Translations under genes and position numbers: made by a program
Source: Candidatus Krumholzibacteriia bacterium
Lineage (GTDB): Bacteria > Krumholzibacteriota > Krumholzibacteriia > JAJRXK01
Length of the DNA: 64,000 nt
Assembly (NCBI GenBank): GCA_029932915.1
Contig: JAOZPE010000006.1
Span: forward strand, 6,384-70,383
Reading direction: 5' to 3'
The notes under the pieces: generated by a model
Told to the model about the DNA's origin: nothing
The model's database searches: none
What the model saw: the letters and a program-made list of their open reading frames with translations, nothing else
In this document: one piece after another, positions 1 to 64,000 of the stretch
Layout: each line of letters starts with the position of its first letter
Position numbering within the stretch: the stretch's first letter is position 1

Positions 1-1498
1 GAAGGCCTGTCTCCAGGACCCGGTCCTCTTTCCTGCCGACGGCAGCGTGTCGGTGGCCATCGTGGTCTACGGGGACAGCAGCACCGCCGATGTGGTGGGG
101 ACCCTGACCCCGGTGACCCCGCAGAGCTGGGCAGACGTCTTCCAGCCCGCATTGGACAGCCTGTTGGTGGATCGCCTGGTGCCCACCTCCGGCGCCGATC
201 TGGCCGGAGCGATGCAGGCGGCCGGGGCAATCCTCTCCACCGGCTCGGCTGGCGACCACCATGTGCTCCTGGTGGGCAGCGGTTGGGCCGACGATCCGGA
301 CGCGGCCCGTCAGGCCTGCTCGCAGTTGCAGGGTGAGGGAGTGATGATCTCCGCCCTGGATCTCGGCGGCGGCGATCTCTTCGGCGAATGCAGCCAGGGC
401 GGATACTACGAGGCGGTCGCCGAGGGCGACATCCTTCCCTGTGAGCACGCGTTCAGCTACATGTTGCTGGTGCGTCTGAAGGCAGCGCCCGAGAGTGCGC
501 AGCTCGCTCCCGGAGAGAAGCACACGGTCGTGGCCAAGGTCTTCCGCGGCAGCGACGACCAGGCATTTCCGATCGAGGGCCTCACCATCGACTTCGCCGT
601 CACCGGTGGCCCGAACCAGGGCCTGAGCGCGTCCACCCCGAGCGATTCGCTCGGCGTGGCCCTGTTCACCTACACCGGCAGTGCAGGCGCGGGAGTCGAC
701 ACCATCCAGGTCAGCGCGCTGCATCCGGGTACCCAGGTCGCCATGGTGGACACGGTGACCGTGGAGTGGATGAACAACCCGCCGGTGTGTGACGCCGGAG
801 GTCCCTACACCGCGGTGGTCGACGCCGACACCGTGCAGGTCCAGCTGGACGGCTCCGCCAGCAGCGACGCCGACGGCGACAGTCTCCTCTACCAGTGGTT
901 CGTCGACGTGGACGGAGCCGTGCTGGACGACGCCACCCGGGTCGATCCCATCCTGACCCTCACCGGCGCCGCTCTGTGCGCCGATTCGGTGATGGTCCGG
1001 CTGCAGGTGAGCGACGCCACCGACACGTCGAGCTGCGCCGCCGAGATCGTGATCGACGATCAGAGGCCGCCGGTCCTGGTCGCCGCCGATCCGTATCTGC
1101 TGTGGCCGCCCAACCACAAGCTGCAGACCATCACGCCGGAGATGCTGATCACCACCGCCGAGGACGCCTGCGGCGCCCCGGTCGATCTGTCGGGGATCGA
1201 GATCGTCGAGGTGCGCAGCAGTGAGCCGGTGAACGATCGCGGCGACGGCAACACCGAACCCGATGTGTTCATCACCTGCCCCAACGGCCTGCAGTTGCGC
1301 GCCGAACGGGCGGGTGGAGGCCACAGCCGGGTCTACACCGTCGTCTACCGCTACACCGATGAGCAGGGGGCGGTCACCGAGCTGGAGACCCATGTCGTGG
1401 TGCCCCATGACCAGGGCCACGGCTCCATCTTCGACCTCGACGCCCCGGCGGCCTACGTGGTGGTCGGCGACTGCGGGAACACGAGGGATCCCCGCTAG
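1..1498 (+). CDS. Secreted vWA-like / Ig-like (Big_1, PKD) multidomain protein, 5'-truncated by window edge
   Basis: Frame is open upstream of 47 to the window edge (KACLQDPVLFPADGSV...). vWA-like segment (VAIVVYGD...ADLAGAMQAA...VLLVGSG), Big_1-like segment (TDSLGVALFTYTG-like), PKD-like 'NNPPVCDAGGPY...LDGSASSDADGDSLLYQW', and an 'LWPPNHKL' C-terminal beta-sandwich motif. Confidence 0.7.
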   Translation, partial: KACLQDPVLFPADGSVSVAIVVYGDSSTADVVGTLTPVTPQSWADVFQPALDSLLVDRLVPTSGADLAGAMQAAGAILSTGSAGDHHVLLVGSGWADDPDAARQACSQLQGEGVMISALDLGGGDLFGECSQGGYYEAVAEGDILPCEHAFSYMLLVRLKAAPESAQLAPGEKHTVVAKVFRGSDDQAFPIEGLTIDFAVTGGPNQGLSASTPSDSLGVALFTYTGSAGAGVDTIQVSALHPGTQVAMVDTVTVEWMNNPPVCDAGGPYTAVVDADTVQVQLDGSASSDADGDSLLYQWFVDVDGAVLDDATRVDPILTLTGAALCADSVMVRLQVSDATDTSSCAAEIVIDDQRPPVLVAADPYLLWPPNHKLQTITPEMLITTAEDACGAPVDLSGIEIVEVRSSEPVNDRGDGNTEPDVFITCPNGLQLRAERAGGGHSRVYTVVYRYTDEQGAVTELETHVVVPHDQGHGSIFDLDAPAAYVVVGDCGNTRDPR

Positions 1499-1564
1499 GG
1501 GATCCACCCCCTGGAGGCGCTGCAACAGGCGCCCAGCGGGAAGCCCGTGATGGGAACCGCTGAA

Positions 1565-1593
1565 CGGCCCGCGGAGTAGAACTCCGCGGGCCG
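1565..1593. terminator. Perfect 13-bp hairpin downstream of the first gene
   Basis: CGGCCCGCGGAGT-aga-ACTCCGCGGGCCG; only a weak U-tract follows. Confidence 0.5.
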
Positions 1594-1833
1594 GCTTCCA
1601 TCGGCCCGGCCCCCTTGTCCGGGGAGGCGGGGCGTGCTATGATGGATCCAACCCAGGCACCCGTCGGTCCGCAGCTCCCTCGCGACCAACCGGCGGTATC
1701 CCGAGTGGATGTGCGGGCCCCCTCCCTCGCCCGGCGTCCCCTGAGGAGGAGGTGTCTGGTGGCCAGGCGCTTCGGCGCTCTTCCACCGGATACTCGATTC
1801 CATGATCTACAACGATCCAGGAGGATTCTTGGC

Positions 1834-2340
1834 ATGCGTCGCTATGCAATGATCAGCTTGGCCCTGATGGGCATGCTCCTCGCCGCGTCGGCGGCCTGGG
1901 CTCAGGTCGATGTCGATTTGGCCTTCTCTCCCGACGCGGTCGCTCCGGGCGACGAAGTCACCGTCTTCTTCTCCATCGCCAATCTCGGCGATGAGGCCGT
2001 GATCGCCGATGTCGCATTGGACATCACCTTTGGCGATCAGACCTTCCCAACCCTCTTGGGGAAGATGCCTCTGCCCGCCGGGTACGAATGCAGCAAGGAG
2101 ATGACCTTCGTCGTTCCGCCGCTTCCCTACTCCGGCGACCTCACGGTCACGGTGACGGTGACAGCGGGTGAGTTCACCGACAGCGCTACCGACACGATCA
2201 CCATCCTCGAAGGCGAGATGGGTGCCGGCAGCGAGGGCGTACAGGAGATCGGACGTCAGCTTCTCGATGGGATGGGTGCCAACGCGGCCGTTCCCGCCGA
2301 GGCCCAGAGCATGGGCCAGCTGAAGTCCAATTTCCAGTAG
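1834..2340 (+). CDS. Small secreted Ig-like (CARDB-like) protein with C-terminal 'SMGQLKSNFQ' motif
   Basis: GGAGG RBS before ATG 1834; signal peptide MRRYAMISLALMGMLLAASAAWA; beta-sandwich-like body. The ORF-track start at 1615 is probably too early. Confidence 0.75.
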   Translation: MRRYAMISLALMGMLLAASAAWAQVDVDLAFSPDAVAPGDEVTVFFSIANLGDEAVIADVALDITFGDQTFPTLLGKMPLPAGYECSKEMTFVVPPLPYSGDLTVTVTVTAGEFTDSATDTITILEGEMGAGSEGVQEIGRQLLDGMGANAAVPAEAQSMGQLKSNFQ

Positions 2341-2362
2341 ACCTCAGGTGATGGACTGAAGA

Positions 2363-2392
2363 GTGGGGGGGGCCGGGGGGGCCCCCCCCCAC
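2363..2392 (+). terminator. G/C-run hairpin, likely terminator
   Basis: GT-G8-CC...GG-C9-AC inverted repeat about 20 nt after the stop at 2340. Confidence 0.5.
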
Positions 2393-2439
2393 GACTCCAT
2401 TGCAACCACACCCCCTGCTCGACACCCAACCTGAGGCGG

Positions 2440-4236
2440 TTGATCATGAAGGCTCTCTTCGATCGTGCGGCGCATGAGCGCCGACGGGAGGGTACGGGTC
2501 TTCGGCGGCATCTTCTCCATCGTCGACCGGATCGCTCCCGAGGCTCTTCCTCCCTTCTCCATCGTCTGCTCGTCGCCCTTGTCTTGGTTTCCCTCGGTGC
2601 GCTCGTTCCGCCGGCTTCCTTCCTTTCCGATCTGACTCCGGCTTCCTTCCTGTTCGCGGACGAGGCATGGGCCGATTCTTTCGTCCTGCAGCGGCACTAC
2701 CTGGGCGAGGGACTCCTCGATCAATATGGTATCGCGGTGGCGACGGCCGGCGATGTCGACCGCGACGGTTTCGACGATTTCCTGGTCGGAGCCAACGTCA
2801 ACGACGAGGTGGCAACCAGCGGAGGCAAGGTCTACCTCTACCTGGGCGGCGTCGTCTTTCCCGACAGCACATCGTTGACCTTCGCCGGGGATCGCGAGAG
2901 GGAATACCTGGGAGGGGCAGTGGCCGGCGGCGGCGATCTCAACGGCGACGGCTACGACGACTGGGCGGTGGGAGCGCCCGGGCCCGGTGTGGACGGCAAT
3001 CTGCCGGGCCGCGTCTTCATCTTCCTCGGCGGCGATCCGGTGGACATGGTGCCCGATTTCGTCGTGGAAGGCCTGACTCCCGGCGGCCAGTTCGGCAACG
3101 CCTTGGCGATGGACGGCGACCTCGACGGCGACGGCTACGACGACCTGGCGGTGGGCGCCCCCCGCGACAGTTCGGGCGTGGTCTACCTCTTCTTCGGCGG
3201 AGCGGACTTCCAGCCGACGGCCGGCGACACCCTCTTCGCGCGCGATGTGGATGAGCGCTTCGGCAAGGCGCTGGCCTACTGGCCCGGACACGGCGACGGT
3301 GGGGCCGACGGCCTGCTCGTCGGCGCGCCTCGCTCGGGACAGTCGGCAACCTGGGCCGGCGCGGTCCTGTTGTATCGCGGAGGTCCCCTCTTCGACCGCC
3401 GGGTCGATACGATCTTCGCCGGAGAGGTGGCCGGCGATGCCTTCGGCAGCGCCCTGGATGCCTCGGCCGATCTCAACGGCGACGGCTTGACGGATCTGGT
3501 GGTGGGCGCTCCCAACGTCGATCTGCCCTCTCAAGCCGACGTGGGCCGGGCCTATCTCTTCTCCGCCGCGCCGGCGGACACCCTCTTCGATCGCAGCTGG
3601 GACGGTATCTGGGACGGGGGCTATTTCGGATCCTCCGTGGCTGCCGGCTTCGACTGGGACGGCGACGGCTTGGCGGATCTGGTGGTCGGCGCCCCCTATG
3701 CGGGGACCGAGACCACCGAAGAGGGCCGGGTCTACCTCTTCGCCGGGGGGCCGGCTCCACCCTCGGCGCCCCTGGACAGCCTGATCGGGCCGGTTTCCAG
3801 CGCCCATCTGGGAATCTCGGCCGCCGACGCCGGCGATGTTCAACACGACGGCAGAAATGCTATGATCATAGGCGGCTACAACGGTGGTGACACCGGCCGG
3901 GCCCTGCTCTACGCAGCCGCGCCCCGGGGAACCGCCGCGCCGCCGCCAGTGATGAGGGACGTGGCGCGCCTGTTGAGCCCCGTTCCGAATCCCTTCAACC
4001 CGCGGGTGGAGCTGACGCTGGAACTCCCGCGCCGGGGATGGTGGACAGTGGAGATCTTCGACCAGCGCGGTCGGAGGATCGGCTGTCTCCACGATGGGAC
4101 CCTCGACGAGGGAAGCCATCACTGGAGGTGGTCTGGACGGGACGATGGCGGCAGGGAGCTTCCCTCGGGCGTGTACTTCGTGCGGGCTCGCAGCGCCGAC
4201 GAAAGTCTGGTTCGGGCCATGACCCTCATCCGCTGA
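2440..4236 (+). CDS. FG-GAP / integrin-alpha-type beta-propeller protein with C-terminal FlgD Ig-like domain
   Basis: Repeats GDVDRDGFDDFLVGA, GDLNGDGYDDWAVGA, GDLDGDGYDDLAVGA, ADLNGDGLTDLVVGA, FDWDGDGLADLVVGA; C-terminus PNPFNP...W.GRDDGGRELPSGVYFVR. Start uncertain. Confidence 0.85.
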   Translation: MIMKALFDRAAHERRREGTGLRRHLLHRRPDRSRGSSSLLHRLLVALVLVSLGALVPPASFLSDLTPASFLFADEAWADSFVLQRHYLGEGLLDQYGIAVATAGDVDRDGFDDFLVGANVNDEVATSGGKVYLYLGGVVFPDSTSLTFAGDREREYLGGAVAGGGDLNGDGYDDWAVGAPGPGVDGNLPGRVFIFLGGDPVDMVPDFVVEGLTPGGQFGNALAMDGDLDGDGYDDLAVGAPRDSSGVVYLFFGGADFQPTAGDTLFARDVDERFGKALAYWPGHGDGGADGLLVGAPRSGQSATWAGAVLLYRGGPLFDRRVDTIFAGEVAGDAFGSALDASADLNGDGLTDLVVGAPNVDLPSQADVGRAYLFSAAPADTLFDRSWDGIWDGGYFGSSVAAGFDWDGDGLADLVVGAPYAGTETTEEGRVYLFAGGPAPPSAPLDSLIGPVSSAHLGISAADAGDVQHDGRNAMIIGGYNGGDTGRALLYAAAPRGTAAPPPVMRDVARLLSPVPNPFNPRVELTLELPRRGWWTVEIFDQRGRRIGCLHDGTLDEGSHHWRWSGRDDGGRELPSGVYFVRARSADESLVRAMTLIR

Positions 4237-4265
4237 ACGAGACATCATCAGGAGAGCCCAAGATC

Positions 4266-5591
4266 ATGCGGATTCCTTCGATCTCCTTCGGACTGTTGTT
4301 CCTCGGCGCAAGCCTGGCCGCCGTGCTGAGCGGCTGCGGCCGATCCTCTTCCCCGACCGCCGTCTCCGAGGCGGCGATGGCCTCCCGTTCGAGTTCGTCC
4401 GTGCCGGGATGGAGCGCCGAGGTGCCGGACACCGGGAGCGAACACTTCCTCTACGGGGAGGCCGATCGCTGGGTGGTGCGCGTCGAGGATCCGGAGCTGG
4501 GGATGATCGAGGCGTTGGCCGCGGAGTACGGCCTCACCTTGGAGGACGTGGCCCCCGATCTGGGGCTCTTCACCGTGATCGTTCCCTCACTGCCGCCCGA
4601 GTTCTGGGGCGATCCACGGGTTCTCGCTCTGCAGCCGGACGAACAGGTTGCCCTCACTGCGCCCCAGGAAATGCTGATGGGTTTCAATGAAGGCGATTGG
4701 GACGAGGGGGACTATCCCGTCCAGGATGCGCTGGCGGGCCTGCACCTGCAGCGCGTCCATGCCCTGGCCCAGGGCAGCGGGGTCACCGTTGCGGTGCTCG
4801 ACACCGGCATCGATCCGTCGCATCCGCACCTGGCCGGACGCGTCGTGGACGATCCGTGTCCCTATCTGCCGTCTCCGGTGGAAGAGGCCAACGGGATGGA
4901 CGATGACGGCGACGGAGAGGTCGACGAGGCCTTCGGTCACGGCACCCACGTGGCCGGCATCGTGGTGACGGTGGCGCCGCAGGCGAGGATCCTGCCCTTG
5001 AAGGTCATGAACGACGATGGGGTGGGCACGAGCTACGATCTGGCACTGGGCCTGTCCCATGCGCTGGAGGCCGGGGTGCAGGTGGTGAACCTGAGCCTCT
5101 CGCTCAGCGACACCTCCGCCGTCATCGCTGGTCTGCTCGAGGATCTGCAGGACGCCGGGGTGGAAGTGGTGGCCGCGGCGGGCAACACCGGCGGGCCGGT
5201 GCTCTTCCCCGCCAGCGACCCGACGGTGGTCTCGGTGGCGGCGGTGACCGCCGACGAGGTCCTGGCCGATTTCTCCGCCCGGGGTGAGGTCGATCTAGGT
5301 GCGCCGGGTGTCCATGTGGTGTCCTCCTACCCGGGTGGAGGTACCGCGATGGCCAGTGGAACCTCCATGGCGACTGCGGTGATGAGCGGCTCGGTCGCGC
5401 TGCTGCGGGGGGAGAGCGAGATCGGACCGGTGGTGCCGTGGATGCCGCCCCTGGCCCGCAGTGCCGAGACCATCCAGCCCAGCGATGGCCTGCTCTACGG
5501 CGAGGTGGCTCCCCTGGCCGCCTTGAAACTGGCTCTGCAGCATCGTGAACTGCCCCAGATCGCCTCCGAGGTCCTCCGGCCGGAGCGCTGA
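4266..5591 (+). CDS. S8 family subtilisin-like serine peptidase, lipoprotein
   Basis: Lipobox LSGC after MRIPSISFGLLFLGASLAAV; catalytic motifs VAVLDTGID, HGTHVAG, GTSMAT; oxyanion AAAGN. Confidence 0.9.
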   Translation: MRIPSISFGLLFLGASLAAVLSGCGRSSSPTAVSEAAMASRSSSSVPGWSAEVPDTGSEHFLYGEADRWVVRVEDPELGMIEALAAEYGLTLEDVAPDLGLFTVIVPSLPPEFWGDPRVLALQPDEQVALTAPQEMLMGFNEGDWDEGDYPVQDALAGLHLQRVHALAQGSGVTVAVLDTGIDPSHPHLAGRVVDDPCPYLPSPVEEANGMDDDGDGEVDEAFGHGTHVAGIVVTVAPQARILPLKVMNDDGVGTSYDLALGLSHALEAGVQVVNLSLSLSDTSAVIAGLLEDLQDAGVEVVAAAGNTGGPVLFPASDPTVVSVAAVTADEVLADFSARGEVDLGAPGVHVVSSYPGGGTAMASGTSMATAVMSGSVALLRGESEIGPVVPWMPPLARSAETIQPSDGLLYGEVAPLAALKLALQHRELPQIASEVLRPER

Positions 5592-5613
5592 GACCACTTT
5601 CTTTCGTCGATCC

Positions 5614-5643
5614 CACGGGGAATCACGGGGAATCGCGGGAAAT
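5614..5643 (+). repeat. 10-bp tandem repeat x3 upstream of the polysaccharide operon
   Basis: CACGGGGAAT CACGGGGAAT CGCGGGAAAT. Confidence 0.7.
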
Positions 5644-5771
5644 TCCAGGGTGCGCCCGCTCTGGTCCGATTCGTGCAGCCTTGTTACCATCCGGCTGTCC
5701 ATGAGCTTTCCGTGGAAGCACACCGTCTCCATCATCGCGCCGCGTCACCACCGGTGACGGGCGAGGAATCC

Positions 5772-7166
5772 ATGCAGGAAGACCCTTCCGGCCGCCCGCC
5801 CTTGCGCGTCGCCCTCTTGAGTCCCTCGGGTTGGGGCAATCTGGGCGATGCGGCCATCCAGGACGCGGTGATCCAGGCCATCCGTCGCCGCGACCGCCGG
5901 GCGCGGATCGAGGCCTTCACCCTTCGCCCCTCGGATACCCGCCGCCGCCATGGCATCGAAGCCGACGTGTTGTCCGGTTTCGGGGTGATCCCCGGGTACC
6001 GGGTGGAGGCCGAGGATCGCGAGGAGACCGACCGCCTCCTGCCTCCGCCTCCTTCCCCGGCCGCCTCGGATGGGGAGGAAGCGAGCCCCGGGGGGGAGGA
6101 CCAGGCCGCATCCCCGGATCCCTCTTCCTCTGCTTCCGTGGAAACGGCGCCCCCGGCGGGGGTTCTTCGAAGGTTGGCCGCCGCGGCCGACGACCTTCTC
6201 TACCGGATCCTGCTCGACACGCGCTATCTGCGCCGTCTGCGGCGCAAGTTGAAGGACTTCGATCTGGTCCTGGTGTCCGGAGGCGGACAGGTCGACGCCG
6301 AATGGGGAGGGGCCTTCGGCCATCCCTGGACCCTGGCCAAGTGGTCGTTGCTGTGCCGTTCGCTGGGCCTGCCCTTCCACGTGCTCGCAGTCGGGGTCCA
6401 CCACCTCGATTCCACCTGGAGCCGTCTCTTCGCCCGCATCGCCCTGCGCAACGCCCATCGGGTGAGCTTTCGTGACGAGATCTCCCTGCTCCGGGCACGG
6501 CAGTTGCGACTGGTGGAGGACGCCGCGGTGGTGCCCGACCTGGCCTTCGCCCACGAGGCGCTCGATCCGCGGAACTGGGTGGAGGGGGAGCGAGGCGTGG
6601 TGGCCGTGGGTCCGATGTCCTGGTGCGATCCCCGGGTGTGGCCGCGGCGCGATCGGGCTGCCTACGAGGGGTATCTCAGGCGCCTGGCCGACTTCGTGCA
6701 CCTTCTGCTGGAGGAGGGCCGCAGGGTGATCCTCCTGCCCGGAGACACGAGCGACGGCTGGGCCGCCGGCGATCTGATCGATGTCCTCCGGCGCGGGTTC
6801 CCCGAGGACCACTCGCGGCTGGACGAGAAGAGGGTGGAGATCCCCGAGATCGGAACCGTCGACGAGCTGCTGGGCGCCCTGCGCCGGGCCGAGTTGGTGG
6901 TCACCAGCCGCCTGCACGGTCTTCTCCTGGCCGCTGCCCTGGGACGGCCGACCCTCGCGGTGGTCTACGACCGGAAGGTCGATACCCTGGCCCGGGATCT
7001 GCAACTCGGTGATTACCTGGTGGATATCGAGAGCTTCGACGTGGTATCGCTTCGATCGAACTTCGACCGCCTCCAGGAGGACGCTCCGACGGTGCGGGCG
7101 AATCTGCGCCGGATCGTGAGCGCCTACCGCCGGCGGTTGGATGAGATCTTCGAGGAGGTTCTCTGA
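5772..7166 (+). CDS. Polysaccharide pyruvyl transferase family protein
   Basis: GWGNLGDAAI, VSGGGQ, VSFRDEIS, VPDLAF, VVTSRLHGLLLA and YDRKV motifs; stop overlaps the wzm start. Confidence 0.85.
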   Translation: MQEDPSGRPPLRVALLSPSGWGNLGDAAIQDAVIQAIRRRDRRARIEAFTLRPSDTRRRHGIEADVLSGFGVIPGYRVEAEDREETDRLLPPPPSPAASDGEEASPGGEDQAASPDPSSSASVETAPPAGVLRRLAAAADDLLYRILLDTRYLRRLRRKLKDFDLVLVSGGGQVDAEWGGAFGHPWTLAKWSLLCRSLGLPFHVLAVGVHHLDSTWSRLFARIALRNAHRVSFRDEISLLRARQLRLVEDAAVVPDLAFAHEALDPRNWVEGERGVVAVGPMSWCDPRVWPRRDRAAYEGYLRRLADFVHLLLEEGRRVILLPGDTSDGWAAGDLIDVLRRGFPEDHSRLDEKRVEIPEIGTVDELLGALRRAELVVTSRLHGLLLAAALGRPTLAVVYDRKVDTLARDLQLGDYLVDIESFDVVSLRSNFDRLQEDAPTVRANLRRIVSAYRRRLDEIFEEVL

Positions 7167-7951
7167 TGCCCTCCCACCTGCGGGAGTTGATGCGCTACCG
7201 CGAACTGCTGCGCAGCCTGACGTGGCGGGAGATCCACATCAAGTACAAGCAGTCGATCATGGGCATCCTGTGGGCGGTGCTCATGCCGATGATCGTCGTG
7301 TCGGCCGGGATCCTGGTGAAGTACGCCGCTTCGCGCCTGGCCCACACCGAATTCAACACCACCGAGGTGGCCTCCATCTCGGTGCGCGCGGTTCCCTGGG
7401 CCTTCTTCGTGTCCGCTCTTCGCTTCTCCACCGGCAGCCTCATCGCCAACACGAACCTGGTGACGCGCATCTACTTCCCCAAGGAGATCTTCCCCCTGGC
7501 CTCGGTCGGCTCGCAGTTGCTCGATTTCACGGTGGCCTCCGGTGTGCTCACGGTCTTGTTGGCGGCCCTGCGCGTGGGTTGGTCCATCGAGCTTCTCTGG
7601 GTGCCGCTGCTCGTTCTGCTGCTGGTGATGCTGGTGGCCGGACTGGGGATCTTCCTCTCGGCCGCCGCGCTCTTCTTCCGCGACGTGAAATACCTGGTCG
7701 AGGTCTTCCTGACCTTCGCCATCTTCTTCACCCCGGTGTTCTACGATGTCTCGCTCTTCGGGAAGTGGGCGAAGGTGCTCCTGCTCAATCCGGTGGCACC
7801 CATCCTGGAGGCGATGGATGCGGTCATCGTCGACCATCAGCCTCCGGAACTCATGTGGTTGGCCTACAGCGCGGCGATGGCCCTGGTGATCCTCGCCGGC
7901 TCCTATTCCTTCTTCAAACGCTCCGAGCCTCTCTTCGCCGAGAGCATCTAG
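7166..7951 (+). CDS. wzm: ABC-2 polysaccharide export permease
   Basis: LTWREIHIKYKQSIMGILWAVLMP...RIYFPKEIFP...FFRDVKYLV...TPVFY...LLNPV; six TM-like segments. Confidence 0.92.
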   Translation: MPSHLRELMRYRELLRSLTWREIHIKYKQSIMGILWAVLMPMIVVSAGILVKYAASRLAHTEFNTTEVASISVRAVPWAFFVSALRFSTGSLIANTNLVTRIYFPKEIFPLASVGSQLLDFTVASGVLTVLLAALRVGWSIELLWVPLLVLLLVMLVAGLGIFLSAAALFFRDVKYLVEVFLTFAIFFTPVFYDVSLFGKWAKVLLLNPVAPILEAMDAVIVDHQPPELMWLAYSAAMALVILAGSYSFFKRSEPLFAESI

Positions 7952-7960
7952 GGGGAAGCG

Positions 7961-9181
7961 ATGGCCGAGATTGCGTTGAGGATGGACCATGTGAGCAAGA
8001 AGTTCCGCAAGGGCGAGATCCACGACTCCCTGCGCGATCTCATCCCCGCTCTGACCGGCCGCTTCCTGCGCCGCAGCGATCAGCTCGAGCGGCAGGAGTT
8101 CTGGGCTCTGCAGGATATCTCCTTCGAGGTGCGACGCGGAGAGGCCTTCGGCATCATCGGCCCCAACGGAGCAGGCAAGTCGACCATCCTCAAACTGATG
8201 AGCGGGATCTTCCAGCCCACCCGGGGCACCCTCGAGGTCAACGGGACCCTGTCCGCACTGATCGAGGTCGGCGCCGGCTTCCATCCCGATCTCACTGGCC
8301 GGGAGAACATCTACCTGAACGGGGCGATCCTGGGGATGCGGCGCGAGGAGATCGAGGCCAAGTTCGATCAGATCGTCGAGTTCTCGGGTCTGGGCGAGTT
8401 CCTGGACACCCCGGTGAAGCGCTATTCCTCGGGCATGTACGCCCGTCTGGGCTTCTCGGTGGCGGCCCATGTCGACCCGGACGTGCTGGTGGTGGACGAG
8501 GTCTTGAGTGTGGGCGACCTGGTATTCCAGCGCCGCTGTCTCGAACGGATGAGTGAGATCCTCACCGGCGGCGCGACGGTTCTCTTCGTCTCGCACAACC
8601 TGCACGCGGTGGCCGAACTCTGCTCCCGCAGCCTGCTGCTGGACAAGGGCCGGGTAGCCCGGATCGGACCGAGCAGCGAGGTCATCTCCGAGTACCTCAC
8701 GCAGGCCTCCGGAGCGCGGAGGCAGCGGGGAGGACCGGTCGAGATCCTCGGAGCGGGCCTGAGCAATGCAGCCGGGGAGACCCTGCGCTTCGAGACCGGG
8801 GAGACGGTCGTCGCCGAGGTCGAACTGGTGGCGCACGAGGCGGTGGAGAAGGTGGCCGTCGTGCTCGATGTCCTCGGGGAGGACCAATACGAACTCTTCA
8901 GCACCTCGACCGAGCGCCTGGGCCACCCACCGGTCGATCTGGCGGGGGGCGAACGCCTGCGTTGCCGCTTCGAGCTCGACCTGCACCTGGCCCAGGGCAG
9001 CTATCGTCTGGGCGTTCACGCCTACCGCTACGACCTGGAGCGCGCCTACGACAGCCTCGTTCCCGCCTGCACCTTCTACGTCAGTTCGGACATCTCCGTC
9101 CGGGGCGCGGTCAACTGCCACCCGCGCTTGCTGGAGCAGAGGACCTTCGAGGCCGCGTCGTCTTCCCCGGCTGAGAGTTGA
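7961..9181 (+). CDS. wzt: Polysaccharide ABC transporter ATP-binding protein with Wzt C-terminal domain
   Basis: Walker A GPNGAGKST, signature YSSGM, Walker B VLVVDEVL; ~150-aa C-terminal Wzt_C-like beta-sandwich. Confidence 0.92.
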   Translation: MAEIALRMDHVSKKFRKGEIHDSLRDLIPALTGRFLRRSDQLERQEFWALQDISFEVRRGEAFGIIGPNGAGKSTILKLMSGIFQPTRGTLEVNGTLSALIEVGAGFHPDLTGRENIYLNGAILGMRREEIEAKFDQIVEFSGLGEFLDTPVKRYSSGMYARLGFSVAAHVDPDVLVVDEVLSVGDLVFQRRCLERMSEILTGGATVLFVSHNLHAVAELCSRSLLLDKGRVARIGPSSEVISEYLTQASGARRQRGGPVEILGAGLSNAAGETLRFETGETVVAEVELVAHEAVEKVAVVLDVLGEDQYELFSTSTERLGHPPVDLAGGERLRCRFELDLHLAQGSYRLGVHAYRYDLERAYDSLVPACTFYVSSDISVRGAVNCHPRLLEQRTFEAASSSPAES

Positions 9182-9195
9182 GGTGCCGTGCTGCC

Positions 9196-10155
9196 ATGGA
9201 CGTGAGCATCATCCTGTGCACCTTCGATCGCTGTGAGCTGTTGCCTGCGGTCGTGGATGATCTGCTCTCCCTCGAGGAGCCGCCGGACTGCGAGTGGGAG
9301 ATCGTGATCGTCGACAACAATTCCACCGACGATACGGCCGCGGTGGTGGCCGAGCTGGTGCAGAGGCATCCCGGCCGCATCCGTTCCTTCTTCGAGCCGC
9401 GTCAGGGCAAGTCCTTCGCGCTCAATCTCGGAGTGAAGAGCAGTGAGGCGGAGTTCCTGCTCTTCACCGACGACGATGTGCGCGTCGATGCCGGGTGGAT
9501 GAAGGCCATGGTCGAGCGCTTCCGCGGTGACCGGCGGTGCATGGGCATCGGCGGCCGCCTGCTGCCCATCCTGCCCGAGGGGGTCACCCCCGAGCTCGAC
9601 GAGGACGAGATCCGCACCTACCACAGCTTCGACTTCGGCGACGACCCCATGATCCTGCGGAACAATCCCTTCGGGGACAACATGGCCTACCGCCGTGAGG
9701 CCTTCGTCAAGTACGGCCTCTTCCGCACCGATCTGGGGCCGACCGCCTCGGACCGCGGGGGCCTGAGTGAGGACTCCGAGTTCGCCCGCCGCCTGATGGA
9801 CGCCGGCCAGACGGTGTGCTACGAGCCGCGGGCCATCGTCCATCACTACATCCGGGCCGAACGGCTCACGGTGGACTACCTCGACCGTTGGCATTTCCAG
9901 TACGGGCGTGCCCTGTGGAGGCGCGAGGAGCATCCCGAGAAGGTCGCGAGTCTGTTCTCCGTGCCCCGGTACCTGCTCCGGCAGCTCCTGCTGGAGTGGT
10001 TGAGGTGGTTGACGGCGCCCTCGGCCAAGGAACGCCGTCATCGTCACTGGAGGGTCCAACTGCTGCGAGGGCGCATCCACGAGGCCCGGCATGGTGACCC
10101 GCGTTCCCCGTCCATGGGAGTGGAATCGTATGAAGGTTCTCGTAACCGGCCATAG
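9196..10155 (+). CDS. Glycosyltransferase family 2
   Basis: MDVSIILCTFDR...IVIVDNNSTDDT...GKSFALNLG...FTDDD...GLSEDSE. Confidence 0.9.
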   Translation: MDVSIILCTFDRCELLPAVVDDLLSLEEPPDCEWEIVIVDNNSTDDTAAVVAELVQRHPGRIRSFFEPRQGKSFALNLGVKSSEAEFLLFTDDDVRVDAGWMKAMVERFRGDRRCMGIGGRLLPILPEGVTPELDEDEIRTYHSFDFGDDPMILRNNPFGDNMAYRREAFVKYGLFRTDLGPTASDRGGLSEDSEFARRLMDAGQTVCYEPRAIVHHYIRAERLTVDYLDRWHFQYGRALWRREEHPEKVASLFSVPRYLLRQLLLEWLRWLTAPSAKERRHRHWRVQLLRGRIHEARHGDPRSPSMGVESYEGSRNRP

Positions 10156-11173
10156 GGGCTACGTCGGATCGGTCCTGGTCCCGCATCTTCTCTCGGCGGG
10201 CCATGAAGTGGTGGGGATGGACATCGACCTCTACCGCCGCTGCAGCTACGGGGAGGACCCGGTCGAGGTCCCCGCGCTGGAGAAGGACATCCGGGACGCC
10301 GAAGCTTCCGACTTCGCCGGCATCGACGCGGTCATCCACCTGGCGGCGCTGTCCAACGACCCGCTGGGCGATCTCAATCCCGAGATCACCTGGGAGATCA
10401 ATCACCAGGGCGCGGTCCACGTGGCCGCCAAGGCTCGGCAGGCCGGGGTCGAACGCTTCATCATGGCCTCGACCTGCAGCAACTACGGCTCCGGTGGAGA
10501 CGAGCTTGTGGACGAGGAGGCACCGCTGCGGCCCATCACCGCCTATGCGCGCTCGAAGGTGCAGGCCGAGCGCGACATCACCCTTCTCGCCTCGGAGAAG
10601 TTCACTCCGGTGTTCCTGCGCTTCGCCACCGCCTACGGGGTGTCTCCGCGCCTGCGCTTCGACATCGTCCTGAACAACCTGGCCGCCTGGGGCTTCACCA
10701 CCGGGCGCATCCTGCTCAAGAGCGACGGTTCTCCCTGGCGTCCCCTGATCCACGTGGAGGACATGTCCCGGGCCTTCGCCGCCGTGCTCACCGCGCCACG
10801 GGAGGCGGTGCACGCGCAGGCCTTCAACGTGGCGCCCGAGGGCGAAAACTACCGCATCCGCCAGTTGGCCGAGATCGTCCAGGAGGAGAGTCCCTCGTGT
10901 TCGGTCGAATTCGCCGAGGGCGCCTCGGCCGATGCGCGCGACTACCGGGTGGACACTTCGAAGATCCGCCGTCTCGTCCCCGCTTTCCAGCCGCAGTGGA
11001 ATGCCCGCAAGGGCGCGCGCCAGCTGCTGGACACCTACCAGCGCCGCGGTCTGAAGCTGGAGGAGTTCGAGGGCCCCATCTACAACCGCATCGACCATGT
11101 GAAGATGCTCCTGGAGCAGGGTCTGCTCACGCCCCAGCTCCGTTGGACGGAAGGGGCCCGGCGCGACGGATGA
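10130..11173 (+). CDS. NAD-dependent epimerase/dehydratase (NDP-sugar)
   Basis: MKVLVTGHRGYVG Rossmann motif; HLAALSNDP; YARSK (YxxxK). Confidence 0.9.
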   Translation: MKVLVTGHRGYVGSVLVPHLLSAGHEVVGMDIDLYRRCSYGEDPVEVPALEKDIRDAEASDFAGIDAVIHLAALSNDPLGDLNPEITWEINHQGAVHVAAKARQAGVERFIMASTCSNYGSGGDELVDEEAPLRPITAYARSKVQAERDITLLASEKFTPVFLRFATAYGVSPRLRFDIVLNNLAAWGFTTGRILLKSDGSPWRPLIHVEDMSRAFAAVLTAPREAVHAQAFNVAPEGENYRIRQLAEIVQEESPSCSVEFAEGASADARDYRVDTSKIRRLVPAFQPQWNARKGARQLLDTYQRRGLKLEEFEGPIYNRIDHVKMLLEQGLLTPQLRWTEGARRDG

Positions 11174-11233
11174 ACCCGCGCCCATGTCGGCGGAGGAAGG
11201 AGTTCGGCCGTGGAGAAGAGGGAGGAGAAGGAG

Positions 11234-12469
11234 ATGACTTCGCGTTCGGTGTGCCGTTTCTGTGGCGCGCCCCTGGAGGAGGTCTTCGTCGATCTGGGGA
11301 TGTCGCCTCCTTGTGAGAGCTTCCTCTCGCGTGAACAGCTTCGCGAGATGGAGCCTTTCTACCCGCTGGTGGTCTACGTGTGCAAGGAGTGCCATCTCGT
11401 CCAGCTCGAGGAGATCGTCGACCCCGGTGAGATCTTCCGCGACTACGCCTATTATTCCTCGTACTCCAGCTCGTGGGTGGAGCACGCCCGCCGCTACACC
11501 GAGGACATGATCGGTCGCTTCGGTCTGGACGAGTCGAGCTTCGTGGTCGAAGTGGCCAGCAACGACGGCTACCTGCTGCAGCACTTCGTCAAGCGCGGCG
11601 TGCCGTGTCTGGGGATCGATCCGGCCGAGAACGTCGTGCTCGAGGCGCAGGAGAAGGGCGTGGAGACCCTGACGGAGTTCTTCGGCGAGGAGAGCGCCCG
11701 CCGGCTGGTCGCCGAGAGGGGCCGGGCCGATCTGGTGATCGGCAACAACGTGCTGGCCCAGGTGCACGAGATCAACGACTTCGTCGAGGGTATCGGTATC
11801 CTGCTCGCCGAGGACGGGGTGGCGACGCTCGAATTCCCGCACCTGATGCAGCTCATCGAGCAGAACCAGTACGACACCATCTACCACGAGCACTATTCGT
11901 ATTTCTCGTTCGTGACCGTCTCGCGTATCTTCGCCGCCCATGGGTTGCGACTGTTCCGGGTGGAGGAGCTGGGAACGCACGGTGGCTCACTGCGGATCTT
12001 CGCCTGTCATCAGGACGCTCCCCGGCCGGACGAGGAGAGCGTACGCGAGCTGCGCGAACGCGAGCTTGCGGCGGGTTACGACTCGATCGAGGCCTACCGC
12101 GGCTTCCAGGAACGCGTGCAGGCGCAGAAGAGGGACCTGCTCTCCTTCCTCATCGAGGCCAAGCGCCAGGGAAAGAGAGTGGTGGGTTACGGAGCGCCGG
12201 GAAAGGGCAATACCCTCTTGAACTATTGCGGGATCCGCGGTGATCTGCTCGAGTTCACTGTCGACCGCAATCCGCACAAGCAGGGGATGTTCACGCCGGG
12301 TACCCATATCCCCATCCTCCCGCCGGAGGCGATCGAACGGGAGAGGCCCGACTACCTGCTCATCCTGCCGTGGAATCTCAAGGACGAGATCGTCGAGCAG
12401 AATGGATTCATCCGCAAATGGGGTGGGCGTTTCGTCGTTCCCATTCCCGAGGTCGAGGTCTTGCCATGA
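11234..12469 (+). CDS. NDP-sugar C-methyltransferase (Zn-finger N-terminus, class I SAM domain, C-methyltransferase C-terminal domain)
   Basis: CRFCG...CKEC N-terminal Zn site; VEVASNDGYLL; YDTIYHEHYSYF; GYGAPGKGNTLLNY; ILPWN. Confidence 0.9.
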   Translation: MTSRSVCRFCGAPLEEVFVDLGMSPPCESFLSREQLREMEPFYPLVVYVCKECHLVQLEEIVDPGEIFRDYAYYSSYSSSWVEHARRYTEDMIGRFGLDESSFVVEVASNDGYLLQHFVKRGVPCLGIDPAENVVLEAQEKGVETLTEFFGEESARRLVAERGRADLVIGNNVLAQVHEINDFVEGIGILLAEDGVATLEFPHLMQLIEQNQYDTIYHEHYSYFSFVTVSRIFAAHGLRLFRVEELGTHGGSLRIFACHQDAPRPDEESVRELRERELAAGYDSIEAYRGFQERVQAQKRDLLSFLIEAKRQGKRVVGYGAPGKGNTLLNYCGIRGDLLEFTVDRNPHKQGMFTPGTHIPILPPEAIERERPDYLLILPWNLKDEIVEQNGFIRKWGGRFVVPIPEVEVLP

Positions 12470-13014
12470 TCTTCCATCCGATCGAGATCGAAGGGGCCTG
12501 GTGGATCGAGCCCGAACTGCTGGAGGACGAACGGGGTTTCTTCGCCCGTTCGTTCTGTCAGAAGGAGTTCACCGATCACGGCCTCAATCCGCGCGTGGCC
12601 CAGTGCAACATCTCCGGGAACCTCAAGGCAGGGACCCTGCGGGGGATGCACGCCCAGTTGTCACCGTATCAGGAGGCGAAGCTGGTCCGGTGCACCCGTG
12701 GTGAACTGTACGACGTCATTCTCGACCTGAGGCCGGAGTCGGCGACCTATCTGCAGCACTTCGGCCTGGTCCTCAGCGCCGACAACCATCGCATGATGTA
12801 CGTGCCCGAGGGGGTCTACCACGGTTACATCACCCTGGTGGACGACACCGAGGTGTTCTACCAGATCTCCCAGGAGTACGTGGCCAAGGCCGGCGACGGG
12901 GTGCGTTGGAACGATCCGGCCTTCGGTATCGAGTGGCCCCGCCCGGTCGAGGTCATCAACGAACGGGACGCCAGCTATCCCGACTATGTCCCCGCGCGCG
13001 GGAGGGGCATGTAG
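12466..13014 (+). CDS. rfbC: dTDP-4-dehydrorhamnose 3,5-epimerase family
   Basis: DERGFFAR, GTLRGMH, KLVRCTRG, YVPEGVYHG, WNDPAFGIEWP motifs; ATGA overlap with the upstream gene. Confidence 0.9.
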   Translation: MIFHPIEIEGAWWIEPELLEDERGFFARSFCQKEFTDHGLNPRVAQCNISGNLKAGTLRGMHAQLSPYQEAKLVRCTRGELYDVILDLRPESATYLQHFGLVLSADNHRMMYVPEGVYHGYITLVDDTEVFYQISQEYVAKAGDGVRWNDPAFGIEWPRPVEVINERDASYPDYVPARGRGM

Positions 13015-13063
13015 GGACCGGCCATACGATCGGCACGAGGCCGTGAGAAAGGGGATCGAGGGC

Positions 13064-14383
13064 ATGAATGCGGCGGACGAGCACGCGTGGATTCTCGACG
13101 ATGTGGAAGCCGAGGGCCGCGGTCTGCACGCCCTGGCGTCCGAGCTCTTCCCCCTGCTCCGTTCGATCACCGGGGAAGGCCTGCGGCAGACCCTGCGCAC
13201 CCTCGGCGACGGCCTGCCCTTCACCCTGCACGAGGTGCCCTCGGGAACGCCCATCTTCGATTGGACGGTTCCCGACGAGTGGAATTGCCGGAGGGCGTGG
13301 ATCAAGGATCCCCAGGGCCAGGTGGTGGTGGATACCGCCGACAGCAACCTGCACATCATGGGCTACAGCCTTCCTCTCCACGAGAAGATGCCGCTGTCGC
13401 GTCTGCAGGAGCATCTGTATTCGCTGCCCGAACACGAGGATCTCATTCCCTGGAAGACCTCCTACTACCGCCGCGACTGGGGATTCAGTCTCACCGACCG
13501 CCGCCGCCGCGAGCTCGTCGAGGGCGAGTACGAGGTGTTCATCGACGCCGAGTTGAAGCCGGGCAGCTTGAGCTACGGCGAGGTGGTGTTGCCGGGCCGC
13601 CGGAGCGAGGAGATCCTCATCTCGTCCCATGCCTGTCACCCCTCGCTGGCGAACGACAACCTCTCGGGCCTGGTGGTGACCCGCCGCCTCGCGCAGATCC
13701 TCGCGGAAAGGCCGCGACGCTGGACCTATCGCTTCGTCTGGGCGCCGGGGACCGTCGGCAGCATCGCCTTCCTGGCCGGACACGAGGAGATCCTCCCCCG
13801 CGTGCGCGGCGGTCTGGTGGTGGCGGGAGTGGGTGACCCCGGCCCGCTCAGCTACAAGCGCAGCCGCGAGGGACGCGCCCAGATCGACCGCATCGTCGAG
13901 CGGGTGCTGCGCCGGCGCGAGAAGAAGTACCGCGTCTTCCCCTTCACCCCCGACGGCTACGACGAGCGTCAGTACAACTCACCGGGTATCGGGCTGCCGG
14001 TGGGCCGCCTCTCGCGCACTCCGTGGGGGAGCTATCCCCAGTACCACACCTCCGGCGACGACCTGCAGTTCATCACGCCCGAGTCGCTGGCGTCTTCGCT
14101 GGCCGTGTTGTTGGAGGTGTGCGGCCAATGGGAGCAGGGCGTCTACTATCGCAACCTGCGGAGCAAGGGCGAGCCTCAACTGGGACGGCGGGGCCTGTAC
14201 GCCGCTCTCGGCGGCCACCGCGGCCGCGACGAGCGGGAAGCGGCCATGTTGTGGCTGCTCAATTTCTCCGACGGAAGCCACTCGCTGGCCGACATCGAGG
14301 ACGAGAGCGGTATCGACCGGGCCCTGCTGGAGGAAATGGCCGGGATCCTGCAAGAGCACGAACTCTTGAGCCTGGAGGATTGA
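13064..14383 (+). CDS. DUF4910-type polysaccharide-biosynthesis protein (aminopeptidase-like fold with C-terminal wHTH)
   Basis: RSITGEGLRQTL, FDWTVPDEWN, SNLHIMGYS, TSYY, HACHPSLANDNLSG, YDERQYNSPG, YHTSGDDL, GEPQLGRRGLY. Confidence 0.85.
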   Translation: MNAADEHAWILDDVEAEGRGLHALASELFPLLRSITGEGLRQTLRTLGDGLPFTLHEVPSGTPIFDWTVPDEWNCRRAWIKDPQGQVVVDTADSNLHIMGYSLPLHEKMPLSRLQEHLYSLPEHEDLIPWKTSYYRRDWGFSLTDRRRRELVEGEYEVFIDAELKPGSLSYGEVVLPGRRSEEILISSHACHPSLANDNLSGLVVTRRLAQILAERPRRWTYRFVWAPGTVGSIAFLAGHEEILPRVRGGLVVAGVGDPGPLSYKRSREGRAQIDRIVERVLRRREKKYRVFPFTPDGYDERQYNSPGIGLPVGRLSRTPWGSYPQYHTSGDDLQFITPESLASSLAVLLEVCGQWEQGVYYRNLRSKGEPQLGRRGLYAALGGHRGRDEREAAMLWLLNFSDGSHSLADIEDESGIDRALLEEMAGILQEHELLSLED

Positions 14384-14385
14384 CG

Positions 14386-15720
14386 ATGGCCGAGAAGATC
14401 GAGACCGGCGAGCGCTCCTACATCCGATCGAAGGAACTGAGCCGCCGCGCCCACGAGATCATTCCCGGAGGCTGTCACACCTACGCCAAGGGGGACGACC
14501 AGTACCCCGAACAGGCCCCGGGCTTCATCGCGCGCGGTGAGGGTTCGCACGTCTGGGATGTCGACGGCAACGAGTTCATCGAGTATGGGATGGGCCTGCG
14601 CGCGGTCACCCTGGGACACGCCTTCCCGCCGGTGATCGAAGCCGTCCGCCGGCAGTTGCACGAGGGCACGAACTTCACCCGGCCCTCCTATCTCGAGGTG
14701 GAGTGCGCCGAATCGCTGCTCTCGTTCCTGCCGCGGGCGGAGATGGTGAAGTTCTGCAAGGACGGTTCGACGGCGACCGCGGGTGCGGTCCGCCTGGCCC
14801 GGGCCCACACCGGACGCGACCGGATCGCCTATTGCCGGGATCATCCCTTCTTCTCCTACGAGGACTGGTTCATCGGAACCACCGCGCTCGACGCGGGCAT
14901 CCCCCGCTCGACCGTCGAGCTGAGCGTGCCCTTCTCCTACAACGACATCGAGAGTCTCGAGCGTCTCTTCGCCGAGTATCCGGGCGAGATCGCCGGGGTG
15001 ATCCTCGAGCCCGAACGGGAGGAGCCGCCTCGGGACGGCTTCCTGCAGAAGGTGGAGGAGTTGTGCCGGCGCGAGGGCGCGCTGTTCATCCTCGACGAGA
15101 TGATCACCGGTTTCCGCTGGGATGTCGGCGGGGCCCAGGGACTCTATGGGGTCGATCCCGACCTGTCCTGCTTCGGCAAGGCCATGGCCAACGGCTTCTC
15201 CCTGTCGGCCCTGGTGGGCAAGCGCGAGGTGATGGAACTCGGCGGCTGGGACCACGACCGCGACCGGGTCTTCCTGCTGTCGACCACCCACGGCGCCGAG
15301 GGTCACGCCCTGGCCGCGGCGATGGCGGTGCACGAGGTATACCGCACCGAGGATGTCATCGGGACCCTGCACCGGCAGGGGGAACGCCTGCGCGCCGGGG
15401 TGGATGGGGTCACGGCCGAGATGGGCCTGGAGGACTACTTCGGGGTCAGCGGGCGCGACTGCAACCTCGTCTACGTCACCCGGGACGGCCGGGGAGAGCG
15501 CTCGCAGGAATTCCGCACCTTGTTCATGCAGGAGATGATCAAGAGGGGTATCCTGGGCCCGTCCTTCGTCGTCTCCTATTCCCATTCGGACGACGACATC
15601 GATCGCACCGTCGATGCGGTGGCCGAGTCACTGAAGATCTACGCCCGGGCGCTCGAGGACGGCGTGGATCGGTACCTGGAAGGAAGACCGGTCCGACCGG
15701 TCGATCGGAAACGAGGATAG
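14386..15720 (+). CDS. Class III aminotransferase (glutamate-1-semialdehyde aminomutase-like), probably acting on a sugar
   Basis: HTYAKGDDQYP, DVDGNEFIEYGMG, FILDEMITGFR, FGKAMANG (PLP Lys); embedded in the sugar operon. Confidence 0.85.
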   Translation: MAEKIETGERSYIRSKELSRRAHEIIPGGCHTYAKGDDQYPEQAPGFIARGEGSHVWDVDGNEFIEYGMGLRAVTLGHAFPPVIEAVRRQLHEGTNFTRPSYLEVECAESLLSFLPRAEMVKFCKDGSTATAGAVRLARAHTGRDRIAYCRDHPFFSYEDWFIGTTALDAGIPRSTVELSVPFSYNDIESLERLFAEYPGEIAGVILEPEREEPPRDGFLQKVEELCRREGALFILDEMITGFRWDVGGAQGLYGVDPDLSCFGKAMANGFSLSALVGKREVMELGGWDHDRDRVFLLSTTHGAEGHALAAAMAVHEVYRTEDVIGTLHRQGERLRAGVDGVTAEMGLEDYFGVSGRDCNLVYVTRDGRGERSQEFRTLFMQEMIKRGILGPSFVVSYSHSDDDIDRTVDAVAESLKIYARALEDGVDRYLEGRPVRPVDRKRG

Positions 15721-15725
15721 GACCC

Positions 15726-16517
15726 ATGAAGGTCGTTCTTTTCTGTGGTGGTCTGGGACTGAGGCTGCGGGAGTACTCCGAAAACATCCCCAAGCCGATG
15801 GTCAAGGTGGGCAAGCATCCCATCCTGTGGCAGGTGATGCGGTACTACGCGCACTACGGGCACAAGGACTTCATCCTCTGCCTCGGCTACAAGGGCGAGA
15901 TGATCAAGGACTACTTCCTTCACTACGACGAGGCCATGACCAACGATTTCGTCATGTCCGACGGGGGGCGGAGGATCGAACTCTTCGGCAGCGACATCGA
16001 CGACTGGAAGATCACCTTCGTCGACACCGGCATCCAGGCCAACATCGGCGAACGGCTGCGCGCGGTACGTGAGCATCTCGAAGGAGAAGAGGTCTTCCTC
16101 GCCAACTACACCGACGGGCTCACCGATCTGCCCCTGGACGAGTATGTGTCGTATGCTCTGGCCCAGGACAAGACAGCCTGCTTCCTCTCGGTGCGTCCCA
16201 CCGCCAGCTTCCACGTGGTCGAATCCGATCCGGATGGGACGGTCACCAAGATCGCTCCGGTGGCCGAGGCGACCCGCATCAACTGCGGGTATTTCGTCTT
16301 GAAACAGAGCATCTTCGATGCGATGGAGGAGGGAGACGATCTGGTCACCGCGCCCTTCCAGCGCCTGATCCAGCAGCGCGAACTGGTCACCTATGAGTAC
16401 GACGGCTTCTGGGAGTGCATGGACACCTTCAAGGATCGCCAGATGCTCGAGGACATGGTACAGCGGGGGGAGAAGCCCTGGCAGGTGTGGGCCAACGAGA
16501 AGAAGGGCGGCAAGTAG
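15726..16517 (+). CDS. rfbF: Glucose-1-phosphate cytidylyltransferase
   Basis: MKVVLFCGGLGLRLRE...PKPMV...CLGYKG...INCGYFV...GFWECMDTFKD. Confidence 0.88.
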   Translation: MKVVLFCGGLGLRLREYSENIPKPMVKVGKHPILWQVMRYYAHYGHKDFILCLGYKGEMIKDYFLHYDEAMTNDFVMSDGGRRIELFGSDIDDWKITFVDTGIQANIGERLRAVREHLEGEEVFLANYTDGLTDLPLDEYVSYALAQDKTACFLSVRPTASFHVVESDPDGTVTKIAPVAEATRINCGYFVLKQSIFDAMEEGDDLVTAPFQRLIQQRELVTYEYDGFWECMDTFKDRQMLEDMVQRGEKPWQVWANEKKGGK

Positions 16518-16561
16518 ACGAAGCGGAGTCCGGTCCGCCGAAGGAAGGGGAAGTGAGCAGG

Positions 16562-17212
16562 ATGATGCAGTTGCGTCTCGATGAGGGTCCTCTCGACATC
16601 CTCTGCCTGGGCGCGCATCCCGACGACATCGAGATCGGGTGCGGGGGAAGTCTGCTGGAGATCCTCCACCGGCATCCGGGCAGCCGCGTCGACTGGGTGG
16701 TCCTTGCGGCGTCCGGGGAACGGGCGGAGGAGGGCCGCTGTGCCGCCCGGCGTTTCCTGGAGGAGGCCGCCGACAGCGAATCCATCTTCCACGACTTCCA
16801 GGACGGGTTCCTTCCCGACTCCTGGGCGCAGGTGAAGCGCCGCTTCGAGGAGCTGAAGCAGCGCCGGCGTCCCGATGTGGTCTTCACCCACTGGTCGCAG
16901 GACGCCCACCAGGACCACCGCCTGGTGAGCGAACTCACCTGGAACACCTTCCGTGACCACCTGATCGTCGAGTACGAGATCCCCAAGTACGACGGCGATC
17001 TGGGCCGCCCGAACCTCTTCGTTCCCCTCAGCGGGGACGCATTGCGCCGGAAGATCTCCATCCTGATGGAGTGCCACGGGAGTCAGGCCGGCAAGGACTG
17101 GTTCGACGAGGAACTCTTCCGGGGCCTGGCCCGCGTGCGGGGCATGGAGTGCCGCTCACCGGAGGGCTGGGCCGAGGCCTTCCATCTGCGCAAGCTCACC
17201 CTGCAGGCCTAG
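16562..17212 (+). CDS. PIG-L family deacetylase
   Basis: GAHPDDIEIGCGG, DAHQDH, EYEIPKYDGDLG motifs. Confidence 0.88.
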   Translation: MMQLRLDEGPLDILCLGAHPDDIEIGCGGSLLEILHRHPGSRVDWVVLAASGERAEEGRCAARRFLEEAADSESIFHDFQDGFLPDSWAQVKRRFEELKQRRRPDVVFTHWSQDAHQDHRLVSELTWNTFRDHLIVEYEIPKYDGDLGRPNLFVPLSGDALRRKISILMECHGSQAGKDWFDEELFRGLARVRGMECRSPEGWAEAFHLRKLTLQA

Positions 17213-17248
17213 GGCCGCCGCTTCCAGCTGGCTTGGGGATCCGCCGAT

Positions 17249-18148
17249 CTACTCTTCGCCCTGTCCTGAGCGCTGTCCTTCGTCCGGTCGCATCCGCAGG
17301 ACCGCCCATATGGGAAAGTGATCGCTGGCGCGCGCGTTGGTGACGATACCGGTGCCGGCTACCTGGAATCCACGGCAGAAGATGTGGTCGAGGACGATCC
17401 GGCCGGCGAAGAAGAAACCGGGCTTCTTGCGCACCGTCGACTCCGGAGGAAGGCGCGCCGGCCGAAAGCCCGCCCGGCGGAAGCGGTCGCGCAGGGTGGC
17501 GACGTCGTTGTCCAGGGCGGTGTTGAAGTCACCTCCGACGATGACCCGCCACCGGCTTCGCCGCAGGTGCTCGATGATGGTCTCGATCTGGGAGATGCGC
17601 TGGTCGTGGGGCGTGACGACGGTGGAGGTGTGGACGCTCGCCACCAGGACCGTATCGGAAGCCACCAGCGCCACGGCTGCGGTCAGGACCCTCTGGGTTC
17701 CGGCGAAGGGACCGTGGTGGGGCAGGAGCACGAGCTCGGGCTCCACGAGCGGCCAGCGCGAGAGGATGGCGTTTCCGAAGAGGCGGTGGTGCTTGGGGTG
17801 GATCGAAGCGGGGAAGTAGACGAAGTCGTAGTGGAGACCTTCGGCCAGTCGACGGACGCCCTCGGGATCCATCTCCTGCAGCAGCAGGAAATCGGCGCGG
17901 CGGGTGGTGGAATCGCCCCGAAGATCCTGCTCGGCCTGTTCCAGGTGTTCTCCGTACTGGATGTTGTAGCTGACCACGATCAGGGAATCGGCGGCCGACG
18001 CCCGGGCTGGTGCGAAGCGTCCCTGGGCGAGGTCGTCGCCACTGGGACGGAAGGATGCAGGCGTACAGGCGCCCAGATATGCGGAGACGAACACGAGACC
18101 GGCGAGGACCGCTGCGATCCGGGTTGGGCCACCTCGCATGGAAGCCAC
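17249..18148 (-). CDS. Endonuclease/exonuclease/phosphatase (EEP) family lipoprotein
   Basis: Lipobox-like YLGAC; SYNIQ, LLQE, GNAILSRWP, GGDFN, LDHIF, SDHFP; AAGGAG RBS 9 nt before GTG 18148. Confidence 0.88.
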   Translation of the reverse strand: MASMRGGPTRIAAVLAGLVFVSAYLGACTPASFRPSGDDLAQGRFAPARASAADSLIVVSYNIQYGEHLEQAEQDLRGDSTTRRADFLLLQEMDPEGVRRLAEGLHYDFVYFPASIHPKHHRLFGNAILSRWPLVEPELVLLPHHGPFAGTQRVLTAAVALVASDTVLVASVHTSTVVTPHDQRISQIETIIEHLRRSRWRVIVGGDFNTALDNDVATLRDRFRRAGFRPARLPPESTVRKKPGFFFAGRIVLDHIFCRGFQVAGTGIVTNARASDHFPIWAVLRMRPDEGQRSGQGEE

Positions 18149-18154
18149 GTCTGC

Positions 18155-18345
18155 TCACTCCTTGTCGCTGCGTCGCCGGTGCTCGTTGCTGAGCGTCTTC
18201 ATCACATCGGGGTCGGGGAGGGTCGAAGTATCGCCCAGACCGTCGTACTCTCCCGAGGTGATCTTGCGCGGGATGCGACGCATGATCTTTCCGCTGCGCG
18301 TCTTGGACAGTCCCCGGTGAAGTAGTAGCCGGGGTACTGGCTGAC
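18155..18345 (-). pseudogene. acs: Acetyl-CoA synthetase 3' remnant with internal deletion and frameshift
   Basis: Minus strand reads [11 protein letters not shown] in one frame, joined to [37 protein letters not shown] in another. Both are characteristic Acs segments normally about 100 aa apart. Confidence 0.85.
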
Positions 18346-18454
18346 GGCAGGAGAGTGATGGGGATGCCGTCGGCGTCGCGGCGATCATATCCCATCGTCC
18401 GCCTTTCGTGCAGCAATCTTGTCCCATTCGGCGGCCTTGACGGATCGTTCGGCC

Positions 18455-19525
18455 ATGGCGGACACTGCTCGCATGCCTGAGCCCGGAAGAACCAGGACAC
18501 GGAGGAGTTCGCGTCGCCTGTGGTGGACGCATCTGAGCGACGAGGAGCTCCTCGACGTCCGCCTCTGTGATCTCGACCTGCGGATCGAGGACAGCCCCCT
18601 GCAGGAACTCGTGGTTCGTCTCCATCAGGAACTCGATGAACGAGGACTCCGTCTGAAACCCCACGTGTGGTTGTCCCACGAATGGTTCAGCCCCGACGGC
18701 ATCCCCGGTTTCGCCATCCCCTTCTATCTGGCCCACGAGCGTCTCAAGCGACTGGAACGGAAGATGATGCTGGAGGTGGAAGGGGGGACGACATCGGAAT
18801 GCATGAAACTGATGCGCCATGAGACCGGACATTGCTACTGCACCGCCTACCGTCTGCACTACCGGAAACGCTGGCGCGAGGTGTTCGGACCCATGGGCAA
18901 ACCCTATCCGGACAGTTATCTGCCCAAGGCGCAATCGAAGCGCTACGTGCTCAATCTCGACTGGTGGTATGCCCAGGCCCACCCGGCCGAGGATTTCGCC
19001 GAGACCTTCGCCGTCTGGCTGAAGCCCAATTCCCGTTGGAGACAGAACTACCAGGGATGGCCCGCGCTGCTCAAACTCCGCTACGTGCACGACACGATGA
19101 CGAAGTTGGCCGGGGTGACGCCTCCGGTTCGCTCGCGCCGGCACGTCGAGCCGTTGCGCTCCCTGCGCCAGACCCTGCGGGAACACTACCGGCAGAAGAG
19201 AGAACTCTATGGGCGCCAGAGTCCGGACATCTACGCGGCCGATCTGCGCAAGTTGTTCTCCGACGAGCCGCGGCACGCCCATCGGCCCTCGGCCGCCATG
19301 TTCCTGAGAAGGAACCGCCGGCAGATCCGCGAACAGGTCTCGCGGTGGACGGGAGAATATCAGTACACGGTCGATCTGGTCCTGCGTGACATGACCGAGC
19401 GTTGCAAGGAGTTGAAACTGCGCCTGCGCGATTCGGAGGCGAAGACCCTTTCCAACGCGACGACCCTGGTGACGGTGCAGACCATGAAGTTCCTGCACCG
19501 CGTTCCGCATCGGATCGTGATATGA
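18455..19525 (+). CDS. Putative zinc-binding metallopeptidase (Peptidase_Mx-like)
   Basis: HETGH (HExxH) and [14 protein letters not shown] motifs; start 18455 or 18473. Confidence 0.8.
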
Positions 19526-20550
19526 GAAGACTGCGCATCATGTTGCTCTGCCACGAGGATCTCGTGCCGCCGGACACCCTTCCCGAGGATCAGGGCGATG
19601 CCATGGAGCCCTGGCGCACCGAGTATGACGTCGTCTCGACCTTGCGAACGCTCGGCCACGAGGTCCTGGTGGTCGGCGTGAACGACGACCTGGGCGTCAT
19701 CCGGCGCGCCATCGACGACTTCCACCCGCACATCGCGTTCAACCTCACCGAGGAATTCCACGGCGAGGCCATCTACGATCAGCACGTGGTGAGCTATCTC
19801 GAACTGATGCGTATGCCCTATACCGGGTGCAATCCGCGGGGACTCATGCTCGCTCACGACAAGGGGCTGTGCCGGAAGATCCTGGCCTACCACCGCGTCT
19901 CCGGCCCCCGCTTCGTCATCTATCCGATGAACCGCAAGATCCGCGCTCCTCAGCGGATGAACTACCCGCTGTTCGTCAAGTCACAGGTGGAGGACGCTTC
20001 GCTGGGGATCGCCCAGGCGTCGGTGGTCGAGGACGAGGCGAAGCTGCGCGAGAGGGTGCAGTTCATCCACGAGAGCGTGGGAACGGACGCCATCGTCGAG
20101 GAGTACATCGAAGGACGCGAACTGTACATCGGCATCCTGGGCAACCAGCGGCTGCGCACCTTCCCGCTGTGGGAGATGGTGTTCAAGAAGGTTCCCGAGG
20201 GAACGCGCCGCATCGCCACCGCCAAGGCGAAGTGGGATGCCGCCTATCAGGAACGGATGGGCATCGACATCGAGGCTGCCGAGGGGATCGCGCCGGAGGT
20301 GGCCGAGCGCATCTCCCGCATGGCCAAGCGGGTGTACCGCATCCTCGGTCTGTCCGGTTACGGCCGGCTCGACCTGCGGTTGACCGAGGATGGAGAGGTC
20401 CACCTGATCGAGGTCAATCCCAATCCCGACCTGGCCTACGACGACCTCCTGGCCGAATCGGCCGCCAAGGCGGGCATGGACTATCCCACCCTGATCTCGC
20501 GCATCCTCAACCTGGGTCTGCAGCACCGCGCCCAGTGGCGGCGCAACTGA
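19522..20550 (+). CDS. ATP-grasp (D-Ala-D-Ala ligase-like) amide ligase
   Basis: [58 protein letters not shown]; ATGA overlap with the peptidase gene. Confidence 0.88.
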
Positions 20551-20667
20551 GCAGCCGGCTGGCCGTGGTGGCACCGGAGGTTCCTGGCCGGCCATGGCTT
20601 CACGGCGCCTTCTTCGGTCGGCCACGGCGGCACCGGCTTCGCCCGTCGGGCCTCGAGCTCACCGGCT

Positions 20668-21414
20668 TCACCCGTCGGGGGAGCCTCTGTGGTGGGAAGC
20701 CGCGTCCTCGATGGCCTGCCGGGCCCGCAGACCGATGAACACCACCAACAACAGCAGACTCACCAGACCGGCCGCCGCCAGGATGAACTCCCATCTCCCG
20801 GTTCCAGCCGATGGCGCCGTGCCCCCCTGCCGGCCCAGTCGCAGGAGGGTCGCTCCGATGGAGACGTGCAGGAGCGACTTGGGGACGAGGATGAGCCAGG
20901 TGAGCAGGTAGTGATCCAGGCGCACGCGGGCCGCGCCCATCAGGTAGCTGGCGATGGCGAAGTTCATCGGAGAGAGACGGACGAGCGAGAGGATCTTCCA
21001 CTGGTCGCGCTCGACGAGTTTGCGGAATCGTGACCATCGCGGACGCCGCTCGATCCAATCGGAGACCCGACGCGCCAACAGCCAGCGGGCCAGGACGAAC
21101 ATCTCCATCGCGGCCAGCCCGTTGGCGGTGACGAGGATCCAGAAGCCTCGCTGCACACCGAAGAGGGCGCCGCAGGTGAGATCGAGCAGGGAGAGCGGAA
21201 AGAAGAGGGGGGCCAGGATCAGGTACAGAGCGGTGAAGGCCGCCGGCGCCCAGGGGCCCAGATGAGCGATGAAGAGCTGGACCGAGGTGAAGTGCGACGC
21301 CAACTGCCAGAACGCGGCCGCGTACGCCAGTGCGACCACCAGGCCGAGCCACCGGCGGCGAAGATACCAGGCTTCGTTGGGGATCCGCAGTCGGGTCGGC
21401 ATTCCATGCTCCAA
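20668..21414 (-). CDS. TVP38/TMEM64 (VTT/DedA) membrane protein
   Basis: FFPLSLLDLTCGALFG...GLAA...F.LARWL...LVRLSPMNFAIASYLMGA pattern. Confidence 0.85.
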   Translation of the reverse strand: MEHGMPTRLRIPNEAWYLRRRWLGLVVALAYAAAFWQLASHFTSVQLFIAHLGPWAPAAFTALYLILAPLFFPLSLLDLTCGALFGVQRGFWILVTANGLAAMEMFVLARWLLARRVSDWIERRPRWSRFRKLVERDQWKILSLVRLSPMNFAIASYLMGAARVRLDHYLLTWLILVPKSLLHVSIGATLLRLGRQGGTAPSAGTGRWEFILAAAGLVSLLLLVVFIGLRARQAIEDAASHHRGSPDG

Positions 21415-21578
21415 GCGGTGGCGGCGATCCAGGACCGGGTCTCCGGCCCGCGGTGTCCCCTTCTGGCCGGGGGCTGGGCGCCTCGGGATCGCAGCATTCT
21501 ACCACGCCTGGATTGCGTTGATTCCCTTTCTCTGCTTCAATCGGAAACGCCCGAACCTTCCCTCGTGATGGTACATCC

Positions 21579-22727
21579 ATGAACACCAGGTCCTTCGTGA
21601 AGCTCCGTCGCCCGTTCGAGGCCCTCGTCCTGCTCGCTGCGGTGTCGGGTCTGTCCTGTTCGGACGACAACCCCACATCGCCGCCGACGCCCGGCGGTGA
21701 GTGGGTGGAGGTGATGTTGCCGGCGGAGCTTCCCGAGGGGATGCTCCGGGGAATCGGCTTCACCGGTCAACGGGGCCTGGCGATCCATCTCGAAGCGGCC
21801 GCCGACGGCTACCGTCTGTTGCAGAAGATCGGCGGCGGAAGCTGGATGGTGGCCGCCGCTGCTTCGTCGAGTCTGGCGCTTCCCCTGGCCCTGGACTTCG
21901 ACGCCTCCGGCCGGGCCATGCTGGCGGGCGTCGACACGGCGGGCGCGGCGATGGTGGTGGCCGAACGTCCGGACTGGATGCCCATGACGCTTCCGCCGCT
22001 CGAGAGCGCGTTGCAGGCCATGGCCTGCGCTTCCGACGGCTTCGTCCATGCCGCGGGCAGGACTTCGGGCAGCCTGATCGGGGTCAGGGGTACGATCGAC
22101 GGCGATTGGACGAGCGAGGTGTATCCCAGCTCTCCGGCTTCGGCCGAGAAGGGCGTGGCCGATTTGGCCGGCGGTGCCCGTTCGCTCTGGGCCTGTGGCT
22201 GGGACGACGGGGCCGAAGGCACCGAGGCTTCACCTCATGCGCTGGTATGGGAGAACACCGGAAGCGGCTGGACCCGGGTGGACAGTCCCTGCGGCGGATG
22301 TTCCGGTCACGAGTTCCGGGCGGTGGCGATTCCCGACGAGGGATCCTTGCTCCTGGGGGGAGCGATCACCGCCTTCTCGCCGAGCTCCGGCGATTCCTCC
22401 CTGGCCTTCCTGTACCTGCGCCCGCCCTCGCCCAGCTCGGTGAACTGGCCCGAGGCGAAGCTGCCCCGTCCCGCCGATCTGCGCCGGGTGAACGACATCC
22501 TCGTGACCAGCAATGGCGACATCTATCTCGCCTGCGGGGATTCGACGGCCTTTCTGGTGTGGATGCCCAGCACCGGCGGAGTGGTGATCGAGTACGAGGA
22601 GACGGGTCTGCGGCTCAACGCTCTCTCGGAAGCCGCCGATGGTACGATCTATGCGGTGGGGGGAAGGGATGACGGTTCCACTTCCACGGCGGTGATGTTG
22701 CGGCGCGAGGAGTTTGCGCATCGATGA
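21579..22727 (+). CDS. Hypothetical lipoprotein, probable beta-propeller
   Basis: Lipobox GLSC then SDDNPTSPP; repeated beta-rich W/G segments (DGDW, LWACG, SGWTR, DIYLACG, IYAVGG). Confidence 0.65.
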   Translation: MNTRSFVKLRRPFEALVLLAAVSGLSCSDDNPTSPPTPGGEWVEVMLPAELPEGMLRGIGFTGQRGLAIHLEAAADGYRLLQKIGGGSWMVAAAASSSLALPLALDFDASGRAMLAGVDTAGAAMVVAERPDWMPMTLPPLESALQAMACASDGFVHAAGRTSGSLIGVRGTIDGDWTSEVYPSSPASAEKGVADLAGGARSLWACGWDDGAEGTEASPHALVWENTGSGWTRVDSPCGGCSGHEFRAVAIPDEGSLLLGGAITAFSPSSGDSSLAFLYLRPPSPSSVNWPEAKLPRPADLRRVNDILVTSNGDIYLACGDSTAFLVWMPSTGGVVIEYEETGLRLNALSEAADGTIYAVGGRDDGSTSTAVMLRREEFAHR

Positions 22728-23716
22728 TGGAATCCAGCCCTTCACCACCCCTGGTCTCCGTCGTCACCCCCTTCTACAACACGGCGGATGGGCTGGCCGA
22801 ATGCATCGAGAGCGTACTGGGCCAGAGCTACGAGAACTTCGAGTACATCCTGCACGACAACTGCAGCGATGACGGTTCGAGCGAGATTGCCGCTTCCTGG
22901 GCGGCGAAGGATCCGCGGATCCGGCTCATCCGCGCCGACCGCTTTCGCGGACAGGTGGCCAACTACAACCAGGCGCTCAGCCACATCTCCAAGCAGAGCC
23001 GCTATTGCAAGATCGTGCAGGCCGATGACCAGCTCGACCCGGATTGCCTGAAGTCGATGGTGGAGCTGGCCGAGGCGCATCCTCGCGTCGGTCTGGTCAG
23101 TTCCCATTATCGGGAGGGGGACCGTGTCCGGGGGACGGGGCTTCCGGCGCACGAGACCGTGCTCAGCGGCGAGGAGATCATCCGCCGCCACCTGATCGAC
23201 GGGATCTACCTCTTCGGTTCACCCACGACGGTTCTCTTCCGCAGCGAGATCGTCCGCCAACGGCAGCCCTTCTATGCGGAGGACCGCCTGCACGAGGACA
23301 CCGAAGCCTGCTACGAGATCCTGCACGACTGGGATTTCGGATTCGTGCACCAGGTGCTCAGTTACCTCCGGGTCGATCCGGAATCGACCTACGGGAGGAT
23401 GCGGCGTCTGGACGATCCCCTGCTCGACGGACTCATCACCTTCCACCGCTACGGTCCCCGTTTCCTCAGCCCCGGGGAATTCCAGCACCACCGGAAGAAG
23501 CGTGAAGAGCGGTACTACCGCCGGCTCGCGCGGGCCGTCCTGCTGGCCCGGGGTCCGGAGTACTGGGCGTACCACCGGGCGGGGCTGGCGACGGTGGGGT
23601 TGAAACTGCAGTGGGGAAGGGTGGCCCGGGCCATTCCCGCCGAGCTTCTCTCGATGGCAACCGACCCACGGGAGACCCTCCATGAGCTGAAGGCCCGCAT
23701 CCGGTGGAACCACTGA
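22724..23716 (+). CDS. Glycosyltransferase family 2
   Basis: PLVSVVTPFYN...CIESVLGQSYENFEYILHDNCSDDGS...VQADD...LHEDTE. Confidence 0.9.
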   Translation: MMESSPSPPLVSVVTPFYNTADGLAECIESVLGQSYENFEYILHDNCSDDGSSEIAASWAAKDPRIRLIRADRFRGQVANYNQALSHISKQSRYCKIVQADDQLDPDCLKSMVELAEAHPRVGLVSSHYREGDRVRGTGLPAHETVLSGEEIIRRHLIDGIYLFGSPTTVLFRSEIVRQRQPFYAEDRLHEDTEACYEILHDWDFGFVHQVLSYLRVDPESTYGRMRRLDDPLLDGLITFHRYGPRFLSPGEFQHHRKKREERYYRRLARAVLLARGPEYWAYHRAGLATVGLKLQWGRVARAIPAELLSMATDPRETLHELKARIRWNH

Positions 23717-23820
23717 GCCACCGGCGGGAATCACGAAGCTGTTCGCTGGAATCACGGATGCATCGGCTGGATGCTCGGGATGAAGGTCCCTGTGGCGCCG
23801 GGCCCATACGGGTGTCGTAG

Positions 23821-23843
23821 GCCGGCGCCGCACGGGCGCCGGC
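23821..23843. terminator. Hairpin between convergent GT2 and icd genes
   Basis: GCCGGCGCC-gcacg-GGCGCCGGC. Confidence 0.45.
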
Positions 23844-23863
23844 CCCTTGATCCTTGGTATCGG

Positions 23864-25204
23864 CTACATCCGGCGGATGATGGCCTCGCCGAAGCCCGAG
23901 CAGGACACCTCGTTGACGTCCTTGCGGCCCTCGCGGACCATCAGCCTCGCCAGGTCGTAGGTGACCTCGCCCTCGCGGATCGCCTGGGACATGCCCTGAC
24001 GGATGAGCTGGGCCGCCTCGTTCCAGCCCATGTACTCGAGCATCATCACTGCCGAGAGGATGATCGAACCGGGGTTGACCTTGTCCATGCCGGTGTACTT
24101 CGGCGCGGTTCCGTGGGTGGCCTCGAAGAGAGCCACCTCGTCGGACATGTTGGCGCCGGGTCCCAGCCCGAGTCCGCCCACGAGCGCGATGGCCGCGTCG
24201 CTCATGTAGTCGCCGTTGAGGTTGGGCAGGGCCAGGACGCTGTACTCGTCCGGACGGGTCTGGATCTGCTGGAAGATCGAGTCGGCGATGCGGTCCTTCA
24301 CCAGGATCTTCCCTTCGGGCATCTTCCCGTCCATCTCGTCCCACAGCCTCTTCTCGGTGATCGACTTGTCGCCGAACTCGCGCTCGATGAGCTCGTAGCC
24401 CCACTTGGCGAACGATCCCTCGGTGAACTTCATGATGTTGCCCTTGTGCACGAGGGTCAGCGAGGGCAGGTCGTGGGCCACCGCCCACTGCATGGCCTTG
24501 CGGACCAGTCTCTCGGTGCCGAAGACGGAGATGGGCTTGACCCCGATGCCGCTGTCGGGACGGATCTGCCGGCCGGTCTTCTCCTTGATCAGGTCGATGA
24601 TGGCCGTCGCCAGCTCGCTGCCCTTCTCGAAGTCGTAGCCGGCGTACACGTCCTCGGTGTTCTCACGGAAGATGATGAAGTTCACCTTGTCGGCGTACTT
24701 GTTCGGGGCCGGGACGCCCTCGAAGTACTGCACCGGACGCACGCAGGCGTACAGGTCGAGATGCTGGCGGAAGCGCACGTTGATCGAGCGGAAGCGCTTG
24801 CAGACCCCGTCGCTCTTGCCGCACTTGTCGCAGGTTCCCCCGTGGTTCTGCTGGTGGGCGCAGTGCAGACAGACGTGGGTCTCCTCGCCGATGGGTGTGG
24901 TGAAGGGGCCCTTGATGGCGACCTTCAGGTAGCGGATGGCCTCGACGGTCTCATCGGGGAACTCGCTTCCGTAGTTCTGGAGTCCCTGGAGACCGGCGTA
25001 GAGCGGGCACCAGGCGATCGAGCGTTTCCCGGCGTAGGCCTTCTCCACCGCCTGGTCCACGACCTTCTGCATCACCGGGGTGATGTCGAGCCCGATCCCG
25101 TCGCCCCGCAGGACGCCGATGATCGGCCGCTCGCCGACGACGGGCTTGCCGTCCTTCATTTCAATGAGATCGCCTTCGGGGATGGACACCTTCGAGAATT
25201 TCAC
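23864..25204 (-). CDS. icd: NADP-dependent isocitrate dehydrogenase (E. coli-type dimeric) with Cys-rich loop insertion
   Basis: GDGIGLDI, IKGPFTTPIG, RSINV, DLYACVRP, FRENTEDVYAG, LVHKGNIMKFTEG, IADSIFQQ, NLNGDYMSD, EATHGTAPKY; AAGGAG RBS before GTG 25204. Confidence 0.95.
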   Translation of the reverse strand: MKFSKVSIPEGDLIEMKDGKPVVGERPIIGVLRGDGIGLDITPVMQKVVDQAVEKAYAGKRSIAWCPLYAGLQGLQNYGSEFPDETVEAIRYLKVAIKGPFTTPIGEETHVCLHCAHQQNHGGTCDKCGKSDGVCKRFRSINVRFRQHLDLYACVRPVQYFEGVPAPNKYADKVNFIIFRENTEDVYAGYDFEKGSELATAIIDLIKEKTGRQIRPDSGIGVKPISVFGTERLVRKAMQWAVAHDLPSLTLVHKGNIMKFTEGSFAKWGYELIEREFGDKSITEKRLWDEMDGKMPEGKILVKDRIADSIFQQIQTRPDEYSVLALPNLNGDYMSDAAIALVGGLGLGPGANMSDEVALFEATHGTAPKYTGMDKVNPGSIILSAVMMLEYMGWNEAAQLIRQGMSQAIREGEVTYDLARLMVREGRKDVNEVSCSGFGEAIIRRM

Positions 25205-25379
25205 AACCGTCTCCTTGTTGGTCACCGCTGAATACGAGCCCGGGGGGCTCCAAAGTGCTCGAATGGGGTGGAGTCGAGACGAGCAAGAAGATAGGAAACC
25301 GGGGCCGCCGCGCCCAGAGTCGATTTCCTCTCCGGCTTCGGCGGCAGGTGAAGAATGGTGGGATCTCGGAGAAGGGAGC

Positions 25380-25904
25380 TCAGCGCTCCCTGGATTCCGG
25401 GTGGGGAGGGCGCGAGTACCTCCAGATGAGACGGCCGGTCCACAGGGCCACGAAGGCCAGGTAGGCGCCCAGGACCCAGTTGAATTCCCCTCCGAGGCGC
25501 TCGCTGCCATCGATCGCCGAGCGGACGGAGAGGTGGAAGACGGCGAGGAAGAAGATGAGGGTCACCGCGCAGAAGCCCAGCAGGCTGTCGGCGATCTCCT
25601 CCCGGGTCTTCTTCTGCCGCTCCTCGGCCAGCCACCAATCGCGGTTGGGCAGATGGATGAACCCGGCCGGCGCGATCTGCAGGAAGAGGGAGATGGCCAC
25701 GAAGAGGCCGCTGAAGCCGAGGATGATCTCCCAGAACACGCGGGCGAAGTCGTGGGGCGAGGACCAGGCGTCGGCCTGGGCGAACTCGTCGAAATGGGTG
25801 GGGATGCGCTCGGGCAACTCCGGCGCGTAGTGGATCCAGTAGGCGGCGGCGATCACTACCAGCACGAGAACCAGGAGGAAATTGAAACTTCGGACGATAC
25901 GCAC
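25380..25904 (-). CDS. DUF1648-like membrane protein
   Basis: LPERIPTHFD...ADAW and IHLPNRDWW motifs; four TM segments. Confidence 0.75.
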   Translation of the reverse strand: MRIVRSFNFLLVLVLVVIAAAYWIHYAPELPERIPTHFDEFAQADAWSSPHDFARVFWEIILGFSGLFVAISLFLQIAPAGFIHLPNRDWWLAEERQKKTREEIADSLLGFCAVTLIFFLAVFHLSVRSAIDGSERLGGEFNWVLGAYLAFVALWTGRLIWRYSRPPHPESRER

Positions 25905-25970
25905 GGGCTCGACCGCAGCGTCTGTCGGCGACGGGACGATCCCACGGCCGGCGAGGTCGGGGGAAGTCTC

Positions 25971-26909
25971 TCACCCTGCTCGGTCCTCCACCTCCTCCGC
26001 TTCGTACACTTCTGCCCCCTTCTTCTTCCGCTGGCCGCCCTCTTCGCGGTTCTGCATCACCAGGGCGGCCACGATGAGGATGAGCCCGAGGGGGGTGCTC
26101 GGGCGGATCGTCTCTCCCAGGACCAGGGCGATGAACCCCAGGCTCACGAAGGGTGAGATGAAGATGAGATTGGCCACCCGCGAGGCGTTGGTGGACAGCT
26201 TCATGGCCGTCAACCACAACAGGAAGGTCAATCCCATCTCAAAGATGCCCACGTACAGGCCGCCGAGCAAGCCCGCCCGCCCGCCGGTGGACAGGCCGCT
26301 GTTCAGCGCCGCGTAGGCGACGACCATCGGAAGGGCGAAGACGAAGGCCACGAAGAGTCCCACCGCCGGTTCCAGCTCGTTGCGGGTGCTCCAGATCCAG
26401 TACAGCGACCAGATGAGGGTGCTGCCCAGGGCCAGGGCGATGCCCAGGGTGTCGTAGGTGCCGCCTCCCGGCCTTCCCCCGGTGGAGATGATGACCACCC
26501 CGAGGTAGCACACCACACCGGCCAGGAGGTCGCGCCGGCGGAGATGGTGGTGCAACAGGGGGACGGACAACCAGGCGAGGGTCAGCGCCCAGGTGTAGTT
26601 CAGGGGCTGGGCGATCTGGGCCGGCAGGCGGTCGTAGGCGACGAAGAGCACCGCGTAGTAGAGGAAGGGGTTGAGGAAACCCAGGGCCGCCGACCACAGG
26701 TACTGCCGCCGGCTCATCCGCAGGGTCTGTCCCAGCCGTCCCTGGAGGGTGAGGACCACGCCCAGGACGAGGATGGAGAAGATCGTCGCCCACATCAACA
26801 ACTGCGGGGGGCGCAGATGCCGCAGGGAGAGTTTGAACGCGGTGGGGACGGTCGACCACAGGAGCACCGCGGCCAGGCCCAGGCCCTGAGCCCGCGTCTG
26901 CCGGTTCAT
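25971..26909 (-). CDS. DMT/EamA family transporter
   Basis: Ten TM segments; AVLLWST, LNPFLYY.VLF.AYDRLPAQIAQPLNYTW, LIFISPF. Confidence 0.9.
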   Translation of the reverse strand: MNRQTRAQGLGLAAVLLWSTVPTAFKLSLRHLRPPQLLMWATIFSILVLGVVLTLQGRLGQTLRMSRRQYLWSAALGFLNPFLYYAVLFVAYDRLPAQIAQPLNYTWALTLAWLSVPLLHHHLRRRDLLAGVVCYLGVVIISTGGRPGGGTYDTLGIALALGSTLIWSLYWIWSTRNELEPAVGLFVAFVFALPMVVAYAALNSGLSTGGRAGLLGGLYVGIFEMGLTFLLWLTAMKLSTNASRVANLIFISPFVSLGFIALVLGETIRPSTPLGLILIVAALVMQNREEGGQRKKKGAEVYEAEEVEDRAG

Positions 26910-28105
26910 GCGTCCCGCTCCCGGCCCGGGTCTTCCCCTCGCTTCCGCCGCCGGCCCTCCTCCTGTTGTTCCTGCTCGCGTTCGCGCAGCTTCTCCCGGC
27001 TGGGCACGGCCTTCAACGGAGGTGCGGGCGGGGGCGGCTGCTCAAGCCACGCCGCGTAGCTGCGCCGGCGGGCGGGATCGTCCCCGGCCAGGATGGCGTA
27101 CCACGCCTTCCTCAGGGCGCAGCGGTCTTCTTCGTCCAGGGGGCTTCTCTGTCCGGCCGCACGCAGGCGGTGGTCGAACTCGTGAAGGGCGATCCCGGCG
27201 GTCACCGACACGTTCAGGTAGGAGGTGAATCCCACCGTGGGCAGGTGGAAGAGTCCGTCGGCCTGCTCGCGCACCACCCGGCTCACCCCTTCCTGCTCGC
27301 TGCCCAGCACCACGGCCAGCTTGCCCTGCAGGGGCAGCTCGTGGATGGGGCGTGAGCCCGCTCCGAAGTCGGCCGCCACCACCTGGTAGCCCCGTTCCTT
27401 CAGCTCGGCCAGGGCCTCCTCGGCCCGGCGGTGCCATACGAGGTCCATCCAGCGCTGGCACATGCGGGTGATCGCCGGGTTCAGTTTCACCTTCCCCCGC
27501 CGGTCGATGAAGTGGATCTCCTGCAGGCCCAGGGCCTCGGCCGTGCGCACGATGGCCGAGGCGTTGCGGGGGCTGCTGAGTTCTTCGAGCACCACCACCA
27601 GCGAACGGGTGCGGTGGGCCAGTGCGCGCTCGGCGTTGCGCAGGCGGGCCGGGGCCGACGCCCCTTCCGCCGGGTCCACTCCCGCCGTGCTTGCCTCTGT
27701 CGGGTCCATCTCCGCTGCGCTGGCCTCTGCAGCGGGGTGTCCACTGCTGCGGGGTGGGCCGGACGCCCCTCGGGGATCCAGGGCCGGCCGGTCGAGGCGG
27801 CGGGAGAGCAGCTCGTGCCGTTCCTCGCCTTCCCGCCAGGCCTCGATCTCGTCCGGAGGGGCAGGAAGCTGGGGATCCGCTCCGAGGCGGGCCGCCTCCT
27901 CCACCAGATTCCGCAGGAAGGGGATGTCCCGGGCCAGGGCCACCAGTCGCGGTCCGACGGCCTCTCTCTGGGGACGCCGCCAGAACAGGCGCTGATGCTC
28001 GTGGGCGGAGGTCGACTCGACCGCGGAGAGGTCCTCCCCGGCCATGCGCAGGGCCTCTTCCAGTTCGTCCATGTAGGCGCGCCAGCGCTTCCAGTGATTG
28101 CCCAC
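26906..28105 (-). CDS. trmH: SpoU/TrmH family tRNA/rRNA 2'-O-methyltransferase with N-terminal extension
   Basis: LVVVLEELSSPRNASAIVRTAEALG, VLGSEQEGVS, PTVGFTSYLNVSV. Start uncertain (28072, 28105 or 28228). Confidence 0.8.
   Translation of the reverse strand: MGNHWKRWRAYMDELEEALRMAGEDLSAVESTSAHEHQRLFWRRPQREAVGPRLVALARDIPFLRNLVEEAARLGADPQLPAPPDEIEAWREGEERHELLSRRLDRPALDPRGASGPPRSSGHPAAEASAAEMDPTEASTAGVDPAEGASAPARLRNAERALAHRTRSLVVVLEELSSPRNASAIVRTAEALGLQEIHFIDRRGKVKLNPAITRMCQRWMDLVWHRRAEEALAELKERGYQVVAADFGAGSRPIHELPLQGKLAVVLGSEQEGVSRVVREQADGLFHLPTVGFTSYLNVSVTAGIALHEFDHRLRAAGQRSPLDEEDRCALRKAWYAILAGDDPARRRSYAAWLEQPPPPAPPLKAVPSREKLREREQEQQEEGRRRKRGEDPGRERDA
27664..27730 (-). repeat. 30-bp coding tandem repeat (about 2.2 copies) in the TrmH linker
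   Basis: Encodes AEASAAEMDP TEASTAGVDP AEG; CGGGTCCA recurs at 27671 and 27701. Confidence 0.7.
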
Positions 28106-28490
28106 GGTGCGTTCCTGTCGATGGCCCGGCTCGGACGGGGCGCGCTGCTTCCTCGGCCCCATCGCCCCCGGGCGGGCGAGATCGGCCCGGGCGGGTGCGA
28201 TCGGCCGCGCCGGGAGGATCGGCTCCACCTGCTCCAGGCAGGGGAGGATAGCACGTCGGGAACTTTCCGACCCTCCTTCGTCGTTCTCCCGGTAGAGACC
28301 GCCCTCACCGGCGGTCTCCTTCCCGGTCGCGAGACAACAGCGTGGGCTTGGGGCCTCGTATCCAAGTCCGGCACCCTACCGGGAATCATTCGGCTCTCTC
28401 CTGACCGGACGATACGGTGGAACCCCAATGCCCGTGGTTCGACGATGGAGGACGAGGTCGGTGGAGGGAAGCACCGAGGCTCCATCTCCC

Positions 28491-28643
28491 ATGAACCGAC
28501 GATCCACTCCACAGTCGCCGACCCTCTTCGAGCGGGAGATCCTCCCGCAGCTCGATCTGGCCTGGTCGACGACCTCGACCATGGAGATGCCCCGGCTCCT
28601 CGACTGGGTCCGCCGGTATCGCTCCTCCCAGCGCGCAGATTGA
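28491..28643 (+). CDS. Possible 50-aa small protein or ECF-sigma-like fragment
   Basis: MNRRSTPQSPTLFEREILPQLDLAW...; FERE.LP.LD resembles the start of ECF sigma region 2. No clear RBS. Confidence 0.3.
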   Translation: MNRRSTPQSPTLFEREILPQLDLAWSTTSTMEMPRLLDWVRRYRSSQRAD

Positions 28644-28742
28644 TTGGTTGGCTTGTTGGCCGATTGGATGGTTTTTATCTCATCCAATTCTGCTTGACCT
28701 GGCCCCATCAAGGGTTCTATCCTGCCAAAGGATCCGTCCAAT
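28642..28742 (+). promoter_or_regulatory. Putative MocR operator and sigma70 promoter
   Basis: Perfect inverted repeat ATTGGATG-N10-CATCCAAT (28663-28688), extra half-sites GATTGG (28642) and TCCAAT (28737); TTGACC-N18-TATCCT at 28694-28723. Confidence 0.6.
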
Positions 28743-28776
28743 CATCCTCCCTCGCGCTGTGGGGGCCGCGTTTCCC

Positions 28777-30291
28777 ATGGTCCTGCCCATCCAGATCGAT
28801 CCGCACGGCGCAGTGCCGATCTACCTGCAGATCGTCCAGCAGGTGCGTGAGAAGATCGTCTCCGGCGAGCTTCCCGAGGGGACGCTCCTGCCGCCGGAAC
28901 GGACGCTGGCCCGCTACCTCGGGGTCAACCGCAGCACGGTGGTCCATGCCTATCGCGAGCTCAAGCGCAACGCCCTGGTGGAGGCACGGGTGGGCCACGG
29001 CACGACGGTGCTCGCGCCGGCGGTGGCGGCCTTCGAGCCGAACGGGGACGGGCCGCTTCCCTGGCGTCTGCTCTTTCGGCAATCGGTGCGGCAGGGGAGC
29101 GATCCCCTGGTGCGTGACCTGCTGGAGATGGCCGGCCGCCAGGATGTGATTCCGCTGTCGGTGGGGCTTCCCTCGCCGGAGCTGTTGCCGTTGGAGGCGA
29201 TGGAGCGTGTGGGCGAGGCGGTACGCGGCCGTCTCGGACCCATGTCGCTGCTGCAGTGTCCCACCGAGGGGGTTCCCGAGTTCCGCGAGGAACTGGCGCG
29301 GTGGATGGGACAGCAGGGAATCGCCGCCTCCGCCGACGAGGTGCTCGTGCTTTCGGGCTCGCAGCAGGGACTCGACCTGGCGGCGCGCGTGTTCATCGAT
29401 CCGCAGGACATCGTGGTGATGGACGAGCCCACCTACTTCGGGGCTCTCGAGGCCTTCCGCGGAGCGCGGGCCCGCATCATCGCCGTGCCCAGCGACGAAG
29501 AGGGCATGGTCACCGAGGTGTTGGCGTCGGTGCTGCAGCGTCACCGGCCCAAGCTCATCTACACCCTGCCGACCTACAAGAACCCGGCCGGAAATGTGAT
29601 GAGCCTGGCGCGCCGCCGTCATCTGCTCGAGCTGGCTGCCCGCTACCAGGTTCCCATTCTCGAGGACGACCCCTATTCACCGCTGCGCTACGACGGCGAC
29701 TCCATCCCCAGCCTGAAGGCCATGGACCGCGATGGAGTGGTGATCTATCTGAGCACCTTCTCGAAGATCCTCTTTCCCGGCCTGCGTCTGGGCTGGCTGG
29801 TCGCGCCTCCCTCGGTCGTGCGCCAGTTCGCCCTGGTCAAGCAGGGCGTCGATCTCCACAGCGACACCCCCGGGCAATGGCTCATGACCGAGTTCCTCCG
29901 GGAAGGTCTGCTCACCAGGCACCTTGCCGAGGTGCGTCGGCACTATGCGCGTCGCCGCGACCTCATGCACCGTGCCCTGCAAGGTACCGCGCCGGAAGGC
30001 GTGCACTGGCAGCGTCCCCAGGGCGGGTTCTACGTGTGGTGCCGATTGCCGCCACAGGTGGAGCGCTCCCGGTTGGTCGCCGCCGCGGCCGAGGCCGGCG
30101 TGTCGTTCCTGCCGGGCTGGTCGTGCTACGTGGAGGATCCGGACGATTCGTTCATCCGGCTCAACTTCTCCTTTCCCCCGGAAGACCGGATCGAGACCGG
30201 GGTGGCTCGGCTCATGGAAGCCGTGGCGCGCAGCTCGGCCGGTTTCCGCTCGATGGCGGGTCGTGGGACAGGAACCCGACCCATCGTCTAA
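28777..30291 (+). CDS. MocR/GabR family transcriptional regulator (GntR wHTH plus PLP aminotransferase-like domain)
   Basis: PIYLQIVQQVREKI.SGELPEGTLLPPERTLARYLGVNRSTVVHAYREL; GSQQGLDL; EDDPY; STFSKILFPGLRLGW. Confidence 0.92.
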   Translation: MVLPIQIDPHGAVPIYLQIVQQVREKIVSGELPEGTLLPPERTLARYLGVNRSTVVHAYRELKRNALVEARVGHGTTVLAPAVAAFEPNGDGPLPWRLLFRQSVRQGSDPLVRDLLEMAGRQDVIPLSVGLPSPELLPLEAMERVGEAVRGRLGPMSLLQCPTEGVPEFREELARWMGQQGIAASADEVLVLSGSQQGLDLAARVFIDPQDIVVMDEPTYFGALEAFRGARARIIAVPSDEEGMVTEVLASVLQRHRPKLIYTLPTYKNPAGNVMSLARRRHLLELAARYQVPILEDDPYSPLRYDGDSIPSLKAMDRDGVVIYLSTFSKILFPGLRLGWLVAPPSVVRQFALVKQGVDLHSDTPGQWLMTEFLREGLLTRHLAEVRRHYARRRDLMHRALQGTAPEGVHWQRPQGGFYVWCRLPPQVERSRLVAAAAEAGVSFLPGWSCYVEDPDDSFIRLNFSFPPEDRIETGVARLMEAVARSSAGFRSMAGRGTGTRPIV

Positions 30292-30336
30292 GACCCTTTC
30301 CGTCGAACCAGGACCTCCTCAAGCAGGTGTGAAATC

Positions 30337-31542
30337 ATGAAGATCGAGTTTGCCAAGCGAATGCAGAAGATCAAGGCGTCGGAGATCCGTGAGCTGCTCA
30401 AGCTGACCCAACAACCGGACATGATCTCCTTTGCCGGAGGATTGCCCGCTCCGGAGACCTTCCCCGTCGAGGATTTCCGGAAGGTGGCCGATACGGTGCT
30501 CGAGAGGGAAGGCCGGCGCGCTCTCCAGTATTCGCCCACCGATGGAGACGGCCAGTTGCGCGAGGAGATCGCCAAGCGCATGAACGCCACGCGCGGGACC
30601 CACGTCACCGCCGATGAGATCCTCATCACCAGCGGCTCTCAGCAGGGTCTGGACATGTCGGCCATGATCCTCCTGGACGAGGGCGATGTGGTCCTGTGCG
30701 AATCGCCCACCTATCTGGGCGCGATCCAGGCCTTCGTGCCCTATCAGCCGCGCTTCCGGGAGATCCCCACCGATGACGAGGGGATGATCCTCGAGGAACT
30801 GGAGAAGGCCCTGGAGGAAGAGCCCCGGGCGAAGATGATCTACGTCATTCCCGACTTCCAGAATCCCTCGGGCCGCACCTGGTCGCTCGAGCGCCGGAAG
30901 GGACTGGTGGAGTTGTCCCGGCGCTACCAGATCCCGGTGCTGGAGGACTCTCCCTACGGTGAGCTGCGTTTCGCCGGCCAGCAGGTCGCCTCGGTGAAGT
31001 CGCTCGATACCGAGGGTCTGGTGGTGCATCTGGGCACCTTCTCGAAGATCTTCTGCCCCGGTCTGCGGGTCGCCTGGCTGGCGGCCTCCCCCGAGCTGCG
31101 GCGGAAGTACGAGCTGGTGAAGCAGGGGATCGATCTGCATACCTCCACCATCAACCAGCTCGAGATCCTCGAGTACATCCGCCGCTACGATCTCGACGAG
31201 AACATCGAGGTCATCCGCAAGCTCTACGGCGAGCGCCGCAACGCGATGCTCGAGGCGATGGACGAGTTCATGCCCGACGGGGTGAAGTACACGAGGCCGG
31301 AGGGCGGCATGTTCCTGTGGGTGGAGCTGCCCGAGGGGGCCAACGCCCGGGTGGTCCTGGAGCGTTGCATCAAGGAGAAGGTGGCCTTCGTCCCCGGTGA
31401 CTCCTTCTATCCCAACGGCGGACACGAGAACACCATGCGGGTCAACTACTCGGTATCCTCCTCCGAGCAGATCCGCACCGGCGTTGAGCGGATGGCGCGG
31501 GTGATCCGTGCGTACCTGAACGAGAGTGTCGCCGCTGGCTGA
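30337..31542 (+). CDS. Class I/II PLP-dependent aminotransferase (LysN/2-aminoadipate transaminase-like)
   Basis: IKASEIRELLK...ISFAGGLPAPETFP...LQYSPTDG...IPDFQNPSG...EDSPY...GTFSKIFCPGLRVAW; no HTH domain. Confidence 0.92.
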   Translation: MKIEFAKRMQKIKASEIRELLKLTQQPDMISFAGGLPAPETFPVEDFRKVADTVLEREGRRALQYSPTDGDGQLREEIAKRMNATRGTHVTADEILITSGSQQGLDMSAMILLDEGDVVLCESPTYLGAIQAFVPYQPRFREIPTDDEGMILEELEKALEEEPRAKMIYVIPDFQNPSGRTWSLERRKGLVELSRRYQIPVLEDSPYGELRFAGQQVASVKSLDTEGLVVHLGTFSKIFCPGLRVAWLAASPELRRKYELVKQGIDLHTSTINQLEILEYIRRYDLDENIEVIRKLYGERRNAMLEAMDEFMPDGVKYTRPEGGMFLWVELPEGANARVVLERCIKEKVAFVPGDSFYPNGGHENTMRVNYSVSSSEQIRTGVERMARVIRAYLNESVAAG

Positions 31543-31574
31543 TCGGCGTCGCCCTCCTGTCGCCGGAGAGCGTC

Positions 31575-32105
31575 TCAGCGGCCGCGGCCGCCACCGTGGG
31601 GACCGTGTCCATCGCGGCGGGGGCCATGGCCGCCACCGGGGTGATCGTCATGGTGGTGCCCATGATGATCGTGATGGTCGTGGTGATGATCATGATGGTC
31701 GTGATGGTGGCCATGATGATCGTGGTGGTGCTCGTGCTCGGGGTGATGGGCCCGGCCGTCGTGGATGCTGCGCTTGAGCGTGGGTCCCTCCGCCGGGGCG
31801 ATCTCCCCGCTGGCGATCTTTTCCAGGGCTTCCTTGACGGTTGCCCGGCGCGCGATGTAGAGGGTCAATCCGAGGTCGGTGATGTCCTGCCAGGCGTGAG
31901 GCCCGATGTTTCCGCTGACGACGCCGGCCAGATGGAGATCCAGGAAGCGACTCAGCCCGTGCTGGGGAAGTTCTTCCGGGTCGTCTCCGAAGACCTCCAC
32001 GGACCAGTCGTCGGTGTCCACGACGAGATGGGCGGTGGCGTGGCCGAAGCGCCGGGCCACTTTGGCGTCCAGGTTCTCACCATCGGCGGCAACGAGGTAC
32101 TTCAT
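31575..32105 (-). CDS. NifB/NifX-like (dinitrogenase FeMo-cofactor family) protein with His-rich C-terminal tail
   Basis: VARRFGHA, VVSGNIGPHAW, ATVKEAL; tail HHPEHEHHHDHHGHHHDHHDHHHDHHDHHGHHHDDH. Confidence 0.85.
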   Translation of the reverse strand: MKYLVAADGENLDAKVARRFGHATAHLVVDTDDWSVEVFGDDPEELPQHGLSRFLDLHLAGVVSGNIGPHAWQDITDLGLTLYIARRATVKEALEKIASGEIAPAEGPTLKRSIHDGRAHHPEHEHHHDHHGHHHDHHDHHHDHHDHHGHHHDDHPGGGHGPRRDGHGPHGGGRGR

Positions 32106-32163
32106 GTTCGATTCCCCATTCTGGCGACCCGGCAAGGGTCATGTTTCGGACTGCTGCGGGCAA

Positions 32164-32182
32164 TATAATCATCCGGTGGAGG
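32164..32182 (+). promoter_or_regulatory. Consensus -10 (TATAAT) and RBS for the phosphodiesterase gene
   Basis: TATAAT 32164-32169; GGAGG at about 32178-32182; no good -35. Confidence 0.4.
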
Positions 32183-32189
32183 TTGTGAA

Positions 32190-33500
32190 ATGAAGTTGTT
32201 CATGTCGGGTCGCCTGAGCGGCGTGCTCCTGGCCCTCGTCCTGGGGCCCATTTTGCTCATCGGATGCGCGAAGAAGGGGCCGGTGGAGAAGGATCCCATC
32301 GTGCTCATCGGTATCGACAGCGCCGACTGGCACTGGATCGATCCGTTGATGGAAGAGGGCCGAATGCCCCATTTCCGCTCCCTCATCGACCGCGGACTGA
32401 GGGCCGACCTGCAGAGTTTCGTCCCCCTGGAGAAATCGCCGGTGATCTGGACCTCGATCGCCACCGGCAAGCTGCCCTCCAAACACGGAATCGGGGGCTT
32501 CACCAAGGACGCCGAGCACAAGCAGCTCACCGGCTCGCTGGCCCGGACCGCCGCCACCTACTGGGAGATCCTCGGGGTCATGGGCCGCCGGCAGGTGGTC
32601 ATCGGCTGGTGGGTCAGCTATCCGGCGACGCCGGTCAACGGCGTGCTCATCAGCGACTATGTCCAGTACTACCCCGGCGGGGGAGGCAAGGTCGTCGGCT
32701 CGGTCTATCCCGATTCGGTGTGGACGGTGGTGGAGAGCTCCCGTGTGAATCCCGATTCGCTCACGATGGACGACCTCGCCCGCTTCATCGACATCGACAT
32801 CGCCCGCGAGCATCCCGAGGCCGCCCGGGAGCACCTGAAGGAGCTGAGGTGGATCTACGCGGCCGACGAGACCTTCCTGAACATCGCCCGCAAGCTCTAC
32901 GCATCGGGCCGCTGGGACAACTTCACCGTGTACTTCCGCGGACTCGATCCGGCCTGTCATGCCTACTGGACGTACTTCGATCCGGAGCACTCGACCATCC
33001 ACATGGAACCGTGGGAGATCGCCATGCTCGAGAGTGTGGTACCCGCCTACTACCAGTACTGTGACGATCTGCTCGGTGAGGTCCTGTCCTGGGTCGATCC
33101 CTCCACGCGGGTCGTGGTGTTGAGCGACCACGGCTTCCGCGGCCATCGGATGGTGGCCGGAGGCATGACCATGGGCGTGAACATGCACCGCAAGACGGGG
33201 ATCCTGGTGATGGCCGGTCCGGGAATCCAGAAGGGGGCGCAGATCGAGAAGGCGACCGTTCTGGACATCATGCCCACCATCCTGGCGATGGCGGGGGTTC
33301 CCCCGGCCGCCGATCTCGACGGGCACATCCTTCTCGACGCCTTCACCCCGGATCTCCGCCAGCGGGTGGAGAAGCGGATGGCCGACGAGGTGGACAGCTA
33401 TGAGGGCATCGTGCCCCCACGCAGCGCGGATGCGCAGGCGGGCAAGGAAGTGGATGAAGAGATCCTGCGCCGCCTGCGCAGCCTCGGTTACATCGATTGA
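32190..33500 (+). CDS. Alkaline phosphatase superfamily / type I phosphodiesterase-nucleotide pyrophosphatase lipoprotein
   Basis: Lipobox LIGC; LIGIDSADW, SPVIWTSIATGK.PSKHGI, GLDPACH, LSDHGF, VNMH, LDIMPTIL, RRLRSLGYID. Confidence 0.88.
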   Translation: MKLFMSGRLSGVLLALVLGPILLIGCAKKGPVEKDPIVLIGIDSADWHWIDPLMEEGRMPHFRSLIDRGLRADLQSFVPLEKSPVIWTSIATGKLPSKHGIGGFTKDAEHKQLTGSLARTAATYWEILGVMGRRQVVIGWWVSYPATPVNGVLISDYVQYYPGGGGKVVGSVYPDSVWTVVESSRVNPDSLTMDDLARFIDIDIAREHPEAAREHLKELRWIYAADETFLNIARKLYASGRWDNFTVYFRGLDPACHAYWTYFDPEHSTIHMEPWEIAMLESVVPAYYQYCDDLLGEVLSWVDPSTRVVVLSDHGFRGHRMVAGGMTMGVNMHRKTGILVMAGPGIQKGAQIEKATVLDIMPTILAMAGVPPAADLDGHILLDAFTPDLRQRVEKRMADEVDSYEGIVPPRSADAQAGKEVDEEILRRLRSLGYID

Positions 33501-33524
33501 GAAGCTGCTTCCGGGGCTCGGTGT

Positions 33525-35624
33525 CTAGACCGAACCGTAACTGTCGCAGCTCTCCACGTTCGAGTCGCTGTCGTAGCTTCCGCCGTCCAGGGCCAGGTCG
33601 TCCACGCATGCGGTATAGCTCACCGCTCCCTTGACCTTGTCCGAGCTGGTGAGCACGACGCTTCCGGAGGCATCGGTGACTCCGCTGAGGGTCTCGGTGA
33701 AATCCCCGCTCAGATTCAAGGTCACCGTCACTCCCTCGACGAGCGCGCCGGTGTCGTCCTTCACCACCACGGTGACCTTGGCCTTGTTGAATCGGCCACC
33801 GGCGGTCGACTCCACGTCCGGCGTGATCGAGTCGACGTGGACGATGAGCTCCTGACCTCCTCCGCCTTCGCCGAAGCTCTGTCCCGTATTGATCTCCCCG
33901 TCGGTCTTGGCCAGCGGACCGCCCCAGGCGAAGTCCGCGTAGGCGGTTCCGGTACCCTGGAGCTGCAGGGAATAGCGACGCGGCGTGTCACTGTCCTCGA
34001 AGATTCCGATGTCGGTCGAACTCATGCCGGCGGCGGGGCCGTCGACGGCGGTGAAGGAACCTTCATAGCTGAGGAATTGCAGCACGCTTCCATTGGCGTC
34101 CACCAGGGCCAGGCCGTCGGGACTGCCGTTCTGCATTCCGGCGAAGGAGAAGTCGAGGGTGCCGTATCCGCCCTGCTGGTCGGCGATCACTCCGGATAGA
34201 TTCACGGTATCGTAGATCGCTCCTCCGTTGCCGTTGTAGCCCACCACGCTCCAGCCGCCCAGGTCGGTTCCCGCCGGGCCTGCGATCTCAACGAACTCGC
34301 TGTTGTCGTTGCCGACGTTGTCGTAGTGGAACTCGTTGATCCAGACCAGTGGACCACCACCTCCACTTCCGCCGGTGGGAGTGGCCGAGGCGCTTGCGCT
34401 GAGTCCCGACTCGTTCTGGCTGTCATCGACCGCGCTGACCGCGTAGGTGTAGCTGACTCCGTTGGTCACCGTCTGATCGGTGTACGAGCTGACTCCGACG
34501 AGAGAAGTGTTGAGCAGCGTCCACGGCGCCTCGCCGGTCTCCGAACGATAGACGTTGTAGCCGCTCAGATCGCTCTCGGTGTTGTCGTCCCAGTCGAGGT
34601 CGACCACGCCGTCGCCCGCCGAAGCCACTAGCCCGGTCGGGGTCGCCGGCGGTGTGGTATCTCCGCTGCCACAGCTTCCGGTGAACACGCAGTCGATCCA
34701 CTCGGGATGGTCGACGAAGGGATTGCGGTTGCCCTGGTATTGATAGACCGCTTCGTTGTGGGCGCGTTCCTTGTCGTCGACCGGATCCTCCTGGCTCCAC
34801 TGCAGCAATACCGAGAGCATGCCCATGTAGGCCACCAGCTCGTTGTTACCGGTGTTGGATGCTTCGATGAGTGCTTCGTCGTCGGTCAGGATGAGGTCAG
34901 GCTCGGCGGTATGGGTATTGCCGTTGGTACCGCCCTCGTAGCGCACATCCATGTAGAAGAGGGCGCGAGCCACATCGCCCCTCCTCCCGATCCAGGTTTC
35001 CCATGTGCCTTGGGTGTAGGAACCCGATGTCCAGTTGGAATTGCCCGGGTAGACCCCGCTGCCCCCGCCTGCGCCGTCGTTGAAGACGGTGGGGTTCTCC
35101 GAGCAGGAGGCCTCACAGTAGCGATAGGGCTTGTTGCTGCGCGAGGAGTTGTAGCTGTCGTTGCAAAGGAAGAGATGGTGGCAGTCGGTGTAGGGGAAGT
35201 TCGTCGAGCTGTCGTTGGGGAAGCCGTAGCTCTTGGGCCAGGTATGCTCACGATTGTAGTCGTCGTTGCCGCCGCCGTACTTCGGATAACTGGCGTTCAT
35301 GTAAAGGTCGAGAATCCGCGTGGGATCGTTGGGATCCTGGTCAGCTTGTTCCAGGACGTCCCAGGTGTCGGTGGCGGTGGAGGTATAGGGGATCTTCGTA
35401 TGGTCCTTGACGATCTCGTGCAAGCTGTTCCTCAAGGTGATCGAGGTGCTCAGGTCGACGCTGTCGTAGTAGCCGGGCGGAATGGCGAAGTCGCCCGCCG
35501 GCGGGGTTGCCATCGAGGGGACGCGGGTGCCGGTCAACGGGCCCGGTTCGGAAGAGCATCCCGGCCAGACCAGGACACCGAGCAAGAGGACCCACGGGGT
35601 CCATCGCAGACGATTCCACTTCAC
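33525..35624 (-). CDS. Extracellular endonuclease I-family nuclease lipoprotein with FN3, lamin-tail-like and Ig-like domains
   Basis: AGGAGG RBS before GTG 35624; lipobox WPGC; YNREHTWPKS, TDCHHL, RGDVARALFYMDVRY, QGNRNPFVDHPEW; FN3 (PATPTGL...LDWDD); INEFHYDNVGND. Confidence 0.88.
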   Translation of the reverse strand: MKWNRLRWTPWVLLLGVLVWPGCSSEPGPLTGTRVPSMATPPAGDFAIPPGYYDSVDLSTSITLRNSLHEIVKDHTKIPYTSTATDTWDVLEQADQDPNDPTRILDLYMNASYPKYGGGNDDYNREHTWPKSYGFPNDSSTNFPYTDCHHLFLCNDSYNSSRSNKPYRYCEASCSENPTVFNDGAGGGSGVYPGNSNWTSGSYTQGTWETWIGRRGDVARALFYMDVRYEGGTNGNTHTAEPDLILTDDEALIEASNTGNNELVAYMGMLSVLLQWSQEDPVDDKERAHNEAVYQYQGNRNPFVDHPEWIDCVFTGSCGSGDTTPPATPTGLVASAGDGVVDLDWDDNTESDLSGYNVYRSETGEAPWTLLNTSLVGVSSYTDQTVTNGVSYTYAVSAVDDSQNESGLSASASATPTGGSGGGGPLVWINEFHYDNVGNDNSEFVEIAGPAGTDLGGWSVVGYNGNGGAIYDTVNLSGVIADQQGGYGTLDFSFAGMQNGSPDGLALVDANGSVLQFLSYEGSFTAVDGPAAGMSSTDIGIFEDSDTPRRYSLQLQGTGTAYADFAWGGPLAKTDGEINTGQSFGEGGGGQELIVHVDSITPDVESTAGGRFNKAKVTVVVKDDTGALVEGVTVTLNLSGDFTETLSGVTDASGSVVLTSSDKVKGAVSYTACVDDLALDGGSYDSDSNVESCDSYGSV

Positions 35625-35941
35625 GGGAGGCCTCCTGATGCCATGGCCGCCGCCCTGGGCTTCTGCGCCAGCGAGGGGGCGCATAGGGAAGAAGTCCAGC
35701 ACAGGGGCGGCCTTCGAGACGAGAATGAGAACGCATCGGGCTTCTTCGCCGTCGGATCCGGGAGAGATTGGAATCGTGGGGCAGGATGGGTGTTGGCCGA
35801 GAAGCCGGGCTCACCGTATCATGCACGACGGCGGAAATCCATTCCAAGAGGAAGCGGCCGGTGGAACGAATCGCGACGGCTGTACGTATCAGATGGTCGA
35901 GCATTCGAGCTACGAGACTTCACCCTGAAAGGATGAATGGG

Positions 35942-37147
35942 ATGTCTTCGAGGAATCTTCGCATGATCACCGCGCTGATGGCCATCCTGGTGCTGATGGG
36001 TACGGCGGCGGCCGCGACGGCGCAGGAGGCGAAGGGGGCGCAAACCCACGAAGCGATGAGCTTCGCCCAGGCTCAACAACAGGCGGAAATGGAAGGCAAG
36101 TTGCTGCTGGTCGATTTCTATGCCGAATGGTGTGGACCGTGCAAGCGCTTCCAGGCCGATGCGGAGAGCTCCGATGCGCTGCGGGAAGGCCTGGACAAGG
36201 TGGTCTTCATCAGCGTCGACTGTGAGAAGGGCGAAGGGGTGGAACTGGCCAAGCGCTATGGAGTGCGCTCCTTTCCCAACTACCTGCTGGCCGACGCCAC
36301 CGGAGAGCCCATCTACCGGTGGGTGGGCTATGGCACGCCCGAGAGCTTCGTCGAGCAACTGGAGAAGGGATTGAGCGATCCCACGACCTTGAAGCAGAAG
36401 CGGGAGCGTTTCGCCGAGAATCCCACCGCCGCGGATGCCGAGACGCTGGCCAACGCCGCTGCGGCTGCGAGTGACCAGGTGAAGGCCGCCGAGTGGTACC
36501 AGAAGGCCTCCGAGCTGGCCGGCGGCGGCTACGAGATGGAGATCTTCTACTCCAAGTTCTACGGCTTCCGGCAGGGGGCCTTCACCGTCGACGATCTGGT
36601 GGCCGCCGCGGACGAGGTGATGGCCAAGGGAAGCGACGAGGAGAAGGCCCAGGTCTATGCCGCCCAGTCGTATCTGGCCCAGGCCACCGGCGTGGACAGC
36701 CTGGCCTATCGCTACCTGGACGAGTTCTGGGAGATGCTGAAGGACAACGACGATCCCAAGATGCAGAAGATGCGCCGCCGGGTGGAGATCGATCATGCCC
36801 TCTACGTGGAGAAGGACCCGCAGAAGGCGGCCCAGCTCAAGTACGACTCGATGCCCGCGGGTTGGCTGGAGAACGCCGACGGCCTGAACGAGTACGCCTG
36901 GTGGTGTTTCGAGAACAAGATCGATCTGGAGCGGGCGGAGAAACTGGCCCGCCGCGGGGTGGAGATCGCGACGGACGGTTCACAGAAGGCGGCGGTCCTG
37001 GATACCGCGGCCGAGATCTGCAATCTGCGCGGCCATCCCGAGGAGGCGGTGGAGCTCGCCCGGCAGGCGATCGAGAGCGATCCGGGCAACGCGTACTACC
37101 AGAAGCAGCTCGAGCGTTTCCAGGCCCTGGTGAAGAAATCGGGGTAG
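35942..37147 (+). CDS. Periplasmic thioredoxin-family protein with TPR-like helical C-terminus
   Basis: Signal peptide; LLVDFYAEWCGPC; helical repeats ending in a TPR-like LDTAAEI...EEAVELARQAIESDPGN. Start 35933 or 35942. Confidence 0.85.
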   Translation: MSSRNLRMITALMAILVLMGTAAAATAQEAKGAQTHEAMSFAQAQQQAEMEGKLLLVDFYAEWCGPCKRFQADAESSDALREGLDKVVFISVDCEKGEGVELAKRYGVRSFPNYLLADATGEPIYRWVGYGTPESFVEQLEKGLSDPTTLKQKRERFAENPTAADAETLANAAAAASDQVKAAEWYQKASELAGGGYEMEIFYSKFYGFRQGAFTVDDLVAAADEVMAKGSDEEKAQVYAAQSYLAQATGVDSLAYRYLDEFWEMLKDNDDPKMQKMRRRVEIDHALYVEKDPQKAAQLKYDSMPAGWLENADGLNEYAWWCFENKIDLERAEKLARRGVEIATDGSQKAAVLDTAAEICNLRGHPEEAVELARQAIESDPGNAYYQKQLERFQALVKKSG

Positions 37148-37176
37148 ACGCCGAAGCGTTCCCACTTGGCAGTGAG

Positions 37177-37208
37177 AAGGGCCGTCGGTGTACTGCCGGC
37201 GGCCCCTT
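37177..37208. terminator. Bidirectional terminator between convergent genes
   Basis: AAGGGCCGTCGG-tgtactg-CCGGCGGCCCCTT. Confidence 0.6.
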
Positions 37209-37231
37209 CCGTTCCCAGCAGATCCCTGTAT

Positions 37232-37867
37232 CTACCAGTACCAGCCCAGGGTCATGGTCAGAGGAAGGGTCCAGGCGCTCTCGTAGTTCTCGGCCTGCAG
37301 CGACAGATGACTGGCGGTGATCGCCAGACCGGCCGAGAACTGCCTGGCCAGACGGAACTCGTAACCCACTCCGAAGACCAGGCCGAGACCGGATTCGTCG
37401 GTACGCCGACTGTTGGTCTGGATGAGTTCACCTTCCTCATCCGGCACCAGGTCGACGTGGGCGATGCCTCCCCAGCCGATCCCCGCGCCCGCCCGAAGGT
37501 AGAGTCCACCCCATCCCGGACGGTCCCCGCCGGGGAACCAACTCAGCGCGATCGTGGCGGCCTGGAAACTGCGGCGCACCTTCTCCGTGACATTGCCTTC
37601 CTCGAAGAGCCATCCCTCGTACTCGAAGGCGGCGAGGAAGTGGGTGGAGACCAGGTAGCCGAAGCGGATCTGGGGTGCGGCGCCCCGTTTCAGGGTGGCT
37701 TCGTCTCCGGTGCCGCTGGTGTAATGGGCCTGGCCGATTCCCCAGGAGACACCGACCAGCCAGTTCTGGTCCGCACGCCCGTGCGACTTCAGCGCGTGGG
37801 CAGGCGTTGCCGAAAGCAGCACACACGCGCAGATGATCGACAGGATCGAGAGACGACGGAGAATCAT
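37232..37867 (-). CDS. Outer-membrane beta-barrel protein (OmpA-like 8-stranded)
   Basis: Signal peptide (ATPAHA); alternating amphipathic strands; C-terminal MTLGWYW. Confidence 0.75.
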   Translation of the reverse strand: MILRRLSILSIICACVLLSATPAHALKSHGRADQNWLVGVSWGIGQAHYTSGTGDEATLKRGAAPQIRFGYLVSTHFLAAFEYEGWLFEEGNVTEKVRRSFQAATIALSWFPGGDRPGWGGLYLRAGAGIGWGGIAHVDLVPDEEGELIQTNSRRTDESGLGLVFGVGYEFRLARQFSAGLAITASHLSLQAENYESAWTLPLTMTLGWYW

Positions 37868-38058
37868 GACGCGCCCATTCTAGGAGAGCCTCCGGCGGGA
37901 TGGCCAGCAGAAAAAACCACCTCCTGTGAGATTGTTCCCTCCGTTCCCATTTCTCTGTTGCCTGCCGGGGGGTTTTCTGTAGTATCGATCCCATCATCGG
38001 ATGGGATCGGGCGATCTGCGCTGCACCGTTCCATTGGTTTCCGGAGGGCTCTCCTACG

Positions 38059-39252
38059 GTGAATCTCCGTTCTTCCATTCACCTCTTGCGTCGTCTTTGC
38101 GGTGTCGTTGGCGTCTTCGTGCTGGTGTTGGTGTTGGTCTTGAGCGCTCCGTCGTCCGACTGCCGGGCGGAGGGGCACCATCTGGTCAATTTATCCATCT
38201 TCTATCCGGTGAGCACGAACCAGGATCCGGACATCTCCACCAATTTCCGTCTCTCCGCCATCTACGGACAGGTCGGCCAGGTCGATGGCGTCGATCTCAA
38301 CGGCGTGGTCTCGGTGACCGGCCGTAACGTGCTGGGCGTTCAGTTGAACGGCGGTGTCGCCTGGGTCGGCGGCGACATGGGAGGTTTCCAGGCCTCCGGC
38401 CTGCTCAACTATGTCCAGGGTGAGACCAGGGGGATCCAGTTCGCCGGCCTGGTGAACTACCAGCTCTCGCATCTGCAGGGTGTCCAGTACGGCTTCCTCT
38501 TCAACTACACCGGCAAGGGATTCAGCGGGGTCCAGGTCTCCTCGGTGCTGAACGTCAATGACGGGGACGGGGCCTTTCTCCAGTACTCGGCGGTGGCCAA
38601 CATCACCGGTGGCGATTTCCACGGCCTGCAGTTGTCCGGCCTCTTGAACCATACCAATCACAAGGTCTTCGGCGTCCAGGCCGGTCTGAGCAACCTCGCC
38701 TACGAGATCGAAGGAGTGCAAGTCGGGGGCTTCAATGTCGCCCGCGACGTCAAGGGGCTGCAACTGGGCGTGGTCAACCGGAGCTACAGCATGGACGGCA
38801 TTCCCGTCGGACTGATCAACAGCTCGGTGGAGGACAGCCGGGCCGACGCGCTGCTCTTCGTCGAGGACAAGGCCCTGTTGAACCTGGGGGTCCGCACCCT
38901 CGTGCACCATTGGTACTCCATCCTGTCGATCGGCTTCTGGGACCAGGTGGAGCAGCGTAAGGACACGGTGTTCGTCCGTTGGAACTACGGCTACGACTTC
39001 TCTCTGGGGAATCAGTGGTATCTCGGGACGGATCTGGGATTCGTCCACATCATTCCCCAACCGACGGACAACCCCAAGGAGAACAACCGGCTGCACTATG
39101 CTCTTCAAGTGAGGGCCATGGCCGAGCGCCGCAGCCAGGACGGCGGGCTCTACTTCGTGGGCCTGGGAATCGATACGAACTGGGAGGAGTACAGTCTGAA
39201 TGCACCCACCCGGACCACGGGTCTTCTCTTCGCGGGGGTGGGAATCTTCTGA
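38059..39252 (+). CDS. LA_2272-like surface repeat protein with C-terminal beta-barrel-like region
   Basis: About ten ~19-aa repeats G[VIL]Q.xG..N (GVQLNG, GFQASGLLN, GIQFAGLVN, GVQYGFLFN, GVQVSSVLN, GLQLSGLLN, GVQVGGFN, GLQLGVVN); ends AGVGIF. Confidence 0.75.
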   Translation: MNLRSSIHLLRRLCGVVGVFVLVLVLVLSAPSSDCRAEGHHLVNLSIFYPVSTNQDPDISTNFRLSAIYGQVGQVDGVDLNGVVSVTGRNVLGVQLNGGVAWVGGDMGGFQASGLLNYVQGETRGIQFAGLVNYQLSHLQGVQYGFLFNYTGKGFSGVQVSSVLNVNDGDGAFLQYSAVANITGGDFHGLQLSGLLNHTNHKVFGVQAGLSNLAYEIEGVQVGGFNVARDVKGLQLGVVNRSYSMDGIPVGLINSSVEDSRADALLFVEDKALLNLGVRTLVHHWYSILSIGFWDQVEQRKDTVFVRWNYGYDFSLGNQWYLGTDLGFVHIIPQPTDNPKENNRLHYALQVRAMAERRSQDGGLYFVGLGIDTNWEEYSLNAPTRTTGLLFAGVGIF

Positions 39253-40733
39253 TGTACTGCAGAACCGGCATTTTCCGTCTTCGTGTTCCCGTTGCTGCAG
39301 CGATCGTGCTCGCCGCATTCCTTCTGGCCGTGCTGTGGGCGGATCATCCGGTTTTGGCCCAACAGACGGATGAGCCCGGGTCTTCGCCCTCTTCGCCCCT
39401 CGCCCTCCGCGACTCGGTGCTCACCTCGCCGCGTCCGGTCTTCCCGGACACCCTGCTCCACTGGGACACCGACAAGCACTTCGGCCGGGCCGCCATGGAG
39501 GTCTTCGGCGCCAATCTGCTGGTGTGGTCCTATGACCGCTATGTCCGCTCGGGCGGCGGAGCCGGATTCCGGATCGGTTTCAATTCGTGGTCGGAGAACA
39601 TCCGCAACGGCTTCGAATGGGACGACAACCACTTCAATACGAATCAGTTCTCCCATCCCTACCACGGCAACCTCTATTTCAACGCCGGGCGTTCCAACGG
39701 CTACTCCTACTGGGAGTCGATCCCCTTCGCCTTCGCGGGCAGTTTCATGTGGGAGTTCTTCGGGGAGACCCACCATCCGGCGATCAACGACTGGATCGCC
39801 ACCAGCGTGGGGGGGACCTTCCTCGGAGAGTCCCTCTGGCGTCTGTCGTCGATGGTCCTGGACAACACGGCGACCGGGGCGGGGCGTACCTGGCGGGAGA
39901 TCGGGGCCTTCGCCCTGAATCCCATGCGCGGAGTGACGCGCCTCTTCAGCGGCGAGACATTCAAGGTCCATGCGAACGATCCCGAACGCCTTCCGCGCAG
40001 CGGGGACGCCCGGCTCTACAGCGGTCTGAGGATGCTGGGCGAGGACAAGGTCTGGGACTCGGACACCACCCGCGTGTTCGTCGAGGCCAAGTTCGACTAC
40101 GGTGACATCTTCGACGAGAACGTGAACAAGCCGTTCGAGCACTTCCACTTCGAGGCCCAGCTCAATTTCGGTGACAAGGCTTCCTTGGGTTGGGTGCGCG
40201 GCCGCGGGATGTTGTTGAAGAAGGAGCTCAAGGGTGGAGAGGGATCGAGGCATGTCATCGCCGGCTACCAGCACTTCGACTACATCAACAACAACGCCTA
40301 CGAGTTCGGAGGCCAGAGCGTCGGGGGCGCGTACATCTCCCGCTTCGATACGCCCAGCGGCTATCGTCTGGAGGCCGAACTCTACGCCAATGCCATCCTG
40401 CTCGGAGCGGTGCAGTCCGACTATGAGAATTTCTCCGGACGCGAGTACGACTACGGTCCCGGAGCCGGCTTCAAGTTGAACATATCCCTGGGCAGACCCG
40501 ATTGGAACTTCTTCCGCATCGAACACGAGCAGTACTGGATCAGCACGATCAACGGCAACCGGGCCGATCACTGGGTCAGCATCACCCAGTTCCACTTCGA
40601 GCTTCCATTGAAGCGCTACTATGGGATCGGTGTCGACTACCTGCTGTACCTCTCCGAGGCACGCTACAAGAACTTCCCCGACACGAGCTCACGCTCGCCG
40701 GAAGTCCGCTTCTATCTCTGCTGGAATCTCTAG
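39252..40733 (+). CDS. DUF3943-like outer-membrane protein
   Basis: WDDNHFNTNQFSHPYHGNLYFNAGRSNGYSYWES.PFAFAGSFMWEFFGET..PAINDWIAT..GG.FLGE signature; TGATG coupling to the upstream gene. Confidence 0.8.
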   Translation: MYCRTGIFRLRVPVAAAIVLAAFLLAVLWADHPVLAQQTDEPGSSPSSPLALRDSVLTSPRPVFPDTLLHWDTDKHFGRAAMEVFGANLLVWSYDRYVRSGGGAGFRIGFNSWSENIRNGFEWDDNHFNTNQFSHPYHGNLYFNAGRSNGYSYWESIPFAFAGSFMWEFFGETHHPAINDWIATSVGGTFLGESLWRLSSMVLDNTATGAGRTWREIGAFALNPMRGVTRLFSGETFKVHANDPERLPRSGDARLYSGLRMLGEDKVWDSDTTRVFVEAKFDYGDIFDENVNKPFEHFHFEAQLNFGDKASLGWVRGRGMLLKKELKGGEGSRHVIAGYQHFDYINNNAYEFGGQSVGGAYISRFDTPSGYRLEAELYANAILLGAVQSDYENFSGREYDYGPGAGFKLNISLGRPDWNFFRIEHEQYWISTINGNRADHWVSITQFHFELPLKRYYGIGVDYLLYLSEARYKNFPDTSSRSPEVRFYLCWNL

Positions 40734-40753
40734 AGAACCGAAGACGGCAGTGA

Positions 40754-40826
40754 GGTCAACGCCCCCCGCCCGTCGGCGCGGTGGCTTTCTTCGCCGGTCC
40801 GCGCGGTCAACGTCCTCCGCCCGTCG
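40754..40826. repeat. 22-bp direct repeat (2 mismatches), duplicated gene 3' end
   Basis: GGTCAACGCCCCCCGCCCGTCG (40754) and GGTCAACGTCCTCCGCCCGTCG (40805); the second copy holds the last codons and stop of the minus-strand OMP. Confidence 0.65.
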
Positions 40827-41472
40827 CTGAGGAGCCTTCCTCCACCGGTACGGTGCCGTCGGGAGCCACCTCTTCCGCCTCGGGCTGCCCACCCCACTGG
40901 AATCCGATTCCGGCCTGATAGCTGTTGACGATGTCGTGGCGCAGGTAACTCGTGTCGGAGAGGTAGTTGAAGGTGTAGTTGAGGTTGAGGAAGACGTGAT
41001 CGGTCAAGTGGATGTCCACTCCGATCGGCAGGGACAGGCTGAAACTGTTCTCGCTGTCCTCGTAGGGGTCGCCGTCGGTGGTGATGGTGTAGGTGGCGAA
41101 GCGGAAGCCGAAGCCCACCCCGGCATAACCATGGAAGGTGCCGCTGAAGTCGAGGAAATAACGTCCGGTGAGTTGGAGCAGGATGTTGTTGTACTCGCCG
41201 TGGATATCCTGTTCCTCGGGTCCGGTATAGTCTTCCTCGACCGTGAAGTAGTGGAAGCGGAAGCCGGCGGTCCAGTTCGCGTTGGAACTGACCTTCTCCC
41301 AACTCAAGGTTCCGCCCGGGCCGAAGCTGGTCTGGGCGGCCGGGCTGGTGACCATGCCCACGTATGAGCCGTCGATCGTGAGGAGGGAGGTACCCGGCCT
41401 GAGATCGGCGGAAGCATTGCCTGCCGCCAGCAGGAGGATCACGAGGGTCATGCAAGCAATTCGCCGGTGCAT
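40807..41472 (-). CDS. Outer-membrane beta-barrel protein (OmpA/OmpW-like) with short acidic tail
   Basis: AAGGA RBS; signal peptide ending GNASA; amphipathic strands to YQAGIGFQW. Confidence 0.75.
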   Translation of the reverse strand: MHRRIACMTLVILLLAAGNASADLRPGTSLLTIDGSYVGMVTSPAAQTSFGPGGTLSWEKVSSNANWTAGFRFHYFTVEEDYTGPEEQDIHGEYNNILLQLTGRYFLDFSGTFHGYAGVGFGFRFATYTITTDGDPYEDSENSFSLSLPIGVDIHLTDHVFLNLNYTFNYLSDTSYLRHDIVNSYQAGIGFQWGGQPEAEEVAPDGTVPVEEGSSATGGGR

Positions 41473-41633
41473 CGTCCGTTTCCTTGTCGCTTGGGGCGGT
41501 CCTCTCGGATCCGCCGGGTGAAGATGCGGGTTCTCCAGGGGAGAAACCGGGGGATTCCGCCGGAGAAGTACACCACTTCCCCCCCGCCGGGTCAATGATT
41601 CAGCGGAGGGGGAGCCGCGCCTCGCCGGCAGGA

Positions 41634-41674
41634 GCGGCCGGATCCCCGCCCCCGGGGGGTGGGCATCCGGCCGC
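41634..41674 (-). terminator. Long hairpin downstream of the S8 peptidase gene
   Basis: GCGGCCGGAT-C-CCCGCCCCC...GGGGGTGGG-C-ATCCGGCCGC. Confidence 0.55.
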
Positions 41675-41688
41675 CCCGGAAGATCTTC

Positions 41689-43560
41689 CTAGTGTTTCAT
41701 CAACAGCTCCGCCGTCGCCTTGGGGTTGATCAGCTTCAACTCGGGCTGGTCGGGAAGCTGGTCGGCAGCCTTCTCGATGAGCTCGATGATCCGCTGCGGG
41801 GTCAGGGTGGGGTCGTAGGCCACCATCTTCGCCGCCAGATTCAGGGTGTTGGGGGAAGCCATCGAGGTTCCCGACATCTTCATCTTCTTCCCACCGGGCA
41901 CGGTGCTCTCCACCTCGAAGCCATTGGCGTAGACCACCACGTTCTTGCCCATGCTGGTGAAACCGGTGCGCTCACCGGCCTGGTCGACCGCGCCGACCAC
42001 CAGGAGATTGGGCAGTTCGTACGACGACGGGATGTTCCGGTGGAAACCGACGTCGGAATCGGCGTTGCCCGCGGCGACCACGAAGAGGATGTCCGGGCAC
42101 GAGGCCATCGCCGCGTGCAGGGCCTCGTCGAGGATGCCGAAGATCTCCTCGGCCATGGCCTTGCGCTCTTCGGCGTCCTTGCCGATGCCGTTGGCCTCCA
42201 GGCTCGATTCGATCTCCTTGAACGACCAGCCCCAGCTCATGTTCACCACGCGCACTTGGGCCTTCTTGAAGTACTCGGCCGAGGCGGCGTACGAGGCGGC
42301 GTGCCGCAGCGCCCGTTCCTTGGTGATCGGAGCGGGAACGGAGTGGTAGTCGAAGGTGATGCGGTCGACGAGGATGCGTCCGTAGGGGTTTCCCCGCAGG
42401 GCGATGCCCGCCACGTGGGTGCCGTGGGCGTAGAGTCCGACGAAGCTCAGCGAGGTCATGAATGCGTCGACCTCGTCGGCGGGCAGCTTCGAGAGGTAGC
42501 TCCGCAACTCTGCGGCTTCCTTGCTGTCGATGGCCGCCTGCAGGTCCATCAGGCCCTTCATGTAGTGCATGGCCGTGTCGACCTTGCCCTCCTGGTCACC
42601 GAGCGGGTGCAGGAGGTAGGGGCTCACTTCGCCGTCGAGGTCGAAGGCGATGCCGTGCAGGTCGTCGACGAATCCGTTGCCGTCGTCGTCCTTGCCGTTC
42701 TCGGTTTCCTTGGGGTTGGTCCAGAGCTGGTCGGGGAAGACCGTGATGTCGACTCCGGAATCCCAGATGCCGATCACCACCGGGGTCAGGTGCTCGTCCT
42801 CGCTCAGCGTCCATTCGCGCTCGGGCCAGATGTTCGGTTTCTCCTCCTTGTGGGCCTCGACCACCGCGCTGTAGGCGGCGATCCGTTCCTCCTGGAGGGG
42901 AATGATGGTCTGCAATGCGAAGGCGATGCCGAGGACCCGGTCGGCCAGATCGCCGCTCAGCTCGTGCGACTGGGCCACGATGGGATCGATCTGCGAGGCG
43001 ATCATCCCCTTGAGAAGATTCGCCGAGAGGATCTCGGTCATGCCCTTCTGCTGCTGGACGTCGTCCTGGACGACATCCCAGGGCAGGGCCTCCAGCTCTT
43101 CCTGGAGCGTCTGGCGGTAGGTCTGCCGGTAGGCGTCGGAGCCCTCGGGTCCGGCCTTCCGGGCCGCGATGAGTGCGCGTACCGAGATGCCGGCCATCAG
43201 GCGGGCCGATTCCTTCGTCTCCAGTTCCTTGGCCTTGTCGATGAAGGCGAGGGCCTCCTCGTTCCGTCCTTCCATGAGGTCGAGGGTGGCCAGGGTGCGG
43301 TAGAGGTTCTTGAGCGTCGCGTCATCCTTGATGTCGTACTTCTCGAGCATCGACTCGATGTCCGCGCGGACCTTCTCCGCCAGATCCTTCATGGCCGCTT
43401 CGTCGTCGAGCATCTCGCTCACCGAACCGGTGATGGAGTAGGAACGGACCGGCAGATCGGTCAGGCTCTTGACGGGAATTTTCCCGGCCACCGCGACCGG
43501 GGGCGCCACGGGCGCTGCCACGAGCACCAGGAACGACAGAATCAACAGGAAGCGTTTCAC
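41689..43560 (-). CDS. Secreted S8 family peptidase with ~230-aa helical N-terminal region
   Basis: Signal peptide; GIWDSGVD, HGTHVAG, VVAAGN, GTSMASP; Ca-loop NGKDDDGNGFVDD. Confidence 0.9.
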   Translation of the reverse strand: MKRFLLILSFLVLVAAPVAPPVAVAGKIPVKSLTDLPVRSYSITGSVSEMLDDEAAMKDLAEKVRADIESMLEKYDIKDDATLKNLYRTLATLDLMEGRNEEALAFIDKAKELETKESARLMAGISVRALIAARKAGPEGSDAYRQTYRQTLQEELEALPWDVVQDDVQQQKGMTEILSANLLKGMIASQIDPIVAQSHELSGDLADRVLGIAFALQTIIPLQEERIAAYSAVVEAHKEEKPNIWPEREWTLSEDEHLTPVVIGIWDSGVDITVFPDQLWTNPKETENGKDDDGNGFVDDLHGIAFDLDGEVSPYLLHPLGDQEGKVDTAMHYMKGLMDLQAAIDSKEAAELRSYLSKLPADEVDAFMTSLSFVGLYAHGTHVAGIALRGNPYGRILVDRITFDYHSVPAPITKERALRHAASYAASAEYFKKAQVRVVNMSWGWSFKEIESSLEANGIGKDAEERKAMAEEIFGILDEALHAAMASCPDILFVVAAGNADSDVGFHRNIPSSYELPNLLVVGAVDQAGERTGFTSMGKNVVVYANGFEVESTVPGGKKMKMSGTSMASPNTLNLAAKMVAYDPTLTPQRIIELIEKAADQLPDQPELKLINPKATAELLMKH

Positions 43561-43705
43561 GGTTCCTCCTCAGGGCTGGAAGCTGGCGGGCGGCGGCCCG
43601 CGGAGATCTTCCATGCTAGGGCGACCCGGCCCGCTCCACAAGGCCGCTCCCGCCGGCGCCCAAAAAGGGGTGGAATGTCCGCCGGCGGCCCACCAAGATG
43701 GAGTC

Positions 43706-44617
43706 ATGGCTTCCCGACTGCACACCCTCACCGTGACCGAGGCCGAAGCCGGCCTTCGTCTCGACGTCTATCTGACGCGGCATCTGGGGCTGTCCCGCCG
43801 GGCGGCCCAACGTCTCCTGGAGGGGCAACAGGTGCGCGTGGAGGGGCGGACGGCCAGCAAGGGCCTGGCCCTGCAGGCCGGGTGGAAGGTCGAGGTGGAA
43901 TCGTTCAGCGAAGAGGGACAGGAGAAGGTGGCCGAGTACCAGGGGCCCGAACTGGAGATCCTCGGCGAGGGTTCTGGATGGGTGGCGGTGGACAAGCCGG
44001 CCGGCATGCCCGTCCATCCTCTCAGCGAGGGGGAGAGGGATACCGCCCTGAACTTCGTCGCCTCGCGTTTCGCCGGCATCATGGGCGTGGGGGAAGGAGG
44101 TCTGCGCAGTGGCGTGGTCCACCGGCTCGACGTCGATACCTCGGGTATCCTGCTCTTCGCCCTCGAGGAGAAGATGTGGAAGCAGTTGCGGGCGGCGTTC
44201 AGTGCCCACCGCACCGAGAAGGTCTACCAGGCGGTGGTGCACGGAAGACTGGAGCGGCCGGTGAAGGTCGAGTTCGACCTGCGCATCGCCCGCCACAAGC
44301 CGGCCAAGGTGGAGGTGAAGCCCCTGGGCGAGGGTGGTAAGGGTTGCCGCACCTGCGCGACGGCGCTGAAACCCCTGGAGGTCTTCCGCCGGGCCACCCT
44401 GGTGGAGGCCCGGCCGGTGAGCGGTTTCCTCCATCAGATCCGCGCCACCCTGGCCCACATGGGTCACCCCCTGCTGGGCGACCGTCTGTACGGTCCGCCG
44501 GACGATCCGGTGCCGGTGCAGCGCCATCTCTTGCACGCCAGTCTCCTGAGGATCGATGACATCCTGTTGGAGAGTTCCCTGCCGGAGGACTTCGAGCGCG
44601 TACTGGAACGATTGTGA
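43706..44617 (+). CDS. RluA family pseudouridine synthase (RluD-like, N-terminal S4 domain)
   Basis: RLDVYL...SRRAAQRLL (S4); VDKPAGM.VHP; VHRLDVDTSG; GFLHQIRATLAHMGHPLLGDRLYG. Confidence 0.92.
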   Translation: MASRLHTLTVTEAEAGLRLDVYLTRHLGLSRRAAQRLLEGQQVRVEGRTASKGLALQAGWKVEVESFSEEGQEKVAEYQGPELEILGEGSGWVAVDKPAGMPVHPLSEGERDTALNFVASRFAGIMGVGEGGLRSGVVHRLDVDTSGILLFALEEKMWKQLRAAFSAHRTEKVYQAVVHGRLERPVKVEFDLRIARHKPAKVEVKPLGEGGKGCRTCATALKPLEVFRRATLVEARPVSGFLHQIRATLAHMGHPLLGDRLYGPPDDPVPVQRHLLHASLLRIDDILLESSLPEDFERVLERL

Positions 44618-44736
44618 CCCGCCGCCGGCGGGCGGTTCGGGGTGGAGATCTGCGGAGGACGCGGCAGCGGTGAAGTCGCGGGACGTCCACCGCTTGCCGT
44701 GATGGGCTTGGAAGCGAAGATCAGGAGCGCGAGCCG

Positions 44737-45780
44737 ATGAAGCAGGAGAACGCGAGACTTCAGGTGGCAGTGGTCGGGGTGGGGCGCATGGGCCGCCACC
44801 ACGCGCGGATCTATCACGAACTCGAGGGGGTCGATCTCGTCGCCGTGGCCGATGCCGACGCCGAACGCCGCTCGGCCCTCGCAGCCGAGTTCTCCTGCCG
44901 AGCCCACGCCACCCTCGAGGAACTCCTTCGCGAACATCCCTCGCTCGACGCGGTGAGCATCGCGACCCCCACCACCCATCACCTGGCCGCGGCGGAGGAG
45001 TTGTTGCCTCGCGGCGTCGCCTGTCTCATCGAGAAGCCTCTGGCAGCGTCCTCGGCCGATGCGGCCGCCATCGCCACGCTCAGCGCCGAGCATTCCACCA
45101 TCTGCCAGGTCGGTCACACCGAGCGCTTCAATCCCGCCGTGAGGGCGGTGACGGAGATGGATCTGCGTCCGCGTTTCATCGAGGTCGACCGGGTGGCACC
45201 CATGAGTTTCCGCTCGGTCGATGTGGGCGTGGTCTTCGATCTGATGATCCACGATCTGGACATCGTCCTGATGCTCTCGCGTTCGCCCTTGAAGGAAGTG
45301 CACGCGGTGGGAGTCGGCGTGCTGTCGGACAAGGAGGACGTGGCCAACGCGCGGCTGGAGTTCGAGGACGGCTGCGTGGCCAATCTCACTGTTTCACGGC
45401 TGGCGATGAAGACCGAACGCAAACTGCGGGTCTTCAGCGAGAAGGTCTACGTGACCCTGGACTTCGCACGCCGCAGCGGGATGGCCATCTCCACCACGGA
45501 GAACCGTGCCTCGATCGACGCGGTACGTGAGAAGCTGGCCCGCGGGGAGGATCTCTCCGATCTGGACTACCTCGCCCTGGTCAAGATGCAGCCCCTGCAG
45601 ATGGAAGAGGAAGAACCGCTGCGGGCCGAGCTGCAGTACTTCCTCTCCTGTGTGCGTGAGGGACGCAACCCGGCGATTGACGCCGAGGCGGGCCGCTCCG
45701 CGGTCGATGCCGCCGAACGGGTCGTCCAGTCGATCCGCGAACACCATTGGGAGGGATTCGAGGGCATGCGGCTGGTCTGA
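44737..45780 (+). CDS. Gfo/Idh/MocA family oxidoreductase (WlbA/GnnA-like UDP-sugar 3-dehydrogenase type)
   Basis: VVGVGRMGRHH, LIEKP, VGHTERFNP, DVGVVFDLMIHDLD. Confidence 0.88.
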   Translation: MKQENARLQVAVVGVGRMGRHHARIYHELEGVDLVAVADADAERRSALAAEFSCRAHATLEELLREHPSLDAVSIATPTTHHLAAAEELLPRGVACLIEKPLAASSADAAAIATLSAEHSTICQVGHTERFNPAVRAVTEMDLRPRFIEVDRVAPMSFRSVDVGVVFDLMIHDLDIVLMLSRSPLKEVHAVGVGVLSDKEDVANARLEFEDGCVANLTVSRLAMKTERKLRVFSEKVYVTLDFARRSGMAISTTENRASIDAVREKLARGEDLSDLDYLALVKMQPLQMEEEEPLRAELQYFLSCVREGRNPAIDAEAGRSAVDAAERVVQSIREHHWEGFEGMRLV

Positions 45781-46002
45781 GGCCGCCGTCATCAAGAGGT
45801 GGACCCATGGCATGCGCACATGTGTACGGCTCTTATCCCGGTGCCTGGGTGATCTTGGGGGGATGGTGGTCTTCGTTGTCGTCTGAGGGAAGAGAGACCG
45901 CGTCATCGGGCGGAGCGTCCCCGGCTCCCGAGTCGGCCGCCCACCAGAAGGGCCATCCATCGCTGCGGTCATCTGCGCCTCACCCCTCACGAGGAGTCCA
46001 CG

Positions 46003-46422
46003 ATGCACTATCGAGCCCACGAGGAAGGTCCCATCACTGTCATATCCTTCGGCGGCAACATGACCGGCGGCCCCGACGCCGACACCTTCCGCGCCTTTCA
46101 CCGCAAGCTCATGGGAGAGGGCCGCAAGCTCTTCATCTTCGATCTCAGTGGAGTCAAGTACGTCTCTTCCTGCGGTGCCGGCATGATCATCGGCGCCCAC
46201 ACCCGCCTGAGTGAGGAGGGCGGCGTGTTGAAGCTGGTGGTCAACACCGAACGGGTGCGCAATCTCCTGCACCTGATCCAGTTGTACCGGGTCATGAAGA
46301 TCCACGACACCCTGGAGGAGACACTGGCTTCCTTCACCAACGACTTGAGGATGCGGAGCAGGGAGGGCAACGACCGGCCGGCGGATTCCGCTGGATCTTC
46401 GGCCCCGCTCGGCGCACGTTGA
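46003..46422 (+). CDS. STAS domain anti-sigma-factor antagonist
   Basis: FIFDLSGVKYVSSCGAGMII with phospho-acceptor Ser in the YVSS motif. Confidence 0.88.
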   Translation: MHYRAHEEGPITVISFGGNMTGGPDADTFRAFHRKLMGEGRKLFIFDLSGVKYVSSCGAGMIIGAHTRLSEEGGVLKLVVNTERVRNLLHLIQLYRVMKIHDTLEETLASFTNDLRMRSREGNDRPADSAGSSAPLGAR

Positions 46423-46426
46423 GCGC

Positions 46427-47302
46427 ATGATCGATTCCGCTGCCGCTCCTCTTTCCGGTCGAGTGGTCCTGGTGACCGGTGCCAGCTCGGGCATCGGGCG
46501 TCTCGCGTCCCGCGAGTTGGCGCGCCGGGGTGCCCGGGTCACCCTTCTCGTGCGCGATCCGCAGAGGGGAGAGAGCACCCGTGCGTGGATTGAAGCCACG
46601 GGCGGTCTCGAATCACCGGAGATCCTGCTCTGCGATCTCTCCGATCTCGAACAGGTACACCGCGCGGCGGAGGAATTCCGCCGCCGTCACTCCCGACTCG
46701 ATGTCCTGGTGAACAATGCCGGAGTGTTGCAGCGTCGCCGGCGCCTCAGCTCCCAGGGCCATGAGTGGACCTTGGCGGTGAACCATCTCGGCCCCTTCCT
46801 GTTGACCCTCTCATTGGCCGATCTGATACCGTCCGGCGGGCGCATCGTCAACCTGGCCTCGGTGGCCCACACCCGCGGTCGATTCGACTTCGAGGACATG
46901 ACGCTCGAAGACGGTTATTCGATGTGGGACGCCTACGCGCGCTCGAAGCTGGCCAATGTTCTCTTCACCTACGAGCTGGCCCGCCGTCTCGCCCCCCGTC
47001 GCATCGACGTGAACGCCCTGCACCCGGGGACACTGCCGACCGGCATCGCCCGCGGACATTCGCGGGTGGCCTCGTGGCTGTGGAAGATCGTCACCCGTTT
47101 CTCCGGGCGGGTCGAGGAGGGAAGTGACGCAGTGGTGAGGCTGGCTGGCGATCCCGAACTCGAGGGAACCACCGGCCGCTACTTCTACAAGATGTCCAAG
47201 GCGGAGTCGTCACCGCAGAGCCACGACCGCCGCTTGCAGGCCGAGCTGTGGTCGTGGTCACTGAAGGCGGTGGGGCTGACCGAGGAATCCATGTTCTTGT
47301 GA
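46427..47302 (+). CDS. Short-chain dehydrogenase/reductase (retinol dehydrogenase-like)
   Basis: VTGASSGIG, LVNNAG, VNHLGPFLLT, YARSKLAN, LHPG. Confidence 0.92.
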   Translation: MIDSAAAPLSGRVVLVTGASSGIGRLASRELARRGARVTLLVRDPQRGESTRAWIEATGGLESPEILLCDLSDLEQVHRAAEEFRRRHSRLDVLVNNAGVLQRRRRLSSQGHEWTLAVNHLGPFLLTLSLADLIPSGGRIVNLASVAHTRGRFDFEDMTLEDGYSMWDAYARSKLANVLFTYELARRLAPRRIDVNALHPGTLPTGIARGHSRVASWLWKIVTRFSGRVEEGSDAVVRLAGDPELEGTTGRYFYKMSKAESSPQSHDRRLQAELWSWSLKAVGLTEESMFL

Positions 47303-47439
47303 ATGCACCAAGGTATTCTCAATGCGTACATTTTTGTGTGCTGGCCCAGAGTGCGGCCGTTTTCTGGAATACGTATCTGTTGCCGTATCACGTCAAGATC
47401 AAGATACAGACCGAGGAAGAGCCGGAGCTGCTTCCTCCA

Positions 47440-47480
47440 TTGACATGACTTGGCATTAGTTGTAGTTGTCCCAGTAGAAT
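47440..47480 (+). promoter_or_regulatory. Candidate sigma70 elements for the islet operon
   Basis: TTGACA at 47440-47445 and TAGAAT at 47475-47480. They are not at canonical spacing to each other, so the assignment is tentative. Confidence 0.3.
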
Positions 47481-47518
47481 TCAGTAGGTTTTCTCGCCTT
47501 CCACGCAGGAAGTACACG

Positions 47519-48150
47519 ATGAAAGCGAGAATCCTGAACCCCTTCCTTCCTTCCTTCCTTCCTTTGCCCAGCTGATCATCCTTGTAGGACTTTCCATAGT
47601 TCCGAGTCTTTCTGTGGCAAGCTGTACCACCTGTACAGCACGGGATGGACACGTCTACTGTACTGGTGGTTGCCAGGCGGAATTGTGCCAAACTACTGGC
47701 AACTCCTGCTTGTTTTCTGGATCAAGGGATTGTTGTGGTGGGGGCTGCTTCTTGGCCACTACGCGTATTCTCACTGCCAGAGGACTGATTCCGATTTTCG
47801 CGCTTCGCGAAGGTGACACGGTTCTTACACAAGATGAAGCAGGAATGTTGGTTGAGGCAAGAGTAACCCGCACATACAAATCCGTATCATTTGACGGATA
47901 CTACCGGATCAACGGCGACCTAGGTGTTACGGGAGAGCATCCATTCAAGGTGGGTGGGCGGTGGGTTCCGGCAAAGGATCTTCGAATCGGGGATGTGCTC
48001 ACTGCGTCAGATGGATCATCGGTGAGAATCAAATCTCTCATCAAGATCAACAAGGCGGTTCGGGTATATAACATCGACACCTCTGGGCCGAATACGTTCT
48101 GTGCTGGTGGCTTATTGGTTCATAACAAGGACGGACAGGTTCAGGGATGA
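47519..48150 (+). CDS. Frameshifted (putatively phase-variable) secreted Cys-rich peptide-Hint fusion
   Basis: As written, ATG 47519 stops at 47575 after 18 aa. With 4 or 7 CCTT units it reads MKARILNPFLPSF(LPSF)AQLIILVGLSIVPSLSVA-SCTTC...DCCGGG-CFLATT...VYNIDTSGPNTFCAGGLLVHN-KDGQVQG. Hint domain 47746-48126. Confidence 0.82.
47541..47564 (+). repeat. (CCTT)6 simple sequence repeat inside a signal-peptide coding region
   Basis: Six perfect CCTT units, 22 nt downstream of ATG 47519 (RBS AGGAAG). Confidence 0.92.
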
Positions 48151-48180
48151 TGAGCAAGAGCTTAGTCATCTCGTGAGCAG

Positions 48181-49233
48181 TTGGTAGACTTGGGTCTAAC
48201 GTCTGAAAGGAGTTGGCCATTGCGAGGCGTATCCATCACATGTCTGGCATTCATGTTGCTTTGGGCTATCCCGTCCGAAAGACCAGCGTTGGCATCGAGC
48301 TTCCCATCCATCGTGCTTGAGGAAGACATGGTGCTTGGCGATGAGGTTCGTGAGATGATAGGCGTCGTCTCAGGAGTTGTCGAAGATTCCAAACATTTCA
48401 TCTATATTGCCGACCTGGGCTTTCAACAGATCCAGAAGTATTCCCCAGAAGGTGAACTTGTCGATGTCTTCGGATCAGTTGGAGAGGGCCCAGGTGAGCT
48501 GATGTTTCCGTTCAGCATGACCATCAGTGGTCGTGATGAGCTGTATTTTGCTGGTCCAGGTGGTCGTGTGACCATCTGGACCACTGAGGGAGATTTTGTC
48601 AGGGAATTTCGCCGCCTTCATCCTGACGGAGACGCCAAGTCGATCCGCGTGGCAAGAGATGGAAAGATTTTCATTGCTGTTCTGGACATTTTGGAACAGA
48701 CGGTGATCGATGTGTATTCTTCGACGGGAGAGTACATCAACTCATTCGGGCATTCCTATGCTGTTGGTCGGGATGTTGATGCGCGAACGGAATCCTTCGT
48801 TGGAGGGGGCAGTTTGGATCTCATGTACAATGGGATGGTTGCATACACGCAGCAAGCTCCCTACCAAGTGGTTATCTTCAAGCCTACTGGAGAAAAGGTC
48901 TTCGAAAGCGTCGAAGGTGGCGAGGGTTTCGTTGAACTGCCTCCGGAGCCGGAGTATGGGAAGAAAACTTTCAGGATGGGTTTGACAAGCTCATCAGTGG
49001 AGATCACGTGTCTTGGCAATCGTTTGCTCAACTGCGCAATCCGTGGGATACAGGAACAGGAGAACAGAGAGACCCTATTGACACTCTATGATGATCACTT
49101 GAAGCTGTTGGCCCGCACGGTGTTGAAAGGTTTCAAGATTGTGGTTGGGAAGGATGCAGAGGGAAGAGTGTTCATCTTCTCGGAAGATGGTGACGTTCCA
49201 CAGGTGCGAAGAGCACGTTTGAGCGTGCAATAA
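48181..49233 (+). CDS. 6-bladed beta-propeller (NHL/TolB-like) exported protein
   Basis: Hydrophobic N-terminus; IYIADLGFQQIQKYSPEGELVDVFGSVGEGPGE; further ..G.F...F blade repeats. Start 48181 (TTG) or 48253 (ATG). Confidence 0.85.
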   Translation: MVDLGLTSERSWPLRGVSITCLAFMLLWAIPSERPALASSFPSIVLEEDMVLGDEVREMIGVVSGVVEDSKHFIYIADLGFQQIQKYSPEGELVDVFGSVGEGPGELMFPFSMTISGRDELYFAGPGGRVTIWTTEGDFVREFRRLHPDGDAKSIRVARDGKIFIAVLDILEQTVIDVYSSTGEYINSFGHSYAVGRDVDARTESFVGGGSLDLMYNGMVAYTQQAPYQVVIFKPTGEKVFESVEGGEGFVELPPEPEYGKKTFRMGLTSSSVEITCLGNRLLNCAIRGIQEQENRETLLTLYDDHLKLLARTVLKGFKIVVGKDAEGRVFIFSEDGDVPQVRRARLSVQ

Positions 49234-49339
49234 TTTGTGACCCCAGTGACCCGTCTGGCATCCTACGGCGGTCAATCGCCCCATTCATACATCACCATGG
49301 CATGGCGCCACTGCACAGCAAGCCAGCTAGCGTTTCACC

Positions 49340-50335
49340 TCAATACCGCGGCCGCGGAGCCGGCTTGTTCTGCAGGATGTCCTCGATGCGCTCCATCACC
49401 TCGTCATCGAGGCGATCGACCACCTCCAGCGCCTGGAGGTTCTCGTGCAACTGCTCGACCTTCGAGACGCCGAGGATCACCGTGCTCACCCGGGGGTTCT
49501 TCAGGCACCAGGCCAGGGCCAACTGCGACAGGCTCACGCCCAGATCCTCGGCCACCGGTTCCAGCGCGGCGGCGGTGGCGATCTTCCGACGGCCTTCGTC
49601 CGAGAGAATCTGCTTCTTCAGCCACTCGTAGTCGGGGAGGGTCATCCGCGAGCCCTCCGGAATACCGTTCTTGTACTTGCCGGTGAGGATGCCCGAGGCC
49701 AGCGGCGACCAGATGGTCGTTCCCAGTCCGACCGTCTCGTACAGATGGCGGTACTCAGCCTCGACGCGCTCGCGGTGCAACATGTTGTACTGGGGTTGTT
49801 CCATCACCGGCGGGGTGAGGCCCCACTCACGGGCCACCTTGTGCGCCTCCATGATCTCCACCGCGCTCCACTCGCTCGTCCCCCAGTAGAGCACCTTGCC
49901 CTGACGCACCAGGGTGTCCATGGCCCGGACGGTCTCCTCGATCGGGGTATCCGGGTCGGGGCGGTGGCAGAAGAAGAGGTCGAGGTAGTCCACCTGCAGG
50001 CGCCGCAACGCCGCGTGGCAGGCGTCGTGCAGGTGCTTGGCCGACAGTCCCTTCTGGGTCGGTCGGTCGCCGCCCCAGAAGGCCTTGGACGAGACGCAGT
50101 AGCTGTCGCGGGGCCAGCCCAGCTCCTTCAGGGCCCGGCCCATGATCTCCTCCGAGCGTCCCTCGGCGTAGACCTCGGCGTTGTCGAAGAAGTTCACTCC
50201 GGCTTCGTAGGCCTCCTGCATGCACTGCAGGGCCCGGCGGTCGTCGAGCTGGTAGTGGAAGGTCACCCATGAACCCAGCGAGAAGGCCGACAGTTTCAGC
50301 CCGCTTCGGCCCAGGCGGCGGTAGGGCATGTCCAT
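49340..50335 (-). CDS. Aldo/keto reductase (Kv-beta-like)
   Basis: YRRLGRSGLKLS.FSLGSW, FFDNAEVY, VSSKAFW, LRRLQVDYLDLFFCHRPD, YWGTSEW, EQPQYN, WSPLASGILTGKY. Confidence 0.92.
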   Translation of the reverse strand: MDMPYRRLGRSGLKLSAFSLGSWVTFHYQLDDRRALQCMQEAYEAGVNFFDNAEVYAEGRSEEIMGRALKELGWPRDSYCVSSKAFWGGDRPTQKGLSAKHLHDACHAALRRLQVDYLDLFFCHRPDPDTPIEETVRAMDTLVRQGKVLYWGTSEWSAVEIMEAHKVAREWGLTPPVMEQPQYNMLHRERVEAEYRHLYETVGLGTTIWSPLASGILTGKYKNGIPEGSRMTLPDYEWLKKQILSDEGRRKIATAAALEPVAEDLGVSLSQLALAWCLKNPRVSTVILGVSKVEQLHENLQALEVVDRLDDEVMERIEDILQNKPAPRPRY

Positions 50336-50420
50336 GTCCACACTCCGTGCAAGCGGGGGGAATCACAGGGAAATCGGCTCCACGGGGGGCTTTCCGCGGC
50401 CCCCGCCGGCCACAGCCTCA

Positions 50421-50450
50421 TTGAAGAGCGCGTCCGGAAAGGAGTATAAT
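50421..50450 (+). promoter_or_regulatory. sigma70-type promoter for the large secreted propeller gene
   Basis: TTGAAG-N18-TATAAT, about 110 nt upstream of ATG 50563. Confidence 0.55.
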
Positions 50451-50562
50451 CCAGCCTGAAGCCGGTGGACATCCCTGAACTCTCGCCCGGTTTCCCGTCT
50501 CCGACGCGCTGTGGACGCGCCGAGATGGACCCTTGCTCCCAACACCCAAGGAAAGCGGCACC

Positions 50563-53500
50563 ATGCGATCGAACGGACGCCTCACGGGCCTGATCTGGTT
50601 GGCCCTCTTCTCCCTCGTTCTCCTTGCCCTGCCCCGCGCCGGATCCCTCCTGCATCCGGGCGTGGCCGAGTTGCGTGACCATGACGTGGAAGGATCGACC
50701 AAGGCCTTCGAGCCCGATGCCAGGTTCGAGGACCGGGATGCCCGGGAGGAAGAGGAGGCCGGGCAGGATGAGCCCGACGTCTTCGCCCGGATCCTCTATG
50801 ACATGAAGGTTCCCGCGGACCGGACGGCTCCGGAGTACCGTCCCGGCTACCAGCAGATCGAACTCTCCAAGGCCCGCGTCATCTCGACGAAGGCGGGAAC
50901 TCCGCTGAACTGGGTCGAGCGGGGACCGGGCAACGTGGCCGGCCGTGCGCGTGGACTGGTGGTCGATGTCTCCGACCCCACCGGCAACACGTGGTTCGTC
51001 GGTTCGGTCGGCGGCGGCATCTGGAAGACCTCCGATGCCGGCGCGACGTGGACGCGGGTGACCACGGATCCACAGAGCTACGCCACCTCGACCATCGTCC
51101 AGTGCAAGAACCATCCGGACGTGTTCTACGCGGGCACTGGTGAGAGCTTCTTCAACATCGACACGATGAACGGCAACGGCATGCTCAAGTCGGTCGATCA
51201 CGGTCTGAGCTGGACGCCGCTGGCCAGCACCCTGGACGATCCGCGCTTCAACAACATCGCCCGCATCCTCGTCGATCCCGACGATCCCGATGTGGTCATC
51301 GTCGCGGCCAACGTCGGGCGCTACAAGTTGGAGCTGGAGGACACCACCAACATCTTCAAGTCGACCGACGGGGGGGTGACCTGGACCGCGGCCTTCACCA
51401 GCAACGAGGCCGGAGGCTGGGGCCGTCCCAAGAAGGTGCAGGATCTCAAGGCCAACCCGCAGAACTTCAACACCTTGTACGCGGGCATGCAGGAGAAGGG
51501 CGTGCTCAAGTCGACCGATGCCGGGAGCACCTGGGTCGTGAGCAGCAACGGTATCACCGACCTTCCCGGCCGTTTCGAGATCGCCGTGTCGCCGGTCGAC
51601 ACCAACCGTATCTACGCTGCCGCCGAAGGCTCGTCGGGCGCCTCGAATCTGTGGGTCTCCACCGACGGCGGTGCCAACTGGGTGAAGACCACCGAGGCCA
51701 CCGGCAGCGAGCCCAACTGGCTAGGGGCGCAGGGCTGGTACGACAACACCATCGTGTGCCATCCAACCGACGTGGATATCGTCTACGTGGGTGGCATCCA
51801 GCTCTGGAAGATCACCATGGTATCAGCCAGCACGCGCGAGAGCGTGAAGCTGAACCAGCCCAACGTGCACGTGGACCATCACAACCTCGTCGTCCTGCCC
51901 GGAGACGGAGGGACGCCGTGGCGTCTGCTCAACGCCAACGACGGCGGCATCGCCTATTCGACGGATATGGACGACGGATGGCAGATGCCCATCCTGGGGC
52001 TGAACACCACCCAGTTCTACGGGGTGGACAAGAAGCCGGGTAGCAGCGCCTACATCGGAGGCATGCAGGACAACTCGACCTGGCGTTCCCCCGACGATCC
52101 GGACGAGTTGACCCCGTGGGTGTTCCAGATCGGCGGCGACGGCTACGAGACCTCCTGGCACTTCAACGACCCGATGCTCATCATCGGCGGCTATCAGTAC
52201 AACGGCCTGTTGCGCTCGACCGACAAGGGCGAGACCTGGGACTCGGCCACCAACGGCCTGGCCGACGTCGGCAGCAGCGCGGCGCCGTTCATCACCAAGA
52301 TCGGAAAGACCAACCTTGCCCCCGACCTGCTGTTTGCGGTCGGGAAGTCCGGCGTATGGCGCAGCGACAACTTCGGAGCGAGCTGGAGCCTGGCCAACAT
52401 GAACCCCAGCGGCAGCTGGTACTTCTCCTCGTTCATGGACGTGCGGGTCTCCCGGGCCGATCCGGACATCGTGTGGGCCGGCGCGCGCATGGACGCCAAC
52501 GGTTCCATCTTCGTGTCCACCGACGGCGGTCTGAACTTCAACGCCGTTCCCGACTACACGACGGTCACCATGGGTGGCATCAGCGGGATGGCCACCCACC
52601 CCACCGATTCGGACATCGCCTACGTGCTCTTCTCCTTCGCCGACCGGCCGAAGATCCTGCGCACCACCGATCGTGGGCAACACTGGGAGGACATCACTGG
52701 CTTCGCGGGCGGCGGCCCGTCGACCAACGGCTTCCCCGACGTGGCGGTGTACGATCTTCTGGTGATGCCGCATGACCCGAACATCCTGTGGGCGGGTACG
52801 GAGATCGGCCTCTTCGAGTCGACCGACAACGGAGCCTCGTGGCACCTGGCCGACAACGGTCTGCCCAACGTGGGGATCTGGATGATGACCCACGTCGAGG
52901 ACGAGGTGGTCATCGCCACCCACGGTCTGGGGATCTGGACGGTGAGGATTCCCGAGATGATCGTCGGGGAGACCTTCACCCCGCTCATCGAGGCGCTCTA
53001 CCAGAGCCCGGCCGGCGAGCTGAACATCGAGACCACCCTGCGCAGTGCCTACGACTCGACCCGGGTGATGATGAATGGAGCGGTGGCGGAGGTCCTGCCC
53101 GCCAATACGGCGGGGGACACGCCTCTCGTCCAGCTCCCGGTGCTGTTCAACGGGACGGCCGAGATCCAGCTCGTCGGTTACGTCGGCGGCAGCACCTACG
53201 AGTCACCGCTGAAGAGCGTCGAGGTGATCCAGATCAGCGAGCCGGTCTTCAGCTACCAGAGTGACTTCAACGGTGGCAACGGCGACTTCACCGGAGACGG
53301 GTTCTCCGTCCGTCTCGAGCCGGGCTTCGATGACGAGGCCATCCACAGCCAGCACAACTATCCGGACAACTCCAGCCCCACCTACACCCTGACCAAACCC
53401 ATCCGGGTGGCCAAGGCAGATGCCATGGTGGAGTTCGACGAGGTGGTGATCGTCGAGCCTGGCGATGCGGGGACCGTCTTCGGTGACTTCGGGTTCTGGG

Positions 53501-54072
53501 ACTACGTGATCACCGAGGGAACCAAGGACGGCACCCACTGGGTGCCCCTGCTCGACGGCTACGACTGCCGCGATGACAACGCGTGGCTCGTCGCCTACAA
53601 CAACGGCGATGCCGGCGACGCTTCCCTGTATCGCCACCGCAGCTTCGATCTGCTGGACACCTTCGATTGGGGCGACACCATCCTCGTGCGCTTCCGCCTG
53701 TACGCCGATCAGTCGGTGAACGCCTGGGGTTGGGCCATCGACAACCTGTCGATCCAGGTGGGGAGCCCGACCTCGGTCGGGGACGCTCCGCAGCGGATCT
53801 TCGCTCTGGATCAGAACTACCCGAATCCCTTCAATCCCAGCACCACGATCGCCTACAGTCTGCCCGCGCGCAGCAAGGTGAGCCTGTGCATCTACGACCA
53901 GAAGGGGCGTCTGGTGCGTACCCTGGTCGATGAGGAGCAGCCCGCCGGCGCGAGGGCCGTGGTATGGGACGGACGAGCGGGCAACGGAGTGCCCGTGGCC
54001 AGCGGCGTGTACTTCTATCGTCTGAAGGCGGGCGATCTCGTCCAGCAGAAGAAGATGACGCTGGTGAAGTAG
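50563..54072 (+). CDS. Large secreted BNR/Asp-box (VPS10/sortilin-like) beta-propeller protein with C-terminal FlgD Ig-like domain
   Basis: WVERGPGNVAGR; many S/TxDxGxTW Asp-boxes (TSDAGATW, SVDHGLSW, STDGGVTW, STDAGSTW, STDKGETW, SDNFGASW, TTDRGQHW, STDNGASW); C-terminus QNYPNPFNP...VWDGR...VASGVYFYRL...KKMTLVK. Confidence 0.88.
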   Translation: MRSNGRLTGLIWLALFSLVLLALPRAGSLLHPGVAELRDHDVEGSTKAFEPDARFEDRDAREEEEAGQDEPDVFARILYDMKVPADRTAPEYRPGYQQIELSKARVISTKAGTPLNWVERGPGNVAGRARGLVVDVSDPTGNTWFVGSVGGGIWKTSDAGATWTRVTTDPQSYATSTIVQCKNHPDVFYAGTGESFFNIDTMNGNGMLKSVDHGLSWTPLASTLDDPRFNNIARILVDPDDPDVVIVAANVGRYKLELEDTTNIFKSTDGGVTWTAAFTSNEAGGWGRPKKVQDLKANPQNFNTLYAGMQEKGVLKSTDAGSTWVVSSNGITDLPGRFEIAVSPVDTNRIYAAAEGSSGASNLWVSTDGGANWVKTTEATGSEPNWLGAQGWYDNTIVCHPTDVDIVYVGGIQLWKITMVSASTRESVKLNQPNVHVDHHNLVVLPGDGGTPWRLLNANDGGIAYSTDMDDGWQMPILGLNTTQFYGVDKKPGSSAYIGGMQDNSTWRSPDDPDELTPWVFQIGGDGYETSWHFNDPMLIIGGYQYNGLLRSTDKGETWDSATNGLADVGSSAAPFITKIGKTNLAPDLLFAVGKSGVWRSDNFGASWSLANMNPSGSWYFSSFMDVRVSRADPDIVWAGARMDANGSIFVSTDGGLNFNAVPDYTTVTMGGISGMATHPTDSDIAYVLFSFADRPKILRTTDRGQHWEDITGFAGGGPSTNGFPDVAVYDLLVMPHDPNILWAGTEIGLFESTDNGASWHLADNGLPNVGIWMMTHVEDEVVIATHGLGIWTVRIPEMIVGETFTPLIEALYQSPAGELNIETTLRSAYDSTRVMMNGAVAEVLPANTAGDTPLVQLPVLFNGTAEIQLVGYVGGSTYESPLKSVEVIQISEPVFSYQSDFNGGNGDFTGDGFSVRLEPGFDDEAIHSQHNYPDNSSPTYTLTKPIRVAKADAMVEFDEVVIVEPGDAGTVFGDFGFWDYVITEGTKDGTHWVPLLDGYDCRDDNAWLVAYNNGDAGDASLYRHRSFDLLDTFDWGDTILVRFRLYADQSVNAWGWAIDNLSIQVGSPTSVGDAPQRIFALDQNYPNPFNPSTTIAYSLPARSKVSLCIYDQKGRLVRTLVDEEQPAGARAVVWDGRAGNGVPVASGVYFYRLKAGDLVQQKKMTLVK

Positions 54073-54121
54073 TCTGCAGGTGCTGAACTCGCGGGATGTC
54101 CACACATCCCGGGGTGTCCCA

Positions 54122-54162
54122 GGCCCGGCCGTCCGGTGGTGGAAACCGAGGGCGGCCGGGCC
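54122..54162 (+). terminator. Hairpin terminator after the propeller gene
   Basis: GGCCCGGCCGTCC...GGGCGGCCGGGCC followed by TCTT. Confidence 0.6.
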
Positions 54163-54220
54163 TCTTCATGCCTGCCGCGGCCTTCATGGGCGATGAGGGG
54201 GTTCTCCGTGCCACGCCGGC

Positions 54221-54300
54221 GTCACCGGCGACGGCGATCATCGACAACGGCGGTCATCAACGACGGTGGTCACCGGCGATGGCGGTCATCGGCGGCGGCC
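54221..54300. repeat. 16-bp degenerate tandem repeat x5, intergenic
   Basis: Units at 54221, 54237, 54253, 54269, 54285: GTCACCGGCGACGGCG / ATCATCGACAACGGCG / GTCATCAACGACGGTG / GTCACCGGCGATGGCG / GTCATCGGCGGCGGCC. Confidence 0.8.
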
Positions 54301-54302
54301 GT

Positions 54303-56705
54303 TCATTCCTTCGCCGCGCCCGCCGATCTGGAGGGCGGTGTGGCCGACGCCTTCTCCCAGAACTCGCGCGCCTGTTCCATGGCCAGCGCCAGCAGGGTTC
54401 CCTTGCGGTAGCGCCCGCGCCGGTCACGGCGTCCGGTGGGCATGCCGGTGAAGATGTTCAGGGCCTCGTGCACGGTGTCCACCGCCCACACCGAGAACTT
54501 CCCCTTGGCGCAGGCCTTCACCACGTCCTGGCGCAACTGCAGGTCGGCCGCGTTGGCGCGGGGGATGATCACCCCCTGTGTGCCGGTCAGCCCCTGGGCG
54601 GTGCACACGTCGAAGAAACCCTCGATCTTCTCGTTCACCGCGCCGATGGCCATGATGTTGCCCATCTGGTCGATCGCTCCGGTGATGGCCACATCCTGGC
54701 GCAGAGGCACGCTGGTCAAGGCGCTCAGCAGGCAGCAGATCTCCGCCGATGAGGCCGAATCTCCGTCGATGCCTCCGTAGCTCTGCTCGAAGGCCACGCT
54801 GGCGTCGAAGGCCAGGGGGTGATCGGTGCGCAGGAGATTGCGCAACAGTCCGCCGAGGATGTAGAAGCCCTTGGTGTGGATGGCTCCCGACAGCGCCGAT
54901 TCGCGTTCGATGTTGATGACCCCGGCCGAGCCCGGACCGATGGTGGCGGTGATGCGGGCGGGGAAACCGTAGGTCATCTCGCCCGAGGAGATGACCGCCA
55001 GGCCGTTCACCTGGCCCACGGCCACTCCTCGGGTGGCGATGCGGACCGTGCCCTCGGCGATCTGCCGGCGGAACTCCCGCGCGGGGCGGTCCGCTCTGAG
55101 TTTCCGTCGGAGAATGGCTTCCTTCACGTGGCTCTCGCCCACGTGACGCGCCTGATCCTGGCCGGCCAGCCAGGCCGCCTCACGGACGAGGTCGGCCATG
55201 CGTCCGAAGCGGGCGGTGATCCGGCCGCGGTCCGACGCGATGCGCACCCCGTGTTCGATGAGCGCGGCCACGCCTCCGCAGGTGAAGTGCGGGAGGTTCT
55301 CCTCGCGCACGAAGCGGGCCACCCAACGGGCGTAGTCGAGGATGCCCTGATGGTTGTTCGGGATGGAGTCCTCGAAATCGGCCAGTACCTTGAACAGGTC
55401 GCGGAAATCGGGATCGACCTCGTCCATCAGGTAGTAGACATCCGAGCTTCCCAGCAGGATCGCCTTCACGTGGAGGTCCACCGCCTCGGGCTTGAGTCCG
55501 GGTCCGTTGAATGGTCCCGAGCTGTCGGGCGGGGTGATCTCCAGTTTCCCCGTGCGCAGGGCGCGGACCAGGAATTTCCAGACCTCCGCGTCGGCGAAGA
55601 GGTCCTTGGCCTCGAGGATGAGATACCCGCCGTCGGCCTGCAGCAGTGATCCAGCGCAGATGCCCATGTGGCTGGCGCGCGCTTCTCCGTTGGGTCCGAA
55701 TTCGAGGTTGATGGTTCCCAGCAGGTGCGAAAGGGTGGGGGTGCTCTCGATGACCACCGGGCAGTCGGAGGTGCGGCCGCGATCGACCACCACGTTCACC
55801 CGGTACAGGCGGGTGAAGGAAGTGTCCTTGCCCAACTGGTCGAGCCGCTGTTCCATCAGATCGTCGAGAAGATCGTTCAGCCAGTCGTCGACGCTCTTCT
55901 GGGGAAAAGCGCGCCGGATGGTCCTCAACTTCCTCTCCAGCGCGTCCTGTATGGTGTTGCGGAAGAGCTCGTCGATGCGGGCCGAGAAATCCTCACGGAT
56001 GTCGGCCGCTTGCTCGTGCAATTCCCGCAGTTTCAGGGTGTAGCGTCTCAGGTTCTTCTGAACCCTCTCGTATTCACCGTCACTGATGCGGCCATCGGCG
56101 TGCAGACGGTCGAATTCCTCCGGTGCCACCGGCTGTTTGTCCACCAGGGGAAAGATGGCCTTCTGGGCCATCGCCTCGGTCTGGATGGTCACCAGGCCGA
56201 GGCCCACGCGCTGCAGGGCCTTCTCGAAGGGCTGCAGGATCGACTGCATCTGTCTCTCCGCGGTGTCCTCCAGTGCCTTGCGCCGCGCATTCACCGAGTC
56301 GGAAGTGAGGAGTTCGGGAAGTCCCCGTCGAACGAACTCGGCCAGGCGGTCGATGTGCCGGCGGAACACGCCACCCTTGCCCGGAGGAAGGGTGATCAGG
56401 CGTGGGCGGTCGGGTTGGACGAAGTTGTGGACGTAACAGTGATCGTGCAGCTCGGGGCAATCGAAGCGCAGCTCGTGCAGGATCCTCTTGAGCAGCGTCG
56501 ACCGGCCGGTTCCGCTCAATCCACGCACGAAGACGTGGTGTTCGGTCACCTCATTGCTCAAGCCGAAGCGCAGGGCGTTGAGTGCCTCTCCCTGTCCGAT
56601 GACCTTCTGCAGGGGCTTCAGGGCAGCAGTGGTCTTGAAGGGGAAATGGCTTCTTGGGCATGTCCAGCGCAGTTTCTTGGCAGCGAGAGCCTTGGGCGAA
56701 GGCAT
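54303..56705 (-). CDS. Lon-like S16 protease (LonC / AAA_32 type)
   Basis: IGQGEA..AL.FG, GLSGTGRST, YVHNF..PD.P, GSLLQADGGYLIL, GQVNGLAV, FEQSYGGIDGDSASSAE (catalytic Ser), IGAVNEKIEGFF (catalytic Lys); GGAGG RBS. Confidence 0.92.
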   Translation of the reverse strand: MPSPKALAAKKLRWTCPRSHFPFKTTAALKPLQKVIGQGEALNALRFGLSNEVTEHHVFVRGLSGTGRSTLLKRILHELRFDCPELHDHCYVHNFVQPDRPRLITLPPGKGGVFRRHIDRLAEFVRRGLPELLTSDSVNARRKALEDTAERQMQSILQPFEKALQRVGLGLVTIQTEAMAQKAIFPLVDKQPVAPEEFDRLHADGRISDGEYERVQKNLRRYTLKLRELHEQAADIREDFSARIDELFRNTIQDALERKLRTIRRAFPQKSVDDWLNDLLDDLMEQRLDQLGKDTSFTRLYRVNVVVDRGRTSDCPVVIESTPTLSHLLGTINLEFGPNGEARASHMGICAGSLLQADGGYLILEAKDLFADAEVWKFLVRALRTGKLEITPPDSSGPFNGPGLKPEAVDLHVKAILLGSSDVYYLMDEVDPDFRDLFKVLADFEDSIPNNHQGILDYARWVARFVREENLPHFTCGGVAALIEHGVRIASDRGRITARFGRMADLVREAAWLAGQDQARHVGESHVKEAILRRKLRADRPAREFRRQIAEGTVRIATRGVAVGQVNGLAVISSGEMTYGFPARITATIGPGSAGVINIERESALSGAIHTKGFYILGGLLRNLLRTDHPLAFDASVAFEQSYGGIDGDSASSAEICCLLSALTSVPLRQDVAITGAIDQMGNIMAIGAVNEKIEGFFDVCTAQGLTGTQGVIIPRANAADLQLRQDVVKACAKGKFSVWAVDTVHEALNIFTGMPTGRRDRRGRYRKGTLLALAMEQAREFWEKASATPPSRSAGAAKE

Positions 56706-56752
56706 GGCGGTCATCCTCCATCGAGAGGGCGGTGGTCGACGTACCGTGGTGA

Positions 56753-58417
56753 TCAGAATGCCTGTCCCGTGCCCACGGTGAACACGGGAATGGAAGCGCC
56801 GGTGCGCTTGCCCATGGGCCACGCCACATCGAGACGTAGGGGGTAACCGAAGGTGGACATCTGGGCGGCCAGGCGCAAGCCCACACCGATCGCCCCGTGG
56901 ATCTCCCTCCATTGGAAATCCTCGTCCCGCTCGAACCAGGTATTGCCGAAGTCGGCGAAGGCCACCACCCCGGGGACCACCAGGTTGAGCAGCGCGTGTC
57001 TCTTCACCCAACGCAGTTCGAGGTTGGCACGCAGCAGCCGGTCGCCCGTGAATTCCCGGTATCCGGCCGAACGCAGGCCGTTGTCGCTTCCCATGGTGAA
57101 GGGACGGTAGTTGTCGAGGCGTTCCCCCCAAGCCCCGCGCAGATTGGAAGCGAGCCTCAAGGTCCGCTTCAGTCCGAGTTGCACTTCATAGTCGACGATG
57201 GTCTGGAGGTTCCTTCCTCCGGAACTCTCGATGATGCCGCTTCCGGTCCACGTGAGCTGTTGCAGCCAATGCCCCGTGTGCTGATTGAATCGATGGTCGA
57301 GTTCCAGGTACAGGCCGGCCACGTCGCCCGTGACCAGACGGTTGGCCCAGGCCAGGCCGAGGGTGGTCTCGTGACCCATGGGGAAGTCCTCTTCGCGTCC
57401 CATGAGATTGACGTAGCGAAAAGTCTCGTAGTTGCGGGTCTTCCACTCCAGGACCGCGCCGAGGGCGAGCATCTCGCGGTTCTCCGGAGCGTCAGCGGGG
57501 AAGTCGGCGGTCCAGGGAGTGATCTCGTGGGTGGTCGATATCGCCAGTGAATCCTCCTGATGGAAGCGGAGCTTCTCCCACCAGAGTTTCGGGCCCAGGC
57601 GGAACACGTTCTTCTTGTCCATGCGGATCCGCCACATGACACCGGCCTTGACCATGTCGTCGTTCAGCAACGGACGCAGGTAGTGGGTCTGGTCGAGTGA
57701 ATAGCGGGGTCGCTGCTGCGAATTGTTCCAGGTGATGTCGTAGTACCAATGGGCGTCGATGCTGGTCCAGGGACGTCCCAGTTGGAGGAACGACAGGTCA
57801 CCATCGGTGGTGTTCTCGAAGCGGAAGGCCAGGCGGTTCTCAGTTCCCAGCAGGTAGGGATGCGTGTACTCGATGGACCAGCCCGAGCGGTCCGGATCGG
57901 TGTCGTAGCGCATGCTCAGGCTGCGGCCCATGCCCAGCAGGTTCCGTTCAGTGAGACTGACACCGAAGAAGGTGGAACCCTGGTACGAGGAGAATTTGAT
58001 TCCCGGCGATGTGGTCCAGGTCTCGCGGGTACGGACGAGGAGGTCGACGCTGTCCGCCGAAGACGACACGATCTCCACATCGGCGCTGCGCAGGAAGCCC
58101 AGCGCGCGCAGCCGCCGTTCGGTCTCTTCGAGATCTTCCGTGTTCAGGGTGTCTCCGACGGCGAAGGTGAGCTCGCGTCTCAGGAAGGTCTCGCGGGTGT
58201 CGATGTGGATGGCGTCCATGGCCCGCAGCGGCCAGTCGGGAAGGCGCGCGTAGTCCTCTTCATCGAAGATGGGATCGCGTTGGAAGCGGATGGACCGGAT
58301 GATCGGCTCGGCGGCGGCGGCCGAGGTGACCAGGACCAGGACGATCAGAAGCAGCGGCCCGGCCCAATGCGGGGATTTCCTCCACAGCGAATCGGTTTTC
58401 GTCGAAGGGCTCATCAT
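56753..58417 (-). CDS. Omp85/BamA-TamA family outer-membrane protein (one POTRA plus beta-barrel)
   Basis: IHIDTRETFLRRELTFAVGD...LEETERRLRALGFL (POTRA); ERNLLGMGR; GLRSAGYREFTGDR; AFADFGNTW; LRLDVAWP; ends GTGQAF. Confidence 0.85.
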   Translation of the reverse strand: MMSPSTKTDSLWRKSPHWAGPLLLIVLVLVTSAAAAEPIIRSIRFQRDPIFDEEDYARLPDWPLRAMDAIHIDTRETFLRRELTFAVGDTLNTEDLEETERRLRALGFLRSADVEIVSSSADSVDLLVRTRETWTTSPGIKFSSYQGSTFFGVSLTERNLLGMGRSLSMRYDTDPDRSGWSIEYTHPYLLGTENRLAFRFENTTDGDLSFLQLGRPWTSIDAHWYYDITWNNSQQRPRYSLDQTHYLRPLLNDDMVKAGVMWRIRMDKKNVFRLGPKLWWEKLRFHQEDSLAISTTHEITPWTADFPADAPENREMLALGAVLEWKTRNYETFRYVNLMGREEDFPMGHETTLGLAWANRLVTGDVAGLYLELDHRFNQHTGHWLQQLTWTGSGIIESSGGRNLQTIVDYEVQLGLKRTLRLASNLRGAWGERLDNYRPFTMGSDNGLRSAGYREFTGDRLLRANLELRWVKRHALLNLVVPGVVAFADFGNTWFERDEDFQWREIHGAIGVGLRLAAQMSTFGYPLRLDVAWPMGKRTGASIPVFTVGTGQAF

Positions 58418-58686
58418 CCCCGATTGCGGCTCTCCTCTGGCCGGTATTCCGCCGCGGAGCTGTGCGGAGGCGATCTTCCTGCCTGGATCCATCGCCGGTG
58501 ACGCTAGGCCCATCGCGGGGCAGCGTCAACGTACATTCCCGCGCGTCGCCGCCGCGGCGAGCAGCTTAGCTCTGGACGCATTCTCGGCATGGCCCATAGA
58601 CTGCTGGGGGAGAGATGCGATCTCCCATCGATCCGGCCTCCGCCGGGAGCGGGAGATGTCCAGGAAGAACGGCCGGGAGAGTCGCC

Positions 58687-61275
58687 ATGAAGCTCGATGT
58701 CATTGAAGGCGGGTTCACGGGAATCCTTGCAACCATTCTGCGCCGTGGTCCTCGATCGGCTGCTCTTCTCTGGGGCTTCCTCCTTCTGCAGTTGCTCGTC
58801 GGCGTCGTTTCCCGGGCGCAGGAGATCCCCCGCGACCAATACATCGACTATCTTCCCCTGGAATACCCCCGATTGGTGCGCCAGACCGAGGCCGATGTGC
58901 GCTTGCATCTCTTCGGTAATTCCACCGAGGCCGGCTATCGCGACGTCGACCCTCGCGACGGGATCGATGACCGGCGCGGGCAGGTGCTCGATGAGCTGGC
59001 GGTGCGCTTTGCTCCGTTCATGGTTCTGAACACCACCGCCGTGCCCATGGACTTCCTGCACTTCATGGGGCAACGCTCGGCCTTCCCCCTCTTCGTCGAC
59101 ACCTGGATGCTCGGTGGTCCCAGCGCGGAGATCGCGGCCACGCAGAGTCTGAACTGGTCGAATCTCGGCAAGGAACATGACGGGAAGGCCAACCGTGACG
59201 ATCTGTATCTGAGTGAGCTTCTCGAGGACTTCGATCCCGACCATCCCGCCGATCCCTACTATTCGGGGGCGGCGGTACGCCCCGAGAAGGAGACCTTCCG
59301 CGTCTTGTTCTTCGACTTTCCCGGCACCGATCCGAAGAGCTGGAAGAAGGAGTACGAGAACGCCATCTCGGCCGCTCTGCCTCAGCGCTACCGTTCATTC
59401 ATCAAGGCCTATGTGCATCCGTTCATCCATGAGGTCACCGACCGTTTCGAGCAGACCATCGGCTATGAACTCATCATGCAGTACTGGTTCTTCTATCCCT
59501 TCAACGACGGAGGCAACAACCACGAGGGCGACTGGGAGCACATCAATGTGGTCATCGCTCCACTGAAGACGGTGGACCGTCTTCTGGACGAGAACACCCT
59601 GCAGGCCATTCTCAACGGAAGTTTCGCTCCCGACGGGGTGGACAATCCCCTGGTCATCCGCCGTATCGACTACTACTTCCACAACAAGGTGTGGCCGCTC
59701 GACTTCTCCTCTCCCAACGCCTACTTGCCGCGTGAGGTGTGGAAGGAGCAGGTGAAGCAACTGGCGGTCGAGCGGATCGGTCTGGAGAAGATCTGGGAAC
59801 AGATCCGATACCGGGCCTGGTTCGATCACGATGAAACCACGATCAACACCCATCCGATCTGTCTCATCGGGGCGGACAACAAGGGCCTGGACGTCCTGCT
59901 GACCTCACCGGGAAGCAAGAACCGCGATTCCCACGGCACCTATCCCTTCCCGGGCATGTACAAGGACATCGGGCCGGGCGGAGCCACCGAACAGGTGGCC
60001 ATCCGTTTCGATCACCGCAAGTGGTTCGAGAAGGGGGGGCTCGATCTTCCCGAGAACGAGGATCTGCTCAAGCGGGGGCGCATGGTGCGTTTCGATGCCC
60101 CCGATCGTCTGCAGATGATCCCCGACTGGGAGCGCATCGTTCCCCTGGTGCGGGAGGATCCCCAGACCCGCCCCCGGTTCGCGTGGATGATCCTTCCCAT
60201 CCGCTGGGGTTATCCGGCCACCGAGTCGCCCTTCGCCGGCATCGTCGCCCACGCGGAGACGGGGAATCTCTCGCCGGTGGGACCCACCTACAGCTACGGC
60301 TGGAACGTGACCAAGGCGGGGCGGACCTTCGCCCTCTATGAACCCCACCGTTTCTCCTCGCACTTCCCCCTCGGCGTTCAGGACAACTACCACAACAGTT
60401 GGGGCTTCTTCAATCTGACCCTGCCGACCCTGATGATCCTTCCGCCCATCGATCTGCTGGACCGCATCGTCCTGGCTCCGGTCCGTGTCCTCTTCCCCCC
60501 GAGTCCCACCTACTATCCGAGCGAATCGGTGCCGTTCCGTTTCGTGGGTACCGAGTACGGCCGTTCGTGGCACCACATCTCCGAGGACTGGGCTGCCTTG
60601 CTCTTCAACCGCGACCAGACCATGGAGATCTTCACACGTCTCTTGCTGATCGATCCCGACGCGACGGTGCAGGACCGCTCGACCCGGGTGATCCACGACA
60701 CGGCGGCGGGAAACCAGTTCACCCTGGCCTTCTTCATGGGCAAGGGCTTCGTGAGCGAGAACACCATCCGCCATTCCCGCAGCGACCTGGGCTTCGAGGT
60801 GGGAGTGCTCACCCAGGCCGAGCCATTCAAGGCTGAGGGGGAGCTGAATTTCTGGGAGTACAGCGGCAGCCTCCGCTTCAACATCATGACCGGGACCTTT
60901 CTGCCCTACGCCAAGATCGGCTACGGATTGAGCTGGTACCGGGTGGAGAACGTGGCCGCGACGGACACCACCGGCGCGGTCGTCCCGCTGGAGAATCCGA
61001 ACTCCCCTTGGGTGCGCAAACCCGAGGTGTTCAAGTGGAAGAACATGTGGCCCAACACCTTCCACCTCGCGGCGGGCATGGAGTGGTTGGTGATCCACTC
61101 CAATGCGCCCCTGCTGCGGGGTGTCGACCTCAGTGTGCGCGGGGAGCTGGCCTTCTATCACCACAACCTGGGCTTCAAAGACATCCGGCAGGAGGAGCTG
61201 ACCCTGCCCGGAGGCGGGTCGGACATCAAGATCTGGAGGGTGGCCGGTCTGTTCGGAATCCAGTTGAGCTTCTGA
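58687..61275 (+). CDS. Large exported protein: Vps62/NPP1-like domain plus C-terminal OM beta-barrel
   Basis: Signal-like hydrophobic stretch; QYWFFYPFNDGGNNHEGDWEHINV motif; C-terminal amphipathic strands ending GIQLSF. Confidence 0.65.
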   Translation: MKLDVIEGGFTGILATILRRGPRSAALLWGFLLLQLLVGVVSRAQEIPRDQYIDYLPLEYPRLVRQTEADVRLHLFGNSTEAGYRDVDPRDGIDDRRGQVLDELAVRFAPFMVLNTTAVPMDFLHFMGQRSAFPLFVDTWMLGGPSAEIAATQSLNWSNLGKEHDGKANRDDLYLSELLEDFDPDHPADPYYSGAAVRPEKETFRVLFFDFPGTDPKSWKKEYENAISAALPQRYRSFIKAYVHPFIHEVTDRFEQTIGYELIMQYWFFYPFNDGGNNHEGDWEHINVVIAPLKTVDRLLDENTLQAILNGSFAPDGVDNPLVIRRIDYYFHNKVWPLDFSSPNAYLPREVWKEQVKQLAVERIGLEKIWEQIRYRAWFDHDETTINTHPICLIGADNKGLDVLLTSPGSKNRDSHGTYPFPGMYKDIGPGGATEQVAIRFDHRKWFEKGGLDLPENEDLLKRGRMVRFDAPDRLQMIPDWERIVPLVREDPQTRPRFAWMILPIRWGYPATESPFAGIVAHAETGNLSPVGPTYSYGWNVTKAGRTFALYEPHRFSSHFPLGVQDNYHNSWGFFNLTLPTLMILPPIDLLDRIVLAPVRVLFPPSPTYYPSESVPFRFVGTEYGRSWHHISEDWAALLFNRDQTMEIFTRLLLIDPDATVQDRSTRVIHDTAAGNQFTLAFFMGKGFVSENTIRHSRSDLGFEVGVLTQAEPFKAEGELNFWEYSGSLRFNIMTGTFLPYAKIGYGLSWYRVENVAATDTTGAVVPLENPNSPWVRKPEVFKWKNMWPNTFHLAAGMEWLVIHSNAPLLRGVDLSVRGELAFYHHNLGFKDIRQEELTLPGGGSDIKIWRVAGLFGIQLSF

Positions 61276-61392
61276 GCGGCTGAGGCCGGTGTCGCGGCAT
61301 GGGACGTGGCCGGAGGTGTGGTGTTCCCGGCTGGAGCGCCGGGGCGGGTTTCCGGTTGAGTTTCGAGGCGACTGCCGCGAAGATGACCGGCC

Positions 61393-62013
61393 ATGAGCCA
61401 GTACTTCCGGGTACATCCGGACAACCCTCAGCTTCGTCTGCTGCGTCAGGCCTCGGAGATCCTCCGCGACGGCGGGGTCGTCGTCTATCCCACCGACTCG
61501 ACCTACGCCCTGGCCTGCCGGATGGGGGACAAGCGTGCCCTGGCGAGGATCTGCCGGATCCGGCAGATCGACGAGCGGCACCACTTCACCCTCTGCTGCC
61601 GCGATCTCTCCGAGTCCGGCGTCTATGCCGTCTTCGACACGCCGGTCTATCGTCTTCTGAAGTCGCTCACTCCCGGAGCCTACACCTTCATCCTCAAGGC
61701 GAGCCGGGAGGTTCCCCGCCGTCTCATGCACCCCAAGCGCAAGACCATCGGCCTGCGGGTGCCCGACCACCGCATCGCCCAGGCCTTGCTCGACGAGATG
61801 GGAGAGCCGTTGATGACCACCTCCCTGATCCTGCCCGGGGAGGAGGATCCGCTCACCGATCCGGAGGACATCCGCCAGCGCTTGCAGAAACAGGTGGATG
61901 CGGTGATCGACGGGGGATGGGGAGGACTGCTGCCGACGACCCTGGTCGACCTCACCAGCGGCGAGCCCGAGGTGCTCCGGGAGGGTCTGGGTGACGTCGA
62001 CGTCTTCGGCTAG
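61393..62013 (+). CDS. yciO: Sua5/YrdC/YciO family protein (YciO-like)
   Basis: MSQYFRVHPDNPQ.RL, VYPTDSTYAL, HHFTLCCRDLS, PGAYTFIL, KRKTIGLRVP, PTTLVDLT. Confidence 0.85.
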   Translation: MSQYFRVHPDNPQLRLLRQASEILRDGGVVVYPTDSTYALACRMGDKRALARICRIRQIDERHHFTLCCRDLSESGVYAVFDTPVYRLLKSLTPGAYTFILKASREVPRRLMHPKRKTIGLRVPDHRIAQALLDEMGEPLMTTSLILPGEEDPLTDPEDIRQRLQKQVDAVIDGGWGGLLPTTLVDLTSGEPEVLREGLGDVDVFG

Positions 62014-62064
62014 ACGCGGGACCGGCCGCGCCGCCTTCCCAGGCGGTGTTCCAGATCGAAGGCC

Positions 62065-63351
62065 TCAGCGGACCAGGGCGGTCAACGGATAGGGCGTTCC
62101 ATTCTTGAGCGACCAGGTCACCGTCTCCATCTTCTCTCCGCTGCGTTGCATCAGTCCCATATCATCCAGCTCGCCGGGAATCTTCGACGGGATCACCTCG
62201 GGGTGGTGGAGGAGATAGGACAGGGCGGTGGGCGCCCGCAGGAAGATACCTCCCAGGTCCGCTTCGGCGATCTCCTTCATCCACGGCTCCACCTGGGGCA
62301 TCTGGGGAGTGGGCATGTGCTGGGGATTGAGCCCGTCGGTGAAGCCGCGGGCGGCCAGCCGAGCGGCCGCGGTGACCACCGCATAACGGGCCATGCTGGC
62401 ACACGAGCGCAGCAGGGTCTGGTAACTGCGGTCCTGGGGCGGGAGATTCAGCCACGGATCGTCGCTGACCTTCACCACCGAGAGCTTTCGCCGCAGTTGT
62501 TCCCAGCGTTGGTGGGCCTGGTCGGCGTCGAGGGTTCCTCGGGGGGCATGGGTGGCCCAGACCTCTTCACCCTCCTGGAGGATCCTGCCGGTCTCGTGAC
62601 GGGCGACCCCGTCGCCGAGAACCAGGCTCACCTTCAGCAGTTCGCGCAGTCCCTCCTGGCCGCCGGGCATGCGCAGGTGGAAGCCGTACCAGGGACGCCG
62701 GGCCAGGGCGTCCTCGAGAAAGCGCTGCGGCCCGGAGAAGGCCCGTAGGCTGAGCGCATAACGGTTGGGCAGCATGCCCTTGAGCATGGAGTAGTCGGAG
62801 CCGGGAGGACGCCAGGCCTCCCAGGACAACACGAGATCGTTGAAACTCTTCTTTCCGACGATCTGCTTGTCGAGAAGTTCGATGGGGTGTCCTTCATCGA
62901 AGATGAAGCGCAGTTGCATGTGGTGGGTCGCGGCGTGGCGGCCACCCTTGCCCAGGGGAACCATGATGAGATCCACCGCCTTCAGGCCGTTCAGGTGCAG
63001 GCGGGCGCTTCTCAGCACGGTGGTTCCCTCGATCGGGTTGCCTCCGTGGTTGACGTTGCGCAGGATCACGACGGGGTCGTCCTGCTCCAGGTCACTCGCC
63101 TGCCAGTCGACGAAGACCGGGACCATGGCCGCCGACAGGCCGCCGGGCAGGGCGTCACGCTTGGTGACCAGCACCACCGGCCGCGTGGAATCCTCCTCCC
63201 AGGTGAGGATGTCCTGCGGCGAGAGCGTGCGGATCTCCACTGGAGGTGGAGGAGGGGGGAGGTAGCGTTTCTCCCGCGGGGACGAGATGAGGAACCAGGC
63301 AACGATCGCGACCGCAACGGCGGCCACGACCCACCATCTCTTTCTGGACAT
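62065..63351 (-). CDS. Membrane-anchored DUF4105/Lnb-N-like protein (His...Cys papain-like)
   Basis: N-terminal TM; LKAVDLIM...THHMQLRFIF...LVLSWE...YSMLKGM...YAL...YQTLLRSC parallels the DUF4105 pattern (AHTFLSFGF...YNTLT.NC). Recognised from memory of the family. Confidence 0.55.
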   Translation of the reverse strand: MSRKRWWVVAAVAVAIVAWFLISSPREKRYLPPPPPPVEIRTLSPQDILTWEEDSTRPVVLVTKRDALPGGLSAAMVPVFVDWQASDLEQDDPVVILRNVNHGGNPIEGTTVLRSARLHLNGLKAVDLIMVPLGKGGRHAATHHMQLRFIFDEGHPIELLDKQIVGKKSFNDLVLSWEAWRPPGSDYSMLKGMLPNRYALSLRAFSGPQRFLEDALARRPWYGFHLRMPGGQEGLRELLKVSLVLGDGVARHETGRILQEGEEVWATHAPRGTLDADQAHQRWEQLRRKLSVVKVSDDPWLNLPPQDRSYQTLLRSCASMARYAVVTAAARLAARGFTDGLNPQHMPTPQMPQVEPWMKEIAEADLGGIFLRAPTALSYLLHHPEVIPSKIPGELDDMGLMQRSGEKMETVTWSLKNGTPYPLTALVR

Positions 63352-63556
63352 GATCACCTCTGGTGGCGAAGCCGTTTGGAAACGGCTGTTTTCACCGACG
63401 GACGCCAATCTGGAGGATAGCCACCTCTTCCGGGGGTGGCCAGGGCTTTCACCATGTCTTGATCTGAACCGGCGGACGGTCTAGCTTCCTGTGGATCGCC
63501 GTTCGTCAGGAGACGCCGGCGGCCGGAGTTCTCCCCCGTTTCCTCACCGGTCATCC

Positions 63557-64000
63557 ATGGATCTACCCCATCTCGACTTCAGTTACCTGCGGGAGCAGAT
63601 CGTCGGCGTCGACTCGTCCTTCGATACGCCCTTCGGTCAGCGCATGCTGATCTATTGCGACTACACCGCCAGCGGTCGGGGTCTTCGGTTCATCGAAGAG
63701 TATCTCATGGGTCTGCAGAGGCACTACGCCAACACCCATACCGAGGACGACGTGACCGGACGCAGCATGACGCAACTGCTGCACGAGGCCGAGTCGGCCA
63801 TCAAGGAAGCGGTCCATGCCGGTCCCCACGGCCGCATCATCGCGGTGGGAACCGGCGCGACCGCCGCGATCGACAAGTTGCAGCAGATCGTCGGTGTGGC
63901 CTTCCCCCCGGCGACCCGTCATCTGCTCACCACCTTCATGCGCGATCATCTGGGCCATCTGCATCATGAATCGTATGCACGTTATCTGCGCGACCATGAA
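63557..64000 (+). CDS. Class V PLP-dependent aminotransferase (cysteine desulfurase-like), 3'-truncated by window edge
   Basis: MDLPHLDFSYLREQIVG...TPFGQRMLIYCDYTASGR...YANTHTE...TGRSMT...VGTGATAAIDKLQ; open to the end of the window and absent from the ORF track. Confidence 0.88.
   Translation, partial: MDLPHLDFSYLREQIVGVDSSFDTPFGQRMLIYCDYTASGRGLRFIEEYLMGLQRHYANTHTEDDVTGRSMTQLLHEAESAIKEAVHAGPHGRIIAVGTGATAAIDKLQQIVGVAFPPATRHLLTTFMRDHLGHLHHESYARYLRDHE

Follow-up and report, generated by a model that had tools for sequence, protein, structure and literature searches.

Does a run of CCTT units just inside a gene mark a gene that has broken, or a switch that happens to be set to off? The question is raised by the 5′ end of a Hint-domain gene in the 64-kb stretch of DNA analyzed here (the window), where the original prediction proposed a phase-variable microsatellite. 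Across the start, the sequence reads ...AGGAAGTACACG ATG AAA GCG AGA ATC CTG AAC C(CCTT)6 TGCCCAGCTGA..., and the features of the locus are collected in Table 1. The ATG opens an ORF of 18 codons that ends at a TGA (47573-47575), and (CCTT)6 occupies its codons 8-15, which places the microsatellite within the 5′ coding region. The cysteine-rich segment and the Hint domain are encoded in another frame. This frame follows a TAG at 47485-47487, is open from 47488, reads ...PLPSFLPSFAQLIILVGLSIVPSLSVASCTTC... and terminates in a double stop (48148-48153). From 47488 onward it contains no ATG, GTG or TTG ahead of GTG 47614, and no purine-rich Shine-Dalgarno sequence was found upstream of that GTG. 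The early stop after 18 aa, the Hint frame that is open back to the TAG, and the GTG that lacks a ribosome-binding site had all been claimed before, and all were borne out by the sequence and its translation.

The length of the CCTT unit is not divisible by three, and simple frame arithmetic assigns one of three outcomes to each repeat number. With n = 4, 7 or 10, the two frames fuse into one ORF of 207, 211 or 215 aa, respectively; with n = 3, 6 or 9, only a peptide of 14-22 aa results; and with n = 2, 5 or 8, the product is out of frame and 93-101 aa long. The fusion had been predicted for four or seven units, to which the arithmetic adds ten. Tandem Repeats Finder describes the tract as perfect (CCTT, 6.0 copies, 100% matches). 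It is the sole perfect tetranucleotide repeat of more than three units within the 64 kb, in agreement with the original prediction. The next longest microsatellites in the window measure 12 nt, and the number of perfect 24-nt period-4 tracts expected by chance in 64 kb, given the base composition, is ~3e-7. Aside from a C9 run, no other candidate repeat locus was seen in the window, so that a genome-wide set of switches is unsupported.

Table 1. Features of the Hint locus and its partner gene, in window coordinates.
Feature	Position	Strand	Basis or remark
Left edge of the low-GC (~51%) two-gene island	47303..47339	.	Just 3′ of the short-chain dehydrogenase (SDR) stop at 47302
Shine-Dalgarno-like AGGAAG	47507..47512	+	6 nt 5′ of ATG 47519; direct reading
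Start codon and truncated leader ORF, OFF allele	47519..47575	+	Translation MKARILNPFLPSFLPLPS, then stop
(CCTT)6 microsatellite, probable frameshift switch	47541..47564	+	Tandem Repeats Finder; length-polymorphic in nature
Rest of predicted signal peptide, core AQLIILVGLSIV and cleavage region PSLSVA	47565..47619	+	In Hint frame
Cysteine-rich segment, presumed released cargo	47620..47745	+	42 aa, 8 Cys, SCTTC...DCCGGG
Hint / bacterial intein-like autoprocessing domain	47746..48126	+	Nucleophile Cys (CFLATT) to terminal His-Asn (LVHN)
Seven-residue tail KDGQVQG and stop codon	48127..48150	+	Direct reading and alignment
Partner: secreted 6-bladed beta-propeller (NHL/DUF5128-like)	48220..49233	+	Probable start TTG 48220 after AAGGAG
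Terminator-like hairpin at cassette end	49213..49228	+	Consensus scan only

We consider it likely that the tract is a functional and reversible switch that operates by slipped-strand frameshifting in leader-peptide DNA. In this mechanism, (CCTT)n would separate the charged start (MKAR) of a Sec-type signal peptide from its hydrophobic core, and slipped-strand mispairing at replication would add or remove 4-nt units. At n = 4, 7 or 10, ATG 47519 would be in frame, and a pre-protein consisting of signal peptide, 42-aa peptide with its eight Cys, Hint domain and 7-aa tail would be made and then exported. An N-S acyl shift in the Hint domain would presumably cut the Gly-Cys junction and thereby release the cysteine-rich peptide. 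At any other n, the only start supported by a ribosome-binding site would give a short or out-of-frame product and no exported protein, which would make the window (n = 6) an OFF allele. Such changes would be reversible on ecological time scales, and the tract may be under selection as a bet-hedging switch. With only six units, it probably switches at a rate of 1e-5 or less per generation; within a single population, switching may be stochastic and perhaps frequent.

What the in-frame alleles would gain is a signal peptide. The segment that encodes its core and cleavage region (Table 1) is joined to ATG 47519 only at n = 4, 7 or 10, and the resulting N-terminus is MKAR-ILNPFLPSF(LPSF)-AQLIILVGLSIV-PSLSVA|SCTTC. 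Its start MKAR carries a charge of +2, its core reaches a maximum 9-residue Kyte-Doolittle mean of 3.14 (family range 2.1-3.9), and small residues occupy positions -3 and -1 (S-V-A, then S). The first CxxC lies at residue 33-37 in the in-frame alleles (37 at n = 7) and at residue 15-42 in relatives. These features and the alignment with ~40 relatives support a predicted Sec (type I) signal peptide that ends ahead of the cysteine-rich peptide, as had been proposed for the reconstructed N-terminus. VASC also matches the lipobox pattern literally, and signal peptidase II could be an alternative processing route. Since 4 and 3 have no common factor, the tract encodes the same cycle, (P-S-F-L)n, in all frames of the + strand and contains zero stop codons; units can therefore be gained or lost in threes without harm to the signal peptide. 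The product of GTG 47614, by comparison, starts two residues ahead of the mature N-terminus, has its CxxC at residue 4 and lacks a hydrophobic segment. Gene callers pick this GTG (yielding P0001) or an internal Met as the start and therefore miss the signal peptide, so that the protein looks cytoplasmic. For annotation, this means that the called starts hide the signal peptide of the Hint gene.

If the tract is a switch, its length should differ between otherwise similar strains. The locus is present in public hydrothermal-vent and marine-sediment metagenome runs, among them SRR21545388, SRR6301444 and JGI 3300005265 (the window is itself metagenomic), and the alleles compared are those of assembled contigs, which drop minor variants. 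Six units, the OFF state with its 18-aa peptide, were found in the window and in three further sources: a 7,984-nt contig of SRR21545388 (L007/X1), an 8,441-nt contig from a 2017 sediment run with three SNPs in ~7 kb (X2), and a 29-kb JGI contig with 99.97% identity over 12 kb (L055). These n = 6 sources are at least 99.9% identical and lie 1-3 SNPs per 7-12 kb apart. Seven units, the ON state with 211 aa, were found in a run from another vent sample of the same study (X5), in which a contig of 196 nt (depth 6.5) spans 47461-47652 and carries one extra CCTT, being otherwise identical. An interrupted tract of five units, (CCTT)3-CCGT-CCTT, was found in an NCBI metagenome scaffold (L056). Its interruption is one T>G, and its 97-aa out-of-frame product, an OFF state, was annotated by gene callers. 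Over ~2 kb of the island, this scaffold and the window are separated by four mutational differences, two of which fall inside the 24-nt tract.

In four runs compared over 5 kb, the variants listed include a single indel, the CCTT unit. Repeat number thus varies in nature as predicted, with n = 5 (interrupted), 6 and 7 among sources that are otherwise at least 99.5% identical, and with ON and OFF alleles both present. The SNPs 47922G and 48140C are common to X2 (n = 6) and to the n = 7 and n = 5 haplotypes, so that tract length is not congruent with SNP background. We therefore regard the tract as an indel hotspot, and both ON and OFF alleles as natural. That four near-clonal sources all have n = 6, and that the tract is short, suggests a rate that is low compared to classical contingency loci, or else the shared length reflects selection on that OFF length. 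Run X5 looks like a proximity-ligation library, with GATC junctions.

The repeat also persists over a much greater distance. A diverged orthologue (P0002/P0155) with 62% protein identity was found on five contigs, which derive from four or more different assemblies or runs. Its protein starts MKSRNTSFLPSFLICFF...ATA|SCTTC, and its DNA contains a perfect 22-nt (CTTC)5CT, which is in frame, uses the same codons as the window tract and has an identical length on 5/5 contigs. The orthologue is translated from an upstream ATG (MKSRNTSFLPSFL...), which has GGAGG 8 nt 5′ of it, and not from the codon that matches 47614; this protein and the window ORF both begin with MK[A/S]R. When the tract is excluded, nucleotide identity of the mature coding sequences is 61% and falls to 33% at third positions, so silent sites are saturated. 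The chance of 22 nt staying unchanged is ~2e-5. For both lineages to have a perfect tract at this site, either selection or ongoing slippage that homogenizes the repeat is therefore needed. In this respect, too, the original prediction held, in that the orthologue keeps the repeat and starts upstream of it.

The Hint gene and its beta-propeller partner together occupy a low-GC island (2 kb, 51% GC) in a genome of 65% GC, with GC falling from ~65% to ~51% between 47300 and 49300 and the island extending to ~49339. The propeller has a predicted signal peptide of its own (MRGVSITCLAFMLLWAIPSERPALA). It is 30-34% identical to DUF5128 genes that adjoin Hint genes in L003, L005, L006 and L008, and the partner gene in L057 matches it at 65% identity. 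A homologous propeller gene is the neighbor of the Hint gene in five or more other lineages (L003/L005/L006, L008, L057, L061 and L064). In a related genome (L054), whose neighboring genes are 72-91% identical to those of the window at the protein level, the SDR and aldo-keto reductase genes lie ~60 bp apart and the island is absent between them. The orthologue's host carries the same gene pair as an island of ~50% GC in a context of 57-66% GC, among quite different neighbors. No DNA similarity was found between the upstream regions of the window and orthologue cassettes. A search for direct or inverted repeats flanking the island, as mobile-element ends would be, gave none that were convincing. 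In scaffold L056, an IS3-family transposase abuts window position ~47354, ~165 bp 5′ of the ATG.

The C-terminal part of the protein is recognized by Pfam PT-HINT (PF07591; 47.6 bits against a cut-off of 27.7, 2.7e-12) and by PF13403 (33.7 bits against 28.4). Among solved structures, the nearest in sequence is 2LWY, a bacterial intein-like (BIL) domain (8.9e-15). As in BIL/Hint domains, there is a Cys1 nucleophile (GGGC|FLA), a T-x-x-H block (VTGEH) and a terminal His-Asn (LVHN), and these residues are invariant in a three-way alignment and in the family. In all members, the terminal Asn is followed by Lys, which leaves no splicing nucleophile, and only 5-10 residues then remain. The Cys, Ser or Thr after Asn and the host protein on both sides that characterize a canonical splicing intein were not found. 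Nor was any Pfam domain found 3′ of the Hint domain, after which the protein ends within seven residues, excluding a C-terminal toxin. These absences set the protein apart from both splicing inteins and pretoxin-HINT polymorphic toxins. Its presumed cargo is a 42-aa cysteine-rich peptide. Like Hedgehog and Hog proteins, it places an N-terminal secreted cargo ahead of the Hint domain, an arrangement that points to maturation of a secreted peptide through Hint chemistry.

When 1.84 billion representative proteins were searched with a profile, many single-domain relatives of ~200 aa were retrieved. In all of the ~40 that were read, a signal peptide ends 0-3 residues ahead of the first CxxC. Their common layout comprises this signal peptide, CxxC and further cysteines over ~45 aa, a Gly linker, and Cys-Hint...LVHNK, followed by a short C-terminal tail that often ends in PxPxG. 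At the protein level, the FLPS-type repeat is absent from ~38 other full-length relatives. Species-representative genomes yielded no copy of the locus by protein patterns, by locus flanks or by a tract-plus-CxxC DNA pattern. A structure prediction of the orthologue from a three-sequence alignment had a mean pLDDT of 46, too low for use. The locus draws attention to a sizeable, unnamed family of ~200-aa proteins in which a cysteine-rich peptide stands between a signal peptide and a Hint domain, and whose genes are paired with a beta-propeller gene.

Is repeat-based control confined to this one branch of the family? Among ~13 lineages inspected at the DNA level, two have 5′ repeats. A distant member (L020; ~37% identical, on a contig of 63% GC) shows GGAGGA, 5 nt, an ATG and immediately thereafter (TCCCAGC)5. 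As assembled, this ATG is out of frame with the Hint ORF; with four or seven units, the product would measure 261 or 268 aa and carry a predicted signal peptide that includes RRR. In addition, the propeller gene of the orthologue contains a G9 run where the window has GGAGGGGGC. Two other members carry 5′ lesions outside repeats, namely an in-frame TAG (L063) and frameshifts (L062). We also considered whether short gene calls conceal OFF alleles and rejected this, as P0120 has a mis-called start, P0112 an in-frame TAG, and P0075 frameshifts outside repeats.

On the strength of the CCTT tract in two saturated cassettes, the (TCCCAGC)5 of L020 and the G9 run of the partner gene, the 5′ repeats seen here are suggestive of recurrent on/off control of the family. 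More speculatively, the signal peptide, cysteine-rich and Hint gene with its propeller could be a small mobile cassette for a costly or risky secreted factor that, in uncultured sediment bacteria, has repeatedly come under repeat-based stochastic control; we put this forward tentatively and would not be surprised to see it fail. Within the same reading, the factor may be a bacteriocin-like, a signaling or a receptor-exposing peptide. If true, contingency loci would exist in free-living deep-sea lineages and govern an uncharacterized protein family. The cargo of such a mobile cassette would be an uncharacterized secreted cysteine-rich peptide fused to Hint, accompanied by a propeller partner.

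The most serious rival to a selected switch is that the polymorphism is incidental slippage or early pseudogenization, so that n = 6 and n = 5 represent loss of function in a dispensable acquired gene and reversibility is unselected. We judge this to be rather improbable, even though it has several observations on its side. One is the identical n = 6 of four near-clonal sources; another is the L056 allele, which both lost a unit and gained an interruption, as decay would lead one to expect. The same study, however, also yielded an allele with n = 7, in frame. Plain 5′ lesions do occur in the family (the TAG in L063 and the frameshifts in L062), whereas the OFF ORF of the window contains no second stop or frameshift and retains all Hint catalytic residues. 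The cassette is indeed a foreign low-GC island, and short tetranucleotide tracts slip rarely (PMC4117637). Against this, a perfect tract has persisted at identical codon positions in two cassettes despite saturation of their silent sites, and a distant third member has an independent 7-nt repeat that is likewise placed. We therefore prefer the functional and reversible frameshift switch.

A second rival accepts the frames as they stand and supposes that the n = 6 allele is expressed anyway, either through programmed -1 frameshifting within the tract or close to it, or because ribosomes initiate at GTG 47614. From 47488 on, no stop closes the downstream frame across the tract, but no X XXY YYZ slippery heptamer was found in the ATG frame (47519-47575), for which reason we rejected programmed frameshifting, and RNA folding of the 5′ region gave nothing significant (z = +0.9). 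Initiation at GTG 47614 is the choice of gene callers (P0001), yet this codon has no Shine-Dalgarno sequence and its product no signal peptide, unlike every full-length relative. We regard expression of the OFF allele as very unlikely. Hardly any weight attaches to a sequencing or assembly artefact in which units were miscounted and the true genome is in frame: low-coverage contigs of X3, X4 and X8 do break at or near the tract, but runs X3, X4, X5 and X8 are fragmented everywhere and their breaks are therefore uninformative, the tract, at 24 nt, fits easily within a read and also within k = 31, and n = 6 recurs in the window and three other assemblies from three different metagenome samples and different years at 10-14x depth. 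Fragmentation throughout the 5 kb likewise led us to reject the contig breaks in X3, X4 and X8 as a sign of heterogeneity at the tract.

To our knowledge, what is understood of phase variation by repeat slippage comes almost wholly from host-adapted pathogens. Here, the candidate is well documented and belongs to a free-living, high-GC seafloor bacterium of marine sediment and hydrothermal vents that is uncultured, with ON and OFF alleles obtained directly from metagenomes. Because its mechanism is of a known kind, it would be a new member and not a new principle. On/off control suggests that production of the peptide is advantageous only part of the time.

By analogy, the closest precedents appear to be the repeats in the leader-peptide DNA of opa and of autA/autB. 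Neisseria opa carries CTCTT pentamer repeats in leader-peptide DNA and switches at ~1e-3 per generation (PMC3960869). As in the window, the opa repeat is an all-pyrimidine coding repeat in the signal-peptide-coding 5′ end, its unit is not a multiple of three, and, as units are gained or lost, the frame changes and an exported protein is switched on or off (PMC3960869). In both cases, moreover, the repeat encodes hydrophobic and small residues, which a leader peptide tolerates in any frame. The opa system differs in having a pentamer, more units, multi-copy loci, a host-restricted pathogen, an outer-membrane adhesin and a measured rate, whereas the window has a tetramer, 5-7 units, a single locus, an uncultured sediment and vent bacterium and a small autoprocessing protein. 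In autA/autB of Neisseria and Haemophilus, AAGC repeats lie within the signal sequence; autB has 3-19 units and is mostly OFF yet otherwise intact (PMC5118866). Tracts as short as this vary between isolates of one clonal complex (PMC5118866). The window resembles autA/autB in its tetranucleotide repeat just after the start codon, within the signal sequence, and resembles autB in being mostly OFF (n = 6), with an intact ORF and a rare ON allele. The motif is different, however, the cargo of autA/autB is an autotransporter, and expression data exist for them, whereas the window locus is known from allele comparison alone.

Two further systems bear on the rate. In Haemophilus influenzae, tetranucleotides are the main repeat class and switch at ~1e-4 per generation (PMC2651432). 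Loci such as lic, lgtC, hgp and mod are likewise translational switches based on tetranucleotide slippage in the 5′ coding region, but their tracts are usually much longer and form a genome-wide set, as opposed to one tract in 64 kb here. A realistic guide to the rate of a six-unit tract is Staphylococcus aureus icaC, in which the similarly short tetranucleotide tract (ttta)3-6 slips reversibly in <1 per 45,000 divisions (PMC4117637). The icaC tract differs in its location, in the 3′ part of the gene and outside a signal peptide, where slippage truncates a membrane protein.

The tract could in principle also act on initiation, as its CUUCCU is complementary to AGGAAG. We rejected sequestration of the Shine-Dalgarno sequence by the tract, because the predicted 5′ RNA folds are no more stable than those of shuffled sequences in the window (the z = +0.9 given above) or in the orthologue (z = +1.3). 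In the folded RNA, the Shine-Dalgarno sequence pairs with an upstream CCUUCC (47497-47502) instead of the tract.

The Hint gene and its beta-propeller partner together form a 2-kb island in the window, with a GC content of ~51% against 65% for the genome (coordinates of all features are collected in the table). In a related genome (L054), the island is absent and the SDR gene directly neighbours the aldo-keto reductase gene. We found the same gene pair again in another lineage, on contig L057, as an island of ~50% GC whose neighbours are not those seen in the window; there, one flanking gene is of the HD-GYP type and the other of the AIRS family. The pair has the appearance of a small mobile cassette of two genes, the ends of which are not recognisable. 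On the metagenome scaffold bearing the interrupted tract of five CCTT units (L056), which also contains a run of N, the left flank of the island is a partial IS3-family DDE transposase, not the SDR gene; the transposase ends in ...CCACA, and the junction lies ~165 bp upstream of the Hint-gene ATG. A single marine sediment sample from 2017 (run X2) yielded both cassette lineages, the window type with six CCTT units, plus the orthologue sharing 61% identity with it, which lies on a 2,641-nt contig (L059); their two hosts therefore coexist.

Features of the cassette, its flanks and related contigs
Feature	Contig	Coordinates
Two-gene island	window	47303-49339
Island-transposase junction	window	~47354
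Cys-rich segment	window	47620-47745
Counterpart of orthologue's G9	window	~48790-48800
Segment missing from L055	window	45301-45400
G/C homopolymer cluster	window	2365-2390
ORF at the cluster	window	2344-4248 (-)
Island-free site	L054	14031-14100
Partial transposase	L056	1-783
Two-gene island	L057	1611-3808
G9 in beta-propeller gene	L057	3376-3384
G9 in beta-propeller gene	L058	4131-4139
Second G9	L057	6045-6053
PDZ/thioredoxin-like protein gene	L008	3388-4287
Region of the ATG and heptanucleotide repeat	L020 (Ga0214472_10209873)	612-703
ATG before the repeat	L020	624
Region with in-frame TAG	L063	~370-470
Region with 5' lesions	L062	~1870-2000

The Cys-rich segment holds eight cysteines in the window compared to six in the orthologue, the extra ones being at mature positions 18 and 39, and V-A-S-C at the end of the window's signal peptide is also a literal match to the lipoprotein lipobox pattern. 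In another lineage (L008), a protein with PDZ and thioredoxin-like (AhpC/TSA, Redoxin) domains is encoded after the Hint gene, a neighbour that would be consistent with disulfide handling of a Cys-rich secreted peptide.

A distant family member (L020) carries a perfect (TCCCAGC)5 repeat immediately 3' of an ATG supported by GGAGGA. In the assembled sequence this ATG and the Hint ORF are in different frames; four or seven units would bring them together, giving a protein of 261 or 268 aa. The repeat would be an independent switch analogous to the CCTT tract. Two further members have 5'-proximal lesions outside any repeat: an in-frame TAG within the signal peptide (L063), and frameshifts in the Cys-rich part (L062, which also has a T10 run beside TTGACA upstream).

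Homopolymer runs were also observed. The beta-propeller gene of the orthologous cassette contains a G9 run coding GGG (L057 and L058), and its counterpart in the window is interrupted (GGAGGGGGC); a second G9 in L057 falls between the HTH_8 and LNT genes, which are 171 nt apart. Elsewhere in the window, an odd cluster (G8-CC-G7-C9) sits near the low-coordinate end of a minus-strand ORF, and its G7 and C9 runs could base-pair to form a hairpin.

Outside the cassette, the JGI contig L055, which matches the window at 99.97% identity across 12 kb, lacks ~100 nt within a GFO_IDH_MocA oxidoreductase gene, which is called at 313 aa there compared to 347 aa in the window; contigs from the public metagenome runs X1 (SRR21545388) and X2 match the window at this position, not L055.

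What the first reader, a model, noticed from the sequence alone, without database searches (positions are those of the whole stretch)
47620..48150. 42-aa, 8-Cys peptide fused to a self-cleaving Hint domain: a possible new class of autoprocessed disulfide-rich bacterial peptide
Seen: mature region SCTTCTARDGHVYCTGGCQAELCQTTGNSCLFSGSRDCCGGG (8 Cys, so up to 4 disulfides), then a compact 127-aa Hint domain (N-terminal CF at 47746, TGEHPF block B, VYNI...LLVHN C-terminus), then only KDGQVQG. Established: Hint domains form a thioester at the residue before Cys1 and cleave at the terminal Asn. The +1 residue is Lys, not Cys/Ser/Thr, so canonical splicing is not expected, as in BIL and Hedgehog-type Hints. 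Unlike polymorphic toxins, the cargo is N-terminal and tiny. Inference: Hint activates the peptide's C-terminal Gly as a thioester for hydrolytic release, cyclisation, amidation or ligation to a lipid or protein, giving a one-gene RiPP-like maturation route for a defensin/knottin-like signal or antimicrobial.
Basis: partly seen in the sequence, partly recalled or inferred. Interest (0 to 1): 0.85.

Follow-up and report, generated by a model that had tools for sequence, protein, structure and literature searches.

The report
Self-cleaving precursor of cysteine-rich peptide
This is a currently switched-off copy of an undescribed gene family from sediment bacteria: a tiny secreted disulfide-rich peptide fused to an intein-like self-cutting domain, always next to a propeller-shaped partner gene, an arrangement that recalls how Hedgehog is released and how some ubiquitin-like proteins are attached; nothing about it has been tested at the bench.

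Summary
ORF 47614..48150 encodes a 42-aa, 8-Cys stretch, a 127-aa Hint domain (Pfam PT-HINT above its cut-off) and the tail KDGQVQG. The true start is ATG 47519. At six copies, a (CCTT)6 repeat in the signal-peptide region puts that start out of frame, so this allele is OFF.

It is not a one-off. About 57 distinct ~200-aa proteins share the build:
- a Sec signal peptide;
- a 35-53-aa module with six invariant Cys;
- a Gly run;
- a Hint domain with Cys1, TxxH and His-Asn conserved;
- an invariant Lys at +1 and a 6-8-aa Pro-rich tail.

All carry the name "hypothetical protein", and I found no paper on them. The Hint is closest to A-type bacterial intein-like domains (2LWY, Tetrahymena BIL2).

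It is not a one-gene system. A secreted NHL-type six-bladed propeller gene lies adjacent in every family locus with enough flank (about 11 independent loci) and in none of about 70 other Hint loci. The pair forms a low-GC, mobile cassette.

Most likely the Hint turns the peptide's C-terminal Gly into a thioester after export and releases or ligates the peptide. Cleavage, the fate of the thioester and the biological role are untested.

Verdict: new variant of a known kind, interest about 0.65.

The parts
47303..49300 (.). Low-GC island (about 51% against about 65% in the flanks). It holds exactly the two-gene cassette, between the short-chain dehydrogenase gene (46427..47302, +) and the aldo-keto-reductase-like gene (49340..50341, -).
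   Evidence: Composition profile. Neighbour identities. The closest related cassette (L091/L092) is also 51% GC, lies between 55-64% GC flanks and sits in a different genomic context.
47342..47369 (+). Terminator-like hairpin plus T-run after the upstream dehydrogenase gene. It marks the likely left limit of the cassette's own transcription unit.
   Evidence: Consensus scan only.
47507..47512 (+). Shine-Dalgarno-like AGGAAG, 6 nt before ATG 47519.
   Evidence: Read directly from the sequence. There is no such site before GTG 47614.
47519..47575 (+). True 5' end of the precursor gene: start codon and signal-peptide n-region (MKARILNPFLPSFL...). In the present frame it stops after 18 codons.
   Evidence: Translation. 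The intact homologue P0002 begins MKSRNTSFLPSFL.
47541..47564 (+). (CCTT)6 tetranucleotide repeat inside the signal-peptide coding region. It puts the start codon out of frame with the rest of the gene, so it is a candidate phase-variation switch.
   Evidence: Tandem Repeats Finder: 6.0 copies, 100% match. It is the only tetranucleotide repeat of 5 or more copies in the 64 kb. The 65%-identical homologue has (TTCC)5 at the same place and is in frame, in four assemblies. In runs X3 and X4 the contigs break exactly here.
47566..47619 (+). Signal-peptide hydrophobic core and cleavage region (AQLIILVGLSIVPSLSVA), in the frame of the Hint ORF.
   Evidence: Translation. Kyte-Doolittle maximum 3.2; 51 of 52 full-length family members show the same signal-peptide features.
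47620..47745 (+). Cys-rich module, 42 aa, 8 Cys, ending in Gly-Gly-Gly. It is the predicted N-extein or cargo.
   Evidence: Six Cys are invariant in the family. Cys counts are 6 in 43, 8 in 10 and odd in 4 of 57. The two extra Cys here (C18, C39) are both absent in the closest homologues. No known domain matches.
47746..48126 (+). Hint domain of A-type BIL / PT-HINT type, 127 aa, from Cys1 to the terminal His-Asn.
   Evidence: Pfam. Best PDB sequence hit 2LWY, E=4e-27. Foldseek: 6Y75/6TMM BIL2 and 2LWY, TM 0.75-0.81 on the target. pLDDT above 90. Catalytic residues conserved.
48127..48150 (+). C-terminal tail KDGQVQG plus stop codon. Lys(+1) is invariant.
   Evidence: Tail statistics. Lys(+1) is also found at 295 of 354 Hint ends elsewhere in the clade.
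48206..48212 (+). Shine-Dalgarno-like AAAGGAG, 7 nt before TTG 48220.
   Evidence: Read directly from the sequence.
48220..49233 (+). Partner gene: a secreted NHL-type six-bladed beta-propeller, 337 aa from TTG 48220. The longest ORF starts at 48181; a gene caller chose ATG 48253.
   Evidence: 25-30% identical, E=1e-29 to 4e-36, to the neighbours of family members in other loci. These homologues hit Pfam DUF5128/NHL and, well below its cut-off, NCBIfam ScyF-NHL. AF2 pLDDT 81.7; Foldseek matches the NHL domains of TRIM2/3/71 and Brat. All 13 homologues have signal peptides. The closest homologues, P0260 and P0261, are also 337 aa.
49213..49238 (+). Terminator-like hairpin overlapping the end of the propeller gene. 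It marks the likely right limit of the cassette.
   Evidence: Consensus scan only.

Best explanation
The finding is one half of a horizontally acquired two-gene cassette that this population carries switched off. Gene 1 encodes a Sec-exported precursor: signal peptide, a 42-aa module with 8 Cys (probably 4 disulfides), Gly-Gly-Gly, an A-type bacterial-intein-like (PT-HINT) domain, then Lys and a 6-aa tail. Gene 2 encodes a secreted NHL-type six-bladed propeller.

Proposed mechanism (all steps inferred):
1. When the repeat is in frame, the precursor is exported, the signal peptide is removed at or just before the first Cys, and the small module is oxidised.
2. Hint Cys43 performs an N-to-S acyl shift at Gly42-Cys43, so the module's C-terminal Gly becomes a thioester.
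3. Asn169 cyclises and cuts off the tail.
4. The thioester is resolved by water (free peptide) or by an amine (ligated peptide). Either way a small disulfide-rich protein is detached from the Hint domain without any separate protease or ATP.

The propeller is its obligatory partner: a binding partner, acceptor, processing factor or immunity protein. The cassette is mobile, has paralogous expansions and carries a frame-shifting repeat. On that basis I place its role at the cell surface or in dealings with other microbes, not in housekeeping.

Shown: the architecture, the conservation, the gene pairing, the OFF state and the similarity to BIL domains. Inferred: every chemical step and the biological role.
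For: Domain calls:
- Hint domain above the Pfam cut-off.
- Closest solved relatives are BIL domains, which are known to cleave or splice without a +1 nucleophile. 2LWY at E=4e-27. BIL2 6Y75 and 2LWY are the top Foldseek hits. Background from PMC7664689 and PMC7765530.
- Among the residues needed for thioester formation and Asn cyclisation, Cys1, the block-B His and the terminal Asn are invariant and the block-B Thr and penultimate His nearly so, across 42 members at about 35-40% identity.

The N-terminal module:
- Residue -1 is Gly, preceded by a Gly run.
- It has six invariant Cys and an even Cys count in 53 of 57.
- Signal peptides are present in 51 of 52 members.
- A plausible signal-peptidase site lies 0-2 residues before the first Cys in 46 of 56.

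The cassette:
- The propeller gene is adjacent on the same strand in the window, L004 (twice), L005, L008, L011-L014, L020, L091 and L093. It is absent from about 70 loci that carry other Hint proteins.
- All propellers have signal peptides.
- The cassette is low-GC in two different genomic contexts and lies next to transposase genes in a third.

The switch:
- The repeat is conserved in the homologue with a different copy number and frame.
- The ORF is otherwise intact.
Against: - There is no experimental or expression evidence. No RNA run was found.
- Both assemblies that span the repeat, from two different studies, carry the same OFF allele. No in-frame allele of this exact gene was seen, so a recent pseudogene is not excluded.
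- The Cys-rich module is modelled only at pLDDT 46-57, so its fold and disulfide pattern are unknown.
- Lys(+1) is common to the wider Hint clade, so it says little about this family in particular.
- Hint Cys1 must stay reduced in an oxidising compartment. That is plausible by analogy with Hedgehog, but it is an assumption.
- The propeller has no invariant Lys or Cys that would mark it as an acceptor, and its fold matches interaction scaffolds more than enzymes.
Confidence: 0.6

Rival explanations
1. BIL-type ligation in cis. The Hint does not simply release the peptide but joins it to its own tail. One route is aminolysis by the alpha-amine freed at Lys(+1) after Asn cyclisation. The other is an isopeptide bond to the Lys epsilon-amine, as reported for Tetrahymena BIL2. 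The product would be a peptide of about 49 aa ending ...GGG-K-DGQVQG.
For: - The tail is constrained in length and composition: 6-8 aa in 51 of 57; in the 7-mers Lys1 100%, Pro3 72%, Pro5 66%, Gly7 69%. That is hard to explain if it is discarded.
- Lys(+1) is invariant.
- The best structural match, BIL2, forms a Lys-epsilon isopeptide by an ATP-independent splicing-like reaction (PMC8616854, section 2.4).
Against: - BIL domains give predominantly cleaved products (PMC7664689).
- Lys(+1) is also present in tandem-Hint proteins and in toxin-bearing Hint proteins of the same clade. It may therefore serve the C-terminal cleavage chemistry and not act as an acceptor.
- The tail may be needed only for folding or for Asn cyclisation.
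Confidence: 0.15
2. Ligation in trans or onto itself. The Gly thioester is captured by another amine or thiol. One acceptor would be a Lys on the propeller or on an envelope component, giving a ubiquitin-like, ATP-free covalent tag. The other would be the module's own N-terminus, which lies at or next to a Cys, giving a backbone-cyclised disulfide-rich peptide.
For: - The Gly-Gly-Gly end followed by a Hint mirrors the ubiquitin-like-GG-BIL arrangement. [quoted passage not shown]
- The propeller gene is strictly co-located, and both products are exported.
- The mature N-terminus is predicted 0-2 residues from the first Cys in 46 of 56 members. A flexible Gly run of 2-6 residues precedes the thioester.
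Against: - No invariant Lys, Cys or Ser is seen on the propeller.
- The first Cys is one of six invariant Cys that probably all sit in disulfides.
- The signal-peptidase sites are crude predictions biased toward short distances.
- There is no structural model of the module good enough to judge whether its two ends are close.
Confidence: 0.12
3. This copy is simply dead. The frameshift at the repeat is a fixed inactivating mutation or an assembly artefact, not a reversible switch, and nothing is made from this locus.
For: - The same six-copy allele is found in two runs from different studies.
- No in-frame allele was found in two metagenome scans.
- A second family member (L012) is frameshifted at a non-repeat site, and L020 looks degenerate.
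- Six copies is short for a hypermutable tetranucleotide tract.
Against: - The remaining 208 codons in the Hint frame are open, which is unlikely for an old pseudogene.
- The repeat is conserved at the same codons in a 65%-identical homologue that is in frame.
- It is the only such repeat in 64 kb.
- In two further runs the contigs break exactly at the repeat, as happens when reads disagree on its length.
- This rival concerns only the state of this allele. It does not affect what the family is.
Confidence: 0.25
4. Stripped-down polymorphic-toxin module. As in PT-HINT toxins, the Hint exists to release whatever lies C-terminal to it, and the Cys-rich part is only an anchoring or trafficking domain. 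Alternatively the Hint is a non-catalytic structural domain and nothing is cleaved.
For: - The Pfam family is PT-HINT.
- Relatives in the same search carry C-terminal toxin-like extensions after VHNK.
- NHL propellers and PT-HINT domains co-occur in teneurin-like and Rhs-type toxins (my own knowledge; a lead only).
Against: - Only 5-10 residues follow the Lys in all 57 members, so there is no toxin domain.
- PADLOC has no hit.
- Cys1 and the block-B His, which serve N-terminal thioester formation, are invariant (block-B Thr nearly so), as is the C-terminal Asn. That argues against both C-terminal-only cleavage and a purely structural role.
Confidence: 0.06

Closest known systems
A-type bacterial intein-like (BIL) domains / Pfam PT-HINT (e.g. 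Clostridium thermocellum BIL, PDB 2LWY)
   Same: Best sequence match among solved structures (E=4e-27). Same fold (TM 0.81 on the target). Cys1, TxxH and a C-terminal His-Asn, with no Cys/Ser/Thr at +1. Found in secreted, variable bacterial proteins. Known to cleave at either end, and able to splice in engineered contexts (PMC7664689, PMC7765530).
   Different: Described BILs sit inside large proteins or ahead of toxin domains. Here the Hint makes up two thirds of a ~200-aa protein whose only other parts are a 42-aa Cys-rich module and a 7-aa tail, and it comes with a dedicated propeller gene.
Tetrahymena BUBL locus: ubiquitin-like domains flanked by BIL domains (BIL2, PDB 6Y75/6TMM)
   Same: Top structural match. 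A small domain ending in Gly residues lies directly before the Hint Cys1. BIL2 transfers that domain to a Lys epsilon-amine without ATP (PMC8616854). That is a worked precedent for a Hint-made Gly thioester being used for conjugation, not hydrolysis.
   Different: BUBL is eukaryotic and cytosolic, and its cargo is ubiquitin-like. Here the cargo is a secreted, disulfide-rich module with no similarity to ubiquitin, and the only C-extein is a 7-aa tail.
Hedgehog / Hog proteins
   Same: Same logic of architecture: signal peptide, N-terminal cargo, then a Hint at the C-terminus that forms a thioester at a Gly-Cys junction in the secretory pathway and hands the cargo to a nucleophile.
   Different: There is no sterol-recognition region after the Hint, only 7 aa. 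Pfam Hint (PF01079) scores below its cut-off (14.7 against 29.7 bits). Unlike Hog domains, this Hint keeps the terminal His-Asn. The cargo is 42 aa against about 170 aa. Hedgehog 1AT0 is only a distant Foldseek hit (rank 50).
Polymorphic toxins with a pre-toxin HINT domain (Rhs/CdiA/MafB-type)
   Same: Same Pfam family of Hint. Secreted, mobile and variable. Lys at +1 is shared.
   Different: There is no C-terminal toxin domain and no large N-terminal delivery domain. The variable cargo lies on the N-terminal side.
Ribosomally made disulfide-rich peptides (knottins, cyclotides, defensin-like peptides, RiPPs)
   Same: Small, secreted, 6-8 Cys, matured from a larger precursor.
   Different: There is no sequence match to any such family, and no RiPP-type modifying enzyme lies in the cassette. 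The release machinery is a fused Hint domain, which to my knowledge has not been described for natural bacterial peptides; my literature searches found nothing.

Membership tests
Hint (Hedgehog/intein) superfamily | Nucleophilic Cys/Ser as first residue of the domain | tested here: met
   Cys43 of the mature numbering (47746); invariant in 42 of 42 aligned members.
Hint (Hedgehog/intein) superfamily | Block B Thr-x-x-His | tested here: met
   VTGEHPF in the window. His is invariant and Thr is present in at least 90% of members.
Hint (Hedgehog/intein) superfamily | Hint fold | tested here: met
   AF2 pLDDT above 90 over the domain. Foldseek probability 1.0 to BIL domains and many inteins, TM 0.7-0.85 on the target.
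Hint (Hedgehog/intein) superfamily | Autocatalytic cleavage at the N-terminal junction | not testable with these tools
   Needs expression and mass spectrometry.
A-type BIL / Pfam PT-HINT | Match to the family model above its curated cut-off | tested here: met
   PF07591: 48.5 bits against a cut-off of 27.7, covering profile positions 2-136 of 137.
A-type BIL / Pfam PT-HINT | C-terminal His-Asn, with no Cys/Ser/Thr at +1 | tested here: met
   LLVHN followed by Lys. Lys is invariant in the family and present at 83% of Hint ends in the wider clade.
Canonical (class 1) intein | Cys/Ser/Thr at +1, and insertion inside a conserved host protein whose two halves are joined | tested here: not met
   +1 is Lys. 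The flanks are a 42-aa Cys-rich module and a 7-aa tail. NCBIfam intein N-terminal model scores below its cut-off (15.7 against 24.5 bits). There is no homing endonuclease: the domain is only 127 aa.
Hedgehog/Hog autoprocessing domain | Sterol-recognition region after the Hint, and a match to Pfam Hint PF01079 | tested here: not met
   Only 7 residues follow the Hint. PF01079 scores 14.7 bits against a cut-off of 29.7.
Polymorphic toxin with pre-toxin HINT | Toxin domain C-terminal to the Hint | tested here: not met
   The tail after the terminal His-Asn is 6-11 aa (invariant Lys plus 5-10) in all 57 members.
Polymorphic toxin with pre-toxin HINT | Cognate immunity gene immediately downstream | tested here: inconclusive
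   A conserved neighbour exists, but it is a secreted 337-aa propeller that lies upstream in some loci and downstream in others. That is not typical of immunity proteins. No PADLOC hit.
RiPP (ribosomally synthesised, post-translationally modified peptide) | Leader/core precursor with dedicated modifying enzymes in the cluster | tested here: not met
   The cassette holds only the precursor and the propeller. The flanking genes differ between loci.
Knottin / cyclotide / defensin-like peptides | Characteristic cystine connectivity and fold | not testable with these tools
   AF2 confidence for the module is 46-57. There is no significant sequence match: best PDB hit E=0.13; sporadic EGF hits in 1 of 38 members.
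Phase-variable (contingency) gene | Simple-sequence repeat in the 5' coding region whose length sets the reading frame | tested here: met
   (CCTT)6 lies between the start codon and the signal-peptide core, and the frame is broken at six copies.
Phase-variable (contingency) gene | Repeat length varies within a population | tested here: inconclusive
   Orthologous repeats differ (5 copies in frame, 6 copies out of frame). Contigs break at the repeat in 2 of 4 runs. Only assembled contigs were available, not raw reads, and two metagenome scans found no other allele.
NHL-repeat six-bladed beta-propeller (partner gene) | Six-bladed propeller fold with NHL-type repeats | tested here: met
   AF2 pLDDT 81.7 with about 24 strands. 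Foldseek matches TRIM2/3/71, Brat and Thin NHL domains at E about 1e-11, TM 0.72-0.76. Homologues hit Pfam NHL/DUF5128. The window protein itself has no Pfam hit.

The most novel reading that the evidence does not exclude
The Hint-made Gly thioester is not hydrolysed but captured, which would make this a natural bacterial protein-ligation device working outside the cytoplasm without ATP. There are two versions:
1. A ubiquitin-like covalent tag. The disulfide-rich module is transferred to a Lys, either its own Lys(+1) tail, the NHL propeller or an envelope component, as Tetrahymena BIL2 does with a ubiquitin-like domain.
2. Intramolecular capture by the module's own N-terminal Cys or amine. That would give a backbone-cyclised, cystine-rich peptide, a natural counterpart of intein-based peptide cyclisation.

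In both versions the propeller would act as acceptor, adaptor or reverse enzyme, and the whole system would be switched on and off by a repeat.
Probability: 0.27. Interest if true: 0.85.

Novelty: new variant of a known kind. Interest (0 to 1): 0.65.

Why it matters
Hint domains are known from three settings: inteins, Hedgehog, and bacterial BIL or pre-toxin modules inside large proteins. This would be a fourth. It is a widespread family with dozens of sequence clusters in Latescibacterota, Krumholzibacteriota, Eisenbacteria and Fibrobacterota. In it the Hint is the maturation engine for a very small secreted disulfide-rich protein and is genetically tied to a secreted NHL propeller.

If the chemistry is as predicted, three things follow:
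- It is a bacterial analogue of Hedgehog-type or BUBL-type processing.
- It is a protease-free and ATP-free route to a peptide C-terminal thioester in the periplasm.
- It is a possible natural source of self-releasing or self-ligating peptide scaffolds for protein engineering.

It also gives a testable function to a set of 'hypothetical proteins' in candidate phyla that have no cultured members.

Tried and rejected
- Lipoprotein reading. The window has V-A-S-C, which fits a lipobox, but the residues before the first Cys in the family (e.g. NAQ-C, DNN-C, MTY-C, GGP-C) do not. I rejected it in favour of signal peptidase I.
- Zinc ribbon instead of disulfides. The 6-Cys members have only one CxxC and the proteins are exported, so this is unlikely.
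- Known Cys-rich domain. A profile search of the PDB and a Pfam scan of 38 modules gave nothing significant.
- Defence-system component. No PADLOC hit for either protein.
- NCBIfam name for either protein. Nothing above cut-off.
- Searching related loci with the full family alignments. A sub-alignment worked.
- Other repeat-length alleles. Two metagenome pattern scans found nothing. Only assembled contigs, not raw reads, were available for the window's runs.
- RNA evidence. No run was listed.
- Terminal repeats or target-site duplications around the island. None convincing. DNA similarity to the related cassette is confined to the coding regions.
- Literature on the family, DUF5128, NVEALA or BF3164. 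Nothing relevant. The 2004 JBC paper on BIL splicing without a +1 nucleophile is not held, so that mechanism is cited only through reviews and from memory.
Full report
**1. What is in the sequence**

- SCTTCTARDGHVYCTGGCQAELCQTTGNSCLFSGSRDCCGGG, 42 aa with 8 Cys, at 47620..47745;
- a 127-aa Hint domain from Cys-Phe at 47746 to LLVHN ending at 48126;
- KDGQVQG and a stop codon.

Pfam gives PT-HINT at E=1.4e-12 (48.5 bits, cut-off 27.7) and Hint_2 at 3e-8. AlphaFold2, run on a 26-sequence alignment, models the Hint part at pLDDT above 90 and the Cys-rich part at only 46-57.

**2. The gene is longer than the ORF, and it is switched off**

GTG 47614 has no ribosome-binding site and would give a protein without a signal peptide. 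Ninety-five bases upstream, ATG 47519 follows an AGGAAG (47507..47512) and encodes MKARILNPFLPSFL....

The 65%-identical homologue P0002 (204 aa) begins MKSRNTSFLPSFL... and runs on through a hydrophobic core into ...ATA-SCTTC. In the window the two parts are in different frames. Between them lies (CCTT)6 at 47541..47564, and the ATG frame stops after 18 codons.

- In the Hint frame, the codons just after the repeat read AQLIILVGLSIVPSLSVA-SC, a normal signal-peptide core and cleavage region.
- One unit more or two fewer would join the frames.
- P0002 carries (TTCC)5 at the same codons and is in frame in four assemblies.
- (CCTT)6 is the only tetranucleotide repeat of five or more copies in the 64 kb.
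- Contigs from two runs of different studies carry the same six copies. In two further runs the contigs break exactly at the repeat.
- I could not obtain raw reads. Two metagenome pattern scans for other alleles were empty.

The evidence fits a repeat-controlled switch that is OFF here. Length variation within a population has not been shown.

**3. It belongs to a sizeable, unnamed family**

An exhaustive HMMER search found 11,276 Hint-containing proteins at E of 0.001 or better. Among the best 150, about 45 are proteins of 193-215 aa that align from the first Cys to the last residue. A profile search added more. Across 57 distinct sequences the build is constant:
- **Signal peptide:** Sec-type features in 51 of 52 full-length members.
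- **Cleavage site:** a plausible signal-peptidase site 0-2 residues before the first Cys in 46 of 56. This is a crude rule that is biased toward short distances.
- **Cys-rich module:** 35-53 aa with six invariant Cys, spaced C-x2-C-x7-9-C-x8-10-C-x5-7-C-x5-7-C. The count is 6 Cys in 43 members, 8 in 10 and odd in only 4.
- **Junction:** a run of Gly, then Cys-Phe of the Hint.
- **Hint residues:** block-B His invariant and Thr nearly so; penultimate His nearly invariant and terminal Asn invariant.
- **Tail:** an invariant Lys, with a total tail length of 6-8 residues in 51 of 57 (7 in 32). The 7-mer consensus is K-P-P-D-P-x-G.

The window's two extra Cys (C18, C39) are both missing from its closest relatives, as expected if they form a fourth disulfide with each other.

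The module matches no Pfam family and no PDB sequence at a meaningful level. Every name that a source database gives for family members is 'hypothetical protein'. NCBIfam has no model above cut-off. Four literature searches found nothing on this architecture.

Members that carry an organism label come from MAGs of Candidatus Latescibacterota, Krumholzibacteriia/-ota, Candidatus Eisenbacteria and Fibrobacteraceae. The runs that hold the window's sequence are hydrothermal-vent and marine-sediment metagenomes.

**4. What kind of Hint it is**

- By fold, the best matches are the BIL2 domain of the Tetrahymena BUBL locus (6Y75/6TMM) and 2LWY. Mini-inteins follow, and Hedgehog 1AT0 is far down the list.
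- BIL domains lack a +1 nucleophile and give mainly N- and C-terminal cleavage products (PMC7664689, PMC7765530).
- BIL2 is reported to catalyse a splicing-like reaction that ends in a Lys-epsilon isopeptide bond. It acts as an ATP-independent 'single-ubiquitin-dispensing platform' (PMC8616854, section 2.4).
- Lys at +1 is not special to the Cys-rich family. It follows 295 of 354 Hint ends in other proteins of the same clade.

**5. It is not a one-gene system**

The next ORF is best started at TTG 48220, which follows AAAGGAG and gives 337 aa, the same length as its closest homologues. It encodes a secreted protein with no Pfam hit of its own.

- It is 25-30% identical (E=1e-29 to 4e-36) to the genes that flank family members elsewhere.
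- Those homologues hit Pfam DUF5128/NHL and, well below its cut-off, the NHL-type ScyF model of NCBIfam.
- AlphaFold2 gives a propeller at pLDDT 81.7. Foldseek places it with the NHL domains of TRIM2/3/71, Brat and Thin (TM 0.72-0.76). A Bacteroides DUF4221 protein and peptidyl-alpha-hydroxyglycine lyase rank lower.
- A tblastn of this protein against all 89 loci then held found a homologue next to the Hint gene, on the same strand, in the window, L004 (one on each side), L005-7, L008-9, L011, L012, L013, L014 and L020. It found none in the roughly 70 loci that carry other kinds of Hint protein.
- The closest cassettes (L091/92, L093/94) show the same pair.
- Gene order varies: the propeller lies upstream in some loci and downstream in others. 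That argues for functional coupling over mere operon inheritance.
- All 13 propellers have signal peptides.
- Their invariant residues are mostly Gly and Pro of the repeat, plus a D-x-R-x-E...GG-x-x-D motif in a loop that the model leaves disordered. There is no invariant Lys or Cys.

**6. The pair is a mobile cassette**

In the window the two genes form a 51% GC island in a 65% GC genome, bounded by terminator-like hairpins. The P0002-type cassette is likewise 51% GC between 55-64% GC flanks, in a different neighbourhood. Another cassette lies beside transposase genes. Some loci have two precursor genes or two propeller genes. One locus has a propeller gene alone.

**7. Most likely mechanism**

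Shown: the architecture, the conservation and the pairing. Everything below is inferred from established Hint chemistry.
1. With the repeat in frame, the precursor is exported by Sec and trimmed to begin at or next to the first Cys. Its small module is oxidised.
2. Hint Cys43, helped by the block-B Thr and His, shifts the Gly42-Cys43 peptide bond to a thioester.
3. Asn169, helped by the penultimate His, cyclises and cuts before Lys170.
4. The thioester is resolved, and the Cys-rich module leaves the Hint.

The residues for both reactions are invariant or nearly so, so I think both junctions are used. I cannot decide the resolving nucleophile. It could be water (simple release, my default), the tail's Lys or its new alpha-amine (cis-ligation), a Lys elsewhere such as on the propeller or the envelope, or the module's own N-terminus (cyclisation).

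The constrained tail argues that it is more than waste. The BIL2 precedent shows that a Hint of this type can hand a Gly-terminated domain to a Lys.

The biological role is open. Mobility, paralogy, a frame-shifting repeat and export of both products point to the cell surface or to interactions with other microbes.

**8. Rivals**

- This allele may be a recent pseudogene and not a phase-OFF variant. That affects the locus, not the family.
- A polymorphic-toxin reading fails for lack of any toxin domain.
- A purely structural Hint is unlikely given the conserved catalytic residues.
- Canonical intein, Hedgehog-type and RiPP memberships each fail a defining test (see the membership table).

**9. 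Verdict**

I rate it a new variant of a known kind: a known autoprocessing domain in an undescribed, widespread architecture with a dedicated partner. It is interesting mainly because it is a directly testable candidate for Hedgehog-like or ubiquitin-like Hint chemistry in the bacterial periplasm.

Noticed in passing
Proteins P0003-P0009, P0012, P0032; locus L069 3611..5872: A second undescribed architecture in the same Hint clade. After a signal peptide ending in ARGGGG come 2-5 Hint domains set head to tail, with junctions VHN-K-G(1-3)-CF. Then follow a Gly-rich stretch, one transmembrane helix and a C-terminal region with a sub-threshold Tim44-like hit (29.3 bits against a cut-off of 80). 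If each Hint cut at both ends, little but free Hint domains and K-G-G peptides would remain.
   Followed up: no
L012 3868..4468 (Candidatus Krumholzibacteriia MAG): The family member here is frameshifted inside its first CxxC, with one base missing and no repeat at the site. The signal peptide and the rest of the protein are in different frames. It is either an assembly error at about 6x coverage or a second inactivated copy.
   Followed up: partly
L008 4644..6936 and L009: Two paralogous Cys-rich-Hint genes (201 and 206 aa) lie in tandem after one propeller gene. They are followed by a gene for a PDZ plus thioredoxin-like protein, a possible disulfide-handling helper.
   Followed up: no
L093 2462..3667 and L094 2154..4438: Transposase genes (Transposase_mut; IS21-type rve plus IstB) lie directly beside the cassette, which fits its mobility.
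   Followed up: no
L090 5001..6014: A propeller gene 55% identical to the window's stands alone, with no Hint gene or remnant within 5 kb.
   Followed up: partly
window 47529..47573, in runs X3 and X4: Assembled contigs of two runs stop on either side of the (CCTT) repeat, while two other runs read through it with six copies. This suggests disagreement between reads at the repeat, but low depth (2.5-6x) could also cause it.
   Followed up: partly
window 47922, 47924, 48140: Variants between runs. 47922 A>G is synonymous. 47924 G>A would change Gly to Asp just before block B. 48140 T>C would change the tail from KDGQVQG to KDGQAQG.
   Followed up: no
window 48220..49233, residues 179-200 of the propeller: The most conserved non-glycine residues of the propeller family (D187, R189, E191, G196-G197, D200) lie in a loop that AlphaFold2 models at pLDDT below 50. 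This is a candidate binding or active-site loop.
   Followed up: no
window 50533..54072 (+): A 1179-aa secreted protein ending in a sequence that looks like a T9SS-type / FlgD-Ig-like C-terminal sorting domain (read by eye from the translation; no domain search run). Related loci L005-L007 carry proteins with a FlgD_ig Pfam hit. This would fit an FCB-group host for the window.
   Followed up: no
window 2382..2390: A C9 homopolymer, the only other simple-sequence tract that my scan flagged in the window.
   Followed up: no
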